64,000 bases of DNA from a virus (Duplodnaviria; Caudoviricetes). Where the stretch lies: positions 2,195 through 66,194 of IMG/VR virus record IMGVR_UViG_3300046460_000148, one strand, 5' to 3'. The notes beneath the pieces are model-generated. The model saw nothing but the letters and a program-made list of their open reading frames with translations, made no database searches and had not been told where the DNA came from. Of this stretch, positions 1-64,000 are shown in pieces (position 1 is the stretch's first letter; each line of letters opens with the position of its first letter). A program made the position numbers and the translations under genes.

Positions 1-1026
1 GGCAAGGATTCGACCGTCTGCCTCAACCTCGCCTTGGCGGTCGCGGAAGAGCGCGGCCGGCTCCCGCTGCCGGTCCTGTTTATCGACCAGGAGGCGGAGT
101 GGCAGAACGTCATTGATTATGTCCGCGTCGTCATGTCCGATCCGCGCGTCAAGCCGCTCTGGCTACAAGTGCCGATCAGGATTTTCAATGCCACCTCCAC
201 GACCGAGCCCTGGCTCAACTGCTGGGAGCCCGGCCGGGAATGGGTGCGCGACAAGGAGCCGGACAGCGTCCACGAAAACGTCTTCGGGACCGATCGCTTT
301 TCGGAATTGTTCGGCGGCGTCTTCAGGCACTATTTCACGGACGCTCCGGCCATCCATATCGCCGGCGTGCGGGCGGAAGAGAGCCCGGCGCGGATGAAGG
401 GCCTGACGTCCTATGAGACCTACAAGGGCGAGACCTGGGGCAAGGTCGAAGACAAGCGGCGCCAGCAGTTCACCATGTATCCGATCTATGACTGGTCCTA
501 CACCGACGTCTGGAAGGCGATCCACGATCACGGCTGGCCTTATTGCAAACTCTACGACTACATGTATCAGCACGGCGTCCCCGTGACGAACATGCGGGTT
601 TCGAACGTCCATCATGAGACCGCCGTCCGTCAGCTCTTTTTCCTACAGGAGATCGAGGGCCAGACCTGGGACCGAATCGCATCCCGGCTTTCCGGCATCA
701 ATACGGCCGGGCAGCTCCAGGAGCAGTTCTTCACCCCCAAGGAGCTGCCGCCGATGTTCAAGGACTGGTACGAATATCGGGACCATCTGCTGGAAAATCT
801 GGTGCCCGACGAAAAAACGCGCGCCTACTTCCGGCGCACCTTCGCCTCATATGACGCGCGCTACACCGACGAGGTGCAGAAGACGCTCGTCAAAACCGAG
901 ATCGGCTGCATCCTGTCGAACGATTACCACGGCACGAAGCTCTCGGTGTTCGCTGCCGGTCACGGGATGTATAGCAAGAACGCCGGCAAGAAGGGTGGGA
1001 GGTTCATTGATGGGCTCCGCACATAA
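1..1026 (+). CDS. ibrA: IbrA/YbdN-like PAPS-reductase-family (PP-loop) protein, 5'-truncated
   Basis: Frame 1 is open from base 1 (GKDSTVCL, PP-loop SGGKDS type); GVRAEESPAR, YPIYDWSYTDVW and MRVSNVHH motifs; overlaps downstream ParB gene. Confidence 0.85.
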   Translation, partial: GKDSTVCLNLALAVAEERGRLPLPVLFIDQEAEWQNVIDYVRVVMSDPRVKPLWLQVPIRIFNATSTTEPWLNCWEPGREWVRDKEPDSVHENVFGTDRFSELFGGVFRHYFTDAPAIHIAGVRAEESPARMKGLTSYETYKGETWGKVEDKRRQQFTMYPIYDWSYTDVWKAIHDHGWPYCKLYDYMYQHGVPVTNMRVSNVHHETAVRQLFFLQEIEGQTWDRIASRLSGINTAGQLQEQFFTPKELPPMFKDWYEYRDHLLENLVPDEKTRAYFRRTFASYDARYTDEVQKTLVKTEIGCILSNDYHGTKLSVFAAGHGMYSKNAGKKGGRFIDGLRT

Positions 1027-1666
1027 GGACGCAATCCGGGCCACATTTGAGGCGGCCGACGATCCTCTGGCCTTTATCACCGATCTGCGGGAGTTCATTC
1101 ACGACCTGTCCCCGCTCAAGAGCCAGCCGGTCGATTATGTGCGCTGGGTGCCGATCGAGAAGGTGACGCCGAACGACTACAATCCCAATTCGGTCGCCAA
1201 GGTCGAAATGAAACTGCTCTACACGTCAATCGCCCACGACGGTTACACCCAGCCGGTCGTGACGATCTATGACGCGGAGCGCGACAAGTATGTGATCGTG
1301 GACGGCTTCCACCGCTACTTCGTTTGCAAGAATAACCCCGACATCCTGGCCCGGAACCAGGGCCGGCTCCCGGTCGTGGTTATCGACAAGCCGGTAAACG
1401 ATCGCATGGCCTCAACCGTCCGGCATAACCGGGCGCGCGGCAAGCACTCGGTTGACGGCATGGCGAGCATGGTTTTTCAAATGCTGGACAACGGATGGGA
1501 CGAAGCGGCGATCTGCAACGAATTGGGGATGGAGCCCGAGGAAGTGCTTCGCCTCAAGCATATCACCGGCTTTTCGAAGCTGTTTAGCGACGTGGAATAT
1601 AAGCGGGCTTGGACGACGCGCCGGCAGATGCAAATTCGCCGGGCATTCAAGGAAAAGGCCGCATAA
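1010..1666 (+). CDS. ibrB: IbrB/YbdM-like ParB-N domain protein
   Basis: PNDYNPN, DGYTQPVV, IVDGFHR and STVRHNRARGKH motifs; ATG at 1010. Confidence 0.85.
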   Translation: MGSAHKDAIRATFEAADDPLAFITDLREFIHDLSPLKSQPVDYVRWVPIEKVTPNDYNPNSVAKVEMKLLYTSIAHDGYTQPVVTIYDAERDKYVIVDGFHRYFVCKNNPDILARNQGRLPVVVIDKPVNDRMASTVRHNRARGKHSVDGMASMVFQMLDNGWDEAAICNELGMEPEEVLRLKHITGFSKLFSDVEYKRAWTTRRQMQIRRAFKEKAA

Positions 1667-1726
1667 AGATCGTTCGGGAGCGCGTTTGCGCGTGAGGCTT
1701 CGGCCTCCCCGGCGTCCGAATAGGGC

Positions 1727-1894
1727 TTACTTGTTCGGTGATCCGTACTTTTCGCAAATGTCCTTCACACCCGCCACGCTCAGGCATTCGTAGACATTGC
1801 GCTCCTTGTGCAGCTCCACCCAATTGCCCCTGAGCGTAACGACGAAGCCATAGGCGCGGGCGTAGTGATCGGCCCATTTCTGAAAACTGTTCAT
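1727..1894 (-). CDS. hypothetical protein (55 aa, MNSFQKWADHY...)
   Basis: Read by hand; ATGA overlap with upstream minus-strand gene. Confidence 0.5.
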   Translation of the reverse strand: MNSFQKWADHYARAYGFVVTLRGNWVELHKERNVYECLSVAGVKDICEKYGSPNK

Positions 1895-2238
1895 GCCGTT
1901 TCCTCCGGCTCGTTACCAGCATGCGCCCGGCGTGCATCTGCCAGCGACCGGTAACATTCGGTGCGGTCGATCTGATCCGGATCAAGACCGCCGAGCCGGA
2001 TGGCTACCTGCATGATCTGGTTGGGCTCATCGGCATTCAGAAGCAGACCCATCAGGCCGGCGCATTGCTGCGGCTTGTCTCCCGGCGCCGGCTCATCGTC
2101 CGAATAATCGACGGTCTTGTGGCACTGAAAAGCCGGAGCGGCGAAGATTTCGTCCAGCCGCTCCGGATGCAGTCGAAAGCGCGAGCCGACGCCCTTCTTG
2201 AAGGGACAGGTCACGCAAGGCGTCTTGAGCTTAAACAT
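1891..2238 (-). CDS. Cys-rich phage protein (CxxCPF...CH...C)
   Basis: Putative metal-binding motif; coupled stop/start. Confidence 0.65.
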   Translation of the reverse strand: MFKLKTPCVTCPFKKGVGSRFRLHPERLDEIFAAPAFQCHKTVDYSDDEPAPGDKPQQCAGLMGLLLNADEPNQIMQVAIRLGGLDPDQIDRTECYRSLADARRAHAGNEPEETA

Positions 2239-2447
2239 CAGGCGGCGTTCCTCGGCCAGTCTTCCGGGCGGTAGCCGGCATCATAGGCCCGCATCAGGCG
2301 GGCGACATGAACCGGGACCTCGCGCGGATTTGATGAGCGCTCAAACTCCGAGACTCGCATGGGGGAGCCGTAATCGAGCACGCGGGCCAGTTCGCCCTGG
2401 GTGAGCCCAAGGCGCTGACGGATGGCTTTGAACTCAGAGCCGGTCAT
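2238..2447 (-). CDS. XRE-family HTH regulator
   Basis: FKAIRQRLGLTQGELARVL...VSEFER. Confidence 0.8.
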   Translation of the reverse strand: MTGSEFKAIRQRLGLTQGELARVLDYGSPMRVSEFERSSNPREVPVHVARLMRAYDAGYRPEDWPRNAA

Positions 2448-2607
2448 CGAATCCCCATTCGTTCCATTTCGCGCTGCACCCTTTCCGCCCGCATCTCGAC
2501 TTGGCTCATGGTGTAGGCCCTTCTGTCAGATTGATCCTGCCAGAAAAAGTAAACCGCGATGGCCGTGACGACCAAGGCGCAAAAGCAGATTGTGGCGTGA
2601 AAGTAGT

Positions 2608-2862
2608 TCATAGGACCAGCGCCTTTGCGAGATGTTTGAAATAGCCGTTGCAGTCAGCGTTAACGAAGTCCAGCTTGACCAGCATGGCCTTGATTGCCTC
2701 CTGTTCACTTGCCGGCGCCGCCTTCATTGCGGCAGCGACGACACCAAGCGGGATAAGGTTGAGCCCAGACGGGCCTTCTACTTCGAAAATGCGTTCAGGA
2801 TCGAGCCCCTTCTCTTCTACGAAGGTGTCGAGCCATTGAGCGAATCGATAGTCATTCCGCAT
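2608..2862 (-). CDS. hypothetical protein
   Basis: MRNDYRFAQWLDTF; part of a tightly packed leftward operon. Confidence 0.6.
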   Translation of the reverse strand: MRNDYRFAQWLDTFVEEKGLDPERIFEVEGPSGLNLIPLGVVAAAMKAAPASEQEAIKAMLVKLDFVNADCNGYFKHLAKALVL

Positions 2863-3067
2863 GGGAGAACACCACGGTTTCGCCTTCGACGGTATATGGC
2901 GCGGCGCCGGAAAGCAGCGCATCGACGGCGGCCTCCGGGACACTCCAACCCATGATGACCTTGCGCAGCGCCGGGCGGTCGGGTTCGTTCCAGTAAAATT
3001 GCTTTGCCCAGGCGACGACGCCAGGAGCATAGACGCCTTCATTGGAGCCGAGACGGTACGTTTTCAT
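2852..3067 (-). CDS. hypothetical protein
   Basis: MKTYRLGSNEG; overlaps neighbours. Confidence 0.55.
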   Translation of the reverse strand: MKTYRLGSNEGVYAPGVVAWAKQFYWNEPDRPALRKVIMGWSVPEAAVDALLSGAAPYTVEGETVVFSHAE

Positions 3068-3246
3068 CGGTCGCCAGCCTCCATCTTGCGCTGCCGGACC
3101 ATGTCGGCGGCTTTGAATACCTGAGCCTTGCGCTCGCCGCGCTGGTCCTTCCGCATCGCCACTTGCGGGTCCGCCATCCACCATTCGGCGGAAAGGACGG
3201 CGGCTTCCAGCGCTTCAAGATAGCGCGTCATAACGGTCGTCATCAT
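3064..3246 (-). CDS. hypothetical protein
   Basis: ATGA overlaps on both sides. Confidence 0.5.
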   Translation of the reverse strand: MMTTVMTRYLEALEAAVLSAEWWMADPQVAMRKDQRGERKAQVFKAADMVRQRKMEAGDR

Positions 3247-3647
3247 TGAACTGTCTCCTTGACGGTCAAGCGCTGCCAGCCACCTTCACCGACCGTAGCG
3301 GCCATGACGGATTGTTGCAGAGCTGAAAGTGGGATGGTGCACGATAGCGTGTTGCCGTTGCGATCTGAGGGGCCGAGGAACAGAACGTTCCCTGCCAGCG
3401 GGTCCGGATGACCGCCATTGATAAAAACGAAGTGCTGCGGGTCGTTGATCAGGCCCTCATCATCGACCCACGCGGTATTGTCGCCGGGCAGGTGGACGCA
3501 GTCAAAGCAGGTACAACCGATAAGCTCATACATTTTCTGCATGTGGTCGTTGGTCCGGAACGGCAGCGTCACAGGCTCAATGGTCTTGTCGGCGGCGTTC
3601 ACCAGAAAGCCGGTGATCGTCCGTTTCGGTTTTTGGGTCTTTGTCAT
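3243..3647 (-). CDS. DUF3846-like phage protein
   Basis: WVDDEGL...PLAGNVLFLG motif; GAGGAG RBS. Confidence 0.6.
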   Translation of the reverse strand: MTKTQKPKRTITGFLVNAADKTIEPVTLPFRTNDHMQKMYELIGCTCFDCVHLPGDNTAWVDDEGLINDPQHFVFINGGHPDPLAGNVLFLGPSDRNGNTLSCTIPLSALQQSVMAATVGEGGWQRLTVKETVQ

Positions 3648-3750
3648 GTCCGGGCTCCTCAGAGGTAAATGTCTTTAAGAAGGAAGCCCAAAGCCAGGGC
3701 TACGGCGATGAGGGCGAAGGGGATAAGCATTTCCATTTTCCGACTCCTTG

Positions 3751-3960
3751 TCAGGCGTAATTGTTAACAATCAAGAACTGGATCAGCTCGGCGCGGGTGC
3801 CTTCCCGGTACTCCCCGCCGAAAGGCCAGATGTAGAAAACCGGGCGGCCCTCGCGGGCAATCTCCCCGATCATCGTGACGGCCACGGCCTCTCGATCGGC
3901 CATGTATTTCTCTTGAAGCTGTGCGCGGAGACGGGCGGCAGACTTTGCGGCGTTGCTCAT
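3751..3960 (-). CDS. hypothetical protein, paralog of 59482-59700
   Basis: Shared C-terminus YREGTRAELIxFLIxNNY. Confidence 0.65.
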   Translation of the reverse strand: MSNAAKSAARLRAQLQEKYMADREAVAVTMIGEIAREGRPVFYIWPFGGEYREGTRAELIQFLIVNNYA

Positions 3961-3968
3961 GGCGGCGC

Positions 3969-4208
3969 TCACTTCTGACGCCGCATAGCCGCAACTTCGC
4001 GGCGCTGATCGGCCTCCGCCTTGAGTCGCTGCTCTTCCAGCTCCACGTCGATGATGGAGACGGAAGACACATGCACGCCCAGGCCGCACGGGTCGGAATA
4101 GTGGCGGATGTAATTGTCAGCCTCGCGGCTGGCGGCGGACTGTGACGGAAACCTTCCGTCAAGGCTGACGGAAAATCCGTCTGAAAGAGTAGCTTGCAAT
4201 CGAAACAT
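3969..4208 (-). CDS. hypothetical protein
   Basis: ORF with GGAGG RBS. Confidence 0.55.
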   Translation of the reverse strand: MFRLQATLSDGFSVSLDGRFPSQSAASREADNYIRHYSDPCGLGVHVSSVSIIDVELEEQRLKAEADQRREVAAMRRQK

Positions 4209-4332
4209 GGCGCGGCCTCCCCGGTTAAGCCATTGGCAGGACAGGTGAAATTACCTCCGCCTAACCCATAACACTAGCGCGCTTGCGTTACTCCCGCAAG
4301 CTGAAAACGTAGGACCAGTAAGGAAATCTGAC

Positions 4333-4734
4333 ATGAAAAGTCCCGGACGCCCGGCGCACAAGCCGACGGATCAGAGCCGGCGCACGGTCGAAGTCTTGGC
4401 CGGCATGGCAATCCCCAGTGACAGGATTGCCGACGCTCTGGATATCGCCAAGGGAACACTGCGGAAGCACTACCGGCGAGAGCTGGATGTTGGCGCCGCG
4501 AAGGTGGAGGCAAAGCTCGTCGGCGGTCTGCTGGCGATTGCCGGCGGCAAGGATGCCACGGCCCTGAAAGCGATCATGTTCACGCTGCAATCCCGCTTCG
4601 GCTGGTCCGCCTATGTGCCGCGCCCCGTTTCGCCGAGCGATGAGCACCCGCGTCAGCTCGGCAAAAAAGAGATGCAGCAAATCGAGGCCGAGACCGGTCA
4701 TCATAAATCGGAATGGGGCACCTTGCTCCAGTGA
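4333..4734 (+). CDS. terS: terminase small subunit (HTH)
   Basis: GRPAHKPT...IADALDIAKGTLRKHYRREL; directly upstream of terL. Confidence 0.75.
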   Translation: MKSPGRPAHKPTDQSRRTVEVLAGMAIPSDRIADALDIAKGTLRKHYRRELDVGAAKVEAKLVGGLLAIAGGKDATALKAIMFTLQSRFGWSAYVPRPVSPSDEHPRQLGKKEMQQIEAETGHHKSEWGTLLQ

Positions 4735-6401
4735 CAGCATGGGCCTTTGCCTGCCCGGATTGGGAGGAGCGACTCCTCACCGGGAAATCACTGATCCCGG
4801 ACCTTCCGCTAGATGAGAGCGAGGCCCGGCGCGCGGTCTCCATTTTCGACAAGCTTCGTTTGCCTGACGTTCCAGGCCAGCCGCTATTGCGCGACGCCGC
4901 CGGCAACTGGCAGCGGGATATTGTCCGCGCGATCTTCGGCTCATTGATCGACGGCGTCCGCATGGTGGGCGAAGTCTTTTGCATGGTGCCGAAGAAGAAT
5001 TCGAAAACGACCGGCGGCGCCGCGATCACACTCACCGCTTTCCTGATGAATGCCCGGCCGCGCGCCGAACTGATCTATGTCGGTCCGACGCAGGAAGTTG
5101 CTGACCTCGCCTTTCAGCAGACCGTGGGCATGATCGAGGCCGACGAATACCTCGCGGCGCGCTTTCACGTGGCGCACCACACAAAGACCATCCTGGACCG
5201 CCGCAACAAGGCCCGGCTGAAGATCAAGACGTTCGACATGAAGGTGATCACCGGCTCAAAGCCGGTCTTCGTCCTCCTGGACGAGCTGCATCTGATGGCG
5301 ACGATCAACGGCGCCGCGCGGATTATCGGTCAGATCAGGGGCGGCCTCCTGCCTAACCCGGAGGCGGTCCTGATCATGATCACGACGCAATCGGATGAAC
5401 CGCCTGCCGGCGCCTTCAAAGCCGAGCTGCAATATGCCAGGGCAATCCGCGATGGCCGCGTCAAGGGCTCGGTGCTGCCGATCCTCTACGAGTTCCCCGA
5501 AGCCATGCAGAAGCGGGCGGATTGGCGGGAGCCCGGAAACTGGCCGATGGTCCTGCCCAATCTCGGGCGTTCAATCACCATAGACCGGCTTGTCAGCGAC
5601 TACAGCGCGGCGCGGGAAAAGGGTGAAGAGGAAGAACGCCGCTGGGCAAGCCAGCATCTGAACGTCGAGATCGGCGTCGCCTTGCATAGCGACCGCTGGA
5701 TTGGCGCCGACTACTGGATGAGCGCAGCGGACCCGGTCATCACTATCGACTCGCTGATTGAAACCTCAGACTGCGTTGTCTTCGGCATCGACGGCGGCGG
5801 CCTGGACGATCTTTATGGCCTAGCGGCGATCGGCCGGGACAAGGTCACCCGTGATTGGCGCCTATGGACGCACGCCTGGGCTCACACGGACGTCCTCAAG
5901 CTCCGGAAGGAAATTGCCGAGCGCCTTCGGGATTTCGAGCGGGACGGCGATCTGACCATTTGCGAGCACCCGACGCAGGACGTTCGAGACATCGCTGATA
6001 TCATCCAACGCGCCCGCGATGCCGGCGTCCTGCCTGAGAAGGCCGGCGTGGGTCTGGACCCGGTCGGCGTCTCCGCAATGGTCGATGAGCTTGCCGTGCG
6101 CGGCATCACCGGCGAGCAGGTCGTTGCCATTGCCCAGGGCTACCGGCTTTCCGGCGCCGTGTGGGGCATGGAGCGAAAGCTGAAGGACGGCACGCTCTGG
6201 CACGACGGTTCACCGATGATGGCGTGGTGCGTCGGCAACGCCAAGGTCGAGCAGCGCGGCAATGCCGTGGTCATCACCAAACAAGCATCAGGCAAAGCAA
6301 AAATTGATCCGCTCGTCGCCGCCTTCGACGCGGCCATGCTGATGAGCCGGAACCCCGAGCCCAAGCGGCAACCGACCTTCCAAATGGTTTTCGTCGGATA
6401 A
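4731..6401 (+). CDS. terL: terminase large subunit
   Basis: Walker A variant VPKKNSKTT, Walker B VLLDELH, nuclease GIDGGGLDDL, C-terminal KIDPLVA. Confidence 0.95.
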   Translation: MTAWAFACPDWEERLLTGKSLIPDLPLDESEARRAVSIFDKLRLPDVPGQPLLRDAAGNWQRDIVRAIFGSLIDGVRMVGEVFCMVPKKNSKTTGGAAITLTAFLMNARPRAELIYVGPTQEVADLAFQQTVGMIEADEYLAARFHVAHHTKTILDRRNKARLKIKTFDMKVITGSKPVFVLLDELHLMATINGAARIIGQIRGGLLPNPEAVLIMITTQSDEPPAGAFKAELQYARAIRDGRVKGSVLPILYEFPEAMQKRADWREPGNWPMVLPNLGRSITIDRLVSDYSAAREKGEEEERRWASQHLNVEIGVALHSDRWIGADYWMSAADPVITIDSLIETSDCVVFGIDGGGLDDLYGLAAIGRDKVTRDWRLWTHAWAHTDVLKLRKEIAERLRDFERDGDLTICEHPTQDVRDIADIIQRARDAGVLPEKAGVGLDPVGVSAMVDELAVRGITGEQVVAIAQGYRLSGAVWGMERKLKDGTLWHDGSPMMAWCVGNAKVEQRGNAVVITKQASGKAKIDPLVAAFDAAMLMSRNPEPKRQPTFQMVFVG

Positions 6402-6420
6402 CACACCAGGACCAACAGCG

Positions 6421-8391
6421 ATGAACAGAGCCTATTCAATCCTGACCGTGAAAGCGGTCGAGGACGAGCAGCGCGTTATCCGGGGCACGGCGACGACGCC
6501 GACGCCCGACAGAATGGGCGACATCGTGGAGCCGCTGGGCGTCAAGTTCGCGAACCCGATGCCCCTCCTATGGCAGCACAAGAACGACAAACCGGTGGGC
6601 ACGGTCACCTTCGACAAGCCGACAAAAAACGGCATCACATTCGAGGCCAAGCTTCCGAAGATCGAAGAGGCGGGCGCCCTCAAGGACCGCATCGATGAGG
6701 CATGGCAGTCGCTCAAGGCGGGACTTGTCACCGCCGTGTCGATCGGCTTCCGCGCGCTCGAATACGCCTTCATCGAAGGTTCCGGCGGCATTCATTTTAC
6801 CGAGACCGAAGTCCTGGAGCTGTCGCTGGTCACCATCCCGGCCCAGGCCGACGCAACCATTTCCCAAATCAAGTCGATTGATGCGCCCTTGCTGGCCGCG
6901 ACTGGCAAACAGCCAAAGGCGTCAGATCGACCCGTCCCTCCCGGCGTCACGGGAAAACCCAAACCCGTAAACCTGAAAGAGACATCAGCTATGAAGACGC
7001 TGGCAGAACAGATCGCCGCGCTTGAAGCAAAGCGCGCCGCGAATACTTCCCGCATGGAAGACGTGATGCAGAAGAGCATCGAAGAAGGCCGCTCGACCGA
7101 CGAGGCCGAGCAGGAGGAGTTCGACACGCTTGGGCAGGAAGTCGATGCAATCGACAAGGACCTCAAGCGCCTGAAGCTTCTGGAAAAGGCGAAGGCCAAT
7201 TCCGCCACCCCGGTCACGCCGAAGGCTGAAACCCAGAAGGAAGGTTCCACCCTCCGCTCTGGCGTGAACGTCAAGAACACCCAGAAGGCCGAACCCGGCA
7301 TCCAGTTCGCCCGCATCGCCAAGTGCATCGGCATGGCGAAGGGCAACATGATGCAGGCAGAGCAGATTGCCATCCAGCGCTATGGCGATCAGGACGTGGT
7401 CGTGAATGCGATCAAGGCCGCCGTCGCAGCCGGCGCCAACGTCAGCGGCAACTGGGCTGAAGACCTCGTCGGCGACACCACTTCGGCGTTTGCCGACTTT
7501 GTCGAGTTCCTTCGTCCCCAGACGATCATCGGCAAGTTCGGCACCAACGGGATTCCCTCCCTCCGCCGGGTGCCGTTCCGCGTTCCCCTGATCGGCCAGA
7601 CCGCCGGGGGTGACGGCTACTGGGTAGGCGAAGGGAAGCCGAAGCCGCTGACCGCGTTCGACTTCTCCCGCAACACTCTGGAGCCGCTGAAGGTCGCGAA
7701 CATCGCCGTCGTCACAATGGAAGTCCTTCGCGACTCCAGCCCTTCGGCTGAGATGATCGTGCGCGACTCCCTGGCGGCAGCGCTCCGCGAACGTCTCGAT
7801 ACTGACTTCATCAATCCGGCCAAGGCCGCCGCTGCTGGCGTGTCCCCGGCCTCGATTACCAATGGAGTCGCCGCGCCGAACTCGGCCGGCAATGATGCGG
7901 ACTCTATCCGTGAGGACATCCGCACCATCTTCGGGACCTTCATCGCGGCCAACAACGCCCCGACCTCGGGCGTGTGGATCATGGCAGCAACGACGGCCCT
8001 CTCGCTGTCGCTGATGCAGAATCCGCTCGGCCAGTCGGAGTTCCCCGGCATCAGCATGAACGGCGGCACGCTGTTCGGCCTGCCGGTGATCGTGTCCGAG
8101 TATGTCCCGACCGTCTCGGCCGGCGGCTATGTCTTCCTCGTCAATGCCCAGGACATCTATCTGGCAGACGAAGGCGGCATCACCCTCGACATGAGCCGTG
8201 AAGCCTCGTTGCAGATGAACGACGCTCCGACCACTCAGGACGCCACGACCGGCACCGGCACTTCGCTGGTCTCGCTGTGGCAGACCAACGCGGTCGGCTT
8301 CCTCGCCGAACGGACTATCAACTGGTCCAAGCGGCGCGCGAGCGCGGTTGCTGCAATCGACACTGTGAATTGGGGCCAGCCCGGCTCCTGA
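6421..8391 (+). CDS. HK97-family prohead protease - major capsid protein fusion
   Basis: N-terminal protease (DRMGDIVEP, LLWQH, SIGF, ELSLVTIPA), coiled-coil delta domain, HK97 capsid (WVGEGKPKP, TLFGLPVIVSE). Confidence 0.92.
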   Translation: MNRAYSILTVKAVEDEQRVIRGTATTPTPDRMGDIVEPLGVKFANPMPLLWQHKNDKPVGTVTFDKPTKNGITFEAKLPKIEEAGALKDRIDEAWQSLKAGLVTAVSIGFRALEYAFIEGSGGIHFTETEVLELSLVTIPAQADATISQIKSIDAPLLAATGKQPKASDRPVPPGVTGKPKPVNLKETSAMKTLAEQIAALEAKRAANTSRMEDVMQKSIEEGRSTDEAEQEEFDTLGQEVDAIDKDLKRLKLLEKAKANSATPVTPKAETQKEGSTLRSGVNVKNTQKAEPGIQFARIAKCIGMAKGNMMQAEQIAIQRYGDQDVVVNAIKAAVAAGANVSGNWAEDLVGDTTSAFADFVEFLRPQTIIGKFGTNGIPSLRRVPFRVPLIGQTAGGDGYWVGEGKPKPLTAFDFSRNTLEPLKVANIAVVTMEVLRDSSPSAEMIVRDSLAAALRERLDTDFINPAKAAAAGVSPASITNGVAAPNSAGNDADSIREDIRTIFGTFIAANNAPTSGVWIMAATTALSLSLMQNPLGQSEFPGISMNGGTLFGLPVIVSEYVPTVSAGGYVFLVNAQDIYLADEGGITLDMSREASLQMNDAPTTQDATTGTGTSLVSLWQTNAVGFLAERTINWSKRRASAVAAIDTVNWGQPGS

Positions 8392-8398
8392 TCCTGAT

Positions 8399-8433
8399 CT
8401 GGCCGCGCTCTTAACCGGGCGCGGCCAGTTTTT
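8399..8433 (+). terminator. Rho-independent terminator after capsid gene
   Basis: CTGGCCGCGC / GCGCGGCCAG stem followed by TTTTT. Confidence 0.75.
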
Positions 8434-8454
8434 CACTTTAACGGGAGGCGTGAA

Positions 8455-8601
8455 ATGATCGGCGCAATATCCTTCATTCAGCTTGTCCGGTTCATCGGGT
8501 CCGCTAGCCAATCGGGCGGCAGCACCGTTCCGGCGAACGTGCTGACGCTCAACGGGCAACCCCTCATCCTGAACGGCACTTACCTCGTCCTCGGAGCCTG
8601 A
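8455..8601 (+). CDS. small hypothetical protein (48 aa)
   Basis: GGAGG RBS; MIGAISFIQ...YLVLGA read by hand. Confidence 0.55.
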   Translation: MIGAISFIQLVRFIGSASQSGGSTVPANVLTLNGQPLILNGTYLVLGA

Positions 8602-8602
8602 C

Positions 8603-9214
8603 ATGAGTATCGACATCACAAACCCCGGCGGCAATGAAGCTCAGTTGCAAGCCGCCTTGCGCGGCCTTGTCGGGGGGTGGGTGCCGTTGCAGTCGGGTAT
8701 TATCACGACGCCGCAACTGTTCATCGACGTCGATTTGCCCGAGGGCTTCATTGCCTATCGGCTTTCTTGTGTCGGCCTGTCGATGGATGGCCTCAGCTAT
8801 CCCTCTTACGTGCTATCCGATGACGGCGGCGACACCTACCACATCGATAATGATGAGTTCAGCTCGTACATCTATTACGAGGAATACCACGATGGCGGTT
8901 CATCCGCGCCGTTCGCCGGTCAATCGTCCAACGGCCGTGCCCCGCTGACGAGCTTTTGGCTCGCGGAAGGTGACCGATTCGCCATTACCCTGGATATCGA
9001 TCCAGGCGCTACCGGAAGCTGGGCCGTCATCTCCTCCCACCTCTGGGCAGCGAACTCGGCGTTGCAGTGGGCGCGTCTTCAGTCCTTTCCGTTTCCCTGG
9101 ACTGGCCGAATGAACGCCATGCGCCTCGGTTCGGCGAATGCCTTCGACGCCTCGCCGGTCAGTCGCCACTTTGTCAGCGGTGCCTACAGCCTGTTGGGCA
9201 TACCGGCATCATAA
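8603..9214 (+). CDS. hypothetical virion/decoration protein
   Basis: 203-aa beta-rich ORF in head module. Confidence 0.55.
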   Translation: MSIDITNPGGNEAQLQAALRGLVGGWVPLQSGIITTPQLFIDVDLPEGFIAYRLSCVGLSMDGLSYPSYVLSDDGGDTYHIDNDEFSSYIYYEEYHDGGSSAPFAGQSSNGRAPLTSFWLAEGDRFAITLDIDPGATGSWAVISSHLWAANSALQWARLQSFPFPWTGRMNAMRLGSANAFDASPVSRHFVSGAYSLLGIPAS

Positions 9215-9230
9215 AAAGGAGCTTCCCGCC

Positions 9231-9563
9231 ATGAAATCTCAAGGCTACCTGACCCGCGCCATGCAGTCGTCCGATCCGCGTTATCTTCAGGTGTTGCTTC
9301 GGCTCGGTTATGTCATTCCCTCCGCGCCCATGCCCGGCGGCCAAGCCGCTCCCGCTCCCGCTCCCGCTCCCGCACCCGCCGCAACCGCACCAGCTCCGGA
9401 GCCCGAAGAAACCGAAGAGGAAAAGGAGCTGAAGAAGGTTCGCGACGATTATGAGCGCGTGGCCGGCAAGCGCCCTTATTACGCCTGGGACGCGGCCGAG
9501 CTGCGGCGCCGGATTGCGGACTTCCGGAAAGAGGAAGCGCATTCGCAGGGCAAACAGGGATAA
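9231..9563 (+). CDS. head-module hypothetical protein with AP-repeat linker
   Basis: AAGGAG RBS; (GCTCCC)n encoding APAPAP; C-terminal GKRPYYAWDAAELRRRI. Confidence 0.65.
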   Translation: MKSQGYLTRAMQSSDPRYLQVLLRLGYVIPSAPMPGGQAAPAPAPAPAPAATAPAPEPEETEEEKELKKVRDDYERVAGKRPYYAWDAAELRRRIADFRKEEAHSQGKQG

Positions 9564-9569
9564 ATCAAG

Positions 9570-10931
9570 GTGCGGCTATTCGGAATCCCCCTCCCGTTTA
9601 CCGGCGAGCGCAAGGCGCTATCGTCCGTCACTGAGAACCGCGCCGGCTGGTTCCGTGTCTTCGAAAGCTTCTCCGGCGCGTGGCAGCAGAACATCACGGT
9701 CGATCGCGACCTCGTGCTGTCCTATCACGCGATTTACGCCTGCATGACGCTGATCGCGGCGGACATCTCCAAGCTCCGCATCAAGCTCGTCCAGCAGGAC
9801 CCCGACACCGGCATCTGGAGCGAAATCAGGAATAACGCCTACACGCCGGTGCTCCGCAAACCGAACCCGTATCAGAACCGCATTCAGTTCCTTGAAAACT
9901 GGATTTTGTCGAAGCTCATTCGCGGCAACGTTTATGTCCTGAAGGTGCGCGACAATCGCGGCGTGGTCACCGGCATGTATGTGCTGGACCCGAACCGGGT
10001 CACGCCGCTGGTCGCTGATAGCGGCGAGGTGTTTTACCAGCTTATGACCGACAATCTGGCGGCGATCGAAAGCGAGATCGTCGTGCCGGCGCGGGAGATC
10101 ATCCATGATCGGATGAACTGCCTGTTTCATCCCCTCGTCGGCGTGTCACCAATCTTCGCGGCCGGCGTCGCCGCCACACAGGGCCTTCGCATTCAGAATA
10201 ACTCCGCCAACTTCTTCGGCAACAATAGCCAGCCGGGCGGTATCTTGACGGCGCCGGGCGCGATTTCCGACGAGACGGCGGCCCGGCTAAAGGCCGCCTG
10301 GGAATCCGGCTACACCGGCAAGAATGCCGGCAAGATCGCCGTTGTCGGCGACGGGCTGGAGTTCAAGCAGCTCACGCTGACGGCGGAAGACAGCCAGTTG
10401 ATCGAGCAATTGCGCTGGACCTCCGAAGTGGTTTGCTCGGTCTTTCACGTCCCGCCCTACAAGATCGGCGTCGGCCCAATGCCGACCTACAACAATATCC
10501 AGTCGCTGAACGTAGAATATTATTCTCAGTGCCTGCAAAAGCTGATCGAGGACGCTGAGCTGTGCCTCGATGAAGGGCTACAGACAAAAGAGGGGGTCGG
10601 CACCGAGTTTGACCTCAAGGGCCTTCTGCGGATGGACAGCGTCACGCAGATGGAAATGCTGGACAAGGGCATCAAGGCCGGTCTGCTTTCACCCGACGAA
10701 GGCCGCCGCGATCTCGATCTGCCCCCGGTTCCCGGCGGTAACACGCCATACCTCCAGCAGCAAAATTACTCGCTTGCCGCCCTGGCGAAGCGTGATGCCC
10801 AGGAGAACCCATTCGGCGCATCCAAGCCGGAACCAGCACCGGCAGAAGAACCGGCACCACCGGCGAATGACAATGCAATTGAGGCCGAGGCCCGCGCCGC
10901 TCTCATCGAACTCTACAAGGGACTCCGCTGA
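9570..10931 (+). CDS. portal protein (HK97 family)
   Basis: KPNPYQ, EIIHDR, GVSPI, FFGNNSQPGGIL, VFHVPPYKIG. Confidence 0.95.
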   Translation: MRLFGIPLPFTGERKALSSVTENRAGWFRVFESFSGAWQQNITVDRDLVLSYHAIYACMTLIAADISKLRIKLVQQDPDTGIWSEIRNNAYTPVLRKPNPYQNRIQFLENWILSKLIRGNVYVLKVRDNRGVVTGMYVLDPNRVTPLVADSGEVFYQLMTDNLAAIESEIVVPAREIIHDRMNCLFHPLVGVSPIFAAGVAATQGLRIQNNSANFFGNNSQPGGILTAPGAISDETAARLKAAWESGYTGKNAGKIAVVGDGLEFKQLTLTAEDSQLIEQLRWTSEVVCSVFHVPPYKIGVGPMPTYNNIQSLNVEYYSQCLQKLIEDAELCLDEGLQTKEGVGTEFDLKGLLRMDSVTQMEMLDKGIKAGLLSPDEGRRDLDLPPVPGGNTPYLQQQNYSLAALAKRDAQENPFGASKPEPAPAEEPAPPANDNAIEAEARAALIELYKGLR

Positions 10932-12238
10932 TGGCCGGTTTCGATTTCGACGGAAAGGCGTTTGGCGTGGAAATCGTCAGCGTCGTGAAGGATTATCTTG
11001 AGCGAAACCTTTCCCCGGTGATCGTTCGGCTCGATGCGCTGGAAAAGCGCCTGACAGAGCAACCGGCTCCAAAGGATGGAGTCGACGGCAAGGATGGCAA
11101 GGATGGCAAGAACGGCAAAGACGGCGCCGACGCCGATCCGGAGACTGTCGCGGAGCTAGCCCGGCAGAAGATCGCCGGCGAGCTGGCGGAGCTACGGGCG
11201 GCGGTCGATGCCATCCCGCCGGCACCGGAGCTGCCGGACGTGGCCGGAATGATCGAGCACGCCGTCAGCGCCCTTGCCAGCGAAGAGACCGTCGCAGCTA
11301 TGATCGAAAAGCGCGTTTCGGAGTTGCCGGAGCCGCCCGCCCTGCCTGAGCTGCCGGATGTCGGCGCAATGATCGAAAACACCATGCTTCCCTATGAGAA
11401 AGCCGTCGAGGCGCTGATTGAAAAGCGCATCGCGGAGCTGCCGCCGCTGCCGGAGCTGCCGGAGCTGCCGGACGTAGATAGCATGATCAAGGCAGCGATC
11501 GACGCGGTTCCCACGGTCGATGAGGTCACTATCCGCAACATGATCGAAGATCAGATCGCGGAGCTGCCGAAGCCGCAGGACGGCAAAAGCGTGACTGTTG
11601 AAGACGTGGCGCCGCTCATTGACGAGCAAGTTGCCAAGGCGGTTGCCGCGATCCCCGTCCCGAAGGACGGCGCACCGGGCAAGGATGGAATCGACGGTAA
11701 AGATGGCGCCCCCGGCAAGGATGGCGTTGGCTTCGCCGGTGCGATCATCGACCGCTCCGGTCACCTGAACATGACCCTCACCGACGGTCAGACACGCGAC
11801 CTCGGCCCGGTTGTCGGCAAGGATGGCAAGGATGGCGAGCCCGGCAAGGATGGAGCTCCAGGCAAAGACGGCCTCGGCTTCGAAGAGATGGACGAAGTGC
11901 TGGATGAAGACGGCCGGACCCTCGTCCGCCGCTATTCGCTCAACGATCGGATCAAGGAATACCGTCACAGGCTCGGCATCCCGCTCGATCAAGGCGTCTT
12001 CAAGGAAGGCACTGAATATCAGCGCGGCGACGGCGTGAGCTACGGCGGTTCCTTCTGGATCGCCCAGGGCACGACCACGGACAAGCCGGACGACAAGACC
12101 GAGGCCGGACGGAAGAGCTGGCGGCTTGCCGTCAAGCGCGGCCGGGATGGAAAGGACGGCATCGTGAAAGCCGAAAAGAAGGTGGGGCCGATCAGCGTCG
12201 GCGTTCCTTCAAAGAAGGATAACGGCGATGACGATTAA
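10931..12238 (+). CDS. collagen-like (GKD repeat) head-associated protein
   Basis: Multiple G-K-D triplets, PELPD repeats, YQRGDGVSYGGSFWIA...WRLAVKRGRDG. Confidence 0.8.
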   Translation: MAGFDFDGKAFGVEIVSVVKDYLERNLSPVIVRLDALEKRLTEQPAPKDGVDGKDGKDGKNGKDGADADPETVAELARQKIAGELAELRAAVDAIPPAPELPDVAGMIEHAVSALASEETVAAMIEKRVSELPEPPALPELPDVGAMIENTMLPYEKAVEALIEKRIAELPPLPELPELPDVDSMIKAAIDAVPTVDEVTIRNMIEDQIAELPKPQDGKSVTVEDVAPLIDEQVAKAVAAIPVPKDGAPGKDGIDGKDGAPGKDGVGFAGAIIDRSGHLNMTLTDGQTRDLGPVVGKDGKDGEPGKDGAPGKDGLGFEEMDEVLDEDGRTLVRRYSLNDRIKEYRHRLGIPLDQGVFKEGTEYQRGDGVSYGGSFWIAQGTTTDKPDDKTEAGRKSWRLAVKRGRDGKDGIVKAEKKVGPISVGVPSKKDNGDDD

Positions 12239-12566
12239 GCTGGTCTCCCTGGAGCGGGTCAAAAGCGCCCTCCGCATTGACACCACGATCGATGACGAGC
12301 TGCTTGACGCCTACATCGCGGCGGCGTCGGCGGCGGTGGTCAATTACCTCAAGGCGCAAGCCGAGGTGTTGCTTGACCTGGATAGCGGCGGTGAAATGCC
12401 CTCCGGCACCGAAGTGCCGGCGGAGATCGAGATCGCAACGATCATCCTTGTCGGGCATTTCTACAAGGAACCGGACGGCGACGCCGAAGGAGCGTTCGAG
12501 CGGGGCTATTTGCCGAAGAAGGTGACGGCCCTCCTCTATCCCTTGCGCGATCCTGCCTTTGCATGA
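12228..12566 (+). CDS. head-tail connector (gp6-like)
   Basis: LVSLERVKSALRID...DDELL...ALLYPLRDP. Confidence 0.85.
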   Translation: MTIKLVSLERVKSALRIDTTIDDELLDAYIAAASAAVVNYLKAQAEVLLDLDSGGEMPSGTEVPAEIEIATIILVGHFYKEPDGDAEGAFERGYLPKKVTALLYPLRDPAFA

Positions 12567-13189
12567 AGGACAGGCGGCCGGACTGGTTTCCCGATTGGTC
12601 CGGGCAAACGTGCGTCATCGTCGCGTCGGGACCGACCGCGAAGAATGCGCCGATTGATGCCGCAATCGACCGGGCGCGCTTCATCGCTATCAATACCTCG
12701 TGGAAGCTGGCGCCCTGGGCCGACATCCTGTTTGCCTGTGACGCGGCGTGGTGGAACCATTCCCAAGGCTGCAAGGCGTTCAAGGGGATGAAGATCACGA
12801 CTGACAAGGTGGCGGCCCGCACCTTCCCGGATATCCGTCTGGTCGAATGCCTGAAGCCGGACGATCGACTGATCCTCAAACCGCTCGGGACGATCGGGTG
12901 GGGCGGTAACAGCGGTTTTCACTGTCTCAATCTCGCGGTGCAGTTCCAATGCGCTAAGATCATCCTTGTCGGCTACGACATGACGCTCACCGGCGGCCTG
13001 CATTGGCACGGGGCGCACCCGGACGGCATGAGCAATCCGAGGTCCGGCAACGTCGAGCGCTGGCGCCGGGCGGTCGATGCAGCGGCAAAGGTCATCAAGC
13101 CGCTGGGCATCAAGGTCATCAACTGCTCGCCGGTTTCGATGCTCCAGAACTATCCGAAAATGACATTCGAGGAAGCGCTGGAAGCATGA
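12563..13189 (+). CDS. DUF115/Maf-like nucleotide-sugar transferase-fold protein
   Basis: VIVASGPT, IAIN, FACD, NSG...LNLA...KIILVGYDM. Confidence 0.65.
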   Translation: MKDRRPDWFPDWSGQTCVIVASGPTAKNAPIDAAIDRARFIAINTSWKLAPWADILFACDAAWWNHSQGCKAFKGMKITTDKVAARTFPDIRLVECLKPDDRLILKPLGTIGWGGNSGFHCLNLAVQFQCAKIILVGYDMTLTGGLHWHGAHPDGMSNPRSGNVERWRRAVDAAAKVIKPLGIKVINCSPVSMLQNYPKMTFEEALEA

Positions 13190-13788
13190 CGAAGGCGAAG
13201 ACGGTTGCTTGTGTCCTCCGCTCTGGGGGCGAATACGCGCCGCACCATGTCACGCGGTTGCGCGATCAGGTCGCGGAGCATTTGCCCGGCACCGAATTCC
13301 GCTGCCTGTCCGACACAAGCGTTTCCGGAGTCGAGTGCATCCCGCTTCGCTACACGTGGCCGGGATGGTGGGCGAAGATGGAGCTTTTCCGTCCGGACCT
13401 TCCCGATGACTGGCTCTTCTTCGACCTGGACACAAGCATCGTCGGCAGTCTGGCAGACATGGCAGCGGTCGAGGGTCCGGTGATCATGCGCGACGTTTAC
13501 CGGCCGGGCGGCTTTCAAAGCAGCGTCATGGCAATCCCGCACGAGATCAAGGCCACGATCTGGAACGCTTTCACGGTCGCGCCGGTGAGCCGCATGCGGT
13601 TCGCAGTCGGCGGAGATCAGGTTTTTCTTGAGCGCTGCAAAGGCGTCGATTGGCGGCTGTGGCAAGACGTTTTGCCCGGTCAATTGTGCTCCTACAAGGT
13701 GGACGTTCGTCGGCTCGGTCGCAAGCCGCGCGGCGTCCGGGCGGTGATCTTCCACGGCAAACCGCGACCTTGGGAGGTAGGATGGTAA
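13186..13788 (+). CDS. GT-A (GT8-like) glycosyltransferase
   Basis: GWWAKMELF, DxD motif FFDLDT, SSVM, GDQ, FHGKPRPW. Confidence 0.75.
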   Translation: MTKAKTVACVLRSGGEYAPHHVTRLRDQVAEHLPGTEFRCLSDTSVSGVECIPLRYTWPGWWAKMELFRPDLPDDWLFFDLDTSIVGSLADMAAVEGPVIMRDVYRPGGFQSSVMAIPHEIKATIWNAFTVAPVSRMRFAVGGDQVFLERCKGVDWRLWQDVLPGQLCSYKVDVRRLGRKPRGVRAVIFHGKPRPWEVGW

Positions 13789-14345
13789 CACCCTTTGCGC
13801 AGCGCGGCGGCGCAATCATCCGCCGCTTGCCACGAAACGCGCGTGTGGTCGAGGTCGGCGTGCTGATCGGCATCTTGTCCGAGTATCTGCTCCGCAACCG
13901 GACGGATATCACGCTCTATATGGTCGATAGCTGGCTTGAGGCCGACGAACAGCCCGATCAATACCGCGCCACCGGCGACGTGCACGCCAACCACAATCGC
14001 AAGATCGTCCGCGATCATCGCGCCCAGGCGGAGAACCGCGCCCGGCATTTTCACGGTCGCGCGCAAGTCATGGCGGTGCCCTCGCTTGCGGCTGCGACCC
14101 GATTTAACGACGCCGAACTCGATCTGGTCTTCCTGGATGCTGATCACAGCTATGCCGGCGTCAGCGCCGACATCGCGGCATGGCTGCCGAAGATTAAGCC
14201 GGGCGGCTGGATCGGCGGTCATGATTACGAAAACCCCGATCCGGCGTTCCGTTTCGGCGTCACGGAAGCGGTCGATGAATGGGCCGAGGCGACCGGGCGC
14301 AAGATCGAAACCGACGCCAATTTCACTTGGTTTGCGAGGGTGTGA
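13782..14345 (+). CDS. class I SAM-dependent methyltransferase (Methyltransf_24-like)
   Basis: VEVGV, VDSW, DLVFLDADHSY, KPGGWIGGHDY. Confidence 0.85.
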   Translation: MVTPFAQRGGAIIRRLPRNARVVEVGVLIGILSEYLLRNRTDITLYMVDSWLEADEQPDQYRATGDVHANHNRKIVRDHRAQAENRARHFHGRAQVMAVPSLAAATRFNDAELDLVFLDADHSYAGVSADIAAWLPKIKPGGWIGGHDYENPDPAFRFGVTEAVDEWAEATGRKIETDANFTWFARV

Positions 14346-14560
14346 TGGCTGCAATTACTCCGAAGACGGCCCGGCTGGAAATCAGGGTGGATCAGCGTGG
14401 CAAGTTCCGCGCCTACTATGACGGCGAGCCTATGAGGGGCGTCGTCGCCGTCGATCTCAATCACCAATACGGCCAGCTCGCGACCACGACCGTGACCTTC
14501 GCCGGCGTGGCTACCCGGCTGGCGACCGAAGTGCTGGATGAGTCCGAAGATGGCGAATAA
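14345..14560 (+). CDS. hypothetical protein
   Basis: TGATG-coupled ORF. Confidence 0.55.
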   Translation: MAAITPKTARLEIRVDQRGKFRAYYDGEPMRGVVAVDLNHQYGQLATTTVTFAGVATRLATEVLDESEDGE

Positions 14561-14930
14561 GGGCGCCGGCCACCTCTATGAGAAAGTCGCTTTCGATGAA
14601 CGGCAGCTCGCCAGCGACGGCTACGGCAATACTGAAACCGGCTTCGCTGAAATCTTCTCCTGCCGCGCCGGCTTTACCTATCTGCGCGGCTCGGAAGCCG
14701 TCATTGCGGCGCGTTTGGAAGGCCGGCAACCGATCGTCGTCCGGGTCCGTGCGACCCCGGACACGCGGCAAATTCAGCCCGATTGGCGAATGCGTGATTT
14801 GCAGAACGGGACCTGGGAGGACAGCGCCGAAACCGTCTGGTCCGGCCCGGTCTACGCGGTGCGCTCGATCGCAGAGACCGAGGACCGACAATGGATCGAT
14901 GTGATGGTGGAAAGCGGCGTGGCCGCATGA
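14550..14930 (+). CDS. head closure protein (SPP1 gp16-like)
   Basis: DGYGN, GSEAVIAARLEGRQP, IQPDWRM. Confidence 0.8.
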   Translation: MANKGAGHLYEKVAFDERQLASDGYGNTETGFAEIFSCRAGFTYLRGSEAVIAARLEGRQPIVVRVRATPDTRQIQPDWRMRDLQNGTWEDSAETVWSGPVYAVRSIAETEDRQWIDVMVESGVAA

Positions 14931-14940
14931 GGAAGAGCTA

Positions 14941-15144
14941 ATGGCCTGGGTACGATTCAAGCGCAATTACGACTGGAAGCCGACGTCGCAAACCACGATC
15001 GCCTACAAGGCCGGCATGGAGGTGAACGTCAAGGCCGCATGTGCGGAGATGGCGGTCGATGCCGGCGCCGCCGTGCGTTTGCAGAAGGGCAACCGGGACG
15101 CGGAGCCGGTCGAAGAGACCGCGTCAGACGAACGTGCCGGTTAA
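14941..15144 (+). CDS. hypothetical neck-region protein
   Basis: MAWVRF...YDWKP...AYKAG. Confidence 0.6.
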   Translation: MAWVRFKRNYDWKPTSQTTIAYKAGMEVNVKAACAEMAVDAGAAVRLQKGNRDAEPVEETASDERAG

Positions 15145-15571
15145 AATCCTCGGCCTTGCCCGGCTCGATGCCAAGCTGACGCGGATGCCGGCAGCGGCAA
15201 AGGCGGAAATCAAGAAGGCGATGGAGGCGGCGGCCACTGAAATGGTCGCAACCATGAAGCACCTCGTCCCAGTCTCATCCGGCCCGCACGGCGGCACGCT
15301 GCGCGACAGCATCGGCTGGACATGGGGCAAGGCGCCGAAGGGCGCCGGCATTGTCGCGCTGGGGACCTCCAAGCTTGCCGCCGATCTCACGCTGACGGTC
15401 TACGCCGGCAACGAGGAAGCCTTCTATGGACGCTGGCAGGAATTCGGCACGGTCAAGCAGGCCGCCCAGCCGTTCTTTTTCGTCTCATACCGGGCTCACC
15501 GGAAGTCAGCCAAGCGCATGATCCGCGCCGCAACCACCCGCGCCGCCAAGAAGGTAGCCGCATCGTCATGA
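15134..15571 (+). CDS. HK97 gp10-family tail/neck protein
   Basis: GTLRDSI, EFGTVKQAAQPFF. Confidence 0.85.
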   Translation: MPVKILGLARLDAKLTRMPAAAKAEIKKAMEAAATEMVATMKHLVPVSSGPHGGTLRDSIGWTWGKAPKGAGIVALGTSKLAADLTLTVYAGNEEAFYGRWQEFGTVKQAAQPFFFVSYRAHRKSAKRMIRAATTRAAKKVAASS

Positions 15572-15972
15572 CATCGCCATCACTGGAAATTCAGGGGGCC
15601 ATTCTCCCGGTCCTCAGAAGCGATAGCGCCGTGGTCGCGATCATCGGGCAGCGGTCCTATGACAGCGTGCCGACGAACGCGGTTTTCCCCTACACCTCAT
15701 TCGGCCCGAGCGATGAGACAAGCGACGACGCGGACTGCATCACCGGCTTTGAGGTTTCATTCCAGATCGATTGCTGGTCGCGCAAGCCCGGTTACCCAGA
15801 GGTCCGCGCGCTGGCCGACGCGGTGCGGAAGGCAATCCACGGTCAGGACTTTGACCTGTCCGTCAACAAGCTTGTGCTGTTCGAACATCGCCAGACCCGG
15901 TTCCTCCGCGACTCCGATGGCCTCACGTCACATGCCGCCATGACTTTCACGGCCATCGTCGAGGCCGCCTAA
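15568..15972 (+). CDS. tail terminator/completion protein (DUF3168-like)
   Basis: YDSVP...FPY, QIDCWSR, DGLTSHA. Confidence 0.8.
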   Translation: MTSPSLEIQGAILPVLRSDSAVVAIIGQRSYDSVPTNAVFPYTSFGPSDETSDDADCITGFEVSFQIDCWSRKPGYPEVRALADAVRKAIHGQDFDLSVNKLVLFEHRQTRFLRDSDGLTSHAAMTFTAIVEAA

Positions 15973-16000
15973 CCCAAAACCAAAATCGAAATCCACCCAT

Positions 16001-16028
16001 CCTCGTCCGCGCCTGGACGGGGTTTTTT
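16001..16028 (+). terminator. terminator-like hairpin before tail tube gene
   Basis: CCTCGTCC / GGACGGGG stem + TTTTTT. Confidence 0.5.
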
Positions 16029-16059
16029 GCGCTGCCTGTGCTTCGAAAGGAAAACCACA

Positions 16060-16503
16060 ATGGCACCTCCTACCACTGCCAAATTCGGCAAGTTCCGCGT
16101 GCTTCTCGGCAACGGGGCTTCGCCGGAAGTGTTCGCCGCGCCTTGCGGTTTCACTTCAAAATCGCTTGCCCTGACCAAGAACCTCACTGACGTGAACCTT
16201 CCGGATTGCGATGACCCGGACGCGCCCGCATGGGTAGGCCGCGACGTCGAAAGCCTGACGGCTTCGATTACCGGTGAAGGGGTCATGGCGGCGGAGTCTG
16301 CTGCTGATTGGATGGACGCTTTCGAGAGTACCTCATCGATCAGCGTCAAGGTGGAGATCGAGTTCCCGCTCGTCACGTGGACCTACACCGGCAAGATGCA
16401 CATCTCGTCCATGACGCTTGCCGCTGAGCAGGGCGGGCGCGTCAGCAACAATGTCGAGATGCAGAGCGACGGCGAGCTGGTCCGGAGCATGGCGACCACG
16501 TGA
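16060..16503 (+). CDS. tail tube (major tail) protein
   Basis: GNGASPEVFAAPCG, PDCDDPD, SITGEG. Confidence 0.85.
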   Translation: MAPPTTAKFGKFRVLLGNGASPEVFAAPCGFTSKSLALTKNLTDVNLPDCDDPDAPAWVGRDVESLTASITGEGVMAAESAADWMDAFESTSSISVKVEIEFPLVTWTYTGKMHISSMTLAAEQGGRVSNNVEMQSDGELVRSMATT

Positions 16504-16916
16504 GCCGGAGCGCTACCATCATTCTTACGTGGGCGGATGGTGATTACACCTTCCGCCTCGCGTGGGGCGAGCTTGCCAAGCTGCAAGAGGCAACTGACGC
16601 CGGCCCATTCGTCGTCCTGAACCGCCTGCAAGACGGAACATGGAGAATTGAGGATATTTCCTCGGTAATCCGCCTCGGCCTGATAGGCGGCGGCCTGGAG
16701 CCTATCCAGGCGCTCAAACTGACGCGCTCCTATGTAGAGAGCCGCCCTCCCCTCGAAAACGTCCTGGTAGCCGTTGCCGTCCTTCAGACAGCCCTCATGG
16801 GGGCACCGGATGAAGACGATTTAAAAAAAAACGAAAAAGCGACCCCGGCGAGCGACTCGACACCCTCCCCAACGGAAAATTCAACTTCGGCGTCCTCTAC
16901 GGCAGCGGTGCAGTAA
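16500..16916 (+). CDS. tail assembly chaperone (GTA-gp10-like; gpG analogue)
   Basis: WADGDYTFRL, IRLGLIGGG; lies between tail tube and tape measure genes. Confidence 0.8.
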   Translation: MSRSATIILTWADGDYTFRLAWGELAKLQEATDAGPFVVLNRLQDGTWRIEDISSVIRLGLIGGGLEPIQALKLTRSYVESRPPLENVLVAVAVLQTALMGAPDEDDLKKNEKATPASDSTPSPTENSTSASSTAAVQ

Positions 16917-17071
16917 TCGGCTACACCCCGCAAGAGGTTGACCAGATGAGCGTCTGGCAATTCGTCGCCGCTTGCGACGGCTATGCCAAGGGCAATGATC
17001 CCAACGGCAATCACGACCTTTCCCCCGCCGAAGCCGATGAGCTTTGGTCATGGATGCAAACCAAACACTGA
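16820..17071 (+). CDS. -1 frameshift extension of tail assembly chaperone (gpGT analogue)
   Basis: Slippery T TTA AAA / A AAA AAC at 16820-16832; the -1 frame reads RKSDPGERL...GYTPQEVDQMSVWQF...QTKH* and ends just before the tape measure start. Confidence 0.8.
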   Translation, partial: FKKKRKSDPGERLDTLPNGKFNFGVLYGSGAVIGYTPQEVDQMSVWQFVAACDGYAKGNDPNGNHDLSPAEADELWSWMQTKH

Positions 17072-17080
17072 GGTTCTTAC

Positions 17081-20000
17081 GTGGCAGCGACCGATCTTGA
17101 GCGCCTAGTCGTCCAGCTAAGCGCCGACTTCAAGGGCTATGAACGCGGGGTATCCCGTGCGCGCGGTGTGACGAACCGTGAGTTTTCGGCGATTGAGCGC
17201 CGCGCGCAAAGCATGAACCGCAATCTGGACAATATCGGCAAGGGTTTCGGCCGGGGCCTGATCGCGCCGCTTGCCGGCGTCGGCGCCGCCCTCACGGTTG
17301 CCGAGGTCATCAAATATGCCGACGCCTGGAAACAGGCTGGCAACGCGCTGAAGGTCTCCGGCGTCCCGGCCGAGAAGATGACGGCCACGCTCGACCGGCT
17401 CTTCAATATCGCCCAAGGCGCGGGTGCGGACCTTGGCGCGACGGTGACCTTGTTCTCCCGGCTGTCACAGTCAGCGGGCGAATTGGGCGCCACCGAAGAG
17501 CAGCTTTTCAAATTCACGACGGGCATCGGAGACGCCTTGAAGGTGGCCGGCACTGATGCTGGCGCGGCCAGCGGCGCGCTCCTACAGTTGAGCCAAGCCC
17601 TCGGCGGCGCGGTTGTCCACGCCGAGGAATTCAATTCGATCAATGAGGGCGCCCGGCCGATCCTGCAAGCGGTCGCCAACGGCATGGACAAGGCCGGCGG
17701 CTCGGTTTCCAAATTGCGGGCGATGGTCCTGGACGGCAACGTGACGTCGAAGGAATTCTTCGCCGCCTTCCTAAAGGGGTCCGGCGAACTGGCGAAACAA
17801 GCCGCCTCCGCCTCCACGACGTTCGGGCAAGCGTTCCAGAAGATCGAGAACGCCTTTACCAAATACATCGGTCAGACCGACGAAAGCCTCGGCGCCTCCC
17901 GGCGTCTGATTGTCGGCCTGGAAGCGCTCGCCAATAACTTCGGCACGGTGGCGGACGTCGCCATCAATTTCGCCAGCATCCTGGCGGCCGGCCTGCTCGG
18001 CCGTTCCATCGGCAAGATGGTTGCATCCTTCGGGCTGGGGATCGCGGCACTCAAGAAGTTTATGGACGCGCTGAAAGCGGCTCAAGGTGTCGCCCGCACC
18101 GGTATCCTGCTTGGCGGCCTGGGGTCGGCGGCCGGTCCGATCGGCGCCGCTATTGCGGTTGGCGCGACGGCGGCAACAATCGCCCTTGGATATTTGGCAT
18201 CTAAAGCCGAGGAAGCGGCCGAACGGTCAAAGCGCGTCAATGAGCAGCTTGAAACGATGGGCCTCCTTGCCAACGAAGCCGCGCCGAAGGTTGAGGAGGT
18301 TGCAAAATCCCTCGATCAAATGTCGAAGGGTGACGTCGCCCGGAGCCTTGCGGACATCAACGCCGAAATCGACCGGCTGCGCAGCGGCGGCGGCTTCAGT
18401 AGCCTTGGCGACGAGCTGGGTTCGATCGCGGAAAAGGCGCGGGCTCAGACGCGCGGCCTTGTCGGTCTATTCTCTACCTCCGCGATAGACAAAGGCGGCC
18501 TGGATCAGATTGCCCGGCTCGCGGATGATATCGCCAATGGCAACATCGCCGCCGAGGATGCGCTCGCCACCCTCAAGGAGATGGAGAAGACTGAGATCAG
18601 CAAGCCCGTGCTTGATTTGAATAAGCAGCTCCAATTCACCATTACGCGGTTCCAGGCGGCGCAGCTCGGCGCGTCAAAGCTGGGCGACACGAAGCAGCTC
18701 GACACCTACCGGGAGGCTGTGAAAAAGGCCGGCGACGAGGCGGTTGCGCTGTTTGACAATCTGCTGAGCACGATGGACCGGACGGGCGTCTCGGCCGACA
18801 CCATCACTCAGCTCGAAACCCTTCGGGACGGCCTGAAAAATGGGTCGATCAGCGCGGAGACCGCCAAGAAGGCGCTCCAGGAGATGGCCAACGCTGACTA
18901 CCGGTTCCAGAATATCGTCAGCGCTTTTGCCCCCGTGCTCGACGTCATCACCCAATCGATAAAGGCTCTTGAGGAGTTCCAGAAGAAGGCCGGGGCGATC
19001 GGCTCAACCAGCATGCCCGGCCAGACCACGTTCATGCCGCGTGAAGGTGCGCAAGAGGAAACCCGGCGCCGCGCCGCCAAGACATTTCTTGATGAGCAGA
19101 CCGCGCTGGAAACACGCACGGCCAACGAAAAGGAGATCGCCGCTCTTACTGAAAAGCTCCTGAAGGACGCCAAGGAAGCCGGCAAGGCGATCACCGACGC
19201 CGAGGCCGCCGCCACGGCCCGGTCTATCATTGAAAAGCGTGAAGCCGCCGAGACGCGCACCTCCGCAGCGAACGACATCCGCAAGTCACTTGTGGACACG
19301 GCGAAGGACTTTTCCGGCTTCAGTGAAAACGTCCCGGCCCAGCGCAACGCTTTGCAGGATTTTTTCAAGGCGGCAAACCAGAACGTTGATCCGAAGATTA
19401 CAGCATGGTGCGCGGCCTTCGTGAACGCGGTCCTGGCAACCAACGGCCTGCCGAGCACCGGCAAGCTGAATGCCCGGTCCTTCCTCGACTACGGGACCGC
19501 GACCACGGAGCCGAAGCCGGGAGACCTTGTCATCCTCAAGCGCGGAAGCGGCAACGTGCAAGGTCACGTCGGTTTCTTCATGGGCAATGACGAGGGTGGC
19601 GGCGTCCGCGTCCTCGGCGGAAATCAGGGCGATCAGGTCAGCGAAAAGACCTTCAAGAGCGAGGACGTTCTCGGCTTCCGGCAGGTGCCCGGCGGCTCAT
19701 CGGATTCCCTGGCCCAATCCGTCAAACTGCGGCAAGAGCAACTGAAAATCATCCGCGAGACGATGGCGGCGACCGCCGAAGAGACCGCCGGCATCGCGTT
19801 CGAAACGGGCACCATGTCAGCGTCGAACGCGGAGCGGGAAAAGCAGCGCGTCATCCGTGAGACGCTGCTCGAACTGGAAAAGCAGGGCGTCCCGATCACC
19901 GACGAACTGCGCGCCGCCGTAGAAGCCGAAGCCGCCGCCCGCTACACCCAGGTCGCCGCCTATGATGCGGCCGAACAAGCGGCCGATCGCCTGAAGGAAA

Positions 20001-20605
20001 AGCAGGAGGAGCTGAAGGCGGTTCAGCAGGAAATGTCGTATGCCTTTCAGGGCGCGCTCAAGGGCCTGATTTCCGATCTGGTCCACGGCAAGTCCGCGAC
20101 CGAGGCGCTTTATAACGCGGTCTCACAGTTGGCCGATCGCCTGCTCGATATCGCCCTCGACCAAATCTTCAAATCGCTGTTCAGCGGCGGCGCCGGGGCG
20201 GCAACCGGCGGCGGTCTCTTCGGTGGCCTGTTCGGCTTTGCGGCCGGCGGCTATACCGGCGACGGCAGCAAGAACCAGCCGAAGGGTGTGGTTCATGGCG
20301 GCGAATACGTCTTCTCGAAGAAGGCGACCAACCGGATCGGCGTCTCTAATCTGGAGGCGATGCACAAGGCCGCACAGCGCGGCTATGCCGAAGGCGGGTT
20401 CGTCCTGCCCCGGATTGGTGCCGGCGGTGGCGTAGCGCAAGCCGGAGCCGCCGCGCCGAACGTCGATGCCCGGACGACGGTCATAAACCGCTTCGACGCC
20501 TCCTCGTTCCTTTCGGAAGCGCTGGCGCACCCGGACGGGGCGAAGACCATCTTGAATGTCATCCGGGCGCAACCTGCCGTCTTCCGGCAGGCGTTGCAGG
20601 GCTGA
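17081..20605 (+). CDS. tape measure protein with internal NlpC/P60-like (TIGR02594-type) peptidase domain
   Basis: 1174 aa, Ala-rich helical; QLSQALG...EEFNSI; AWCAAFVN...GHVGF...VLGGNQ. Confidence 0.92.
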   Translation: MAATDLERLVVQLSADFKGYERGVSRARGVTNREFSAIERRAQSMNRNLDNIGKGFGRGLIAPLAGVGAALTVAEVIKYADAWKQAGNALKVSGVPAEKMTATLDRLFNIAQGAGADLGATVTLFSRLSQSAGELGATEEQLFKFTTGIGDALKVAGTDAGAASGALLQLSQALGGAVVHAEEFNSINEGARPILQAVANGMDKAGGSVSKLRAMVLDGNVTSKEFFAAFLKGSGELAKQAASASTTFGQAFQKIENAFTKYIGQTDESLGASRRLIVGLEALANNFGTVADVAINFASILAAGLLGRSIGKMVASFGLGIAALKKFMDALKAAQGVARTGILLGGLGSAAGPIGAAIAVGATAATIALGYLASKAEEAAERSKRVNEQLETMGLLANEAAPKVEEVAKSLDQMSKGDVARSLADINAEIDRLRSGGGFSSLGDELGSIAEKARAQTRGLVGLFSTSAIDKGGLDQIARLADDIANGNIAAEDALATLKEMEKTEISKPVLDLNKQLQFTITRFQAAQLGASKLGDTKQLDTYREAVKKAGDEAVALFDNLLSTMDRTGVSADTITQLETLRDGLKNGSISAETAKKALQEMANADYRFQNIVSAFAPVLDVITQSIKALEEFQKKAGAIGSTSMPGQTTFMPREGAQEETRRRAAKTFLDEQTALETRTANEKEIAALTEKLLKDAKEAGKAITDAEAAATARSIIEKREAAETRTSAANDIRKSLVDTAKDFSGFSENVPAQRNALQDFFKAANQNVDPKITAWCAAFVNAVLATNGLPSTGKLNARSFLDYGTATTEPKPGDLVILKRGSGNVQGHVGFFMGNDEGGGVRVLGGNQGDQVSEKTFKSEDVLGFRQVPGGSSDSLAQSVKLRQEQLKIIRETMAATAEETAGIAFETGTMSASNAEREKQRVIRETLLELEKQGVPITDELRAAVEAEAAARYTQVAAYDAAEQAADRLKEKQEELKAVQQEMSYAFQGALKGLISDLVHGKSATEALYNAVSQLADRLLDIALDQIFKSLFSGGAGAATGGGLFGGLFGFAAGGYTGDGSKNQPKGVVHGGEYVFSKKATNRIGVSNLEAMHKAAQRGYAEGGFVLPRIGAGGGVAQAGAAAPNVDARTTVINRFDASSFLSEALAHPDGAKTILNVIRAQPAVFRQALQG

Positions 20606-20611
20606 TCGATC

Positions 20612-21808
20612 ATGGCGACGATCTGGCCCTACCTGCCGAACATCAGGCGCGAGCCCTATGTCCTGACGCGGGAGTATCGTACCGACATCATCACCTCCCG
20701 GAATGGCAAGGAACAGCGGCGCGCGCTTCGGCAAACGCCGCGCAAGCGGGTGGAATATCTCACCGGCGTTGCCGGGGACTGCCTCCGGGAGTTTGATCGC
20801 TCGATGGTCTCCGCTCAGCGGCAGTTGCTGGCTATCCCGGATCGCGTCCGATTCGTGATCCTGCCCGATGGACTTGAGGGCGATGCCACGACCGTCACTC
20901 TCTCCCCTGTCCCCGCCTGGATTGCTGACGGCGTCGAATTGCTGCTGGTGTCCGGCTCCCGCGTGGCGGCTCGCACGGTTGAAAGTGTGGACTCCGGGGG
21001 AACGGTCACCTTCACCGAGTCCGAGGCGGCATCCTGGCCGGCCGGGACGCGGCTTTATCCGTCGCTTCACGGCTACCTCGATTCTAGCATCAAGGCGCCG
21101 GTCATCTCACCGCGCGGCGTGGTGGATATCGCCGTGGCTTTCGAGGTCGATGTCGGCAGTGAGCTGGCAGAGGATGCCGGCGCGGCACCCGTCACCTTTG
21201 CTGATCGCGAGGTTTTCTTGAAGCGTCCGAACCGCTGGGCGCCGATCGATCTTGAACGGTTGCAGGAGGGCGCCGCCGACGTCGATTATGGCTTCGGCCG
21301 CATCCGCCGGTTCTTCCCGATCGCGTTCGCGACCCGCGTCTGGGGCGCGGAATATACCGGCTGTGATTTCGACCATGCGGAACTCATCCGGCAATTCTTC
21401 GATCGCATGAAAGGCCGGCAGGGCGAGTTTTACATGCCGACGTGGCAGGCGGATTTCAAACCGGTTGCCGGCGTCACAGCGGCCGGCACGACATTGACCG
21501 TCGAGGGCGCGCTCTCATCCTTTACCGGCGACACAGTCTTCAAGGCGATCGCCCTCCGCAAGAAGAGTGACGGCTCCTGGTTGCTGCGCACGGTCAACTC
21601 GATCGCGCCTTCCGGCGGTTCTAACAGCGTGCTCACGGTCAGCGCCGCCTGGGGCGAAACGATCGCGCTCGCCGGCATCGACATGGTGTCGTGGTTGCCG
21701 GTCTGGCGGTTCGCGACTGACATCCTGGCAATGAGCTGGCCGCGCGAAGACGTGGCCGAGATGACCTTGTCATTTCAGATGCTCGAAAACCTGCCGGCCG
21801 AAACCTGA
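20612..21808 (+). CDS. distal tail/baseplate protein
   Basis: EYRTDIITSRNGKEQRRALRQTPR; GRQGEFYMPTW; follows tape measure gene. Confidence 0.7.
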   Translation: MATIWPYLPNIRREPYVLTREYRTDIITSRNGKEQRRALRQTPRKRVEYLTGVAGDCLREFDRSMVSAQRQLLAIPDRVRFVILPDGLEGDATTVTLSPVPAWIADGVELLLVSGSRVAARTVESVDSGGTVTFTESEAASWPAGTRLYPSLHGYLDSSIKAPVISPRGVVDIAVAFEVDVGSELAEDAGAAPVTFADREVFLKRPNRWAPIDLERLQEGAADVDYGFGRIRRFFPIAFATRVWGAEYTGCDFDHAELIRQFFDRMKGRQGEFYMPTWQADFKPVAGVTAAGTTLTVEGALSSFTGDTVFKAIALRKKSDGSWLLRTVNSIAPSGGSNSVLTVSAAWGETIALAGIDMVSWLPVWRFATDILAMSWPREDVAEMTLSFQMLENLPAET

Positions 21809-21823
21809 AGGGTCCGACCTCCC

Positions 21824-22681
21824 ATGTCATTCTCATCGATCGAAACAAGCCGGCACCGGGGACAGCCGGTCACGCTCTATCATTTCATCTACAGCGAAAC
21901 CGCCTATTTCGCCTACACCGACGCTGAAAACCCGATCACTCGACCCAGCGAAATAGCGTCGGGCGAAGACGTGATCTATGAGCCTATCCCAATCATGCGG
22001 GATGCCATCGTGTCCTCCGGCACTATGGACAAGTCGGCGCTGGCGATCCGCATGCCGCGCGACGTCGAGTTGGGCGATCTGTTCCGGGTCTATCCGCCGG
22101 CCCAGGTCGTGACCCTGATCATTCGACAAGGGCACCTCTCCGACACCGATGACCCGCCGGAGTTTCTTGTCATCTGGTCCGGCCGCGTCCTGTCCGTTGC
22201 CCGTGAGGGTGACGAATGCGTGGTCTCCTGCGAGCCCGTCTCGTCCTCTCTGCGGCGGCCGGGCCTACGCCGGCATTACCAGTTCGGATGCCCGCATGTC
22301 CTCTATGGGCCGCAGTGCAACGCGAACAAGGCCACCCATTCAATCTCGACCACGGTCAGCGCTCTATCCGGTTCTTCGATCACCCTGCCGTCCGGCTGGA
22401 ACGGCTCTTTCGATTCATCGAAGTTCATCGAAGGCGTCGTGGAATGGCTCAATGATGCCGGCGGCACGGAGCGCCGGAAAATCCTCAAGGTGACCGGCAA
22501 TGTCCTCCTGCTCGGCGGCTTGCTCCGGGACCTTGATGTTGGGGCAACGATCACGGCGGCGCTCGGCTGCAATCATCAAATGTCCGACTGCCAGAACCTG
22601 TTTGCCAACATCCAGAACTTCGGCGGTTGCCCGTGGATTCCAACGGAAAACCCGATCGGTCCCCGCAACAATTACTACTGA
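21824..22681 (+). CDS. BR0599-family tail tip protein
   Basis: CPHVLYGPQC, GCNH...C...NFGGCPWIP. Confidence 0.85.
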   Translation: MSFSSIETSRHRGQPVTLYHFIYSETAYFAYTDAENPITRPSEIASGEDVIYEPIPIMRDAIVSSGTMDKSALAIRMPRDVELGDLFRVYPPAQVVTLIIRQGHLSDTDDPPEFLVIWSGRVLSVAREGDECVVSCEPVSSSLRRPGLRRHYQFGCPHVLYGPQCNANKATHSISTTVSALSGSSITLPSGWNGSFDSSKFIEGVVEWLNDAGGTERRKILKVTGNVLLLGGLLRDLDVGATITAALGCNHQMSDCQNLFANIQNFGGCPWIPTENPIGPRNNYY

Positions 22682-22690
22682 GGCCCACAT

Positions 22691-22918
22691 ATGGCGTGGT
22701 TTATCCCGCTCCTGCTGGCGATCATTTTCAATGTCATCGCCTATCTTCTCGCGCCCAAGCCCAAGAAGGCAAAGCCGCCGGAAGTCAAAGACATGGACAA
22801 TCCCACGGCCGACGCCGGCCGGCCGGTCCCGGTTATCTTCGGAACAGTGACGGTCAAGGGCCTGAACGTCCTCTGGTACGGCGACAAGTCGCGCCAGACG
22901 AAGAAGGTCAAAGCATGA
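22691..22918 (+). CDS. small tail assembly protein
   Basis: PTADAGRPVPVIFGTV...NVLWYGD. Confidence 0.8.
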   Translation: MAWFIPLLLAIIFNVIAYLLAPKPKKAKPPEVKDMDNPTADAGRPVPVIFGTVTVKGLNVLWYGDKSRQTKKVKA

Positions 22919-23115
22919 GCAGGATCACCATCACCGATGTTCGGGATGCCGGCCATTGCGTGCGCGGCGCTCGGGAGTGGTTCGAGCGGCACGGCTTCGA
23001 TTTCCGGGCTTTCCTCAAAGACGGCATTTCCGAACAGGACTTCCTCGCCACCGGCGACGCCCTTGCCGGCGAGGTCGTGAAGAACAAGCATCGAAGGGAG
23101 CGCCCGCGTGGGTAA
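22915..23115 (+). CDS. small tail-module protein
   Basis: CVRGAREWFERHGFDFRAFLKDGI. Confidence 0.7.
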   Translation: MSRITITDVRDAGHCVRGAREWFERHGFDFRAFLKDGISEQDFLATGDALAGEVVKNKHRRERPRG

Positions 23116-26100
23116 AAAATCAAAGCCCAAGATTGAGGTGACGCTCTACTACATGTCGGAGCACTTCGGCATCTGCCACGGGCCGCTTGATTTCATCTCC
23201 GAGATCAAGGTTTCCGAAAAGGTCGCCTGGACCGGCACGAAGGCCACACAGGGCGATATCACCATCAATGAACCGGAGCTGTTCGGCGGCGCCAAGAAAG
23301 AGGGCGGCGTCCAGGGCTCGGTGCATTACCTGCCGGGCAACTATACGCAGACCATCCCGGAAGCGATCGCGGCAAAGCATGGGCGCACGACGGCGACGAT
23401 GCCGGCCTATCGCGGCATCGCGTCGGCGTTCTTCTATAACGGGCCGGGCGGGGGAGGGTTTTACTGGTCCGCCAACTCGCCCTACCTGCCGCCCGTCTGG
23501 ATCAAGGCCGCGCGCGCCTCGGTGGCGCTGAGCGAGGAACACGCCCGCATCTGGCGCGGCGCGGAGCGCTCCACCCGGACGATCTCCAACATCAATGTCG
23601 GCTTCTTGGACACCGGCCGGAAGCTGTGGGACGTTTCCGGCTCCTATCTGGTGCACGCATCGACAGACCACACCCAGGTGATAATCGAAGACCTACGCAC
23701 GGGCTCGGTGCGCGCCACGATCAACCTCGGTTACACGCCGGTCTGGGTCTACATCAGCGAATCCGCAAGTCAGGTCCTGGTCCTCGCGATCGACGGCACG
23801 ATGCACGCCTACAACATGTTCGGGGGCGAAGTTACCTCGGTCGATACGCCGGACCCGACTTTCGGCGGGGTTGATACAGCCGGGAGCCTGACGGGGCCGC
23901 CGACCGAGATTGTCGTTGACGGCGCCACCTATCTGTTCTGGATGCGCTGGAATGACGTCGTCTGTTGTACATACTCGGGCGGCGGCTGGGGCTTTAACTG
24001 GTCCGGGCATCCGTGGGGCCTCTTCGGTGTCACCGGCGGGGTCATCGCGGCGGGACCTGACCACCTTGTTATCCGCATGCCGTTCGGCGGCTGCTATTAT
24101 GTGGACTGGTCACCGCTTGCCATTGGTTTCTTCGGTTTTACCAATATCGATTTCCTGGGGCTTCTCGGCTGGCACGTCTCGACATCTGACCCTATTCACA
24201 GCGTTTCATATGTCCCCGACACCGGCACGTGGTTTTTCACCATCGGCGGCGGATTTGACGCCACTCTCAATTCCGATTGCACTGCCGTCGTTGCACAAGG
24301 CGTTACCGGCGAATCATTAAGCACCGACACATCGCTTGCTCAGCCGGTTAAATCCCGGCGCATCCTGGACGGCGCGACCGCTGCCGCGTTCATCTCCTCG
24401 GCCGACGCCTATTTCGTTGATGTCACATCAGGAGACGTGATCGACAGCATCGCCTTTTCCGAGTTCGGTATAGCCAACGCGCCTACGCTGGACGCTGGCT
24501 GGTCCGAGGAAGAGCGCGCATTTGTCCTCAAGACCCCCACCGCCGCCTATGTGCTCTTTCTGCCGACCAATGCCTTTGACAGCAACCCGGCACACATCAT
24601 CTTCGACAGCCTGACGAACACCGACTGGGGCATGGGTTCGCCCACGACCGCCATTGACGTCGATAGCTTTCACAGCGCGGCAGCGGTGCTTTACGGCGAG
24701 CAGTTCGGTCTATCGATGATCTGGACGAAGCAATCCACCATCGAAAGCTTTATCGGCGAAGTGCTGGATCACATCGAGGCGGTGCTGTTCGTCAACCCGG
24801 CAACCGGTCTGCTGACCCTCAAGCTGATCCGCAATGATTACGACCCGGACGATTTGCCGATTTTTACTCCGGACAATTGCGTGGTCACCAGCTTCGGCCG
24901 GAAGCTGTGGGGTGAAACGATCAATGAGATCGTCGTCACCTTCACCAATCCGGCCAATGAAGAGGATCAGACGGTTATCGCTCAGGACCTCGCCAACATC
25001 GAGGCGCAAGGCGGCATCGTCTCCGACGGTCGCAATTACTACGGGGTGCGGGTCCGGTCGCTGGCCGCCGGTCTCGCTCAGCGTGACCTCCGGGCCGCCG
25101 CGACGCCGCTAGCCTCCTGTGACATCGAGGCCAACCGTGAGGCGTGGGATTTGCTGCCCGGCGGCGTGCTCAAAATCCATTCCCCTGATGACGGCGTGAA
25201 CAGCATCATCATGCGGATCGGACGAGTTGATTACGGCAAGCCGGGTGACCCCAAGGTTCGCGCCTCCCTCGTTGAAGACATCTTTTCGCTGCCGCTGGCC
25301 GATTACACCATCCCGCCGGACAGCGAATGGGAACCGGTGTCGGAAGAGCCGACGCCGGCCGCTGCCACGCTGGTCTTCACCCTGCCCTACTACATGATGG
25401 TCAATGAGGTTGACGCCATCGTCCTGCTGACCGGGATTGAATATCCGGAGACCTTCGCCGGAGTGCTTGCCGCCCAGACCGGCCAGGACACGGCGGAGTT
25501 CGAGCTTTTCGAAGCGGACGGCGATGACATCGGGACCAAGACGATCGTCAGCCGCGACGTGCTGGCGGCGGACATCGTCCCGGAAGTGGAAACCACGCTG
25601 CCGGCATTCCCGGACCGGACACAAGGCGACGCGCCGACGGTCGGCGGCATGATGCTGATCGAGGGCGAGGATGATACCGAAACCGAGCTTTGCCTGATCA
25701 CCGCCGGGAGCACGACCACGGGATGGACGATCACGCGCGGCGTGCTCGATACCGTTCCGCGTGCGTGGCCGGCCGGCACGCCGGTGTGGTTCATCGATGA
25801 GAACCTTGAGAACACCGACGACACCATCCGATCGGAAGCGGAGACCGTCGATTACAAGGTGCTGACGCGGACCTCGCTCGGCCTGCTGGACTTGGGCGCC
25901 GCTCCCATCATCTCCGCCACGCTTTCGGCCCGGCCGCATCTGCCGCTGCGGCCGGCTGACGTCAAGGTGGATGGCGATGACGGCTTCGCCGGCGTGGTTG
26001 ATGAACGCGGCGCTGACCCTGTTCCGGTCACCTGGGCAAACCGCAACCGGCTGACCGAGGACACGGTGGTGCTCGCCTGGGATGCCGGCGACGTAACACC

Positions 26101-26344
26101 CGAGGACGGCCAGACCACGCGCATTGACATCATCAACGGGTCTGGAACAGTGGTGTTCACGCATGATGATTTGCCCGGCACCAGCTTCGACATCCCGGCT
26201 GCATCGTTCGCCGGAGTAGCAACCGGCAGGATCAAGGTCAGCGCCAAGCGCGATGACCTCATTTCGCTACAAGGGTACGAGATCGCGGTGATGATCGACT
26301 CCGGCTACGGCGATGGTTACGGCTACAATTATGGAGGGGCCTAA
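23108..26344 (+). CDS. central tail/hub protein with inserted domain
   Basis: GICHGPLD, NPAHIIFDSLT, LKLIRNDY, ITRGVLDTVP. Confidence 0.85.
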   Translation: MGKKSKPKIEVTLYYMSEHFGICHGPLDFISEIKVSEKVAWTGTKATQGDITINEPELFGGAKKEGGVQGSVHYLPGNYTQTIPEAIAAKHGRTTATMPAYRGIASAFFYNGPGGGGFYWSANSPYLPPVWIKAARASVALSEEHARIWRGAERSTRTISNINVGFLDTGRKLWDVSGSYLVHASTDHTQVIIEDLRTGSVRATINLGYTPVWVYISESASQVLVLAIDGTMHAYNMFGGEVTSVDTPDPTFGGVDTAGSLTGPPTEIVVDGATYLFWMRWNDVVCCTYSGGGWGFNWSGHPWGLFGVTGGVIAAGPDHLVIRMPFGGCYYVDWSPLAIGFFGFTNIDFLGLLGWHVSTSDPIHSVSYVPDTGTWFFTIGGGFDATLNSDCTAVVAQGVTGESLSTDTSLAQPVKSRRILDGATAAAFISSADAYFVDVTSGDVIDSIAFSEFGIANAPTLDAGWSEEERAFVLKTPTAAYVLFLPTNAFDSNPAHIIFDSLTNTDWGMGSPTTAIDVDSFHSAAAVLYGEQFGLSMIWTKQSTIESFIGEVLDHIEAVLFVNPATGLLTLKLIRNDYDPDDLPIFTPDNCVVTSFGRKLWGETINEIVVTFTNPANEEDQTVIAQDLANIEAQGGIVSDGRNYYGVRVRSLAAGLAQRDLRAAATPLASCDIEANREAWDLLPGGVLKIHSPDDGVNSIIMRIGRVDYGKPGDPKVRASLVEDIFSLPLADYTIPPDSEWEPVSEEPTPAAATLVFTLPYYMMVNEVDAIVLLTGIEYPETFAGVLAAQTGQDTAEFELFEADGDDIGTKTIVSRDVLAADIVPEVETTLPAFPDRTQGDAPTVGGMMLIEGEDDTETELCLITAGSTTTGWTITRGVLDTVPRAWPAGTPVWFIDENLENTDDTIRSEAETVDYKVLTRTSLGLLDLGAAPIISATLSARPHLPLRPADVKVDGDDGFAGVVDERGADPVPVTWANRNRLTEDTVVLAWDAGDVTPEDGQTTRIDIINGSGTVVFTHDDLPGTSFDIPAASFAGVATGRIKVSAKRDDLISLQGYEIAVMIDSGYGDGYGYNYGGA

Positions 26345-27162
26345 TGGCTCAAAGAACGCTTCCCGGCATTGGCCTCACCGGCTTCTGGCCGCTTGGATAC
26401 GACGGCTGGAATACCGAGAATGACGTCAATCTCCGGCTCCTCTCCGCGCTTGTCCAGGCGCGCGCGATCAGCCGCACCACGGCGCTCCCCGGCTCCCCAA
26501 CCGATGGTGACATTTACATTGTCCCGGACGGTGCCGGCAGCAACCCCAATGAGATCGCCATCCGCGATAATGGTGCCTGGGTCTACGTCGTGCCCGAGGA
26601 AGGCTTCAGGTTCTATGTCGATGACGACAATGAAAACATTCAGTTCGACGGCGCGAATTGGATAGGATTTGCCGCCGGCCTTTCTGATGCGCCGAGTGAC
26701 GGCACGATTTACGGTCGAAAGGACGCGGCCTGGGAAGCGGTGCCGAGCGGTCTTTCCGATGCTCCCAGCGATGGCACGATCTATGGGCGGAAAGACGCCG
26801 CTTGGGAGGCAGTGCCGGACGGCCCGACGAGCATCGAGCTTTCACTCTTCGCCGCCGGCGAGCTGACTGCGACCGAATTGATTTTCCGGCATGAGGCGAC
26901 GCAAGCCTTCACCATCCCGGCCGGCATGACGGGCTCGCGCGGCTCTTCCGCAGTAGCGGCGACGGGAACACCGGCGCTATCGGTCAAGAAGAACGGCGCG
27001 TCAGTCGGGACCGCGACATGGTCCGCCGCCGGCACGACGGCGGCGCTGGCGATGGCGTCTCCCACGGCCTTCGCAATTGGTGACATCCTGTCTGTGACCG
27101 CTCCGGCTTCACCGGATGCAACGCTTGCCGATGTCTCGCTGTCCATCGTTGGAGATTTGTAA
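26344..27162 (+). CDS. tail fibre protein (DUF2793-like N-terminus, tandem foldon-like motifs)
   Basis: PGSPTDGDIYIVP...W; two copies of GLSDAPSDGTIYGRKDAAWEAVP. Confidence 0.7.
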   Translation: MAQRTLPGIGLTGFWPLGYDGWNTENDVNLRLLSALVQARAISRTTALPGSPTDGDIYIVPDGAGSNPNEIAIRDNGAWVYVVPEEGFRFYVDDDNENIQFDGANWIGFAAGLSDAPSDGTIYGRKDAAWEAVPSGLSDAPSDGTIYGRKDAAWEAVPDGPTSIELSLFAAGELTATELIFRHEATQAFTIPAGMTGSRGSSAVAATGTPALSVKKNGASVGTATWSAAGTTAALAMASPTAFAIGDILSVTAPASPDATLADVSLSIVGDL

Positions 27163-28151
27163 TGAGCATCCTTGCTGCCGCCACTTCGCGCGCCGATTTC
27201 TACACGGTGGGAACGACTGCCGCCATCACGACGGCGGCCAAGATCGCGCCCTACGCCAAAGAGGGCGTCTCCATCACGGGCGATACCAGCTACGCACGAA
27301 TCCTGTTTCCGTCGGCGTTGGCTGAAGGCTGGTTCCAGTTCTATGTCAATATCAATGCTACCGTTGCCGGCAGCACGACCGGGCAAATGTTTCGTCTCAA
27401 GAGCGGCGAAACCGGGCAAACACTATTCCAACTTGACTTCGATGCCGCTGCCGGCAACTCCCTTGAATACTGGAACGGTAGCGCCTTTGTCGAAGTCAGC
27501 GAAACGACCACTTTCAACATCGCCCGCTTCAAAATCGACGTCCAGTTTAAGATGGACAATTCAGCAGGCTATTTCCGGGTGTACGTGAACGACACACTCA
27601 TCCATGAGCTAACCGGAGATACGATTTTCACGGCGGCGACAACGCTGGACACGCTCGAACTCGCGTGTCCGAACAACGTGGGGCTCGGCAACGGTCAATA
27701 TGATTTCTCCGGCTTTATCCTCGCCGACGAGGACACCCGGTCGATGATCTTCCATCAGGGGCAGGCAACCGCCGATGGCGCGAATACGGCATGGACCGGG
27801 GTATATACCGACGTCACAAAGCTCGACCGAAACGACAGCACCTTCATCGAGTCCGGGACGGCGGCTCAGCTTGAAACATACGTCATGGATGACGTGCACA
27901 CTGATCTCGCGGCCTATGTCCCGCGCGCCGTCGTTCTCTCCACGCGCACCCGGCGCGGCGCGACGGGGCCGCAGAACATGCAAGGCGTCGTCCGGCAGGG
28001 CGGCAGCGACTTCACTACCTCGAACATCTCCGGCATCAACACGGCTTACGGCACCCGGCAGGCGGTGATGAATACCAATCCGGCCACCGGCGCGGCCTGG
28101 ACCATTGCCGAAGTCAACGCGGCTGAGTTCGGCGTGAAGGCGATCGCCTGA
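27162..28151 (+). CDS. tail fibre/receptor-binding-type virion protein
   Basis: Beta-rich; C-terminal NPATGAAWTIAEVNAAEFGV. Confidence 0.65.
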   Translation: MSILAAATSRADFYTVGTTAAITTAAKIAPYAKEGVSITGDTSYARILFPSALAEGWFQFYVNINATVAGSTTGQMFRLKSGETGQTLFQLDFDAAAGNSLEYWNGSAFVEVSETTTFNIARFKIDVQFKMDNSAGYFRVYVNDTLIHELTGDTIFTAATTLDTLELACPNNVGLGNGQYDFSGFILADEDTRSMIFHQGQATADGANTAWTGVYTDVTKLDRNDSTFIESGTAAQLETYVMDDVHTDLAAYVPRAVVLSTRTRRGATGPQNMQGVVRQGGSDFTTSNISGINTAYGTRQAVMNTNPATGAAWTIAEVNAAEFGVKAIA

Positions 28152-28152
28152 T

Positions 28153-29091
28153 ATGACATTATCCCCATCCCCGTTTACCTTCGTTGGCGCAAGTAACGCG
28201 GCAGAAGTAGCGAGCGGCAATCTGACGCTTGTCACCACCGGCGTCACAATTCAGACCGGTGACCTAGTTATCGCCTGTATTGCATATCGTGACACGCCCG
28301 CCTTCTCGGCTCCGGACGCGAGCTGGTCGATCGTTGAACAGCAATCAAGCGGCAACGTCGCGACGGTAGCCAGCACGGCTATTGCGTCCGGCGTGATGAT
28401 GGTCTGCCAATCGTGGCCCGCGTCTGCGCCCAGCCTCGTCTTCGGGCGCACCGGCGGGGATGTCGCCCGAGGCGTGCTGCTGGTCTATCGAGGGCAGAAG
28501 GCGGCGGGCTCGCTCAACGTGCACAGCTCGTTCACGACGGCGGCGGCGTCAACGACATCGTCCACTCCATCGATCACGACGACGACTGACGAGGAGTTGA
28601 TCGTCGCAATGGTTGCGGGCGGCGTCAACAGCGGGTCGTCGGCTTTTAGGGCGGTAACCGATCCGACAACGCAGAGCGGCACGACCACCGACACTACCGA
28701 ATACGGGGTGGAGGGCGCGTGGCTTGAACGCCATGACAGCACGACGAACACCGGGGCCAGGTGTTCGATCGGCGTCGCCTCTGCGGTTAAGTCGGCCGCC
28801 GGGGCAACCGGGGAAATACGGTCCACCCAGACCCAGACGTCCAGGTTCGTGACGATCGCCGCGTCGTTCAAGAACGCCGGGCAGGATCGTTCGACGGTCC
28901 AGGCTTCGAAGGCGTCCCGCTATGACGTGGTTGGGCCGAACGATGACGGGGTCAGCGTCTCCAAGGTATCCCGCTATGACGTCTTCATGGCTGTCGGCGT
29001 AGTGTCCATCACCAAGCTCTCTCGATATGACGTGCTTGTTCCAGGCGAGAGCGCGGTCAAACGGCGCGTCCAAAACATCAACTATCACTAA
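28153..29091 (+). CDS. Thr/Ser-rich virion protein
   Basis: GDLVIACI, TPSITTT; three C-terminal (S/T)KxSRYDV repeats. Confidence 0.6.
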   Translation: MTLSPSPFTFVGASNAAEVASGNLTLVTTGVTIQTGDLVIACIAYRDTPAFSAPDASWSIVEQQSSGNVATVASTAIASGVMMVCQSWPASAPSLVFGRTGGDVARGVLLVYRGQKAAGSLNVHSSFTTAAASTTSSTPSITTTTDEELIVAMVAGGVNSGSSAFRAVTDPTTQSGTTTDTTEYGVEGAWLERHDSTTNTGARCSIGVASAVKSAAGATGEIRSTQTQTSRFVTIAASFKNAGQDRSTVQASKASRYDVVGPNDDGVSVSKVSRYDVFMAVGVVSITKLSRYDVLVPGESAVKRRVQNINYH

Positions 29092-29114
29092 TCCCAAACA
29101 TCAGGAGCGCCACG

Positions 29115-29975
29115 ATGGCGGCCAAGAATTTTGACGACTCCCTCGCCAGGGTGCTTGTCCATGAGGGCGGCTATGTCGATGATCCGAGAGACCCCGGCGG
29201 GGCGACAAATCAGGGGATCACACAGCGGACTTACGACGCCTACCGGCGGAGCAAGAAGCAGTCCACCCGCGCCGTCCGGCTCATGACGCCGCCGGAGCGC
29301 AATGAGATTTACCGGCGGCAATACTGGGACGCGATCCAAGGCGACACGTTGCCGGACGGAATCGATTATGTCCTGTTTGACGGCGCCGTGCATAGCGGTC
29401 CGAAGCAGTCGATCAAATGGCTACAGCGCGCGCTCGGCCCTTCCTACCACGGGGCGATTGATGGCGTGATCGGCCTCGCCACCTTCGCGGCGCTTGAGTC
29501 GACCACGAACTATTCCCAGCTCATCGACCGGATTTGCGATCGGCGGCTGGCCTTTCTCCGGACGCTCGACGGCTGGGCGCCCTTCGGCAATGGCTGGAAG
29601 CGGCGCGTGGCCAATGTCCGGGCGGTCGCCAAGGCTGACGCCCTGGATATCAAGAATCCGTCCACGGTCCTTGCGGTTCCGCTGCCCGGCGGCGAGGCAA
29701 AGGCGAGGATAGAGGATGCGCGCCGGGCTCCATCGAAAGCGCCAGGAGACGCGGCAACCGGTGGCGGACTCGGCGGTCTCGGGATTGCCGGCGTCCTGCA
29801 AGGGCTTCAAGAGCAACTGACGCCATACAGCATCGCCGGCGGCTGGATCGGAAGGCTCGTGATTATCCTGGCCGTCAGCGGCGCGCTCCTCGCTATCGGC
29901 GGCATCGCCTACCGCTGGTATGCAAAGCGGCAGCAAGCCAAGATCGCTGACGCACTCGACGTGGTGCCGGCATGA
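29115..29975 (+). CDS. endolysin, glycoside hydrolase family 108, with C-terminal membrane segments
   Basis: HEGGYVDDPRDPGGATNQGIT, FDGAVHSG, FGNGWKRRV. Confidence 0.92.
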   Translation: MAAKNFDDSLARVLVHEGGYVDDPRDPGGATNQGITQRTYDAYRRSKKQSTRAVRLMTPPERNEIYRRQYWDAIQGDTLPDGIDYVLFDGAVHSGPKQSIKWLQRALGPSYHGAIDGVIGLATFAALESTTNYSQLIDRICDRRLAFLRTLDGWAPFGNGWKRRVANVRAVAKADALDIKNPSTVLAVPLPGGEAKARIEDARRAPSKAPGDAATGGGLGGLGIAGVLQGLQEQLTPYSIAGGWIGRLVIILAVSGALLAIGGIAYRWYAKRQQAKIADALDVVPA

Positions 29976-30238
29976 TCGCCTTTCTCGCAAGCCCGATCGG
30001 CAAGATTGCCGCCGCCATCATCGTCGCCGCCGTGCTGGTCGGCGCCGGCTATATCAAAGGCCGATCAGATGGCAAACTTCGGCAGATGAAAGATACCGTT
30101 GAGGCGGTTCAAAATCGCGGGGTGATTAACAATGAAGTCAGCAAGCTTGGCGATTATAGCCTCTGCCTTCGCCTTGGTGGGATGCCAGACGACTGCGCTC
30201 AATTGCGCGGGATGGACGCCGCCCCCCAAGGCAAATAA
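29972..30238 (+). CDS. i-spanin (Rz-like)
   Basis: N-terminal TM segment; overlaps a lipoprotein ORF. Confidence 0.65.
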   Translation: MIAFLASPIGKIAAAIIVAAVLVGAGYIKGRSDGKLRQMKDTVEAVQNRGVINNEVSKLGDYSLCLRLGGMPDDCAQLRGMDAAPQGK

Positions 30239-30329
30239 CCCGGTTAGGCTGGTCCAGGAGGAACAGGGTCTTTCCCGCTGGATCATCGCGACCGATCAGT
30301 TCGGAAAGAAACAAGGTTGCTGGAAATAG
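30132..30329 (+). CDS. o-spanin (Rz1-like lipoprotein)
   Basis: Lipobox LVGC, Pro-rich, +1 frame overlap with i-spanin. Confidence 0.7.
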   Translation: MKSASLAIIASAFALVGCQTTALNCAGWTPPPKANNPVRLVQEEQGLSRWIIATDQFGKKQGCWK

Positions 30330-30340
30330 GAGAAATTCCG

Positions 30341-30544
30341 ATGCCGCTTTTGCAGATGCTTTTGGTGATCTTGGTCATCTCGCTTGTCGCCGCCCTTGTT
30401 GCCGGCGTGCTTGTCTTCCTGATCCGGAGCGCGCCGTTCCTGCCTGAACCTTATAAGGCGTGGGCAGTATGGGCGGTCATCGCGATCGTCGTGCTGGTCG
30501 CGCTGATCAAGATTTTGCCGGCAGTGGGAGTGCTCACCTATTGA
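30341..30544 (+). CDS. small two-TM membrane protein (holin candidate)
   Basis: AGGAG RBS; two hydrophobic segments. Confidence 0.55.
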   Translation: MPLLQMLLVILVISLVAALVAGVLVFLIRSAPFLPEPYKAWAVWAVIAIVVLVALIKILPAVGVLTY

Positions 30545-31008
30545 ACGTGCGCGCCGCTCTTGCCATTGGGTGGCGCTGGTTTGCCCACGCATCCGGCGTC
30601 ATCCTCATCGCTGGGTCGATCTCCTATGGCGTCCTGCATCTCTTCTCGATCAATGGCCCGGTCGTTACCGTAACCGAGGGGCCGGGCTACATTTCCACCG
30701 TCGTGCCCTACAGAGGGGTCCTGACCTACAAGATTTCGACCCAGCGCCACGCCTCCTGTCCCGGCCGGGTGATCGCCAGCTTTATCAATCAGGGCGGGGG
30801 TCCGCCGGTTACCGTCCTCTTGAGCCGGCCGATCCTTTCCACCGAGATCAAGCAGACCGACGACGCCACTATTTATCTTCAATTGCCTGAGAACGTTTAC
30901 CCCGGCCGCTGGTTATTCCGGTCAGTGGTGGACAGCACATGTCCGACCTATTCGCGCCAGGATGTAACCGCACAGTTCCCGTTCGAGGTGACCCATCATG
31001 TGGACTGA
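30541..31008 (+). CDS. membrane-anchored hypothetical protein
   Basis: N-terminal TM, beta-rich domain with two Cys. Confidence 0.55.
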   Translation: MNVRAALAIGWRWFAHASGVILIAGSISYGVLHLFSINGPVVTVTEGPGYISTVVPYRGVLTYKISTQRHASCPGRVIASFINQGGGPPVTVLLSRPILSTEIKQTDDATIYLQLPENVYPGRWLFRSVVDSTCPTYSRQDVTAQFPFEVTHHVD

Positions 31009-31372
31009 CATCCTCAATTTCTTCGGCGCCGAACGCTATTCACAGCACTCCATCTGCCTGACCAATGACCCCGTCATGATCTTCCTCTATGTGCTGTCTG
31101 ATCTTTCCACCTTCGCGTCCTATATCGCGATCGGCATTTCACTGTTGCTCGTAGCGCGCGTTCCGCCCATTCGCGTGAGGCCAACGATGCGGCTCTTGTT
31201 CGGGTCTTTCATCTTCCTATGTGGTCTTTCTCATCTGACGTCCGTGATTACCCTCTTCACCGGCGTCTATCGTCTCGACATCATGATCAGGGCCGCGATG
31301 GCCGCCGTCTCGGTCATGACTGCAATTGCCACGGTCAACGACTACTATCGTCAACAGCCGAAAGTCACGTGA
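30998..31372 (+). CDS. stand-alone ETR1-type ethylene-binding (Cu) transmembrane domain protein
   Basis: SDLSTFASYIAIG and FGSFIFLCGLSHL match ETR1 SDFFIAIAYFSIP and FGAFIVLCGATHL; three TM helices. Confidence 0.8.
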   Translation: MWTDILNFFGAERYSQHSICLTNDPVMIFLYVLSDLSTFASYIAIGISLLLVARVPPIRVRPTMRLLFGSFIFLCGLSHLTSVITLFTGVYRLDIMIRAAMAAVSVMTAIATVNDYYRQQPKVT

Positions 31373-31373
31373 C

Positions 31374-31574
31374 ATGGATGCGGAGGCGTTCTTGACTGTA
31401 ACGGCGACATTCCTCATCGCGATCAGTTGCGGCGTCATTTCATATCGGGTTTCCATCCGGCAAGCGAAACAGGAGATCGACGCGGCCTTCCAGCAGCACA
31501 TCGAGCGGATGCACCAAGAGCATCGACTGTTCGTTGAGGAGGTTGTGGAGACGATTGAGCAACCGAAGGACTGA
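31374..31574 (+). CDS. small membrane protein
   Basis: One TM plus charged tail. Confidence 0.5.
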   Translation: MDAEAFLTVTATFLIAISCGVISYRVSIRQAKQEIDAAFQQHIERMHQEHRLFVEEVVETIEQPKD

Positions 31575-31577
31575 GAT

Positions 31578-31901
31578 GTGGACCTCGCACCTTTTCTCAC
31601 GTTCGGCGGGGCTGTCCTCACTGCTGTGTTCACCGTCATCGGTACTATCTATGTCGCCCGCTCCCGGACGAAGACTGATCTCGGCGCTTCCATCACCAGC
31701 GGCTTCCGGGAACTGACCGATCAGCTCCAGGAGGAGCGCAGCCAATTGAGCGAGATCATCAGGCGGCAGCGGGAGGAGTTGGCGAACGTCGAAAAGCTGA
31801 CGGACAGGCAGGAGCACACAATTCGGCGAATGCGCCGCCGTGTGGCCCTCCTGGAAAGCAAACTGGCAAAGGCCGGGCTGGATATACCGCCCGGCGACTG
31901 A
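31578..31901 (+). CDS. TM + coiled-coil protein (lysis-region, holin/antiholin-like)
   Basis: N-terminal TM, coiled coil. Confidence 0.55.
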   Translation: MDLAPFLTFGGAVLTAVFTVIGTIYVARSRTKTDLGASITSGFRELTDQLQEERSQLSEIIRRQREELANVEKLTDRQEHTIRRMRRRVALLESKLAKAGLDIPPGD

Positions 31902-31910
31902 GCGCGTTCC

Positions 31911-32249
31911 TTAGCGAAATTCGGGCGGCTTGCAAACATTGCCCGGAGCGTCAGCGAACATCGGCGCGATCTGCCCCGGCGTGTAGCCGGCGAGGCCGCA
32001 CCCGATCGCCGTGAGATTGAATGTCAGCTCCGGGTGATTGCGCGCGAACTCCAGGAAGCGCTCGACATGCATCCGAATGTTATCCAGGTGCAGCGTCCGA
32101 ATATAATGGTCCTTCGTCGGTATGCCGTAAGACCTCCCTTGAAGGCCCTCGCCCTGGCCGTAAATCGCCCCGTGATTTTTGAGCGCAAACAGCGCCGCGC
32201 CCTTCCCGTGCCGGCCGGCGAGATTGCTTCCGAAAACGAAGATATTCAA
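31911..32249 (-). CDS. A1S_2505-like phage non-structural protein
   Basis: IFVFGSNLAGRHGKGAA, SYGIPTK, TAIGCGLAGY. Confidence 0.75.
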   Translation of the reverse strand: MNIFVFGSNLAGRHGKGAALFALKNHGAIYGQGEGLQGRSYGIPTKDHYIRTLHLDNIRMHVERFLEFARNHPELTFNLTAIGCGLAGYTPGQIAPMFADAPGNVCKPPEFR

Positions 32250-32512
32250 AGCGGGTCCGCTCCTTCTCTGACGGCGATCTCAATCCACGCAGAGATCGCC
32301 GCGCGGCTCGTCAGGCCGTCGATCGATCTGCGTAAGTCCCCGATCTTCTCACCTTGCCAGAGCGGCTCGGCAATCCACTGCCGGAGGTAGGCGCGCATCG
32401 CCGCAATGTGTTCGGGCGACATGTCCCCGCCGCTCAGATAAGCCTTGACGGCGGGCCGCAAGACGCCGCTTGTTTCATTCATCCAATATCCGGGCACACG
32501 CACGATCTTCAT
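32246..32512 (-). CDS. hypothetical protein
   Basis: ORF coupled to downstream gene. Confidence 0.6.
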   Translation of the reverse strand: MKIVRVPGYWMNETSGVLRPAVKAYLSGGDMSPEHIAAMRAYLRQWIAEPLWQGEKIGDLRRSIDGLTSRAAISAWIEIAVREGADPL

Positions 32513-32582
32513 ATCCTGATGCTTCCACGGTTCCCTCCCGGCGCGGGCTGGAACTCCTGACCAACGGCGCCCGCGCCCACCT

Positions 32583-32612
32583 GCCCCGCCCTAACCGGTG
32601 GGGCCTTTTTTT
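32583..32612 (+). terminator. Rho-independent terminator
   Basis: GCCCCGCC / GGTGGGGC stem + T7. Confidence 0.6.
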
Positions 32613-32645
32613 ATGCGACAAAATTCGGGTCGTGTCTGCCCGGTT

Positions 32646-32916
32646 TGTGCCATCCTTTGTGCCAGTGAGCCGCCGGGACCGAAAGGGAAAGCCCGGAAAA
32701 CATGGGAAATGGACGGCACAAACATGGCACAAAGGCCCCGGAGTAACCGGAGCCTTTTTCTTTTCAAGCCGCTGTATTTCTTAGGGAATTTGATGGTAGC
32801 GGAGGAGGGATTTGAACCCCCGACACAAGGATTATGATTCCCGTGTCAGCGTTGTTTTTATTAAGTTTTTTGTCATTTTGTGCCAGTGTTGTGCCATCCG
32901 TGCCGGCGCTGTGCCG
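32646..32916. repeat. integrase arm-type sites (TGTGCCA and variants)
   Basis: TGTGCCA at 32646, 32658, 32879, 32890; inverted at 32725; variants at 32714, 32899, 32910, on both sides of the core. Confidence 0.7.
32794..32841 (-). mobile_element. attP core = 3' half of tRNA-Met(CAT)
   Basis: Reverse strand reads GGAATCATAATCCTTGTGTCGGGGGTTCAAATCCCTCCTCCGCTACCA (anticodon loop, T-arm, CCA); next to integrase. Confidence 0.88.
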
Positions 32917-32924
32917 CTGCCCCT

Positions 32925-34166
32925 TTACCCTAGCAATGACCGTTCAGCGGCGGCCAGCTCGTCGGCATCATCGCCGCGCGGGAACAAATGCCCGTAGCAG
33001 TCGAGCGTCATTTGAATACTCGAATGCCCCAGCCGTTCTTGCACTGACTTGACCGGCAGCTCCAGACCGCCGTCAACCTTCCGGTTGATGCACCACGAGG
33101 CGAAGAAGTGCCGGAGCGAATGAAGGCCGCTGTACTTCGCCAGCATGATCGGTTTGCCGTGCTTGTCTAGCTCCCCCGAGGGAACCGAGACCCCTGCCCT
33201 GATTCCAGCCGGGATCAGTCCCCGGTTGACAATATTGGCATGGCTTTCAAGCTTCCCCTTGCCGTTCGGAAAAACGTAATGAAGTTCCATGATGGGCTTG
33301 CCGGCTTCATCAACCCGCCCCGTATCTCGGCGCGGGCAGACTAACCGCCATTCCCGAAGCGTGTTTGTCACGATAGGTGAAACCGGAATGGTGCGCTCGC
33401 CGGCTTCGGATTTCGGACGGCCAATCTTGCCGTATTCATCGGCGCGCTGGCAGACGCTGATCGATCGTCCCTCCAGATCGACATCCTCCCACCGCAAACC
33501 GCGTAGCTCCGATGAGCGCATACCGCTGAAAATTGCGGTGATCAGCAGCGGACGCCAATGGCCCATGCCGTCGAGCGCGTTGATGATCGCGCGGACCTCG
33601 GCCGGCATCGGGATGTGAACCCCTATCTTGAGTTTGCCCTTGCTGCGGCGCTCCGCCCGCTTTTCTTTCCCACCCCGGCGCTGACGCATGTCCCTGACCG
33701 GATTCCGGGTCGCCAACCCGCGTTCAACCGCATCCCCCAAAATGCCGCCGAGTGACACGAGCACCTTTTTGATCATCGCGGCAGAGCGACCATCCGCCCT
33801 GAGTTTGTCTTCGAACTCCCGGATCAAAGGCACCGATAGCTTTGACACCAGCGTGTCGCCGATGAACGCCTCGATGTGGAATTTTAGATGGCGCCGGCGC
33901 TGGTCCAGGGTGCTCCGCTCAAGACCCTCCCCCTCACCGGTCGCAATCCACAGCTCAGCGGCTTTTCGGACGTTAACGCTGTCGCGGTCAGCAACGTGGG
34001 TGCCTTCACGAACCTCAATCTTCGCCTTCTCCACGAAAGCGTCCGCATCCTTTTTCCGGCCGAACGACTGACGATGCCGGACGCCCTTGGCGTCAATATA
34101 ATCGGCCATCCACGATTCGCCTTCCGACCCGTCTCTGTTCGTCCATTTGCGCTTGCGTACCGACAT
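32925..34166 (-). CDS. int: tyrosine integrase
   Basis: SGMRSSELRGL, PKS, HSLRHFFAS, LGHSSIQMTLDCYGH. Confidence 0.95.
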   Translation of the reverse strand: MSVRKRKWTNRDGSEGESWMADYIDAKGVRHRQSFGRKKDADAFVEKAKIEVREGTHVADRDSVNVRKAAELWIATGEGEGLERSTLDQRRRHLKFHIEAFIGDTLVSKLSVPLIREFEDKLRADGRSAAMIKKVLVSLGGILGDAVERGLATRNPVRDMRQRRGGKEKRAERRSKGKLKIGVHIPMPAEVRAIINALDGMGHWRPLLITAIFSGMRSSELRGLRWEDVDLEGRSISVCQRADEYGKIGRPKSEAGERTIPVSPIVTNTLREWRLVCPRRDTGRVDEAGKPIMELHYVFPNGKGKLESHANIVNRGLIPAGIRAGVSVPSGELDKHGKPIMLAKYSGLHSLRHFFASWCINRKVDGGLELPVKSVQERLGHSSIQMTLDCYGHLFPRGDDADELAAAERSLLG

Positions 34167-34168
34167 TG

Positions 34169-34402
34169 TCAGTGACCTCCCCCAAGCTGGTCTAGCCGAT
34201 CGGCAATCCACATTTTGATCAGCGCCTGCCGGGTTATCCCCCGGCGCTGCGATTCCTGATCGAGCCCTTCGACCATCCATGTCGTGAAATCGACGTTGAC
34301 ACGCTTGACCTCAAGGTTCGGCCGGCGTCCCTTTGTCCAATCCACCTCGCCGCTGACGTCCTCTCCGGCATCAAAGCGCCGGTCAAATTCAGTTGCTTTC
34401 AT
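34169..34402 (-). CDS. brnA: BrnA/CopG-like antitoxin (RHH)
   Basis: EFDRRFDAGEDV, KRVNVDF, ITRQALIKMWI. Confidence 0.85.
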   Translation of the reverse strand: MKATEFDRRFDAGEDVSGEVDWTKGRRPNLEVKRVNVDFTTWMVEGLDQESQRRGITRQALIKMWIADRLDQLGGGH

Positions 34403-34652
34403 AATGCGCTACCTCCTGTTGTCTGGCCCGGCGCACCGAAATAATCCGTATCTTTGCGCCGCGATGGGTGATGACCGCCGTCCAGTGTTTCCCGGCGATC
34501 ATGCCGATAGCGAGGAAGCGCGGTTCATCTTCGGTTTTTGCAGGGAATTCTAAGAGCCGACTATCGAGCCACAGCGCCTGTGCCTCGACGAAACCAATGC
34601 CGTGTTTGGCCTTGTTGCTGTCACTCTTCGCCGGGTCAAATTCGAAATCCAT
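34389..34652 (-). CDS. brnT: BrnT-family toxin
   Basis: FEFDPAKSDSNKAKHGIGF, EPRFLAIG, IRIISVRRAR. Confidence 0.9.
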   Translation of the reverse strand: MDFEFDPAKSDSNKAKHGIGFVEAQALWLDSRLLEFPAKTEDEPRFLAIGMIAGKHWTAVITHRGAKIRIISVRRARQQEVAHYESN

Positions 34653-34713
34653 AAAATAAGTATAGGTATAAAAACGGTATAAAGCAAGCGCACGCGGAGT
34701 AGTGGAAAAGGTG

Positions 34714-34920
34714 TTAGTTCAGGAAGTGCTCGCGCAGCTTCATTTTCGAGGCGACCCATCGATTGCCGATTTTTTTGGCCGGCAGCTCCCCGCGTTCAAG
34801 CATGTTGTAAGTGACCTTCTCGCCGCGACCGATCTCGCGGGCGATTTCTTGAGCGCCCCACAGGAGGTCATCGCTGAGACCGGCCGGCGGCGCTGGATCA
34901 GGTTTTAGATGCATCGTCAT
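34714..34920 (-). CDS. excisionase-like HTH protein
   Basis: LLWGAQEIAREIG...GELPAKKIGNRW; upstream of int. Confidence 0.75.
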   Translation of the reverse strand: MTMHLKPDPAPPAGLSDDLLWGAQEIAREIGRGEKVTYNMLERGELPAKKIGNRWVASKMKLREHFLN

Positions 34921-34953
34921 TGTAACGGCTTCCTTGTTGCTGAACTGCATTTC

Positions 34954-35510
34954 ACCTTGCTTCGCCGTGCCCTGCTTTGCCCCGCCCCGCCCAGCCGTGC
35001 CTAACCGTGCCACGTCATCGCCGTTCGAAAATTCACAAACCTCAATCCTTGCCCTGCCCTGCTTCGCCGCTCCACGCCGAGCCTTTCCCGGCTGTGCCGC
35101 ACCTAGCTCGGCCCTGCCCTGCTTCGAAAATTCAAAAACTCAAATCCTTGCTTTGCCTCGCCTCGCCGGGCCTTGCTCGACCTAACCCCGCCAAGCTACG
35201 CCCTGCTATGCCCCGCCTCGCCTTGCCTCACCTAGCCAATCCTCGCAGTGCCCGGCTTTGCCCGGCCATGCGATGCCCCGCCATATTCAAAATCGACAAA
35301 CCTCAATCCTTGCATTGCCGCTCCGCGCCTTGCCCCGCCATGCATCGCTGAGCCCCGCCTCACCTTGCCTAGCCTAGCCTAGCCGTGCCCTGCCGCGCCT
35401 TGCCATGCCGTTCGAAAATTCACAAAACGCAATCCTTGCCCTGCCCCGCCACGCCTAGCCTAGCTCTGCCCTGCCGAGCCCCACCTAGCCACGCCAGCTA
35501 TTTCGAATCC
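34954..35510 (-). repeat. array of five GGY-NN pentamer tracts separated by a conserved ~28-nt linker (candidate guide RNA array)
   Basis: Linker TTCGAAAATTCACAAACCTCAATCCTTG-like at 35024, 35123, 35286, 35411; tracts of about 12, 15, 27, 20 and 12 units. Confidence 0.88.
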
Positions 35511-35518
35511 GACCTCAA

Positions 35519-35782
35519 TCACTTGCGGCTCTGCGCTTCCACATCCTTGACGAAGTCGATGACTTCATCCTCCATGATCCCCAGAGCCACCTCCAACCGG
35601 TGGCCGAGTTCCATTCCCTTCCGCAGCACATGCGAGAACGCGATGGCGCCTGAATAGAAGCTCATGCGCATTTCAATGTATTGCTGGGAGTCGGTGGGCA
35701 ATCCGTCGTAGCAGGAGGTCACATAGCTTTTCCAAAGCTGCTCGATGAAGTCCGTCCGGCCCGGTTTCTCATTGTCGTTCAT
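35519..35782 (-). CDS. hypothetical protein
   Basis: QYIEMRMSFYSGA; coupled operon. Confidence 0.6.
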   Translation of the reverse strand: MNDNEKPGRTDFIEQLWKSYVTSCYDGLPTDSQQYIEMRMSFYSGAIAFSHVLRKGMELGHRLEVALGIMEDEVIDFVKDVEAQSRK

Positions 35783-36357
35783 GCCGGTGTCCTCCCGATC
35801 CGGTCTGCCAGGACCGCGCGTTCGACCTCAGTCAAGTCCCAGGCGCCGCAGACAAGCCACGTGTCGCCACGGCCGATCCTCCGGAGCAGCATCGGGTCCG
35901 GGGGAATGTCTTTCCAGTTCGCCTCAAACAGGATGTGATAGTTCGCCAGCCCGCGCGCCGGGCGGATATCCGGCGGGATATGCGGGACTATTGCCTCGGC
36001 CATTCTATGGCGGCCGGGGAAAGTGCCGTCCGGAAACTCGATGTAACGGCTCTTGGCCGTGTTGCTGGTGATCCATTTCAGGTCGGAGGTCATGCGGGCC
36101 GAGCCGTCGTGCCGGATGGTCAGGTGGCAGAGCGCGGCGTCGGCGCGGGCGATGCCGAGGAGCGGCAGGCCATACTCATTGACGCCGGCCGCCTTGATCG
36201 ATGCGAGCGCCCGAACGACCTTCCGGCCTTTCGAGATGAGATAATAAATCCGCTCAATCTCCTGATCGATCGGCGTCGAATAGGCGCGGTGCTCCCGGTA
36301 CTTTCGATACAGCCGGGCCGCCTCGCCTATTTCGAGGTCAAGCGTTTGGGTCTCCAT
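35779..36357 (-). CDS. hypothetical protein
   Basis: AIVPHIPP...YHILFEANW...DPMLL...WDLT. Confidence 0.65.
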   Translation of the reverse strand: METQTLDLEIGEAARLYRKYREHRAYSTPIDQEIERIYYLISKGRKVVRALASIKAAGVNEYGLPLLGIARADAALCHLTIRHDGSARMTSDLKWITSNTAKSRYIEFPDGTFPGRHRMAEAIVPHIPPDIRPARGLANYHILFEANWKDIPPDPMLLRRIGRGDTWLVCGAWDLTEVERAVLADRIGRTPA

Positions 36358-37141
36358 TGCCTTTCTCCCTTTTGCCAGAGGCGAGCGCGTCGAGATAGCG
36401 CCGGGCCTCTGCTTCCTTCATCGTTCCATCAACAACCTTGCTGGCGATCTCGCGGCAATTCCGGATAAAGGGCGCATCGTCCACGGGCGCGGTCTTGAGC
36501 CATCCCTGTTCCAGCCAACCGAGTCCGTCATGCCGGGCTTCGATGGTCAGGCTTTCATCGGTCGCGTAACGCAGGAATTTTTTGACCGCCTCCGGCTTGA
36601 GCGAAGGCGGTTCGGTTGATCGCGGCAGCGGCGCCGGCTCCCGTGATGGGAGTTGCGGCCTGTTACCGGCGCCGCTGCCTTCATCGGTCCCGCTGGAGGT
36701 CGGGGCCGACGGTTCCTGATCTTTGCCCGGATCAGCCGATTCCTTGGAAAGCGTCTCGGGATCAACACCGGTGATCCGGTGCAGGATCAACATGGCGCCT
36801 TCATAAAATTCTTCGAATTCCGGCTCTTCCAGATCGCTCAGGCTACGGGAATAGATCACCTGGACCCCGCCGACGGTCCGGCCTTCCTCGGTGATGCCGA
36901 GGAGGCGCTTGAGTTCATTGTTCGCTTCATCGACGTTTCGAAACTTGGTGGGGCAATCCTTCACGACGCGGGCGAGGATTGCGAAATACTTCCGGCGCTT
37001 CCAGGTCTGATCGGCCGCCGGCTTGAGCGTCATGATCGTACCATTGCGGAAGCTGTCCAGGCGCTCCTGGGTAAACGGGTCAGCCGGCGTCAGTTTGCCG
37101 GGACCGACTACCATGCGCAGCGGGGGAAATTCGCTCTTCAT
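36338..37141 (-). CDS. DUF1367/NinB-like recombination-associated protein
   Basis: RRKYFAIL...RSLSDLEEPEFEEFYE; near bet. Confidence 0.5.
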   Translation of the reverse strand: MKSEFPPLRMVVGPGKLTPADPFTQERLDSFRNGTIMTLKPAADQTWKRRKYFAILARVVKDCPTKFRNVDEANNELKRLLGITEEGRTVGGVQVIYSRSLSDLEEPEFEEFYEGAMLILHRITGVDPETLSKESADPGKDQEPSAPTSSGTDEGSGAGNRPQLPSREPAPLPRSTEPPSLKPEAVKKFLRYATDESLTIEARHDGLGWLEQGWLKTAPVDDAPFIRNCREIASKVVDGTMKEAEARRYLDALASGKREKGNGDPNA

Positions 37142-37782
37142 GCCGGCACCTTCACATCAAGTATCTTTTCGAAATCACGCCGCATCTTGTTCAGCTCCTT
37201 GATGCCGGCGGGTCCGTCGCTCTTGGCCGCGTTCTCCAGCAGCGGAAAGCCGGAGGCAATCGAAGCGTCAACCTCGTCACGGGTGGCCGGCCGGGCCTTG
37301 GCGTAAAACTCAACTTCGGTCGGGTCGCCGATGCGGAAGAGCACGCCGTTATGAACCTCCATCTTCTGATAGGAGTCGGTGACCCAGATTGCGCAGACGC
37401 CCGGATTGCGATCGATCATCTGTCCGGCGACATGCCTGTCCTTCGGCAGATCGCGTTCATTGCGCTTCGCCAGCGGCTGCGTGAGGAACGGGCAATTCTT
37501 CGCCGCGAACCGCGCGCACGTGTAGTGGCTGGGCGGCTCGGACGACACCCGGTTGATGCAACACATGGGGCCGATCACGAAAGCCTTGTGCCGGCCCATC
37601 GTGTCACCGCAGAGCCAGCAGAGCTTGCGACGGTAGCAATCCGAAACCCAGCCGGGCTTAACCAGACGGAAGTCCGGGATGCCGTCACGGGTGTGAACAA
37701 ACTTCGGGATAGGAAAGCCGCGCGCATCGCGCGGCAGTCGTTCGAAGCGCTGCGGCATGTCCGTGAACAGACGGTCAATCAT
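37138..37782 (-). CDS. Cys-rich hypothetical protein
   Basis: RGFPIPKFV, CWLCG, GPMC, EPPSHYTCARFAAKNCPFL. Confidence 0.65.
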   Translation of the reverse strand: MIDRLFTDMPQRFERLPRDARGFPIPKFVHTRDGIPDFRLVKPGWVSDCYRRKLCWLCGDTMGRHKAFVIGPMCCINRVSSEPPSHYTCARFAAKNCPFLTQPLAKRNERDLPKDRHVAGQMIDRNPGVCAIWVTDSYQKMEVHNGVLFRIGDPTEVEFYAKARPATRDEVDASIASGFPLLENAAKSDGPAGIKELNKMRRDFEKILDVKVPA

Positions 37783-38057
37783 GCCAATGCCCCTTTTGCT
37801 CGCAGGAGGGCGCCGCCGAATGACCACGGCTCTTTTCTGGCGATCTCATTCCAACCCGGCGGCAAGATCGACGCCGACAAGCGGCCCGGCAGGATGGCGC
37901 TCTTGCTGTCAACCTGGGCGCCCTTGATGCCGCGATGTTGCAGGTATTGCGCAATCATGCAGCATGAGCCATCCATGTAATCGTAGCGCTTGGCCGGGTC
38001 CTTTCTGCTGAGAAATTCGATCAGGCTGCTATTGTCGAAGATCGGTTTCATTTGCAC
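37779..38057 (-). CDS. hypothetical protein
   Basis: AAGGAGG RBS. Confidence 0.6.
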   Translation of the reverse strand: MQMKPIFDNSSLIEFLSRKDPAKRYDYMDGSCCMIAQYLQHRGIKGAQVDSKSAILPGRLSASILPPGWNEIARKEPWSFGGALLRAKGALA

Positions 38058-38076
38058 TTCCTCCTTGGGTTTTGGG

Positions 38077-39015
38077 TTATTCCGCGACCGTCACGCCGAG
38101 CGCCCGGAGCCGCCGGTTCTTGATATTCAGGCAAAGTTTCTGGTCATCCTCGGCCTCTTGGAAGCGGGCCATAGGGTCCATCTCGGTCCAGATTTCCTCG
38201 ACCGTCTCCGCGTCCGGCGCCTCAGTGAGACGATCACGCAGCTCATCGAAGAAGGACCAGTCAACATCCGCGTCGGTCTCGGCGCCGGATGTTTCCTCGG
38301 CACCCGCCCCGGACGTTTCCTCAACCACACCGTCGATCATCGGGCCTTCGTCTTGTTCCGCCTCCTCGGCGGGCGTTTCCGTTCCGGCGGGCAATGCATC
38401 CGGCCGTGGCGGGCGCGGCGCCTGACGGACATCTGGGAGCGACGTGAGACGGTTCTCCGCGACTCGCTGCCCTTCCTCTTCATCGAAGATGCCGGCGAAG
38501 CCGAAAGCGTAGCGTGCGCACTGGATCAGCGACTTGTGCCGGAGCATCCGGTGGGCCATCTTCCACGGGTCGGTATCGCGCCAGCACTCGGACAGATATT
38601 CGGTGACCGCCGTGGGGTGGGTCCGGTCCTTCCGATAGATCGTGCACTCGCACGAATACAGGGCTCCGCTATCATCGTGCACCTCATTGAATTTGAAGCC
38701 GTCACAGGCCGGGTGCGAGTTGACGAGGTTTACCCAACCGTCGATCGAGACGATCGGGACAACGCCGCCGCCGCGCTTCGGATAGGCGAAGATTTCACGG
38801 GTGATCGGATTGAGTTTGTATTCCCGCGCGACCAGCAGGAAGGCGGCAAACTCTTCGCGGGTTAGCGGCCGGAACTGCTCCCCCCTCTTCGGCGCCGGCG
38901 AACATGTCGCCCGGACGGTTAGCTCAAACGCTTGCGGTTCCATGCCGAAGCGGGCGGCCATGTCATGCAGGACCGAGCGCGGTTGGTCCTGTCTGGTTGC
39001 GATTGCGGTATTCAT
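38077..39015 (-). CDS. bet: Red-beta/RecT single-strand annealing protein
   Basis: YKLNPITREIFAYP, PIVSIDGW, IYRKDR, RMLRHKSLIQCARYAFGFAGIFDEEE. Confidence 0.92.
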   Translation of the reverse strand: MNTAIATRQDQPRSVLHDMAARFGMEPQAFELTVRATCSPAPKRGEQFRPLTREEFAAFLLVAREYKLNPITREIFAYPKRGGGVVPIVSIDGWVNLVNSHPACDGFKFNEVHDDSGALYSCECTIYRKDRTHPTAVTEYLSECWRDTDPWKMAHRMLRHKSLIQCARYAFGFAGIFDEEEGQRVAENRLTSLPDVRQAPRPPRPDALPAGTETPAEEAEQDEGPMIDGVVEETSGAGAEETSGAETDADVDWSFFDELRDRLTEAPDAETVEEIWTEMDPMARFQEAEDDQKLCLNIKNRRLRALGVTVAE

Positions 39016-39168
39016 TGCATTGCCTTTCTTTGCCTCACCGAGCCTAGCCTAGCGCCACCTAGCAACGCCTAGCCTCACCGTTTCCACGCCTAGCCTTGCC
39101 GTTCGAAGCCCCGCCCCGCCATGCCGTTCCTTGCCTTGCCTCACCATGCCCATCCACGCCTTGCCCCG
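39016..39168 (-). repeat. GGY-NN pentamer tract (~30 units) downstream of RAMP-like gene
   Basis: 5-nt periodic GCC/ACC on + strand filling the intergenic space. Confidence 0.85.
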
Positions 39169-39178
39169 TTCGGGGTGT

Positions 39179-39787
39179 TTAAGCTGCCTGGGGCAGGCGA
39201 ACCGGGGCCTCCCGTTCCTCCTCCCAGCGCACGACGACGAAGCGGCCGAAGGGTCCTTTCGTCGCCGGCCGGAAGTCGCCCAGGCCGATGCGCTTGCCGG
39301 CGTCGTCAATGATCTGACGCATCAGCTTTTGGCTCATGATCGTGATGTCGAGATCGAGCACGAAATCCAGCCGCCAATCATCGAACAACGGTCTATGGGA
39401 CAGGATGCGCCCGCCGGTCGAAGGGATGCGGACGGGCCGCGTATCAACCCGCCAAGGCTGCTCGTGGATGATCGGAATTGTCGCACCTTCGACATCGACG
39501 CAGGAGAAGAGCATGGATGATTTTTGCGTCGTCACTTGGCTCTTGCCGACCTTGTGGAAGCGTCCGCCTTCGACAAGGCAGCGCAGCAAGTTCGGCTGGG
39601 GGATGACCAGTTCACCCTCAAGCCCGTGATAGAGTTTTGAGGACGCGATCTCCAGAGGTGTCCCGCGATCCGTTGTTGCGATTGAGGAGCGCGTCCCGCT
39701 CGTCGCTGCCTCGGCCGCCTCATCCGTGAAGCGATTGCAGAGGAGTGGCGTGATGCCTTCGATGTTGACTTGGATTTTCATGTTCAT
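39179..39787 (-). CDS. stand-alone RAMP/Cas7-like protein
   Basis: IQVNIEGITPLL (RAMP beta1), LVIPQPNL, RPLFDDWRLDFVL, Gly-rich loop GKRIGLGDFRPATKGPFGRF. Confidence 0.75.
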   Translation of the reverse strand: MNMKIQVNIEGITPLLCNRFTDEAAEAATSGTRSSIATTDRGTPLEIASSKLYHGLEGELVIPQPNLLRCLVEGGRFHKVGKSQVTTQKSSMLFSCVDVEGATIPIIHEQPWRVDTRPVRIPSTGGRILSHRPLFDDWRLDFVLDLDITIMSQKLMRQIIDDAGKRIGLGDFRPATKGPFGRFVVVRWEEEREAPVRLPQAA

Positions 39788-39800
39788 TCTCCGTTGGATT

Positions 39801-39904
39801 GACCTTGCTGCGTTTCCTTGCTTTGCCCCGCCTTGCCTTGCCTACCATTGCCTGACCAGGGTCTGCCGTGCCTTGCGTAGCCTTGCCGAGCCACGCCATG
39901 CCAC
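39801..39904 (-). repeat. GGY-NN pentamer tract upstream of RAMP-like gene
   Basis: GGC AT GGC GT GGC TC GGC AA GGC TA ... GGC AA AGC AA GGA on minus strand. Confidence 0.8.
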
Positions 39905-39908
39905 GAGT

Positions 39909-40136
39909 TTATCGCCTCGGCGGCGGCGGCCTCTCGTCCGAGTGCCGCGTCGAAATCATCGGCCGGCGTTCTTCGTGGCCGGGGTATGCTTTTGAGAAAG
40001 CCCACATCATTGGGACCAACAAGACCATTGCAGTGACGCACATGGCGGCGGGCAGAGTGCCCGTGATGTAAGCGGCGGCGATCAAGAGGCCGGCGCTGAC
40101 GCCGTAAATTCCCCAGGCGAGCATCTTCAAACCCAT
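39909..40136 (-). CDS. small membrane protein
   Basis: Two TM segments. Confidence 0.5.
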   Translation of the reverse strand: MGLKMLAWGIYGVSAGLLIAAAYITGTLPAAMCVTAMVLLVPMMWAFSKAYPGHEERRPMISTRHSDERPPPPRR

Positions 40137-40137
40137 C

Positions 40138-40449
40138 TCAATATCCCCTCGGCGGAACGTAGAGGCAGATGGTCCTGGACGTGTCCAAGCCACCGGAGCT
40201 ACACCAGTGATATTCGCCATCGGGCGACTGCCTGATCCGGGTGTCGGTGTAGCCGAGCACTTCGCCGGTGCTGGAAATCTGGTAGCCCATCGGCGTCTCT
40301 TTGACCCGGACGCCGGGGTCATGATTGACCTCGCGGCAGTCCATGCCGGAGCAGCATCGGAGGTCATACCGCCAGCCAGCGGGAGCGTCGTGGGCCTGAA
40401 CCGTGCCGGCGATAAGACCGGCGGCGATGACGAAATTCATGCTGAACAT
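40138..40449 (-). CDS. secreted Cys-rich hypothetical protein
   Basis: Signal peptide (AHD), GWRYDLRCCSGMDC, SPDGEYHWC. Confidence 0.65.
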   Translation of the reverse strand: MFSMNFVIAAGLIAGTVQAHDAPAGWRYDLRCCSGMDCREVNHDPGVRVKETPMGYQISSTGEVLGYTDTRIRQSPDGEYHWCSSGGLDTSRTICLYVPPRGY

Positions 40450-40465
40450 TTCCGAATCTCCTGAA

Positions 40466-40524
40466 ACCGCGCCTTGCTTCCGCCTCGCCGTGCCTGACCG
40501 CGCCAAGCCCTGCCTAGCCCAGCC
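40466..40524 (-). repeat. short GGY-NN pentamer tract (~10 units)
   Basis: GGC TG GGC TA GGC AG GGC TT GGC GC GGT CA GGC AC GGC GA GGC GG. Confidence 0.75.
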
Positions 40525-40528
40525 TTTT

Positions 40529-41539
40529 TTAGACGGCTCGTTTTTCCTCGATGATTTCCATGCCGGCGACGGTCCTCTGTTGCCGCGCCAGCCGGTTGGC
40601 AATCCGCTGGGCCGTTTCCTTGAGTTCTTCGTCATCCATGATCGCGGCCAGGAACGCTTCGAAGTCCGTTATCAGCCCCGTGCGATAGGTCCGGAGCGAC
40701 GTCTTCTCGCCGGTGGGTCCGGCCTGGGGAGGACGGAATTCGGCGTCACGCTCCGCCTCCTTGGCGGCGGCTACCTTGGCGCCGGCCTCGCGCTGGGCGT
40801 CCGGGCTGTTGGCCTTCCGCGCCTCCTCTTCTGCCTCCTGCCGCAACCGCTCGGCCTCTATAGCCTTCTGGGCGGCGCGCTCGCGTTCAAGCCGCTCCTG
40901 TTCCCTGAGCCAGACCGTCGCGCGCCGCTTGAGCAGCTCCGCATAGCCGGCCGGCTGCTCGCGTAGTTCCCGCCACCGCGCGTCGACCTTTTTCACGGCG
41001 ACGACCAGAGGGGCCTTCTCGACGGCGTGGAGTTGGTCCGCGCGGTTGCCGATGCTCCGGAGACGCTTCAACAAGGTCGCTTCACTATCGGCCTGATCCT
41101 TGGTCGTGAGCGGCGCTTTCAAAGCGTTATCGACCAGTGCCTTTTCACCGACGAACTCAGCCATCAGCGCATCGAATGGGTCGGCCTCACCGGCGGCGGC
41201 AGAGTTATGCCCTATGCCGGACGCCGCGACTTGTTCGGGTTGATCGGCCCAACCGCCGCCGGCTACCGCCCGGTCGAAGGCTGCTTCGGTAATCGGGTTT
41301 TTGCACGCCCACAGCCAGAGGTCCGGAATGTTCTCCGGGATGACTGCCTGCCCGGAGCGCGCGGCGCACCAGACGCCGGTTTCGTCCTGCCAGAACTGGA
41401 CGGGCTCCCACGCTTGACCCTTCCGGCGGACCCGGAAAAATCCAGTCCACGGAAGTCCGTCATGGACGGCAAGCGCGCCTTTCCCGATCTTCGAAGGATC
41501 GGCGAGCGCTAGCCGCCACTTTTCCCAAGGGTCTGTCAT
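40529..41539 (-). CDS. coiled-coil early phage protein
   Basis: 336-aa ORF, first gene of leftward operon. Confidence 0.65.
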   Translation of the reverse strand: MTDPWEKWRLALADPSKIGKGALAVHDGLPWTGFFRVRRKGQAWEPVQFWQDETGVWCAARSGQAVIPENIPDLWLWACKNPITEAAFDRAVAGGGWADQPEQVAASGIGHNSAAAGEADPFDALMAEFVGEKALVDNALKAPLTTKDQADSEATLLKRLRSIGNRADQLHAVEKAPLVVAVKKVDARWRELREQPAGYAELLKRRATVWLREQERLERERAAQKAIEAERLRQEAEEEARKANSPDAQREAGAKVAAAKEAERDAEFRPPQAGPTGEKTSLRTYRTGLITDFEAFLAAIMDDEELKETAQRIANRLARQQRTVAGMEIIEEKRAV

Positions 41540-41576
41540 CTGGAGGTTTCTCCCGTTTTTTCTCCGATGGGTTCAT

Positions 41577-41626
41577 GAAAGCAAATCTTGCTCGCCCCGA
41601 CAAGTGGCCGGGCAAGAAAAAATTGC
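41577..41626. promoter_or_regulatory. putative OL operators
   Basis: GAAAGCAAATCTTGC (41577) and GCAAGAAAAAATTGC (41612) resemble the sites between cI and cro. Confidence 0.5.
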
Positions 41627-41718
41627 ACGAAGAGGCTAACTCATTCGCTGGCTGCATAAATTTTATTGGAAGGGGCGGCCGAGGGGCTATTGCCACGCCT
41701 CGGCCGGAAGATGGGTGA

Positions 41719-42153
41719 TTATAACCCTGTTAGGCTAGTAACACGGGCCGCGTCCTGCTTGGCGCGGATGACTTCAATGTCGTCTTCCGTCAGCAAGACG
41801 GGGATGGGTGCACGGTTGGGGAATTGAAGCAGGTAGCGATATGACCTCGTTGCCGGATCATACTGGACATAGCTGTTTTCCACGTCGGGCCGGGAGCCGC
41901 GCCGGAGCATCATAGCCACCTGCCGCGCATGCAATGATGATAGCCGGGATTGGAGCACCATCTTCGCGGCGCCCTGGCTTGCCTCATGGAAAACCCAGGC
42001 GGCTACATCGACAAGCCGAATTAGTGCGGACATCTGTTGTCCGTCTTCAGTTTCAACACGCATGAGCGCTTCGCCGCTCCGCAAGCTCGTGATACGAAAA
42101 GCCGCCAACGGTGACACGACGTCAGGCGACTGCAAACTGCACCTCTGTCCCAT
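41719..42153 (-). CDS. hypothetical protein downstream of cI
   Basis: ORF co-oriented with repressor; start uncertain. Confidence 0.5.
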   Translation of the reverse strand: MGQRCSLQSPDVVSPLAAFRITSLRSGEALMRVETEDGQQMSALIRLVDVAAWVFHEASQGAAKMVLQSRLSSLHARQVAMMLRRGSRPDVENSYVQYDPATRSYRYLLQFPNRAPIPVLLTEDDIEVIRAKQDAARVTSLTGL

Positions 42154-42156
42154 AGC

Positions 42157-42624
42157 TCATTGATCCTCTTGCGATTTTGGGGTTTTTCCCTTTAGTTTTG
42201 ACTGCTCTTTCCTAGCCTCAAGAGACCGTAGGCGGTTATCGATCATCGCTTGGAAATGCTCATAGAGGGGGTCGTATTCTTCGGGCGGCAGCAATTCCAA
42301 TCTTGCGTCTATGCTCGGCTTCACCACGGGGCTACCTGCCCCGGTCGTGAGCCATGCTATTGAAATGGTGAAGGTCTCTGCTATTCGTTCGAGATTGGCG
42401 CGCTTGACGCCTTTCCCTACCTCCCAATTCCCCACGGCTCCGCGCGTCACGCCTAGCCGGGCTGCGAAATCGGCCTGTCGGTCGATCCCCAATATCTCGG
42501 TGCGGAGATAACAAACGCGCTTGCCGAGTTCGATATCGGCTTGCTGGTCGGCCTCCCGCTTTCCCATTTTTTTAGCCGCTGGTGCGTCGGCGCGGCCTTT
42601 GCCGAGAGGTTTCCCACTCGCCAT
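42157..42624 (-). CDS. CI-like XRE repressor
   Basis: QADFAARLGVTRGAVGNWEVG; divergent from Cro-like gene. Confidence 0.85.
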   Translation of the reverse strand: MASGKPLGKGRADAPAAKKMGKREADQQADIELGKRVCYLRTEILGIDRQADFAARLGVTRGAVGNWEVGKGVKRANLERIAETFTISIAWLTTGAGSPVVKPSIDARLELLPPEEYDPLYEHFQAMIDNRLRSLEARKEQSKLKGKTPKSQEDQ

Positions 42625-42662
42625 ACAGTTTTATTTCCCTCTAATTAATCAACTTGCCACAA

Positions 42663-42728
42663 GCAAGGTTACCTTGCCAATCAGATTTTTACAAAAAAAG
42701 ATTGAACTCTTGTGTAACGTTTGCTTTC
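42663..42728. promoter_or_regulatory. putative OR operators
   Basis: Palindrome GCAAGGTTACCTTGC (42663-42677) and GTAACGTTTGCTTTC (42714-42728) in AT-rich spacer. Confidence 0.6.
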
Positions 42729-42737
42729 ATGGCGCGC

Positions 42738-43085
42738 ATGGAACAGCGCCACAAAACGTTACCCGAAGACCCCCGAGAACTTGCCTGGGCAGAAGCGCGG
42801 GCACGGCTGGGCGGCCTCAAGCCGCTTGCCGCCAAGCTGGGAATATCCCGGCAGGCGATCAGCGTGTGGAAGATCGTCCCCAGCAAGCATGCCGTCAAAG
42901 TATCGGAAGAGACCGGCGTTTCGCTCCATGAATTGCGCCCGGACATCTATCCGGACCTCTACGGGCCGAACCATGAAAAGCCGGCAACCAGACCGGCAGA
43001 GGCTGAACCCGCCGAAGAATCCACGAAAGCAGTTAGCGAGACGACGGGCTTGCTCCGCCGTCTCATCACGTTCCCGCGCCGGTGA
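42738..43085 (+). CDS. Cro/YdaS-like regulator
   Basis: LAAKLGISRQAISVW...GVSLHELRPDIY. Confidence 0.85.
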   Translation: MEQRHKTLPEDPRELAWAEARARLGGLKPLAAKLGISRQAISVWKIVPSKHAVKVSEETGVSLHELRPDIYPDLYGPNHEKPATRPAEAEPAEESTKAVSETTGLLRRLITFPRR

Positions 43086-43185
43086 TGGTGGCACCTAAGC
43101 CGGCCGGGAATTAGTCACCGCACCCTTGCCCACCCCTGATTTCATGGCGGGTGCGGTGGCTACCAAATCCGAACAAGGAGCACCC

Positions 43186-43752
43186 ATGCACGCAAAAATC
43201 GGAGACAATTCGCACGAGCTGACGCCGGCCGAGACCAAGGCGCTGTTCATGCACCACTTCGACAAGGTCCTGAAACAGACCGAAATTTGCAAAGCCGAAA
43301 ACGCTATCCGGCAGAAGCTTCGCAAAGAGGCCAAGGCGGACGGCATCATCCTTTCCGACATCGATTTCGGGCTCCGCTGCGCTCAGATCGAGGACCCCCA
43401 GATCATCATCGATGAGCAGAAGCGGCGCGCTGAAATCGGCCGGTTCTTCGCCTTGCCGATCGGGGCGCAAACCGAACTGGATTTCGACCGCATGCCGGCA
43501 GTCGATCGCGCACGAGTATTGGGTGAAGCTGCCGGATTTGCCAGCAAGAACGCGGACACGGTCCCCTATGACGAAAACTCCGATCAAGGCCGGGCATGGC
43601 TCGAAGGGTGGAAAGACGGGAACATGCGGCTCGCGGAAGATTTCCAGACTGCCCACCAAAAAAAGAGCGCTAGCCGCAACGATGCCGACACCGCATCCGA
43701 TGACGGCGAAAACGACCCTGACAATGATGATGAGCCCGATGAGGCGGCATAG
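43186..43752 (+). CDS. hypothetical protein
   Basis: AAGGAG RBS; KIGDNS...AKADG...WLEGW. Confidence 0.65.
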   Translation: MHAKIGDNSHELTPAETKALFMHHFDKVLKQTEICKAENAIRQKLRKEAKADGIILSDIDFGLRCAQIEDPQIIIDEQKRRAEIGRFFALPIGAQTELDFDRMPAVDRARVLGEAAGFASKNADTVPYDENSDQGRAWLEGWKDGNMRLAEDFQTAHQKKSASRNDADTASDDGENDPDNDDEPDEAA

Positions 43753-43760
43753 GCGCCGCC

Positions 43761-44192
43761 ATGACCCATCCTGACTGTGATGAACGGAGCAAATGGAATG
43801 ATGCCGATCGAGGCCGCGTCGCGGCGATGCTCAAGCAGGGCCTGTCGCGCCGTGAGATCGCCCTCAAGATGGGTATCACCCGTAACGCTTGCGGCGGCCG
43901 GATTTACCGCGACGATGATTTGCGAGCCGTCGCGCCGGGCCGTCCGCCGTCCAGGCCGAGAAGGGTCGTGCCAGTGATGCCGCCCCCGGACCTCCCCCCG
44001 CCGGTGATGCGTCGAGTGCCGCTGAAAGACCTCGGCCAAGACGAATGCACGTGGCCGATTACCACGGCTCCAGATCGCAGGGTGATCGGCGCCTTTCTCT
44101 TCTGCGGCGCCGAGACGGAACCGCTGGCGATGTGGTGCCGCTATCACGGGCAGCTTGGATATGTCCCGCCAAAGGAGCGCCGTCATGGGTAA
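43761..44192 (+). CDS. gcrA: GcrA-family cell-cycle regulator
   Basis: GLSRREIALKMGITRNAC.GRIYR; LKDL...ECTWPI...FCG...WCRYH. Confidence 0.85.
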   Translation: MTHPDCDERSKWNDADRGRVAAMLKQGLSRREIALKMGITRNACGGRIYRDDDLRAVAPGRPPSRPRRVVPVMPPPDLPPPVMRRVPLKDLGQDECTWPITTAPDRRVIGAFLFCGAETEPLAMWCRYHGQLGYVPPKERRHG

Positions 44193-44739
44193 ACGCTCCG
44201 CATTCCCGCGCAACAAACATGACGCCTATCAGACGCCGTATCCGGCAATCCCACCGATCATCCCCCACCTTCGCGCCGAGAATATCTCGTCGTTCGTGGA
44301 GCCCTGCTGTGGCAAGGGGCAGCTCATTGATTTCCTCCGCTGCTTCGGCGTCTACTGCCGCCTCGCCGGCGATATCCAGGAAGGCTTCGACGCGCTGACT
44401 TGTGACCCGCATCTCCTGGCCGGCGCCGACGCCATCATCACCAACCCGCCTTGGACCAGGGCGATCATGCACCCGATGATAGCCCGGTTCTCTCTGATCG
44501 CGCCGACATGGCTCCTCTTCGATGCCGACTGGGCGCATACCAAACAGGCGGCTCCTTACATCGACTACTGCTCCAAGATCGTGAGCGCCGGCCGGCTTAA
44601 ATGGATGCCCGGAACGAAGCACACCGGGAAGGACAATGCCGCTTGGTATCGCTTCGATCGGCGCCACACCGGCGGCCCGGTGTTCTTCGGCTGGTCCTCA
44701 AATCAAATCGGAAAAAGTTACGCGGAGGCCGCCGCATGA
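44185..44739 (+). CDS. amino (probably N6-adenine) DNA methyltransferase
   Basis: DAYQTP, VEPCCGKG, IITNPPW. Confidence 0.8.
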   Translation: MGKRSAFPRNKHDAYQTPYPAIPPIIPHLRAENISSFVEPCCGKGQLIDFLRCFGVYCRLAGDIQEGFDALTCDPHLLAGADAIITNPPWTRAIMHPMIARFSLIAPTWLLFDADWAHTKQAAPYIDYCSKIVSAGRLKWMPGTKHTGKDNAAWYRFDRRHTGGPVFFGWSSNQIGKSYAEAAA

Positions 44740-44972
44740 GCGCGCGCATGACACCCGACGAAATCCGCCAGCAGGCAATCAGCGTCATGAAGAGCGGCGG
44801 GAGGGAAGTCTGCGAGCGCGCAATCACGAAATGGCTGCGGGGCGACTACGGGGACGACTACGGCATGATCAACGCCTATGTCGCCAACTGGCAGGACACC
44901 GCGCGCGAGATTTCGAGGCTCACCTCATCTTCGGCTGGTCCTCAAATCAAATCGAAAAAAGTTACGCGGAGG
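44684..44972 (+). repeat. 45-bp direct repeat (44684-44728 and 44928-44972)
   Basis: TCTTCGGCTGGTCCTCAAATCAAATCGRAAAAAGTTACGCGGAGG, one mismatch. Confidence 0.9.
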
Positions 44973-44975
44973 TAG
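44736..44975 (+). CDS. hypothetical protein between direct repeats
   Basis: ATGA overlap; RBS lies in the repeat. Confidence 0.55.
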   Translation: MSARMTPDEIRQQAISVMKSGGREVCERAITKWLRGDYGDDYGMINAYVANWQDTAREISRLTSSSAGPQIKSKKVTRR

Positions 44976-44979
44976 CGGC

Positions 44980-45834
44980 ATGAACGTTCACCCATTAGCA
45001 GCGATGTTTCCCATGCTCCCGGACGATGAGCTGAACGCGCTCGCTGAAAGCATCAAGGAGCACGGGCAACGCCATCCCATCCTGATCGGAGAGACCGCCA
45101 CCGAGGACGGTGAACTCGTTGAGGTCATTGTTGATGGCCGCAACCGTTTTGAGGCATGCCGCAGGGCTGGGGTTGAGCCCAAGTTCGAGCGTCTGAACGG
45201 AGTTGACGTTCGGCAGGTGATCCTAGCCGAGAACGTCGAGCGGCGGCACATGACCAAGGGCGCGCGAGCGATGGCTGTCGCGATGCTTTACCCCCAGGCC
45301 GAACGTGGGCGAGGAAAAAAAGACCCTGCAAAAAATGCCCAGAAAGTGGGGCTTTTTGGTAATGAACTCCTCCGCCAAGCTCGCACTGTTCTCGATCATT
45401 CCAAGCCGCTAGCCGAATCCGTGCTAGCCGGGGTCAAGCCGCTCGACCTCGCCTATCAAGAGGCCGCGAGGGCAAAACAGGCGGCAGATTCCGAAGCTGC
45501 CCGGCTGGACCGTCTCCGGGAGCAAGCCCCTGACCTAGCCGACCTTGTAACAGAGGAGCGCTTTTCATTGAACGAAGCGCTAGCAGCGGCCGAACAGCGC
45601 CGGATTGAGGAACTCGATCGTCAGCGGGCGGCTACCTCCAACCTCTCCCGCCTCTATTCCAGTCTTCATCCCCGCACCGCTTCACCATCGGATTACGCGG
45701 AGATGATGTTCAGCGGCATCAACCCGAAGTTCTGGCCCACTGAAGGTGAAGCCCTGTCGCCGGACGGCCTCAAGCGATGCGCCGCCGTCCTTTTAGCAAC
45801 TGCTGAAATGTTGGAGAAAGGATCATCCCAATGA
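44980..45834 (+). CDS. ParB/Spo0J-like protein
   Basis: HPLAAMFPML, LAESIKEHG, IVDGRNR, ENVERRHMT. Confidence 0.8.
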   Translation: MNVHPLAAMFPMLPDDELNALAESIKEHGQRHPILIGETATEDGELVEVIVDGRNRFEACRRAGVEPKFERLNGVDVRQVILAENVERRHMTKGARAMAVAMLYPQAERGRGKKDPAKNAQKVGLFGNELLRQARTVLDHSKPLAESVLAGVKPLDLAYQEAARAKQAADSEAARLDRLREQAPDLADLVTEERFSLNEALAAAEQRRIEELDRQRAATSNLSRLYSSLHPRTASPSDYAEMMFSGINPKFWPTEGEALSPDGLKRCAAVLLATAEMLEKGSSQ

Positions 45835-46367
45835 GTAACCGCCGCCGGAGATCGACCGGGTCGATGCTGATGCCGGTCATTCACCGCATCGTGCGAAACC
45901 TGCCTGATGCGTCAATAGGCGTCTTTGAGGATACCCACGCGCGATTAGCGTTGGCGAAATACCTTCAAGAAAATCCTCAATATCGCATGACCGCGATGGA
46001 GCAAGCCAAGCGCGAGTATGCCCGCTATCAGAAAATCCTCAGTCCGCGCCCTGCATCGCCGGGAGGGTTTTATCACCCTGAGCGGTTGGTGCCCGCATCA
46101 CCCTCAAAGAGCATCTTCATGGCAAAGGTCGGGTTGGTGCAGTTGGATTTCTGGAAGGACAAGCATGAGGAGGCCAAGCGGCACGCCGACGAGGCGCATG
46201 CGAAGAAGACGGATTATTGGGAGACCCGCCGCCGCGCGCTGATCGAGACCGGGCTAACCAACCTCAATGACGTCGAGTGCGCTGTCTTCGGCTACAAGCC
46301 CCGGCCGGTCCCAACCATGCCGGATGAAATATTCACTGACGATGGCGATGATGAGGATGACGTTTGA
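45831..46367 (+). CDS. hypothetical protein
   Basis: Coupled ORF with acidic tail. Confidence 0.55.
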   Translation: MSNRRRRSTGSMLMPVIHRIVRNLPDASIGVFEDTHARLALAKYLQENPQYRMTAMEQAKREYARYQKILSPRPASPGGFYHPERLVPASPSKSIFMAKVGLVQLDFWKDKHEEAKRHADEAHAKKTDYWETRRRALIETGLTNLNDVECAVFGYKPRPVPTMPDEIFTDDGDDEDDV

Positions 46368-46945
46368 TGCTCATTCTCGGCCTCGACCAAAGCATCACCC
46401 GGACAGGCTGGGCGCTCTATCGCTTCCCCGGCGACGAGCGGCACATGAGGTGCGGCTCGTTCTCCTGTTCGGATGAGGCCGACGCCGACGCCAAGTGTGA
46501 GCGCTTCGCCCGCGAGATCAAGCGGCTGGTCGGACCCCAGGAAACGCGGCCGGATTTCATCTGCTGGGAGCGGGCCAAACGGCAAATCTCCGCCTATCCC
46601 AAAAAGCCGAACGCCGATCTGCTCGGCCTGGGCGGACAGGACGTTTGGACGGTCAACGCCGATCAGCTCCTCCTCCCGGAAATTCAAGGCATCATCCGGG
46701 CGGCAACCGTCTTCTATCGCGTGCCGCACGAATCGGTGTCACCGGCGACATGGCGGGCTGCGATATACGGCAAGGGCGGCGGCAAACTATCGCGCGTCGA
46801 TGCGAAGGCGCGGGCCAAGGAATACTGCCAGGCCCTCGGTATCAAGTTCAGCGGCGACGATCAGGCGGAAGCCGCTTGCATCGCCCGTTGGGCCGCGACG
46901 TGCTCTATCGCCTTCCGGATGCTTATGGCGAGGGCGGCGGCATGA
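46364..46945 (+). CDS. RuvC-like Holliday junction resolvase
   Basis: ILGLDQSITRTGWA, ICWE, VSPATWR, DDQAEA. Confidence 0.75.
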   Translation: MMLILGLDQSITRTGWALYRFPGDERHMRCGSFSCSDEADADAKCERFAREIKRLVGPQETRPDFICWERAKRQISAYPKKPNADLLGLGGQDVWTVNADQLLLPEIQGIIRAATVFYRVPHESVSPATWRAAIYGKGGGKLSRVDAKARAKEYCQALGIKFSGDDQAEAACIARWAATCSIAFRMLMARAAA

Positions 46946-47763
46946 TCCAGTTGCGCGTCCTGTCCCTCGGTGCCGGCGTCCAATCAACCACGATGGCGCT
47001 CATGGCCGCGCACGGCGAAATAGGCCCGATGCCGGATGCCGCGATCTTTGCGGACACCGGAGCAGAACCGCAGCCGGTCTATGATCACCTCACGTGGCTG
47101 ATGTCGGCCAACGTGCTTCCCTTCCCCGTCCATGTCGTCAGCGCCGGGAACCTCCGGGACATCCTTACGGGCCGCGCCCACTGGAAGGGCGGCAATGACG
47201 GCCGGCCGCCGTTCTACGTTGTCACCGACAAAGGTGACGCCGGCACGCTCAATCGACAATGCACCCGGCATTTCAAGATTGATCCGATCCGCCGGAAGGT
47301 GCGTGAGCTGCTCGGCCTGACGCACGGGCAGCGCGGACCCAAGACCGCAGCGGCGGAGCAATGGATTGGCATCAGCCTTGACGAAGCCACCCGCATGAAG
47401 CCGTCGCGTGACCGCTACATCGAAAGCCGGTGGCCGCTGATCGAAAAGCGGATGACGCGCCGGGACTGCCTGAAATGGCTTGCCGCTCATGACTATCCGC
47501 TGCCGGCAAAATCGGCCTGTACTTTCTGCCCATTCCGCAATGACGTCGGCTGGCGCGACCTCCGCAACAATGACCCGGTGTCATTCGCCGACGCCGTCGC
47601 GATCGACAAGGTCATCCGGGACGGGATGCCCGGCGTAAATCGTTCCCAAGTATTTATCCACCGATCGCTGAAGCCGCTCGATGAGGTCGATCTATCGACC
47701 GCCGAGGAGCGCGGCCAACTGAACCTTTTCATCAATGAGTGTGAAGGGATGTGTGGCGTATGA
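46942..47763 (+). CDS. PP-loop/PAPS-reductase-like protein
   Basis: SLGAGVQST, IFADTGAE, RQCT, WIGISLDE, KSACTFCPF, CEGMCGV. Confidence 0.75.
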   Translation: MIQLRVLSLGAGVQSTTMALMAAHGEIGPMPDAAIFADTGAEPQPVYDHLTWLMSANVLPFPVHVVSAGNLRDILTGRAHWKGGNDGRPPFYVVTDKGDAGTLNRQCTRHFKIDPIRRKVRELLGLTHGQRGPKTAAAEQWIGISLDEATRMKPSRDRYIESRWPLIEKRMTRRDCLKWLAAHDYPLPAKSACTFCPFRNDVGWRDLRNNDPVSFADAVAIDKVIRDGMPGVNRSQVFIHRSLKPLDEVDLSTAEERGQLNLFINECEGMCGV

Positions 47764-48353
47764 GCGGCGAGCGCTGGATGAAATTCTATACCAGTGATTG
47801 GCTCGGAGATGCGCAGCTCCGCACGTGCAGCGTCGCCGCGCGCGGTCTCTGGATGGATATGATTTGCCTGATGGATAACGCCAGCCCGCGCGGGCACCTC
47901 AAGCTCGGCCGCCGGAAACTCGACATGCCGACGCTCGCCGGGCTCGTCGGGCTGACCCCGAAACAGCTTGAAAAACTGATCGATGAATTGCGTGAAGCGG
48001 ACGTTTTCAGCCTCACAAATCGGGGCGTTATCTTCAGTCGAAAAATGATACGGGAGGAAAAGTGGAGGAAAAATGGAGCGAAAGCGGTAAAATCAAGATG
48101 GGCGAAAGCCACTGAAAATAAAGAGGAAATCGGAAAGCGTATTAGGGGGTCTATGACTCCAGAGTCCAGAGTCCAGAATCAAACCTCTTTACCCTTTCGA
48201 CTCGATGCTACGCGCGACCTTCCGTCGAAGTCCCGTCCCCTCACCAAACACCACGACCCTCCCGACTACAGCAATGATCCCGTCGAACCGACGCAGGCGT
48301 TGCTGCGAACGCCCATCGTCAAACTCAGCATCGGAAAAGGAGAAAAGTCATGA
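47760..48353 (+). CDS. replication initiator-like protein
   Basis: WMKFYTSDWLGD...SVAARGLWMDMICLM; internal A-rich tract and CCAGAGT repeats. Confidence 0.65.
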   Translation: MSGERWMKFYTSDWLGDAQLRTCSVAARGLWMDMICLMDNASPRGHLKLGRRKLDMPTLAGLVGLTPKQLEKLIDELREADVFSLTNRGVIFSRKMIREEKWRKNGAKAVKSRWAKATENKEEIGKRIRGSMTPESRVQNQTSLPFRLDATRDLPSKSRPLTKHHDPPDYSNDPVEPTQALLRTPIVKLSIGKGEKS

Positions 48354-48628
48354 ACGAAGTTGGTTTTGCTACACCCATCAGGATGATCACCGAACGCGGC
48401 CCGTCGCACGCTCGCCTCACCCAAACGCTCCGGGACGTCCGGACGGTGGAACGGCAGCTTGGCGAACTGGCCCTGGCTCTGACCGGCTCCCGGCCGGAAG
48501 GCGTCGCGGCAGTAACCACGGAAACGCCCCAAGGCTTGTTCCCCCGCCTGGAAGGAACCATCCGTGAAATCGAGTCCGAGATCGCCGCCATGCGTGCCGT
48601 TCTCGAACATATCAAGCGGCAAATCTGA
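48350..48628 (+). CDS. hypothetical protein
   Basis: Coupled ORF. Confidence 0.55.
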   Translation: MNEVGFATPIRMITERGPSHARLTQTLRDVRTVERQLGELALALTGSRPEGVAAVTTETPQGLFPRLEGTIREIESEIAAMRAVLEHIKRQI

Positions 48629-48738
48629 TGACGCCGAAGAAGCCGCGCCCCTTGCCGGTGGTGTTCATCGAACGGGGCGCGATCATTTTGGCTTTCGTGA
48701 TCATCATCACGCTGATCATCGGATGAAAGGATTGGTCC

Positions 48739-49035
48739 ATGCACACGAAAGACATCCTGGCCGCAGAGCTGGAGGCAGTCGGTCTGACCGAGATGGCGGA
48801 GAACGCCAGGAAGGGCCTCTATCACGACTTCCTGTCGCCGCTTGAATTTCCGGAGCTACGGCTCGACGCGGAGCTGGCGGCAGCGATCAAGGAAGGCAAC
48901 GTCGGCGCTATCGGCATCCGCCGCCGGCATCATAACGGCGACTACGACGCTTCCCTGGAGGAAAGCGAGGAATGGGCAAAGAGCCCCGAAGGCCGGGCCG
49001 CCTTCGCCATGATCGCGAGGAGACCGAACACATGA
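48739..49035 (+). CDS. hypothetical protein
   Basis: YHDFLSP...EWAKSPEG. Confidence 0.6.
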   Translation: MHTKDILAAELEAVGLTEMAENARKGLYHDFLSPLEFPELRLDAELAAAIKEGNVGAIGIRRRHHNGDYDASLEESEEWAKSPEGRAAFAMIARRPNT

Positions 49036-49469
49036 CCTACGCCTGGAAGGAACACCATCCGGAAAGCGAAGTCTTCAGCGTTTCCTGGATCATCGACGCG
49101 CCCTGGGCGCACCCATTGTGGTCGCAATATCTGGTCCTCCTCTATGACCTGACCACACCACACGAGGGCGGGCCGCCGACGCTACACCTGAAGGACGTGA
49201 CCCACGAATTTCTGGTCTACGCGCTGGACCCGGCGCACAAGGTCCCGAGGAACACGCCGCCATCAAAGGCCAAGCTCGCCATGCTGCAACCGCCGAATTA
49301 CGGTTACCAGTTCGCGGCGGCCTCGGATGCGGAAGCAGAGGAGCGCATTCAGGAGCTGGTCACCGCCATCATCGGGGAAAAGCTCAGCCCGGACACCGAC
49401 TTCCGATCGCTGTGGAACAAGCTCCTGCCGGACATGTATCCGCTGGTGCACTCCGGGCTGGTGATATGA
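49032..49469 (+). CDS. hypothetical protein
   Basis: APWAHPLWSQY, LSPDTDF. Confidence 0.6.
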   Translation: MTYAWKEHHPESEVFSVSWIIDAPWAHPLWSQYLVLLYDLTTPHEGGPPTLHLKDVTHEFLVYALDPAHKVPRNTPPSKAKLAMLQPPNYGYQFAAASDAEAEERIQELVTAIIGEKLSPDTDFRSLWNKLLPDMYPLVHSGLVI

Positions 49470-49714
49470 GCGGCGAGCTGCCTATCCTCTGGTGGACCCG
49501 GCAGGGTCACACCGTCGCTGTATTTTACGAGTCCAGGTCCGGCCTCTTCCGCGTCGTCGTCTGGCATGAGTCGGGCCTGACGGCGGCGGTCTGGTTTCGC
49601 GCCAGTCGCGAGCCGGCGCGGGGCGTGGATAGCGAAGACATGGTCACCATCGATAAACACGTGCAGGCGATCACCCATGACCTCGATCTCGCATCCGGAG
49701 GGCTGAGCCAATGA
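49466..49714 (+). CDS. hypothetical protein
   Basis: Coupled ORF. Confidence 0.5.
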   Translation: MSGELPILWWTRQGHTVAVFYESRSGLFRVVVWHESGLTAAVWFRASREPARGVDSEDMVTIDKHVQAITHDLDLASGGLSQ

Positions 49715-49920
49715 CGCTGAAAGTGAGCCTGTTTACATGCGGGCTTTGCGAAGGAACGTTCCGCGAGATATCGACGCCAGAGCAAACGCGCTTCGAATAC
49801 GAACACACCTGGGGGCGGCCCTGGAAGGCCGAGGAGACCGATTCGCTTTGCGACGACTGCTACAAGTTCGTCCTCGCCCGGCTCGTGCGGCTCGGACAAG
49901 CTCCCGGCGGGCGGGCATGA
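49711..49920 (+). CDS. small Zn-finger protein
   Basis: CGLC...CDDC. Confidence 0.55.
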   Translation: MTLKVSLFTCGLCEGTFREISTPEQTRFEYEHTWGRPWKAEETDSLCDDCYKFVLARLVRLGQAPGGRA

Positions 49921-50192
49921 TGCATGGACTCGTCACTGCCTGGGCTAACAAGAGTTCTGACGCGATCGATGCCGCAATCACATTGGCTCAGGAGATTCGC
50001 CGCGCGCCGGATGACCTGACCGCCGCAAGACTGATTTTGACGCGCGTCTTTTCTTGTGTCGAGACGGCATGCGATCATTGCGGTGGGGTTTATTGGACCG
50101 GTCATAGAACGGGCCGGCGATCCCATGCCAAATATTGTTCCGACCGCTGCCGCGTGGCGGCGATGAGGGCGCGCAATATGGGCAGGACATGA
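49917..50192 (+). CDS. Zn-finger protein (CGNR-like)
   Basis: CDHCG...KYCSDRCRVAAMR. Confidence 0.6.
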   Translation: MMHGLVTAWANKSSDAIDAAITLAQEIRRAPDDLTAARLILTRVFSCVETACDHCGGVYWTGHRTGRRSHAKYCSDRCRVAAMRARNMGRT

Positions 50193-50196
50193 CGCC

Positions 50197-50598
50197 ATGC
50201 CGCGCGCGGTTCCCGAATGGATAGGCAAACATCCTGACCAGAAGGTCCCTCCTCGGGTCAGGCTTCGCGTCCTGGAGCGTTTTAACCGGACCTGCTACCT
50301 ATCTAGCCGGCCGATCAGAGACGGCGATCCTTGGGAGCTTGAGCATATCAAGCCGATAATCCTCGGTGGGGAGCATCGGGAAAGCAACATGGCACCAGCA
50401 CTGGTGGAGCCGCACAAGGTCAAGACGGCGACCGAAAAGAAGATCAAATCGAAGATCGCCAAGACGGCGAAGCGCGCCGCCGGCATCAAGAAGAAGTCCA
50501 GCCTATCCCACCCGTACCTGAAGCGCCGCATGGACGGCACGGTTATCGACAAGCGGACAGGCAAGGTCGTGGGCGGGAAAGATGGTGGCCGAGCCTGA
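50197..50598 (+). CDS. HNH endonuclease-like protein
   Basis: WELEHIKPIILGGEHRESN...HKVKT. Confidence 0.75.
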   Translation: MPRAVPEWIGKHPDQKVPPRVRLRVLERFNRTCYLSSRPIRDGDPWELEHIKPIILGGEHRESNMAPALVEPHKVKTATEKKIKSKIAKTAKRAAGIKKKSSLSHPYLKRRMDGTVIDKRTGKVVGGKDGGRA

Positions 50599-50874
50599 CA
50601 GGGCCGGGGGACGGAATATCAGGCTCGGCCTTCCGGGCGCACCATAGTCGGCCCTTACTGGAGGTCCTAAAGGGTGGCAGGCTACGTGGGATTTCCCCTG
50701 CCGATTAACCGACTTGCGTGACATTCCTTCGCAGGTTTTCATCACGCTCGGCTGCGATCCGCCGCCCGGAAACTCATTTGAAAAGAACGGGCAGCGCCAT
50801 AGGACCGGGGGGCTTTTAATGGCGCTGCCCTATTCCGTTGCTGACTTGAGGGTTCGCAACGGAAATTCGTTAAA

Positions 50875-51132
50875 TCACCGCATCGCTTCCGCGACCTCCG
50901 ACATGGTGGGGAGTTCGATCACCTTCACCTTGCGCCACTGCTCACGCTCGGCGATGTCGTCCCATATGCGCGGACCCATGCGCTCCGGCAATTCGTTGTG
51001 GATGAGCACGATATCGAAGACCGGGCTTCCGATGCTCTTCACGAAGGTTGCTATCCGCAGACCGGCCCACGGTTCACCGGCCTGGGAATAGATGAACCAG
51101 AGCTGGTTAACGCTTTCATCGATCTTCCTCAT
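50875..51132 (-). CDS. hypothetical protein
   Basis: Last gene of leftward mini-operon. Confidence 0.5.
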   Translation of the reverse strand: MRKIDESVNQLWFIYSQAGEPWAGLRIATFVKSIGSPVFDIVLIHNELPERMGPRIWDDIAEREQWRKVKVIELPTMSEVAEAMR

Positions 51133-51369
51133 TCATCCCCCAACCAGACGCGCCACGATCATCGAATTGATGACCGCGACGATGGACATCAGCAGAAGCA
51201 GGAACACCAGGACGGTGGTCAGCCGTTCCAGCGTCTTCACCCGTCGCTGCATCTGCCCGACGCAATCGACCACGCGACAGAGGCTGGCCATGACGCGGAT
51301 CATGTCGCGGCTCATGTGCGGCCGGTCTTCCTCCGTGAACCCATCGACTACCTTCTGTAATTCGCTCAT
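51133..51369 (-). CDS. membrane-anchored hypothetical protein
   Basis: C-terminal TM. Confidence 0.5.
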   Translation of the reverse strand: MSELQKVVDGFTEEDRPHMSRDMIRVMASLCRVVDCVGQMQRRVKTLERLTTVLVFLLLLMSIVAVINSMIVARLVGG

Positions 51370-51722
51370 ATCCGGAACTCCTCCTTGACGGTCCTGGCGG
51401 CTTCAGCCTCGGCTTTCAGGACGCGGCGGACTGCCGCCCGGTGCCCGGCATCGGCATCATCCCAGGAGCAGTAGCGGAAGCAGTCATCGGGGAAAGCAAC
51501 GCCGCCATTACCGGCCCGCGTGAAGACCATCGTTTCAAACAGGACCGGCGGACCCCGGCCGAAAAAATTGTGGTCGAGACCCAGGAAGACGGTGCTGATG
51601 AGGTGCAGCTCGGTCTCGGTCTTGGCAATATCCCGGTCATTGGCTTCAAACCACATGGCCCATTCCATCAGATCGGGCACCTCGGCGACGGTACGATTCG
51701 GCAGGAGGATGTAGTGTTTCAT
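51366..51722 (-). CDS. hypothetical phage protein
   Basis: ISTVFLGLDHNF...PVLFETMVF...RY...AGH. Confidence 0.7.
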   Translation of the reverse strand: MKHYILLPNRTVAEVPDLMEWAMWFEANDRDIAKTETELHLISTVFLGLDHNFFGRGPPVLFETMVFTRAGNGGVAFPDDCFRYCSWDDADAGHRAAVRRVLKAEAEAARTVKEEFRI

Positions 51723-51922
51723 TTGCGTTCGGCCGCCTGTCGGGCCTCGGCGACATCAACGGGGTCTTTCCGCCGCCCATCGATGCGATTCGCAATCTGT
51801 AAAATGCGTTCGATATCGGATGCCCACAAAGGAAATGGCGAGGCGTTACGGTGAACGTCAAGTTCATGGGCCAACGAGCGCAAGAAATCCGCGTTGGCCA
51901 AATCGGCGCGATCCACGGTCAT
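51719..51922 (-). CDS. hypothetical protein
   Basis: Coupled ORF. Confidence 0.5.
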   Translation of the reverse strand: MTVDRADLANADFLRSLAHELDVHRNASPFPLWASDIERILQIANRIDGRRKDPVDVAEARQAAERK

Positions 51923-52191
51923 GTCTCCAACCCTAGCCGTTGCCGCTGTCCTGCCGCTTCTCGGGCCTCATCTATAGCGTGCAAATATTTGCGTGCCGCC
52001 GGCAGGGCTTGAACGAACGGCAGTGATTCGAGAACCCGCGCGACGGCGTCGATCGAGTGGCGCCGGTCACGCAGATCAGCGTTCCGGGAATAACACTCCA
52101 TCACCAATCCACAGGTAACACCGGCCAGAAGCGCGAGCTGCGATTCCAGCGAGTCAATCCGCTCAGCGGCGTCCTCGTTCTCTGCCATCAC
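51919..52191 (-). CDS. hypothetical protein
   Basis: Coupled ORF. Confidence 0.5.
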   Translation of the reverse strand: MMAENEDAAERIDSLESQLALLAGVTCGLVMECYSRNADLRDRRHSIDAVARVLESLPFVQALPAARKYLHAIDEAREAAGQRQRLGLET

Positions 52192-52367
52192 GCGGCCTCC
52201 TTTTGCTTGCGGGCCAGGGCTTCCAGGGCAAGCGCGATGTGCAGCGGCGCACCTTGCATGGCGTATCGTTGCGAGGTGCGCGCGCCAATGCCAAGCGCCT
52301 TGGCGGCTTGACTGTGGGTCAACCGGAGCGCGTCCAGTGCGATTTTGTATGCATCAGCGGTCATCAT
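52188..52367 (-). CDS. small HTH regulator (59 aa, not in ORF track)
   Basis: MMTADAYKIALDALRLTHSQAAKALGIGARTSQRYA, read by hand. Confidence 0.7.
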   Translation of the reverse strand: MMTADAYKIALDALRLTHSQAAKALGIGARTSQRYAMQGAPLHIALALEALARKQKEAA

Positions 52368-52383
52368 GGGTTAACAACTTAAA

Positions 52384-52454
52384 CGCCATATTGGCGATAT
52401 ACAATATTGACACGTGAGAAAAAAACGCAACTATTGATGTACGCCAAGATGGCG
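52384..52454. promoter_or_regulatory. two CGCCA-N3-TGGCG operators in divergent promoter region
   Basis: CGCCATATTGGCG (52384) and CGCCAAGATGGCG (52442). Confidence 0.6.
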
Positions 52455-52524
52455 GTTAAATGCAACCGGCTCTACAACCGTGGACCCGGTTACTCCCAAA
52501 AAATAAAGGGTGGAGGAATAGCAA

Positions 52525-52803
52525 ATGCAGGTGGTCTCATTCGAATCGGCAAGGCGTTTCAAGGCTGCTCAACAGCGGGCAGGCATACAGGAATACAGTT
52601 TTCGCGACGAATATGAGCTATGCGCCTTCGTTGCCGGTGAAATCCGATCAGCGAAAATCAAATATACGAAACTGGCCGATAAGTCCGGCGTCTGCGCTTC
52701 GACAATTTCGAATCTCGCAAACGACGTCACCAAGTCCCCGCGCGCCGCAACCCTCCTCAAAATCCTGAAAGCCCTCGGCTTCGAAATCTTCGTCAGAGGC
52801 TGA
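52525..52803 (+). CDS. XRE-family HTH regulator
   Basis: TKLADKSGVCASTISNLAN...PRAATLLKILKALG. Confidence 0.75.
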   Translation: MQVVSFESARRFKAAQQRAGIQEYSFRDEYELCAFVAGEIRSAKIKYTKLADKSGVCASTISNLANDVTKSPRAATLLKILKALGFEIFVRG

Positions 52804-52808
52804 AGCCG

Positions 52809-53312
52809 ATGGATATCACCGAAAAAATACTGGAGCAGATCGCGCATCATCGCGCGGAAATCCTCCGGCTCGAATCGGCGCTAGACGTCATTGCCCAGGT
52901 AAGCGGCAAACCGGTCAAGAAGGATGCGCCGCTCATCACTATCCGGAGAACGGTGCCGACCGAGGCATCTGATCCGCCGCCGGTGCAGAAGAAACGCAAA
53001 TCACCGTCGCCGTCCGCCAGAAAGACCCGCTCCATGCAGCTTAGCGACAATCGGCGCGCTAGGACGCTTGTTCTCACAGCATTGAAAAACATCGGCCCGG
53101 CTCTGACCCGCGACTTGGTCGCACCCGTCGGATTCAAACCGGGACAGGACATTCAGCCGCTCTATCAGCGGCTCTATGAACTCAAAAGGGACGGGTTGGC
53201 TGTGAAGGATGAAGAAGGCCGATATGTCGTAACCGCCGCCGGACTGGCGGCGCTTGAGGGACTGGTGCAGGAGGCGGACGGCGACGCCGGAGCTTCCGAA
53301 CAAGCGGCTTGA
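52809..53312 (+). CDS. winged-HTH-like hypothetical protein
   Basis: LYQRLYELKRDGLAVKDEEGRY. Confidence 0.55.
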   Translation: MDITEKILEQIAHHRAEILRLESALDVIAQVSGKPVKKDAPLITIRRTVPTEASDPPPVQKKRKSPSPSARKTRSMQLSDNRRARTLVLTALKNIGPALTRDLVAPVGFKPGQDIQPLYQRLYELKRDGLAVKDEEGRYVVTAAGLAALEGLVQEADGDAGASEQAA

Positions 53313-53570
53313 GCAACCAGGGCCGCGCACCATAGGCGATGGCGGGGAGCCCCCGCCGCAAGCGCCCGCCATCGCCAATCGACGGTTTTTGAAATGCGAC
53401 AATGTCCTGTGGTTTTTGAAGATTGTGATGATCCCGGCTGTCCAGGTCCGTTCCGCTGCGTGCTGACCGACCCCGAGAAATTGCTGCGCTGGATTCGGCG
53501 CAACCCGAAACACCCATTGGCCGGCAAGGTGCTGATGGAAGCGTTTGACCCCTGCATCTGAGGTATCCCC

Positions 53571-54098
53571 GTGAATCGAACTTGTGGCGAATGCACGCTC
53601 TGTTGCAAGCTCCTGCCCGTCCGGGAGCTGGATAAGCTCGCCGGCATGCGCTGCCAGCATCAGCGCCACGGGAAGGGATGCGCGATCTATGGCCGGCATC
53701 CGCCGAGCTGTCGCGTGTGGTCTTGCGCGTGGCTTGTCGATGATGACGCCGGAGATTTGCGCCGGCCCGATCGGGCACATTACGTCATCGACATCATGCC
53801 GGACTTCATCACTGCGACCTTCGAAAATGAACCGGACCAGCGCTTGCCGGTGCTGCAAATCTGGATTGATCCGCAGCACCCGGACGCGCACCGCGACCCG
53901 GCCTTACGCGCCTACATCGCCAAGCGATGCGAGCAGGAAGGCGGCATGGCGGCGCTGATCCGGTATGATAGCTCAAGAGCCTTCGTGCTCTTTCCGCCGG
54001 CCATTTCGTCGGACGGCCAGTGGCATGAAATCCACTCCGGCGTTCTGGAACAAGCGCACACCGCCGCTGAAATCAATGCGGCTTTGACAGGAGCATAA
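53571..54098 (+). CDS. CxxCxxCC (YkgJ-like) Cys-cluster protein
   Basis: CGECTLCCK, CQH, CAIY...PSCRVWSCAWL. Confidence 0.75.
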   Translation: MNRTCGECTLCCKLLPVRELDKLAGMRCQHQRHGKGCAIYGRHPPSCRVWSCAWLVDDDAGDLRRPDRAHYVIDIMPDFITATFENEPDQRLPVLQIWIDPQHPDAHRDPALRAYIAKRCEQEGGMAALIRYDSSRAFVLFPPAISSDGQWHEIHSGVLEQAHTAAEINAALTGA

Positions 54099-54470
54099 AT
54101 GAAAACCCGAATTCTGATCATGCTGCCGGGCCAGCCGGCGGAGACGCGCGACGTCGAGCTGCCGGGCGATGGTGAAGCCACGCCCAAGGATTGCTATCTC
54201 GCCTTGAAGGCGATCATAGAGCCGATCACCGGCAAGCCATTTGAGCACGTGACCGTGCTGGCCGATTTTGCCGGCGGCGAGAATTTCCGGCGCTCCGACA
54301 TGTTCGTCTATGAATTGGGCCACGTCATCAAACCGCCGCTCCCGCGCAATGAAGAGGCCACCGCGATCTATCGCCGGAACGCCCTCTTGCATCAGGGCTA
54401 CACTGATCCGGAGGAGCTGCCGTGGATAGCCGGGCCGGCGGTTCTCTTTCAACACATCGTCTGGCATTGA
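54099..54470 (+). CDS. hypothetical protein (DUF3846-like)
   Basis: MFVYELG...LPRNEEAT...IAGPAVLF. Confidence 0.6.
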   Translation: MKTRILIMLPGQPAETRDVELPGDGEATPKDCYLALKAIIEPITGKPFEHVTVLADFAGGENFRRSDMFVYELGHVIKPPLPRNEEATAIYRRNALLHQGYTDPEELPWIAGPAVLFQHIVWH

Positions 54471-54482
54471 CGGGAGGTCGTT

Positions 54483-55004
54483 TTGCAACCGCGTGTTTTC
54501 AAACAGGAGTTTTTGCCCGGCCTCGCCCGCGCCGATCTTCACGAGATGATGGTCGCCTATGGGATGCTGGAATTCGACCGTCGCGGCGCGGCGCCGTTTA
54601 TGTGGATCATCAAAAACGGTCCCCACGTTTATTGGATCGAGACGCCCTGGGAAAATGACGCCGAGAAACATGCGTCAACGTCCCTTATGCGCCTTCTCAT
54701 GCAGAAGATGGAGGCCGAGGCGTATTCATTCATGACTGAGGCATGGGTGGCAGTCGAAACGAGAGAGGCAGTGACGGATGAGTTTCCGACCGACTTCACG
54801 CCGCCGAGCGAACGGCCGAAGAATGAGCGCGACGACGTCCTGATGATTTACACCTGTGACAAAGACGGTGGTTTCAACGCTACGCGCTTTCTGGTGACGG
54901 TCCGCGACAATGGGCGGAATTACCTTGGACCGCGCGATGACGATTCCCTCACCGGCGCCACTCCGAGCGGCAACATGTGGAACCTGCTGGCGAAGGAGAA
55001 GTGA
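54483..55004 (+). CDS. hypothetical protein
   Basis: GGAGG RBS; YSFMTEAWV. Confidence 0.6.
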   Translation: MQPRVFKQEFLPGLARADLHEMMVAYGMLEFDRRGAAPFMWIIKNGPHVYWIETPWENDAEKHASTSLMRLLMQKMEAEAYSFMTEAWVAVETREAVTDEFPTDFTPPSERPKNERDDVLMIYTCDKDGGFNATRFLVTVRDNGRNYLGPRDDDSLTGATPSGNMWNLLAKEK

Positions 55005-55246
55005 TGGAGGCGGACACCGAACTCTTCCTGGGCGACGTCGTGCAGCTCAACCCGGAGACATGCCGCAACCAGATGTTTGCGGCTTGCATGATGACGGTCA
55101 CGGAATCGAAAACCTTCGGCGCTCAAGGCTATGTCCAATGCACGGGGCGGGACGGCATGCCGGGCGGTCAAGCCTTCTATCGGGCAAACTGGGAGGAAAT
55201 GGATTTTGTCGGCCGTGCGCCGTTCATCATCAAGCGGAGGGATTAG
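55004..55246 (+). CDS. hypothetical protein
   Basis: GDVVQLNP, GAQGYV. Confidence 0.55.
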   Translation: MEADTELFLGDVVQLNPETCRNQMFAACMMTVTESKTFGAQGYVQCTGRDGMPGGQAFYRANWEEMDFVGRAPFIIKRRD

Positions 55247-55250
55247 GGAC

Positions 55251-55463
55251 ATGGAGCCGGGGATTGATCAGCCAGATTTCATCTATTTCGAATGCCAGAC
55301 GTGCGGCTTCGACAGCGTGCAGAGGTCCGACTTCGCCGGGTCTGATGCGTGCCCGTTATGCGACGGGGATAACAATCGATATTCCCGGATGACGCAGAGG
55401 GTTTGCCGGGACACCGACCGGCCGGAAGGCCATAACGCGCGCATCGAGGAAGTGGAGCGATGA
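55251..55463 (+). CDS. small Zn-ribbon protein
   Basis: CQTC...CPLC. Confidence 0.55.
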   Translation: MEPGIDQPDFIYFECQTCGFDSVQRSDFAGSDACPLCDGDNNRYSRMTQRVCRDTDRPEGHNARIEEVER

Positions 55464-55759
55464 AGGAGCGGGTAACGGAGTTCAAAACCACCTGCCCATT
55501 CTGCGGAGCCGCGCACGAACTGGCGAGCAGCGTCGTGGGACCGGGTGAAGAACCGGCTCTTCCTGGCGACGGACACGTGACGTTATGCGTGAGGTGCGGT
55601 GAGTGGTCGGTCTATGCGTCTGACGCGCCCGGCGGCCTCCGGAAACCGAATGACGAAGAATATTCGCTATTGGCAGATGATCCGCGTGTCCGCGCAATCC
55701 GCAAAGCCTGGGCGCAAACGATCGGGACTGTTACGAAAAAGAAGGTCGCAGAACGATGA
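55460..55759 (+). CDS. Zn-ribbon protein
   Basis: CPFC...CVRCG. Confidence 0.6.
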   Translation: MKERVTEFKTTCPFCGAAHELASSVVGPGEEPALPGDGHVTLCVRCGEWSVYASDAPGGLRKPNDEEYSLLADDPRVRAIRKAWAQTIGTVTKKKVAER

Positions 55760-55992
55760 CAATGAAAGCCGCCGGTCTCGATATCTGGACGATTTGCGAG
55801 CGTCCGAGTGACTTCCCCGACCGGTTTACCGCCCGGTGCCATCACGCAACTTCGGCAGGCTCACACCCGACCGGCCTGCTAATGGTCGCCGAGAACATCG
55901 AGACCTTGCGCAAGGAAATGATCCGGCGCGGCCTGACCTGCATCGGCCGGGAGCCGGGAGACGATCCGGTCATTGTGGAAAGCTGGCTGTGA
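55756..55992 (+). CDS. hypothetical protein
   Basis: PSDFPD...DDPVIVESWL. Confidence 0.65.
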   Translation: MTMKAAGLDIWTICERPSDFPDRFTARCHHATSAGSHPTGLLMVAENIETLRKEMIRRGLTCIGREPGDDPVIVESWL

Positions 55993-56005
55993 AAGGGGAA
56001 CGCCG

Positions 56006-56260
56006 ATGGCGGGGACAGGTATCCTAAGCATCGATCAAGTGTGGATGGCGGTCGCAGTCGATGCGGACGGAACGGAAGGCATTTGCGCCGTCCATTCCCA
56101 GGCCACGGACTCGTGGCTACCACTGCTGGCGGCCGATGAGGCTCGGCTCCCCTGGGTCATGGAGATGGCGCGGCAGATCGCCCGCGAACGGCAGCAACTT
56201 GTCCGGATCATCAGATTGCACGGGCGGGAGGAGTTAGAACGCATCGACGGACGTCAGTGA
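56006..56260 (+). CDS. hypothetical protein
   Basis: DGTEGI, LPLLAAD. Confidence 0.55.
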   Translation: MAGTGILSIDQVWMAVAVDADGTEGICAVHSQATDSWLPLLAADEARLPWVMEMARQIARERQQLVRIIRLHGREELERIDGRQ

Positions 56261-56523
56261 TGAGCGATGAAAAGAAGGCCCGGAAGGAACTCCGAATGAC
56301 CGGCGAGGATTTTTGCGCGTGGCTGGCGGCAATGAAGGCGAAAGGCTTCAATAAACAGGAAAGCGGCTTGATGCTTGGACGCGGCGCCCCGTGGGTCAGC
56401 CGCGCCCAGAAAGAGGGCGCCGACATAATGGCTGCTTATGCTTGCGCGGCCATCTTCGCGGGGCTCAAGCCGTACCCGATGCCGTCGCCGCGTCGGAGAA
56501 AACCAGACAAGGAAAGAGGCTGA
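56257..56523 (+). CDS. HTH-like protein
   Basis: MTGEDFCAWL...ESGLMLG...AYACAAI. Confidence 0.6.
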   Translation: MMSDEKKARKELRMTGEDFCAWLAAMKAKGFNKQESGLMLGRGAPWVSRAQKEGADIMAAYACAAIFAGLKPYPMPSPRRRKPDKERG

Positions 56524-56849
56524 TGTCTGACCCAATTACCTCGCTTCTGGAAATTGAACGGCACTTCCGGGACCGTCTTCGCGTCGATTCCGGCGACACA
56601 AACCAAGCGTCATTGAAGCGCGTGATCAAACATCTGCGCATTCGGGCCGAGGCCGCCGAGGCGGAGCTTGCCGGCCTCAAGGCGGCGATGGGAAAGCCGG
56701 TGGCATGGATACCGGCCCAGCGCTGGACCCGCATGGAAGGTGCAGGACCGTGGCTGACCAATATCGTTTATTCCGAGGATCAGTCGCAGTTCTTCCGGTG
56801 CATTCCGCTCTACGCGATCGAAAAGGGGGGTAATCATGAGCCAAACTGA
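56523..56849 (+). CDS. hypothetical protein
   Basis: KPVAW...IPLY. Confidence 0.55.
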   Translation: MSDPITSLLEIERHFRDRLRVDSGDTNQASLKRVIKHLRIRAEAAEAELAGLKAAMGKPVAWIPAQRWTRMEGAGPWLTNIVYSEDQSQFFRCIPLYAIEKGGNHEPN

Positions 56850-57192
56850 AGACGACAAAGTCCGGCCGATCGGCGTCCAGTTCAAGCCGCCGCCGTCCGA
56901 TGATCGAACCTTGACGATCGTCCGCGATTCCGGCTGTGACCACAAGCTGACTTGGGTCGGCGGCAAGGTTGTCCGGGCGAACTATCTGATCCGTGAAGGC
57001 GAGACTGAGGTCGAATGCGGCCTATGCGGCAAGCACCTGGACCCCATGTTTGTGCTCCTGAACCTCGCCAATGAGGAAACGCGCTGGATGCGCAACCGAC
57101 AAGCATATCAGGAGGAAGCCAAGCGCCTGCAAAGCCGCCGCCGGACCAAGTGCGAGCACTGCCAGAAGATCACGCGAATCAGCTCGTCATGA
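56836..57192 (+). CDS. Zn-finger protein
   Basis: VECGLCG...LDP; KCEHCQK. Confidence 0.65.
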   Translation: MSQTEDDKVRPIGVQFKPPPSDDRTLTIVRDSGCDHKLTWVGGKVVRANYLIREGETEVECGLCGKHLDPMFVLLNLANEETRWMRNRQAYQEEAKRLQSRRRTKCEHCQKITRISSS

Positions 57193-57203
57193 GAGGGAGT
57201 CGA

Positions 57204-57458
57204 ATGGGCCAAACCGATATCATGGCGTTGAAGGTTGAGCAGATCGTGGACGCGATCAAACCGCACCTGAGCGGTCATCCGCCGGAAGTGCAAGGTGCCG
57301 TGATCGCTGACCTCCTGGCCATCTGGCTTGCCGGTCATCCGCCGGAGCTGCGTGAGGCGGCGATGGAATTCCATATGGAGATGGTGCGTGAGTTGATCGT
57401 AGCTGAAGAGGGCTTGATCTTCGGCGCCGACGGCCACCCGGCCAGGACGCAAAAATGA
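57204..57458 (+). CDS. hypothetical protein
   Basis: PEVQGAVIADLLAIWLAGH. Confidence 0.55.
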   Translation: MGQTDIMALKVEQIVDAIKPHLSGHPPEVQGAVIADLLAIWLAGHPPELREAAMEFHMEMVRELIVAEEGLIFGADGHPARTQK

Positions 57459-57679
57459 ATATTCCCGAAGATTACGTGAAGACCATTTGCAAGATCGGCC
57501 AGGGCGCCTTGTGCTGCCGCTATATCGTCGGCGGCCCGCAAGGGCTCGAATGCGCCAAACATGAGCCGGAGCTGGCGGCGCAAATTAACCGCCGGGTCGC
57601 CGCCGGAGCGTTCACCGCACGCGGGGACAATTGCGACGGCATAGCGGCCGGAGTGCAGGACCCCGGCCGCGCTAATTGA
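57455..57679 (+). CDS. Cys-rich small protein
   Basis: CKIGQG..CCRY...ARGDNC. Confidence 0.6.
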   Translation: MNIPEDYVKTICKIGQGALCCRYIVGGPQGLECAKHEPELAAQINRRVAAGAFTARGDNCDGIAAGVQDPGRAN

Positions 57680-57692
57680 GATCGCTGATTGT

Positions 57693-57944
57693 TCAGGCTA
57701 CCGGCGTTTTCGCCGCCTTCTTCAAATGCCGGATCACCTCGGCTAGTTTAACCGACCGCTCCTCGCAGATGCCAAGCAGCTCCTCGGCCATTCCCGGTGA
57801 AAGATCAGCCGCCCCGGATGCAAGCCGGCGAACATGCCGGTCCGACATGTCCAGATCGCGGGCGACGTCGGATTGCCAGCGAGGCCCGTAAAGGGCCTCA
57901 CCAGTATCGCGGAGCAGAGTGCTGTGGGTGACAGTTTTTGTCAC
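57693..57944 (-). CDS. HTH regulator
   Basis: GEALYGPRWQSDVARDLDMSDRHVRR. Confidence 0.7.
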   Translation of the reverse strand: MTKTVTHSTLLRDTGEALYGPRWQSDVARDLDMSDRHVRRLASGAADLSPGMAEELLGICEERSVKLAEVIRHLKKAAKTPVA

Positions 57945-57956
57945 GGCAACGTCCTT

Positions 57957-58379
57957 TCAGTTGGCAACGAGTTTGAGGCGCAGATTGTCGTTCGGCGCCG
58001 TTTCAAGCGTGTAGAGATTGCCCTCAAACCGGACCTGCATCCCCACCTGAACCATGACATGCTTGGTCGTGGACCGTGGGCCGTTGTGGATGACGCTGCC
58101 GGTGCCGAAGATAAAAACCAGCTCGTGGCCGAAAGACCGAGCACGGTCAATCTCCGCTACCGGGTCCTCGCCCTTTTCGATCGCGCTCGATACGACCGAA
58201 TGGATCATGTAGGTCCGATACAGGAGGCCGTGATTGCGGGACTGGAACGGCGCAACAAGGCGCTCGCCGGCAAACAGGTTCACCGCCGGCCGGCGGTCGT
58301 TCCAGCCGTGGCCGGGCGCGCGTTCATAGAGGTCGCCGATGCCGTTCTGAATTTTGAGAGTGTCAACTGGCTTCATCAT
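57957..58379 (-). CDS. hypothetical protein (cassette gene)
   Basis: Preceded by repeated GGGAAGGACCCGA leader. Confidence 0.6.
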   Translation of the reverse strand: MMKPVDTLKIQNGIGDLYERAPGHGWNDRRPAVNLFAGERLVAPFQSRNHGLLYRTYMIHSVVSSAIEKGEDPVAEIDRARSFGHELVFIFGTGSVIHNGPRSTTKHVMVQVGMQVRFEGNLYTLETAPNDNLRLKLVAN

Positions 58380-58472
58380 TTTCGGGTCCTTCCCGGTTTG
58401 TCCGGCGGGGCTCACCCCGGCCGGTGGTTACTTTCCAAATCCGCCCCGGAAGGCGGATGCGGAAACCAACCC

Positions 58473-58733
58473 TCACGGGTAGTAGTATTCGGCAATGACT
58501 TCCTGTGCCTTGCCTGCCTGCACGCGGCGATAGATGACGTAGAAGTTTGATTCGCCCGGCAGGACCGGCAGCGCCATTGCGTCCATCTGGGCTGTGATGT
58601 TTAAGCGGACATCCATCAGATCGCGGTCGGCGCTGACCAGCACATCGCGGAGCACTGTTTCGACGCGGGCTGCTCCGTTCGGACGCTTTGAAGGGATGTA
58701 GGTAGCGAAGGCAATGTAGCTGGACTTGGCCAT
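58473..58733 (-). CDS. hypothetical protein (cassette gene)
   Basis: Preceded by repeated leader and promoter. Confidence 0.6.
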   Translation of the reverse strand: MAKSSYIAFATYIPSKRPNGAARVETVLRDVLVSADRDLMDVRLNITAQMDAMALPVLPGESNFYVIYRRVQAGKAQEVIAEYYYP

Positions 58734-58817
58734 TTTCGGGTCCTTCCCGGTTTGAGGGCGGGGCTAAATCCCCTTTCCCTATGTCCTAAGATTAGGACAA
58801 AGCGGCGGCGATTGCAA
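58734..58817 (-). promoter_or_regulatory. sigma70 promoter + palindromic operator + RBS cassette, copy 1
   Basis: TTGCAA-N17-TAATCT; TGTCCTAA-N2-TTAGGACA-type palindrome; GGGAAGGACCCGA. Confidence 0.8.
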
Positions 58818-58831
58818 GGGAAATCGGGCGA

Positions 58832-59392
58832 TTACTTGGTGCGCAGATCAAATAGTTCGCCGCGCTGGAAGCGCTCCCGAATTGCGTCCAGCTTGGCGCG
58901 GACCGCCGGAGTGTCGAATTCGATCTTGCCTGTCCAGATGCCCTTGTGGGCGCGTGGGACATCGAAGATATGCACGCTGATATCGCAGGCGGAGGCGCCG
59001 GGCTTGGTCGCCAGCGTCGTGAAGACGTAGAAAGAGCGGTAATCTTCGACCGGGCCACAGGTGATATTTCCGATGTAGCCGCAGGTGACGCCCAGATCGG
59101 CGTAATCGCGTTTGATCGCGGCTTCCGGGTCCGATTCCCGGATAACGACCACATCGACAAATTTGCCGGTCGGGCGGCCACCGTTCACATATTCGGCTTC
59201 CACAATCTCAAGGCCGAGCTGGCGGAGGTCGGAGGCCTCCAGGCGCGGCACGCGGCGCCACCCGGCATCCCGGAGCGCGCCGGAGACGCGGGAGACGCAA
59301 TCACCGACCACTTCGCGGCCCTCGCGGGTCCGGTAGCGGCTCGGCCACTTAGCAATAGCATCGCGGATATTTTGGGCTGTGAGATTTGTCAT
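58832..59392 (-). CDS. hypothetical protein (cassette gene)
   Basis: Preceded by repeated leader. Confidence 0.6.
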   Translation of the reverse strand: MTNLTAQNIRDAIAKWPSRYRTREGREVVGDCVSRVSGALRDAGWRRVPRLEASDLRQLGLEIVEAEYVNGGRPTGKFVDVVVIRESDPEAAIKRDYADLGVTCGYIGNITCGPVEDYRSFYVFTTLATKPGASACDISVHIFDVPRAHKGIWTGKIEFDTPAVRAKLDAIRERFQRGELFDLRTK

Positions 59393-59481
59393 TGTCGGGT
59401 CCTTCCCTGTTTTCGGTGGGGCTAATCCCCAGCCAAGATTGCTTTCGATATCCGCCCTGGGCGGGCGGATGCCGAAGGCCG

Positions 59482-59700
59482 TCAGACGTAATTGTTGCGG
59501 ATGAGGAAGGCGATCAGCTCCGCGCGGGTGCCCTCGCGGTATTTGCCGCCCACTGGGTAGACGTAGAGCTTGCCGGAGTTAAGCTCACCGATCATGGCCT
59601 CGGCGGCAGCTTCCCGCTTTTCGATGCGGCCGAGGAAACGGTCTTCGGCGGCCATGCGGCGGGCCTGACGGGCTTCAAGGTGGCGTTCTGTCTTGTCCAT
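59482..59700 (-). CDS. hypothetical protein, paralog of 3751-3960
   Basis: YREGTRAELIAFLIRNNYV. Confidence 0.65.
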   Translation of the reverse strand: MDKTERHLEARQARRMAAEDRFLGRIEKREAAAEAMIGELNSGKLYVYPVGGKYREGTRAELIAFLIRNNYV

Positions 59701-59785
59701 TATTCGGGTCCTTCCCGGTTGAGGGCGGGGCAATTTCCCCAAGTCCCTATGTCCTAAGATTAGGACAAGCTGACGCTGATTGCAA
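59701..59785 (-). promoter_or_regulatory. promoter/operator/RBS cassette, copy 2
   Basis: TTGCAA-N17-TAATCT with the same palindrome and leader. Confidence 0.8.
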
Positions 59786-59800
59786 GCCGAATCTTCGGGC

Positions 59801-60136
59801 TCAGACCCGAAGGTCCTCCGCCTCAAAGCCGAACGTGGCAACCACCCATCGCTTGCCGTCTACGATGAAAACGTCCCCCATCATGGAAGATCGAAGCCCC
59901 CAGGTCTTGCCCTTGGCATCGACATGAAGCGGGGCGACGACTTCCACGGCCGGATTGAAATCGCCATTCTCCTGACCGCCTTCAAACGTGCGCTCTTTGA
60001 TCGACCAGCTCCCATCGATGTTATTGGTCCAGCGGTAGGCATATTCCAGCGCCTGCCAGACCTCGGCATCTGGCGCGGTCACGGTAGCGACGTGGGTGAA
60101 GCCGATTTGATTGTGGTGGTGCACTTCGATTTTCAT
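59801..60136 (-). CDS. hypothetical protein
   Basis: LEYAYRWTNN, RSSMMGDVF. Confidence 0.65.
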   Translation of the reverse strand: MKIEVHHHNQIGFTHVATVTAPDAEVWQALEYAYRWTNNIDGSWSIKERTFEGGQENGDFNPAVEVVAPLHVDAKGKTWGLRSSMMGDVFIVDGKRWVVATFGFEAEDLRV

Positions 60137-60393
60137 TTGCCTGTCCCCTCTGGATTTTGCATGGCTTTGCGAATTGCGTTCACGGTTGCCTTCGCGGATG
60201 ACTTCAAACCGGGCGGCAGTTGGTCCATTGCGTCGGACGCATAATATTCGGCGTCCTCAAGCAAGTCCGTCAGCGCCGGGTCGGCATCGTCCACGATAAC
60301 CGCCGCCTTGTTGGACTGGACCATCTCCGGCGTCGGCAGATCGCGCTCGGAGTGATCGAAGTAGAATTTGCGCGGCAAACTGATCCGAGCCAT
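60133..60393 (-). CDS. hypothetical protein
   Basis: FYFDHSERDLP, LLEDAEYY. Confidence 0.6.
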   Translation of the reverse strand: MARISLPRKFYFDHSERDLPTPEMVQSNKAAVIVDDADPALTDLLEDAEYYASDAMDQLPPGLKSSAKATVNAIRKAMQNPEGTGK

Positions 60394-61238
60394 CAGAACC
60401 CCCACTTGGTTGCGCAGACCGGGCCGATGCCGGCGGCGATGCTGGCCGGGTCCGTCAGCTCCCGGCCGCAGCACGAGCATTGACCGGTTTTCCGGCCATA
60501 GCGCTCGGCCGCCTCTGCCGGGTTTTCCGCAATGATGCGCAGCGCGGTCTTGTCCTCCTCACTGGCCTCCCAGGCGGCGTTGAACGTTTGCGCCACGACC
60601 TTGCCGACATAGGTCCCGTCGCGGCGCTTCACATAGATCGCTCCGGGATTGGCGGAACTCGGCTTGGCGAGCGACAGCACCAACCCCTCGGCGCGATATT
60701 GCAGCTTGCTCAGCCCGGCGCTTTTCGCCTTGGCGAACATCGCGTGAATCGGATTGAGATCGACCGGCGTCCGCCGGGCCGCGTCACGGGCCTCCCGTTC
60801 GGCCTTCCGCTGCTCCTCCAGCACCGCTACCTTTGCGCGGGTGGATTGCACGCCCCGGAGCTGGGCCGGAGTGAGCGCGCCTTGCTGCCGGTAAATATCC
60901 AGCATTTCCCGAATGAAGTTCGACCAGCCGGCGTTCTGGGCCAGAAATTCGGAAACGCCCGGATTCTCCGCATCAAAGACGGCCTGGGCGGTTTCCAGTT
61001 TGGCACGCTTGCGGGCCGCCTCCTGCTGGCGCCGCTTCATGCGGTCACCGGGCGATTGATAGAAAAAGCCCCGGCCGCCACAGGCAAAGCAGCGGTTATC
61101 CTTCTGATGCCGGCGAGGCTTCAGATATCTCCCCGTCCCAACGCAGGACTGGCACGGGAATGTAGGGCGATCCTTTTTGAGTGCCGGCTGATCCGGGCCG
61201 GAGCCGGGCAAGTGGTCGAGGTCGGAAAAGTCAATCAT
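60393..61238 (-). CDS. DUF6011-like Zn-finger protein
   Basis: CQSCVGTG, CFACGGRG; C-terminal CSCCGRELTDPASIAAGIGPVC. Confidence 0.75.
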   Translation of the reverse strand: MIDFSDLDHLPGSGPDQPALKKDRPTFPCQSCVGTGRYLKPRRHQKDNRCFACGGRGFFYQSPGDRMKRRQQEAARKRAKLETAQAVFDAENPGVSEFLAQNAGWSNFIREMLDIYRQQGALTPAQLRGVQSTRAKVAVLEEQRKAEREARDAARRTPVDLNPIHAMFAKAKSAGLSKLQYRAEGLVLSLAKPSSANPGAIYVKRRDGTYVGKVVAQTFNAAWEASEEDKTALRIIAENPAEAAERYGRKTGQCSCCGRELTDPASIAAGIGPVCATKWGF

Positions 61239-61474
61239 CCCCGTGCCCCTCCCTTTGCCCGGCGTCCTATCTCGGCCTTGAGGGCCTCACGGAGCTGCCG
61301 CGTTGCCTCATCGGCGCGTTCGCGGATGTTATCCCCGCCGGCCTTGCGCTTTAGGTGCGTCTGCGCCTTTGCCGCGTAGGCCGGGTTTTGGAGATACAGC
61401 TCAATGTTTTTGAGCATCGCCGCGAGCTTCGATGTGGGAAGCGTTTTAAGCTGGTCTAGGATTGAAGCGGTCAT
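61235..61474 (-). CDS. hypothetical protein
   Basis: GAGGA RBS; coupled ORF. Confidence 0.5.
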   Translation of the reverse strand: MTASILDQLKTLPTSKLAAMLKNIELYLQNPAYAAKAQTHLKRKAGGDNIRERADEATRQLREALKAEIGRRAKGGARG

Positions 61475-61487
61475 GTCCGGTCCTCCC

Positions 61488-61661
61488 CTACTCGCCCGAG
61501 AAGCGACGATCGAAAGCCCGGCGCATATCCTGCTCGGCCCGCTCAACCTCGTCCTCATTGTCGGCTTGCTGCATCTGCGCTGCGAACCAGACATCCCACC
61601 AATCGCAAAAGGCGGCGTCATGCATCGCGTCGAATTCTTCCTGAGAAGGCATTTGGAACAT
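61488..61661 (-). CDS. small acidic protein (cassette gene)
   Basis: Preceded by repeated leader. Confidence 0.5.
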   Translation of the reverse strand: MFQMPSQEEFDAMHDAAFCDWWDVWFAAQMQQADNEDEVERAEQDMRRAFDRRFSGE

Positions 61662-61746
61662 GTATCGGGTCCTTTCCCGGCTGCGCGGCGGGCCAACCCC
61701 TTCCGCTACATGTCCTAATCTTAGGACAAAGCCGAACCACTGGCAA
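61662..61746 (-). promoter_or_regulatory. promoter/operator/RBS cassette, copy 3
   Basis: TTGCCA-N17-TAAGAT; palindrome with its centre flipped relative to copies 1-2. Confidence 0.75.
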
Positions 61747-61846
61747 GCTGAAAAGCAAAGCAAAATCAGCCCGGCCCACCGGCAGGATTTGGCGATTTGG
61801 TATAATGGGCTGGCAAGGTGTTTCGCGGGAAAGGAAGGCCGCCCAA

Positions 61847-62389
61847 ATGGCGAAGAGAAAGCAGACCGACCCCCATCGCTCATTGCGAGTTATCGCCGTT
61901 GATAATCCCTACTACAGCCGGGCTCATGCCGGCGCCGTCACAAATCCAAGATATATCGATGCGGTCGTGAACGTCCGGGAAAGCGCTATCACGACCCTCG
62001 CCTCTCGCGGCCGGATCGACCAAGCGCAGGAGGCCGCCGCCAACAAGTTTCGAGCGCTCTGGGAAGCGGTCGGCGGCAAGGGCGCCTCGGCGATCGATTA
62101 TGGCCGGGACCATGTAGACGGCGGCACGCGATCGGACCCGGTCACGGAGCGGCAGATCAACGCCGCTGACGAACTCCGCCGGGCGCACCTAGCGTTGGGC
62201 GACAAAGGCTACTGGCTGGTGTCCCGCATCTGCGGTGAAGGCTATGCACTGCATGAAGTAACCCAACCGCCGGGCAGCAAGCGGGCCAAACTGACCGCCG
62301 CCAGGGACCTCCGAACTTACCTGGACGGGCTCGCTGCAATGTGGGGTCTTACGACCTCCCGAACACCTCGAAGGCCGGTAAATCCCTGA
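61847..62389 (+). CDS. late transcription regulator candidate (DUF6456-like)
   Basis: RGRIDQAQEAAANKFR, AIDYGRDHVDGG, LDGLAAMWG; precedes HNH. Confidence 0.55.
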   Translation: MAKRKQTDPHRSLRVIAVDNPYYSRAHAGAVTNPRYIDAVVNVRESAITTLASRGRIDQAQEAAANKFRALWEAVGGKGASAIDYGRDHVDGGTRSDPVTERQINAADELRRAHLALGDKGYWLVSRICGEGYALHEVTQPPGSKRAKLTAARDLRTYLDGLAAMWGLTTSRTPRRPVNP

Positions 62390-62564
62390 TTTGTCAAGCT
62401 TTTTCCGCCTTTTCAGAGGTCTACGAAATACGCATGCCGCGCATTGCCCCACAGAAGCCCCCAGGACGCGCGCGAGCGATTTCCGCTATACCCATATCCC
62501 CCGACCCCTTCACGCAATTTGTTCACGGTCCGTTGCTGTGAACGCAATTCCGGTTGTCGTTCAC

Positions 62565-62993
62565 CTACGAGAAACGATCTTTTAGCGAGAGCAAAGACCC
62601 CACTCCATCGCCGGTGATGACAGGCAGACCGGCGGCCTTCGCCCGCTTGACCATGTCGGCCGTTCCGGTCCCTCCCCGGAAGGCGATCACGCCAACCGGT
62701 TTCCCCTCATGCAACATCTGCTGGTTCCGGAGCGGACCCGCGCCGTTGCCGAACTTGGTCCAGTTCGCCGGGAAGGTCAGACAAGGCCGGCCGCGATCGA
62801 CCGCCCACCGCCACGCCCAAAAGTCAGCGCCGCCGATGATATTGCCGGCCTGATCCTTCTGCCGCTGACCGCCTTCGATGATGAAGAGCGGGTGAGGCGC
62901 CTTGTTCTCGGCTGCATCCAGTACCCGAAAGACCAGCTCCCCGTCGCTGAGATCACGTCCGCCGCAAACGATAATGCGCAAAAATGCATCCAT
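62565..62993 (-). CDS. DUF2493/YspA SLOG-family protein
   Basis: IIVCGGRD, GAD..A..WA, AGPLRNQQML, GTGTADMV. Confidence 0.85.
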   Translation of the reverse strand: MDAFLRIIVCGGRDLSDGELVFRVLDAAENKAPHPLFIIEGGQRQKDQAGNIIGGADFWAWRWAVDRGRPCLTFPANWTKFGNGAGPLRNQQMLHEGKPVGVIAFRGGTGTADMVKRAKAAGLPVITGDGVGSLLSLKDRFS

Positions 62994-63115
62994 CGTTTCG
63001 ATGTAACGTATCCTTGCCGAATTGACAGCCCGTGACCGAAAGCCATATATAGCTGCTATCTCCCGTCATTGTTGCTACATCCGGCCACCGGCGCCCGCCG
63101 AGAGGCAATGAACAC

Positions 63116-63505
63116 ATGTCAAAGCTGCGCAGACTGAAAGCGAACGTTGCTCCCCTGGGGCCGCGCCTGGGCTTCCTTGCGCCCGGCGATGAGAAGGACC
63201 GGGACAGGGTCCGCCGAGCCACCCAGCCGTGGCGCGCTTGGTATAACACCCGGCGCTGGAAGGACCTTGCGCAAGCCGTCTTTGTCCGTGACCGCTACAC
63301 ATGCCAACGCTCCGGCATCCTCTGCATCAGCAAGAGCCCGGCACCTGATAGCCCGGTTGCCCATCACAAGGTCCCGCATCAAGGCGACCCGCATCTGTTT
63401 TGGGATATCGACAACATCCAAACCGTATCGAAGGCCGAGCACGACGGGCCTATCCAACAGGAAGAACGTGCAAGCGGCGCCCGGTCTGGCGGCCCGCGCT
63501 GGTGA
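63116..63505 (+). CDS. packaging-associated HNH endonuclease
   Basis: WYNTRRW, VAHHKVPHQGD..LFWD..N...HDG. Confidence 0.85.
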   Translation: MSKLRRLKANVAPLGPRLGFLAPGDEKDRDRVRRATQPWRAWYNTRRWKDLAQAVFVRDRYTCQRSGILCISKSPAPDSPVAHHKVPHQGDPHLFWDIDNIQTVSKAEHDGPIQQEERASGARSGGPRW

Positions 63506-63542
63506 GATCGCTGACGAGGGCAGCATCCATGCAGGAGGTCAC

Positions 63543-63797
63543 ATGCAAATAGCAATGATCGAGGGCGCCACCCGCATCATCGGCAAAGAGCAGGGCTTCA
63601 AGGGACTGCCGCTTCGCGATGAGCTAATCAACACCAGCGTGACCGGAGACGGCACGCCCTCAATGGTTAGCGCCTGGACCCCGTCCCCTGCCGAGCTTGC
63701 CCGCCTCATTGCCGGCGCGTCCGTCCACCTTCGGATCATCGGCACCGTCCACCCCCCGGTCGCCATCGATGTCGGCCTGCCACCGTCAGAGAAGTGA
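63543..63797 (+). CDS. hypothetical protein
   Basis: GGAGG RBS; IEGATR...LPLRD...SAWTPSPAEL. Confidence 0.65.
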   Translation: MQIAMIEGATRIIGKEQGFKGLPLRDELINTSVTGDGTPSMVSAWTPSPAELARLIAGASVHLRIIGTVHPPVAIDVGLPPSEK

Positions 63798-63861
63798 CCG
63801 CCGACCCGTGATCGACCGTCGATCAAGGTGAAACCGACGCATGAACCACGTTCGTCATTGG

Positions 63862-63946
63862 GAATCGTGAAAAACGTGAACGAACTGGCAACGAGGTGAG
63901 CCCGAATTCGCCTTCGCCAGTGAGAATCGCGAAAAACGTGAACGAA
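63862..63946 (+). repeat. 23-bp direct repeat near putative packaging site
   Basis: GAATCGYGAAAAACGTGAACGAA at 63862 and 63924, followed by a G9 run. Confidence 0.75.
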
Positions 63947-64000
63947 GTGAGAACATGGGGGGGGGCCATTGGGACCAAAAGGCCCATCCGGCCAGAAGAC

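Follow-up and report, generated by a model that had tools for sequence, protein, structure and literature searches.

A stand-alone ethylene-binding-domain protein beside the lysis genes of a temperate siphovirus, and its possible role in Cu(I)-based tuning of lysis

Background

What might an ethylene-binding domain (EBD) that lacks any output domain be doing beside the lysis genes of a bacteriophage? The EBD is known as the input domain of plant, cyanobacterial and proteobacterial receptors. Phage lysis cassettes include small membrane proteins without which lysis itself is still possible, such as RI of T4, LydB of P1 and LysA of P2, and T4 RI is a sensor that delays lysis. We know of no lysis-timing regulator of this kind that carries a metal- or gas-binding domain. 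An earlier note on the DNA analyzed here, made from its letters alone, had described such a domain next to a lysis cassette and had suggested that lysis timing or host signalling might be linked to ethylene or copper.

The literature on ethylene-binding domains or receptors was searched in combination with phages, prophages and viruses, and under the Pfam name. No phage or lysis-cassette EBD was found in this search, although reviews of non-plant receptors may mention output-less bacterial forms, and the sole virus link in the excerpts retrieved was a remark on giant viruses and brown algae (PMC7700396). Excerpts of the receptor literature name Asp25, Cys65, His69 and Lys91 of ETR1, implicate the first three in Cu(I) binding, state that ethylene binding is retained in K91R, and describe plant ethylene receptors as functioning as dimers (PMC10266040). 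In further excerpts, I35, P36 and I62 of ETR1 are essential (PMC6586836), seven ETR1 residues are required for ethylene binding (PMC11819568), and residues 1-130 alone of AzoEtr1 and SynEtr1 bind ethylene in yeast (PMC11819568; PMC6682694).

Results

Genomic context and host

The window, by which we mean the whole stretch of 64,000 nucleotides that was analyzed, is part of a 66,194-bp IMG/VR virus contig that is rated complete. Judged by PHROG matches over its 97 ORFs, together with Pfam and PHROG matches at the locus, it is the map of a temperate siphovirus. Its landmarks are as follows, the first six being taken from the PHROG map.

4713: terminase
6421: head/protease
9570: portal
16027: major tail
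17081: tape measure
up to 29091: tail proteins
32925-34280, minus strand: integrase

The EBD gene lies between the tail genes and the integrase, in a series of small membrane genes that ends with the gene for a protein designated p107. Beyond p107 the order is two opposite-strand genes, the integrase, a toxin-antitoxin pair, and then recombination, repressor and replication genes.

A plant-associated host, as the earlier note had supposed, agrees with the relatives of the window proteins and with the sample types in which the DNA is present. The closest named homologues of the EBD and of its upstream neighbor, p155, belong to Rhizobium ruizarguesonis and R. leguminosarum, and the nearest relatives of the window endolysin, about 50% identical over the full length, are endolysins of Rhizobium and Agrobacterium phages. 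Window DNA is present in a rhizosphere sequencing run, which may be its source, and a root metagenome run contains 46% of the window's sampled words. Runs with only a small share of the DNA were left out of the habitat evidence. There was no RNA run among the sequencing runs that contain window DNA.

The EBD gene and its protein

30998-31372, plus strand: stand-alone ethylene-binding-domain (ETR1_N) protein, 124 aa (ORF; Pfam PF25487)

The ATG at 30998 is the first start codon following the upstream in-frame stop, and a Shine-Dalgarno-like GAGGTG lies 7 nt upstream of it. The ORF closes with a TGA at 31370-31372, and the ATG of the next gene, at 31374, is in a different frame. Pfam ETR1_N (PF25487) matches the protein with an E-value of 5.8e-18 and a score of 65.4 bits, the cut-off being 27, with residues 27-113 aligning with profile positions 2-88 of 97; the same search repeated on the whole record gave an E-value of 2.8e-19. 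Because the score is far over the cut-off, the match represents homology and not a chance spacing of residues, and the ETR1-type domain proposed earlier is a genuine homologue. A chance ORF or an artifact of transmembrane (TM) composition was considered and is excluded by the HMM score, the functional-residue columns and the dN/dS values.

Each residue named in the earlier note was recovered from the translation. D35, Y42, I45, I72, C75 and H79 are all in place with an offset of +10 to ETR1, where Y42 matches Y32, which we take to be a binding-site residue; G46 stands where ETR1 has P36; and the N-terminal HxxC...P motif is present as H17-x-x-C20 and P25. The lack of an output domain was also borne out, in that the ORF ends at residue 124 and the following gene is out of frame and has no Pfam match at the cut-off. 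By this alignment, C75 and H79 are the counterparts of the Cu(I) ligands Cys65 and His69 of ETR1 and form a predicted Cu site.

An AlphaFold2 (AF2) model (pLDDT 82.7) consists of two short N-terminal helices, which carry H17-x-x-C20, followed by long helices at 25-51, 62-88 and 91-118. Hydropathy likewise gives three TM segments, in agreement with the three-TM-helix layout of the family. As an inner-membrane protein the EBD would probably have its N-terminus in the periplasm, judging by the Arg-rich loop at 52-65. A sequence search of the PDB with the EBD gave no match below E 0.07. Foldseek of the model against the PDB gave none at E <=0.001, returning generic three-helix membrane subunits only, all at E >0.6, and a fold search of BFVD returned one viral protein (A0A8E4UZR7, 289 aa, E 1.8e-3, TM 0.74). 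PADLOC and NCBIfam had no match for the EBD or p155.

Comparison with ethylene receptors

The phage protein shares with ETR1, SynEtr1 and AzoEtr1 the three-helix membrane domain, the Cys/His pair in helix 2 and, in matching columns of helices 1 and 2, the Asp, Tyr and Ile, and with bacterial receptors the N-terminal H-x-x-C...P motif. Unlike those three receptors, it has no PAS, GAF, kinase or GGDEF output and is encoded beside lysis genes, and it differs from ETR1-type receptors by a Gly at position 46 (Pro36) and another at the helix-start Pro position 89. Of the seven residues required for ethylene binding in ETR1, the window EBD retains six, the exception being the P36 position. In ETR1 the Asp25-Lys91 pair couples binding to helix 3; the window EBD has D35 and Arg98 in these places.

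Conservation in a clade of short proteins

A homologue search with the EBD among proteins of similar length gave 92 matches, almost all of which are 117-144 aa long. Alignment A1 comprises 90 of them, and the clade counts below were taken on these 90, whose members are short (about 120-140 aa). A search for longer homologues gave a single match, a 1128-aa kinase, and the fused bacterial relatives used for comparison (n=71) were taken from a genome scan. Columns are numbered as in the window EBD; helix 3 is offset by +7, which places the equivalent of Lys91 at position 98.

Position: short clade (n=90); fused relatives (n=71)
35: D 81; D 70
42: Y 88; Y 71
45: I 83; I 71
46: Gly 86, Pro 0; P 67
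72: I 90; I 71
75: C 90; C 71
79: H 89; H 71
98 (Arg in the window): R/K 46, with T, V, L and others in the remaining 44; K 67, R 3

The earlier note had named a lack of conservation of the Cys and the His among phage homologues as a refutation; they are kept in 90/90 and 89/90, and the note thus passes this test. The invariant residues of A1 are G10, H17, C20, D24, F71, I72, C75, G89 and Y91, so that H17 and C20 are each found in 90/90 members, and R92 (87/90) and D94 (85/90) are nearly so. Some viral copies are altered at D35, with G, Y and N in loci L005-L007 and H in L009-L011 and L013. The clade has exchanged two helix prolines (46 and 89) for Gly and has relaxed the helix-3 coupling residue, while the Cu site and most of the pocket are retained. 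Its clade-specific invariant motifs are G10 and D24 in the N-terminal segment and G89-x-Y-R-L-D at the start of helix 3, which by the predicted topology probably lie on the periplasmic face.

Tight ethylene binding is doubtful because of Gly46, the non-basic residue at position 98 in 44/90 members and the D35 changes in some viral copies. A plain reading as an ethylene sensor is weakened in particular by Gly46 and by the relaxed Lys91 equivalent. Membership in the EBD family is secure, whereas a working ethylene receptor is not, given the changed residue, the missing output and the relaxed coupling position.

A profile search of 1.84 billion representatives with the EBD yielded 7061 relatives with E <=0.001, of which 18 reach E <=1e-30. 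The genome scan yielded 237 relatives; among the best 80 of these, the length is 236-925 aa for 69 ORFs and <220 aa for the other 11, whereas 14 of 15 relatives on viral contigs are <220 aa. The phage EBD does stand alone while its cellular relatives are mostly fused, as had been claimed. In a tree of 242 domain rows and 137 columns, made by a quick search and weak in its deep branches, the window belongs to a group of 61 rows supported at SH-aLRT 96, of which 59, the window included, are <220 aa and two are 223-237 aa. The wider clade of 71 tips around the window is nearly all short as well. Two further short clades are separate, one with L009, L010, L011 and L013 (support 99) and another with L026, L058, L076 and two representatives (support 95).

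The two short cellular EBDs L058 and L076, which are split receptors, offer a comparison. Like the phage EBD, they are stand-alone (145-147 aa) and have a full Cu site, but they belong to that separate clade (SH-aLRT 95), keep the Pro at position 46, and adjoin ORFs of 583-804 aa with kinase-like PHROG matches in place of p155, p107 or an endolysin.

Against loci L002-L004, dN/dS of the EBD is 0.06-0.08, and it is 0.25 against the near-identical L001. Identity to L002-L004 is 79-85% for the EBD, compared with 62-70% for the endolysin and 38-43% for the i-spanin in L002 and L004, and the EBD is the best-conserved protein of the cassette. The EBD is a real member of its family and is under purifying selection.

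The lysis cassette and the partner genes

29115-29975, plus strand: endolysin, GH108 and PG_binding_3 with a C-terminal TM helix (248-266) (Pfam; phrog_315, E 1.3e-48)
29972-30238, plus strand: i-spanin-like protein, 88 aa (spanin pair 29972-30329; phrog_12535 and a weak Rz-like spanin match for the pair)
30132-30329, plus strand: o-spanin-like lipoprotein, 65 aa, lipobox L-V-G-C, overlapping the i-spanin-like gene
30338-30544, plus strand: two-TM protein, 68-75 aa, between the spanins and p155
30541-31008, plus strand: p155, single-pass membrane protein (homologue-based 155-aa gene model)
31374-31574, plus strand: p66, 66 aa, single-pass, with a charged helical tail, starting 1 nt past the EBD stop
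31578-31901, plus strand: p107, single-pass coiled-coil protein (phrog_2658, E 3.4e-8)
32583-32604, plus strand: intrinsic-terminator-like hairpin of 8 pairs, 7 of them G-C, then a T run; the only strong one downstream of the plus-strand late genes

The earlier placement of the EBD among small membrane genes past the spanins was accurate, since the endolysin (29115-29975) and the spanins (29972-30329) are followed by five such genes. From the endolysin through p107, genes overlap or are 1-3 nt apart, and the last 11 nt of p155 are shared with the beginning of the EBD gene. A promoter scan of 26000-35000, which covers the sigma-70-type consensus only, detected no sigma-70-like site. As 7.9 terminator-like sites would be expected by chance and seven were counted, the hairpin at 32583-32604 is singled out for its strength alone. 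From this layout, the EBD appears to belong to a late transcription unit. The spanin gene order is that of the annotated i- and o-spanins of phage Milano, and none of the 97 ORFs in the window has a PHROG annotation as holin.

In an AF2 model (pLDDT 85.6), p155 has a TM helix at about 3-34 followed by an eight-stranded beta-sandwich of about 115 aa, and S-C-P-G (72-75) and C134-P135 are invariant in its alignment (A2). Fold searches with p155 gave generic Ig/FN3-like sandwiches only (Z up to 8.5), and no cupredoxin or known copper chaperone stood out among these matches. In a language-model atlas, the p155 clusters are mostly viral. Among named clusters LydB comes nearest, but its score of 0.87 does not reach the 0.9 threshold of the tool, and we take it as a lead only. 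A complex prediction of the EBD with p155 scored 0.00 and carries no weight either way.

The p107 protein has a TM segment at 3-21, then Arg/Lys residues and a coiled coil of about 75 aa; G42, F43, L46 and P104 are invariant across 11 loci (alignment A3). Its family, phrog_2658, is labeled 'hol-like' and also matches the p107 copies of L017 and L018. For p107, PADLOC and NCBIfam returned coiled-coil noise only, and the language-model atlas nothing usable. One 237-aa sequence (P0143) joins an EBD to a p107-like half, but it is a single sequence on a 1239-bp contig that may contain a frame error, and we take it as a hint only. The remaining two small genes are less widely kept: the two-TM gene is missing from L002 and L004 and does not count as a conserved module gene, and conservation of p66 is limited to the closest phages (L001-L004). 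No Pfam match at the cut-off was obtained for p66, and a weak FtsL-like match fell below it.

Recurrence of the module in other phages

Twelve clade loci (the window, L001-L008 and L016-L018) were compared over 3.5 kb on each side of the EBD, and phage genes surround it in 12/12. A p107-like gene lies downstream in 11/12 (the window, L001-L007 and L016-L018); in the remaining locus, L008, a coiled coil forms the end of the EBD protein itself. A p155-like gene lies upstream in 10/12 (the window, L001-L004, L006, L007 and L016-L018), the L016 copy having an internal stop and that of L017 being a 50-aa remnant. The more distant L014 also has a p155 analogue upstream of its EBD.

An endolysin is found <=2 kb from the EBD in 10/12 loci or, when the window and L001-L004 are counted once as a lineage, in 6/8. 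These endolysins are of three families, namely GH108 (the window group and L008), GH19 (L006 and L016) and a PF11860 muramidase (L005 and L018), and the L005 and L018 enzymes lack a TM segment. No endolysin was seen within the 3.5 kb examined around L017, and L007 has only a tail-lysozyme-domain protein nearby. The order is not fixed, since the EBD is upstream of the endolysin in L008 and L014, and the end of the L014 EBD is the start of a GH108 endolysin. The synteny survey that the earlier note had proposed shows a linkage to lysis genes that recurs across unrelated phage backbones: the EBD travels with p155 and p107 as a three-gene membrane module, in or beside the lysis cassette.

The related lytic phages Agrobacterium phage Milano and Rhizobium phage RHph_I1_23 have the same endolysin type and lack the module, which shows that lysis as such can proceed without it. 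The annotation of Milano includes i- and o-spanins but no holin. A tblastn search of 50,697 cultured phage records gave no match for the window EBD, p155 or p107, or for the EBDs of L008 and L014. Three host genomes carry a prophage copy of the EBD, and two of them also have a long EBD frame (Methylobacterium, 552 aa; Chelatococcus, 509 aa), whereas the Bosea genome has the prophage copy only.

Discussion

The explanation that we favor, with a probability of roughly 0.4, is that the EBD is the Cu(I)-based sensing piece of a split, three-protein membrane device that tunes lysis. In such a device, the EBD would hold Cu(I) through C75 and H79, the beta-sandwich of p155 would probably be periplasmic and the coiled coil of p107 probably cytoplasmic, and the state of the EBD would pass within the membrane, by contact with these single-pass partners, and not to a kinase. 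By analogy with an antiholin or a holin partner, the device may set when or how the host lyses, possibly in response to ethylene, to some other small Cu(I) ligand, or to the copper or redox state. The module has no sequence or fold relation to T4 RI, P1 LydB or P2 LysA.

A Cu(I) sensing or gating piece acting at lysis is suggested because the Cu pair, the H-x-x-C, the outer-face motifs and the partner genes are conserved and the position in the lysis cassette recurs. The PF25487 match, the clade conservation, the low dN/dS and a clade made up mostly of short proteins are consistent with it, as are the linkage of the p107/p155 module to endolysins across lineages, L014 included, and an operon-like packing with no internal sigma-70-like promoter and no PHROG-annotated holin. 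Binding of ethylene by the isolated EBD (1-130) of AzoEtr1 and SynEtr1, as given in excerpts of PMC11819568 and PMC6682694, also favors it. Several observations weigh on the other side, namely the absence of the module from the lytic Milano and RHph_I1_23, the loci without a nearby endolysin (none seen at L017, a tail-lysozyme-domain protein only at L007), Gly46 together with the non-conserved Lys91 equivalent and the D35 changes in some viral copies, a short and weakly charged C-terminal tail that is unlike that of typical holins, and the restriction of the promoter scan to the sigma-70-type consensus.

The position of the module also counts against a lysis-tuning device, in that it occupies the end of the late region nearest attP, a common location of lysogenic-conversion genes as well. 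Lysogenic conversion is an unlikely explanation but the best surviving of the alternatives: the EBD would be made in the lysogen and would either confer on the host a new copper- or ethylene-related trait or, as an output-less subunit paired with a fused EBD receptor of the host, dampen the ethylene response of that host in the rhizosphere. It draws on the location at the end of the late region, near the two opposite-strand genes, the attP region and the integrase, on the long host EBD frame in 2/3 prophage-carrying genomes (Methylobacterium and Chelatococcus), on the rhizosphere and root sample types, with a rhizosphere run as the possible source, and on the dimeric nature of plant receptors as stated in the excerpt of PMC10266040. 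The overlapping starts and stops, however, leave no space for a promoter, and no promoter-like site was found from the tail and lysis genes to the EBD. The Bosea host (1/3) has no receptor with which such a subunit could pair, a place beside endolysins is kept in different backbones, even upstream of them (L008 and L014), and a decoy role leaves the two conserved single-pass partners unexplained.

The shape of the protein raises a further possibility, somewhat less probable again, in which the EBD fold was recruited as a holin or a structural part of the hole and the Cu/ligand site is a leftover with no sensing role. Three TM segments with the N-terminus out and the C-terminus in is the layout of class I holins, and the EBD has three TM segments, about 120 aa and, by the positive-inside rule, that same orientation. 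The 124-aa window protein is encoded on the same strand as the endolysin, 1.0 kb past it and without intergenic gaps. There is no annotated holin in the window, the L014 EBD directly precedes an endolysin, and the L005 and L018 endolysins, having no TM segment, need some holin. On the other hand, the pocket residues are invariant or nearly so and the protein is more conserved than the endolysin and the spanins, which is unexpected of a mere hole-former. The C-terminal tail of the clade is short (median 10 aa) and of inconsistent charge (median net +0.5), unlike typical holins, though holins are very diverse; the EBD matches no holin family in Pfam, PHROGs or NCBIfam; and the p107-like protein, through the 'hol-like' phrog_2658, is an equally good holin candidate.

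Copper handling, in which the EBD would be a membrane Cu(I) sink or relay, guarding late infection from periplasmic copper for example, with no part in sensing or lysis, is highly improbable even with C75/H79 and the probably periplasmic H17-x-x-C20 near-invariant (H79 89/90, the others 90/90) and with D25, C65 and H69 of ETR1 implicated in Cu(I) binding in the excerpt of PMC10266040, since a 124-aa protein with one or two Cu sites would be an inefficient sink, genes for copper transport or chaperones are absent from the surroundings, p155 matches generic beta-sandwich folds only, and the linkage to endolysins is left unexplained.

Conclusions

A clade of EBDs with a selected copper site, no output domain and two membrane partners (found in 11/12 and 10/12 loci) suggests that an EBD may signal without a kinase, and hints at a possible link between lysis and a chemical cue. 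A natural stand-alone EBD of 124 aa is also an attractive minimal target for structural and binding work, given that no solved relative was found in the PDB. The most specific version of the lysis-tuning device, in which root-associated temperate phages read plant ethylene or a related small molecule through an output-less split sensor and time the lysis of their host by it, is a long shot. If it were true, a split receptor would let a virus listen in on a plant hormone.

Ethylene-binding domain relatives in viruses and cells

In P0143, a database protein of 237 aa, an ethylene-binding domain (EBD), a fourth transmembrane helix and a coiled coil resembling that of p107, the downstream single-pass partner of the EBD in its module, lie in one frame. 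P0143 derives from one ENA contig of 1239 bp and shares 30.5% identity with p107 across 118 aa (E 2.6e-7, small database). The joined frame reflects either natural fusion of the EBD and p107 module genes or a frame error. In the viral library, the EBD model had a sole structural neighbor, an unnamed viral protein of 289 aa (BFVD entry A0A8E4UZR7; E 1.8e-3, TM 0.74 across 111 columns, 25% identity), which may be a further viral EBD protein carrying an extra domain.

Short EBDs of another viral clade, which includes L009 and L010, are placed after an RcGTA-like tail protein and have His in place of D35, the equivalent of ETR1 Asp25, and Val at the position equivalent to ETR1 Lys91. Two ORFs with PAS domains lie approximately 1 kb downstream of the short EBD at these loci (7401-8502 in L009). 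In a Bosea prophage (L016), the p155-like gene (5486-5992) 5' of an intact EBD is interrupted by an internal stop codon.

Cellular short EBDs of 145-147 aa at two loci (L058, 5962-8803; L076, 546-2728) form their own clade, separate from the phage EBD clade, and adjoin large ORFs that match kinase-like PHROGs. These pairs look like split two-piece receptors.

Lysis, putative DNA modification and integrase-proximal genes

The following window features were considered.

29115-29975, plus strand: GH108 endolysin with a C-terminal transmembrane helix (residues 248-266)
34-1026 and 46645-47763: PAPS-reductase-like genes, the first matching phrog_2302 (E 3.1e-62) and the second phrog_424 (E 5.6e-41)
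32805-32822, minus strand: 18-nt weak match to a tmRNA 3' end (E 0.31), in the stretch that separates the late region from the integrase
34169-34652, minus strand: small toxin-antitoxin-like pair adjoining the integrase (PHROG match)
31911-32512, minus strand: two genes converging on the late operon, the stop of the first 9 nt from the p107 stop

The transmembrane helix of the endolysin weakly matches a holin family (E 0.02 to Phage_holin_10). Rhizobium and Agrobacterium phages carry relatives over the full length of the enzyme, and the lysis cassette of one of the latter, Milano, is annotated with an endolysin and spanins and without a holin. Endolysins of this type may be membrane-tethered or self-exporting.

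The occurrence of PAPS-reductase-like genes together with several DNA methyltransferase-like genes (13650, 44155) in one phage suggests DNA modification functions.

Near the integrase, the tmRNA-like stretch could be a putative attP core; ARAGORN returned zero tRNA genes across the window. Within the toxin-antitoxin-like pair, the 87-aa ORF matches phrog_4399 at E 9.3e-19, a PHROG annotated as 'ribonuclease toxin of AT system'. The product of one of the two convergent genes belongs to the A1S_2505 family of phage non-structural proteins (E 3.9e-46 in NCBIfam) and also matches phrog_2072. Judged on position and orientation, these two genes are better candidates for expression in the lysogen than the EBD module.
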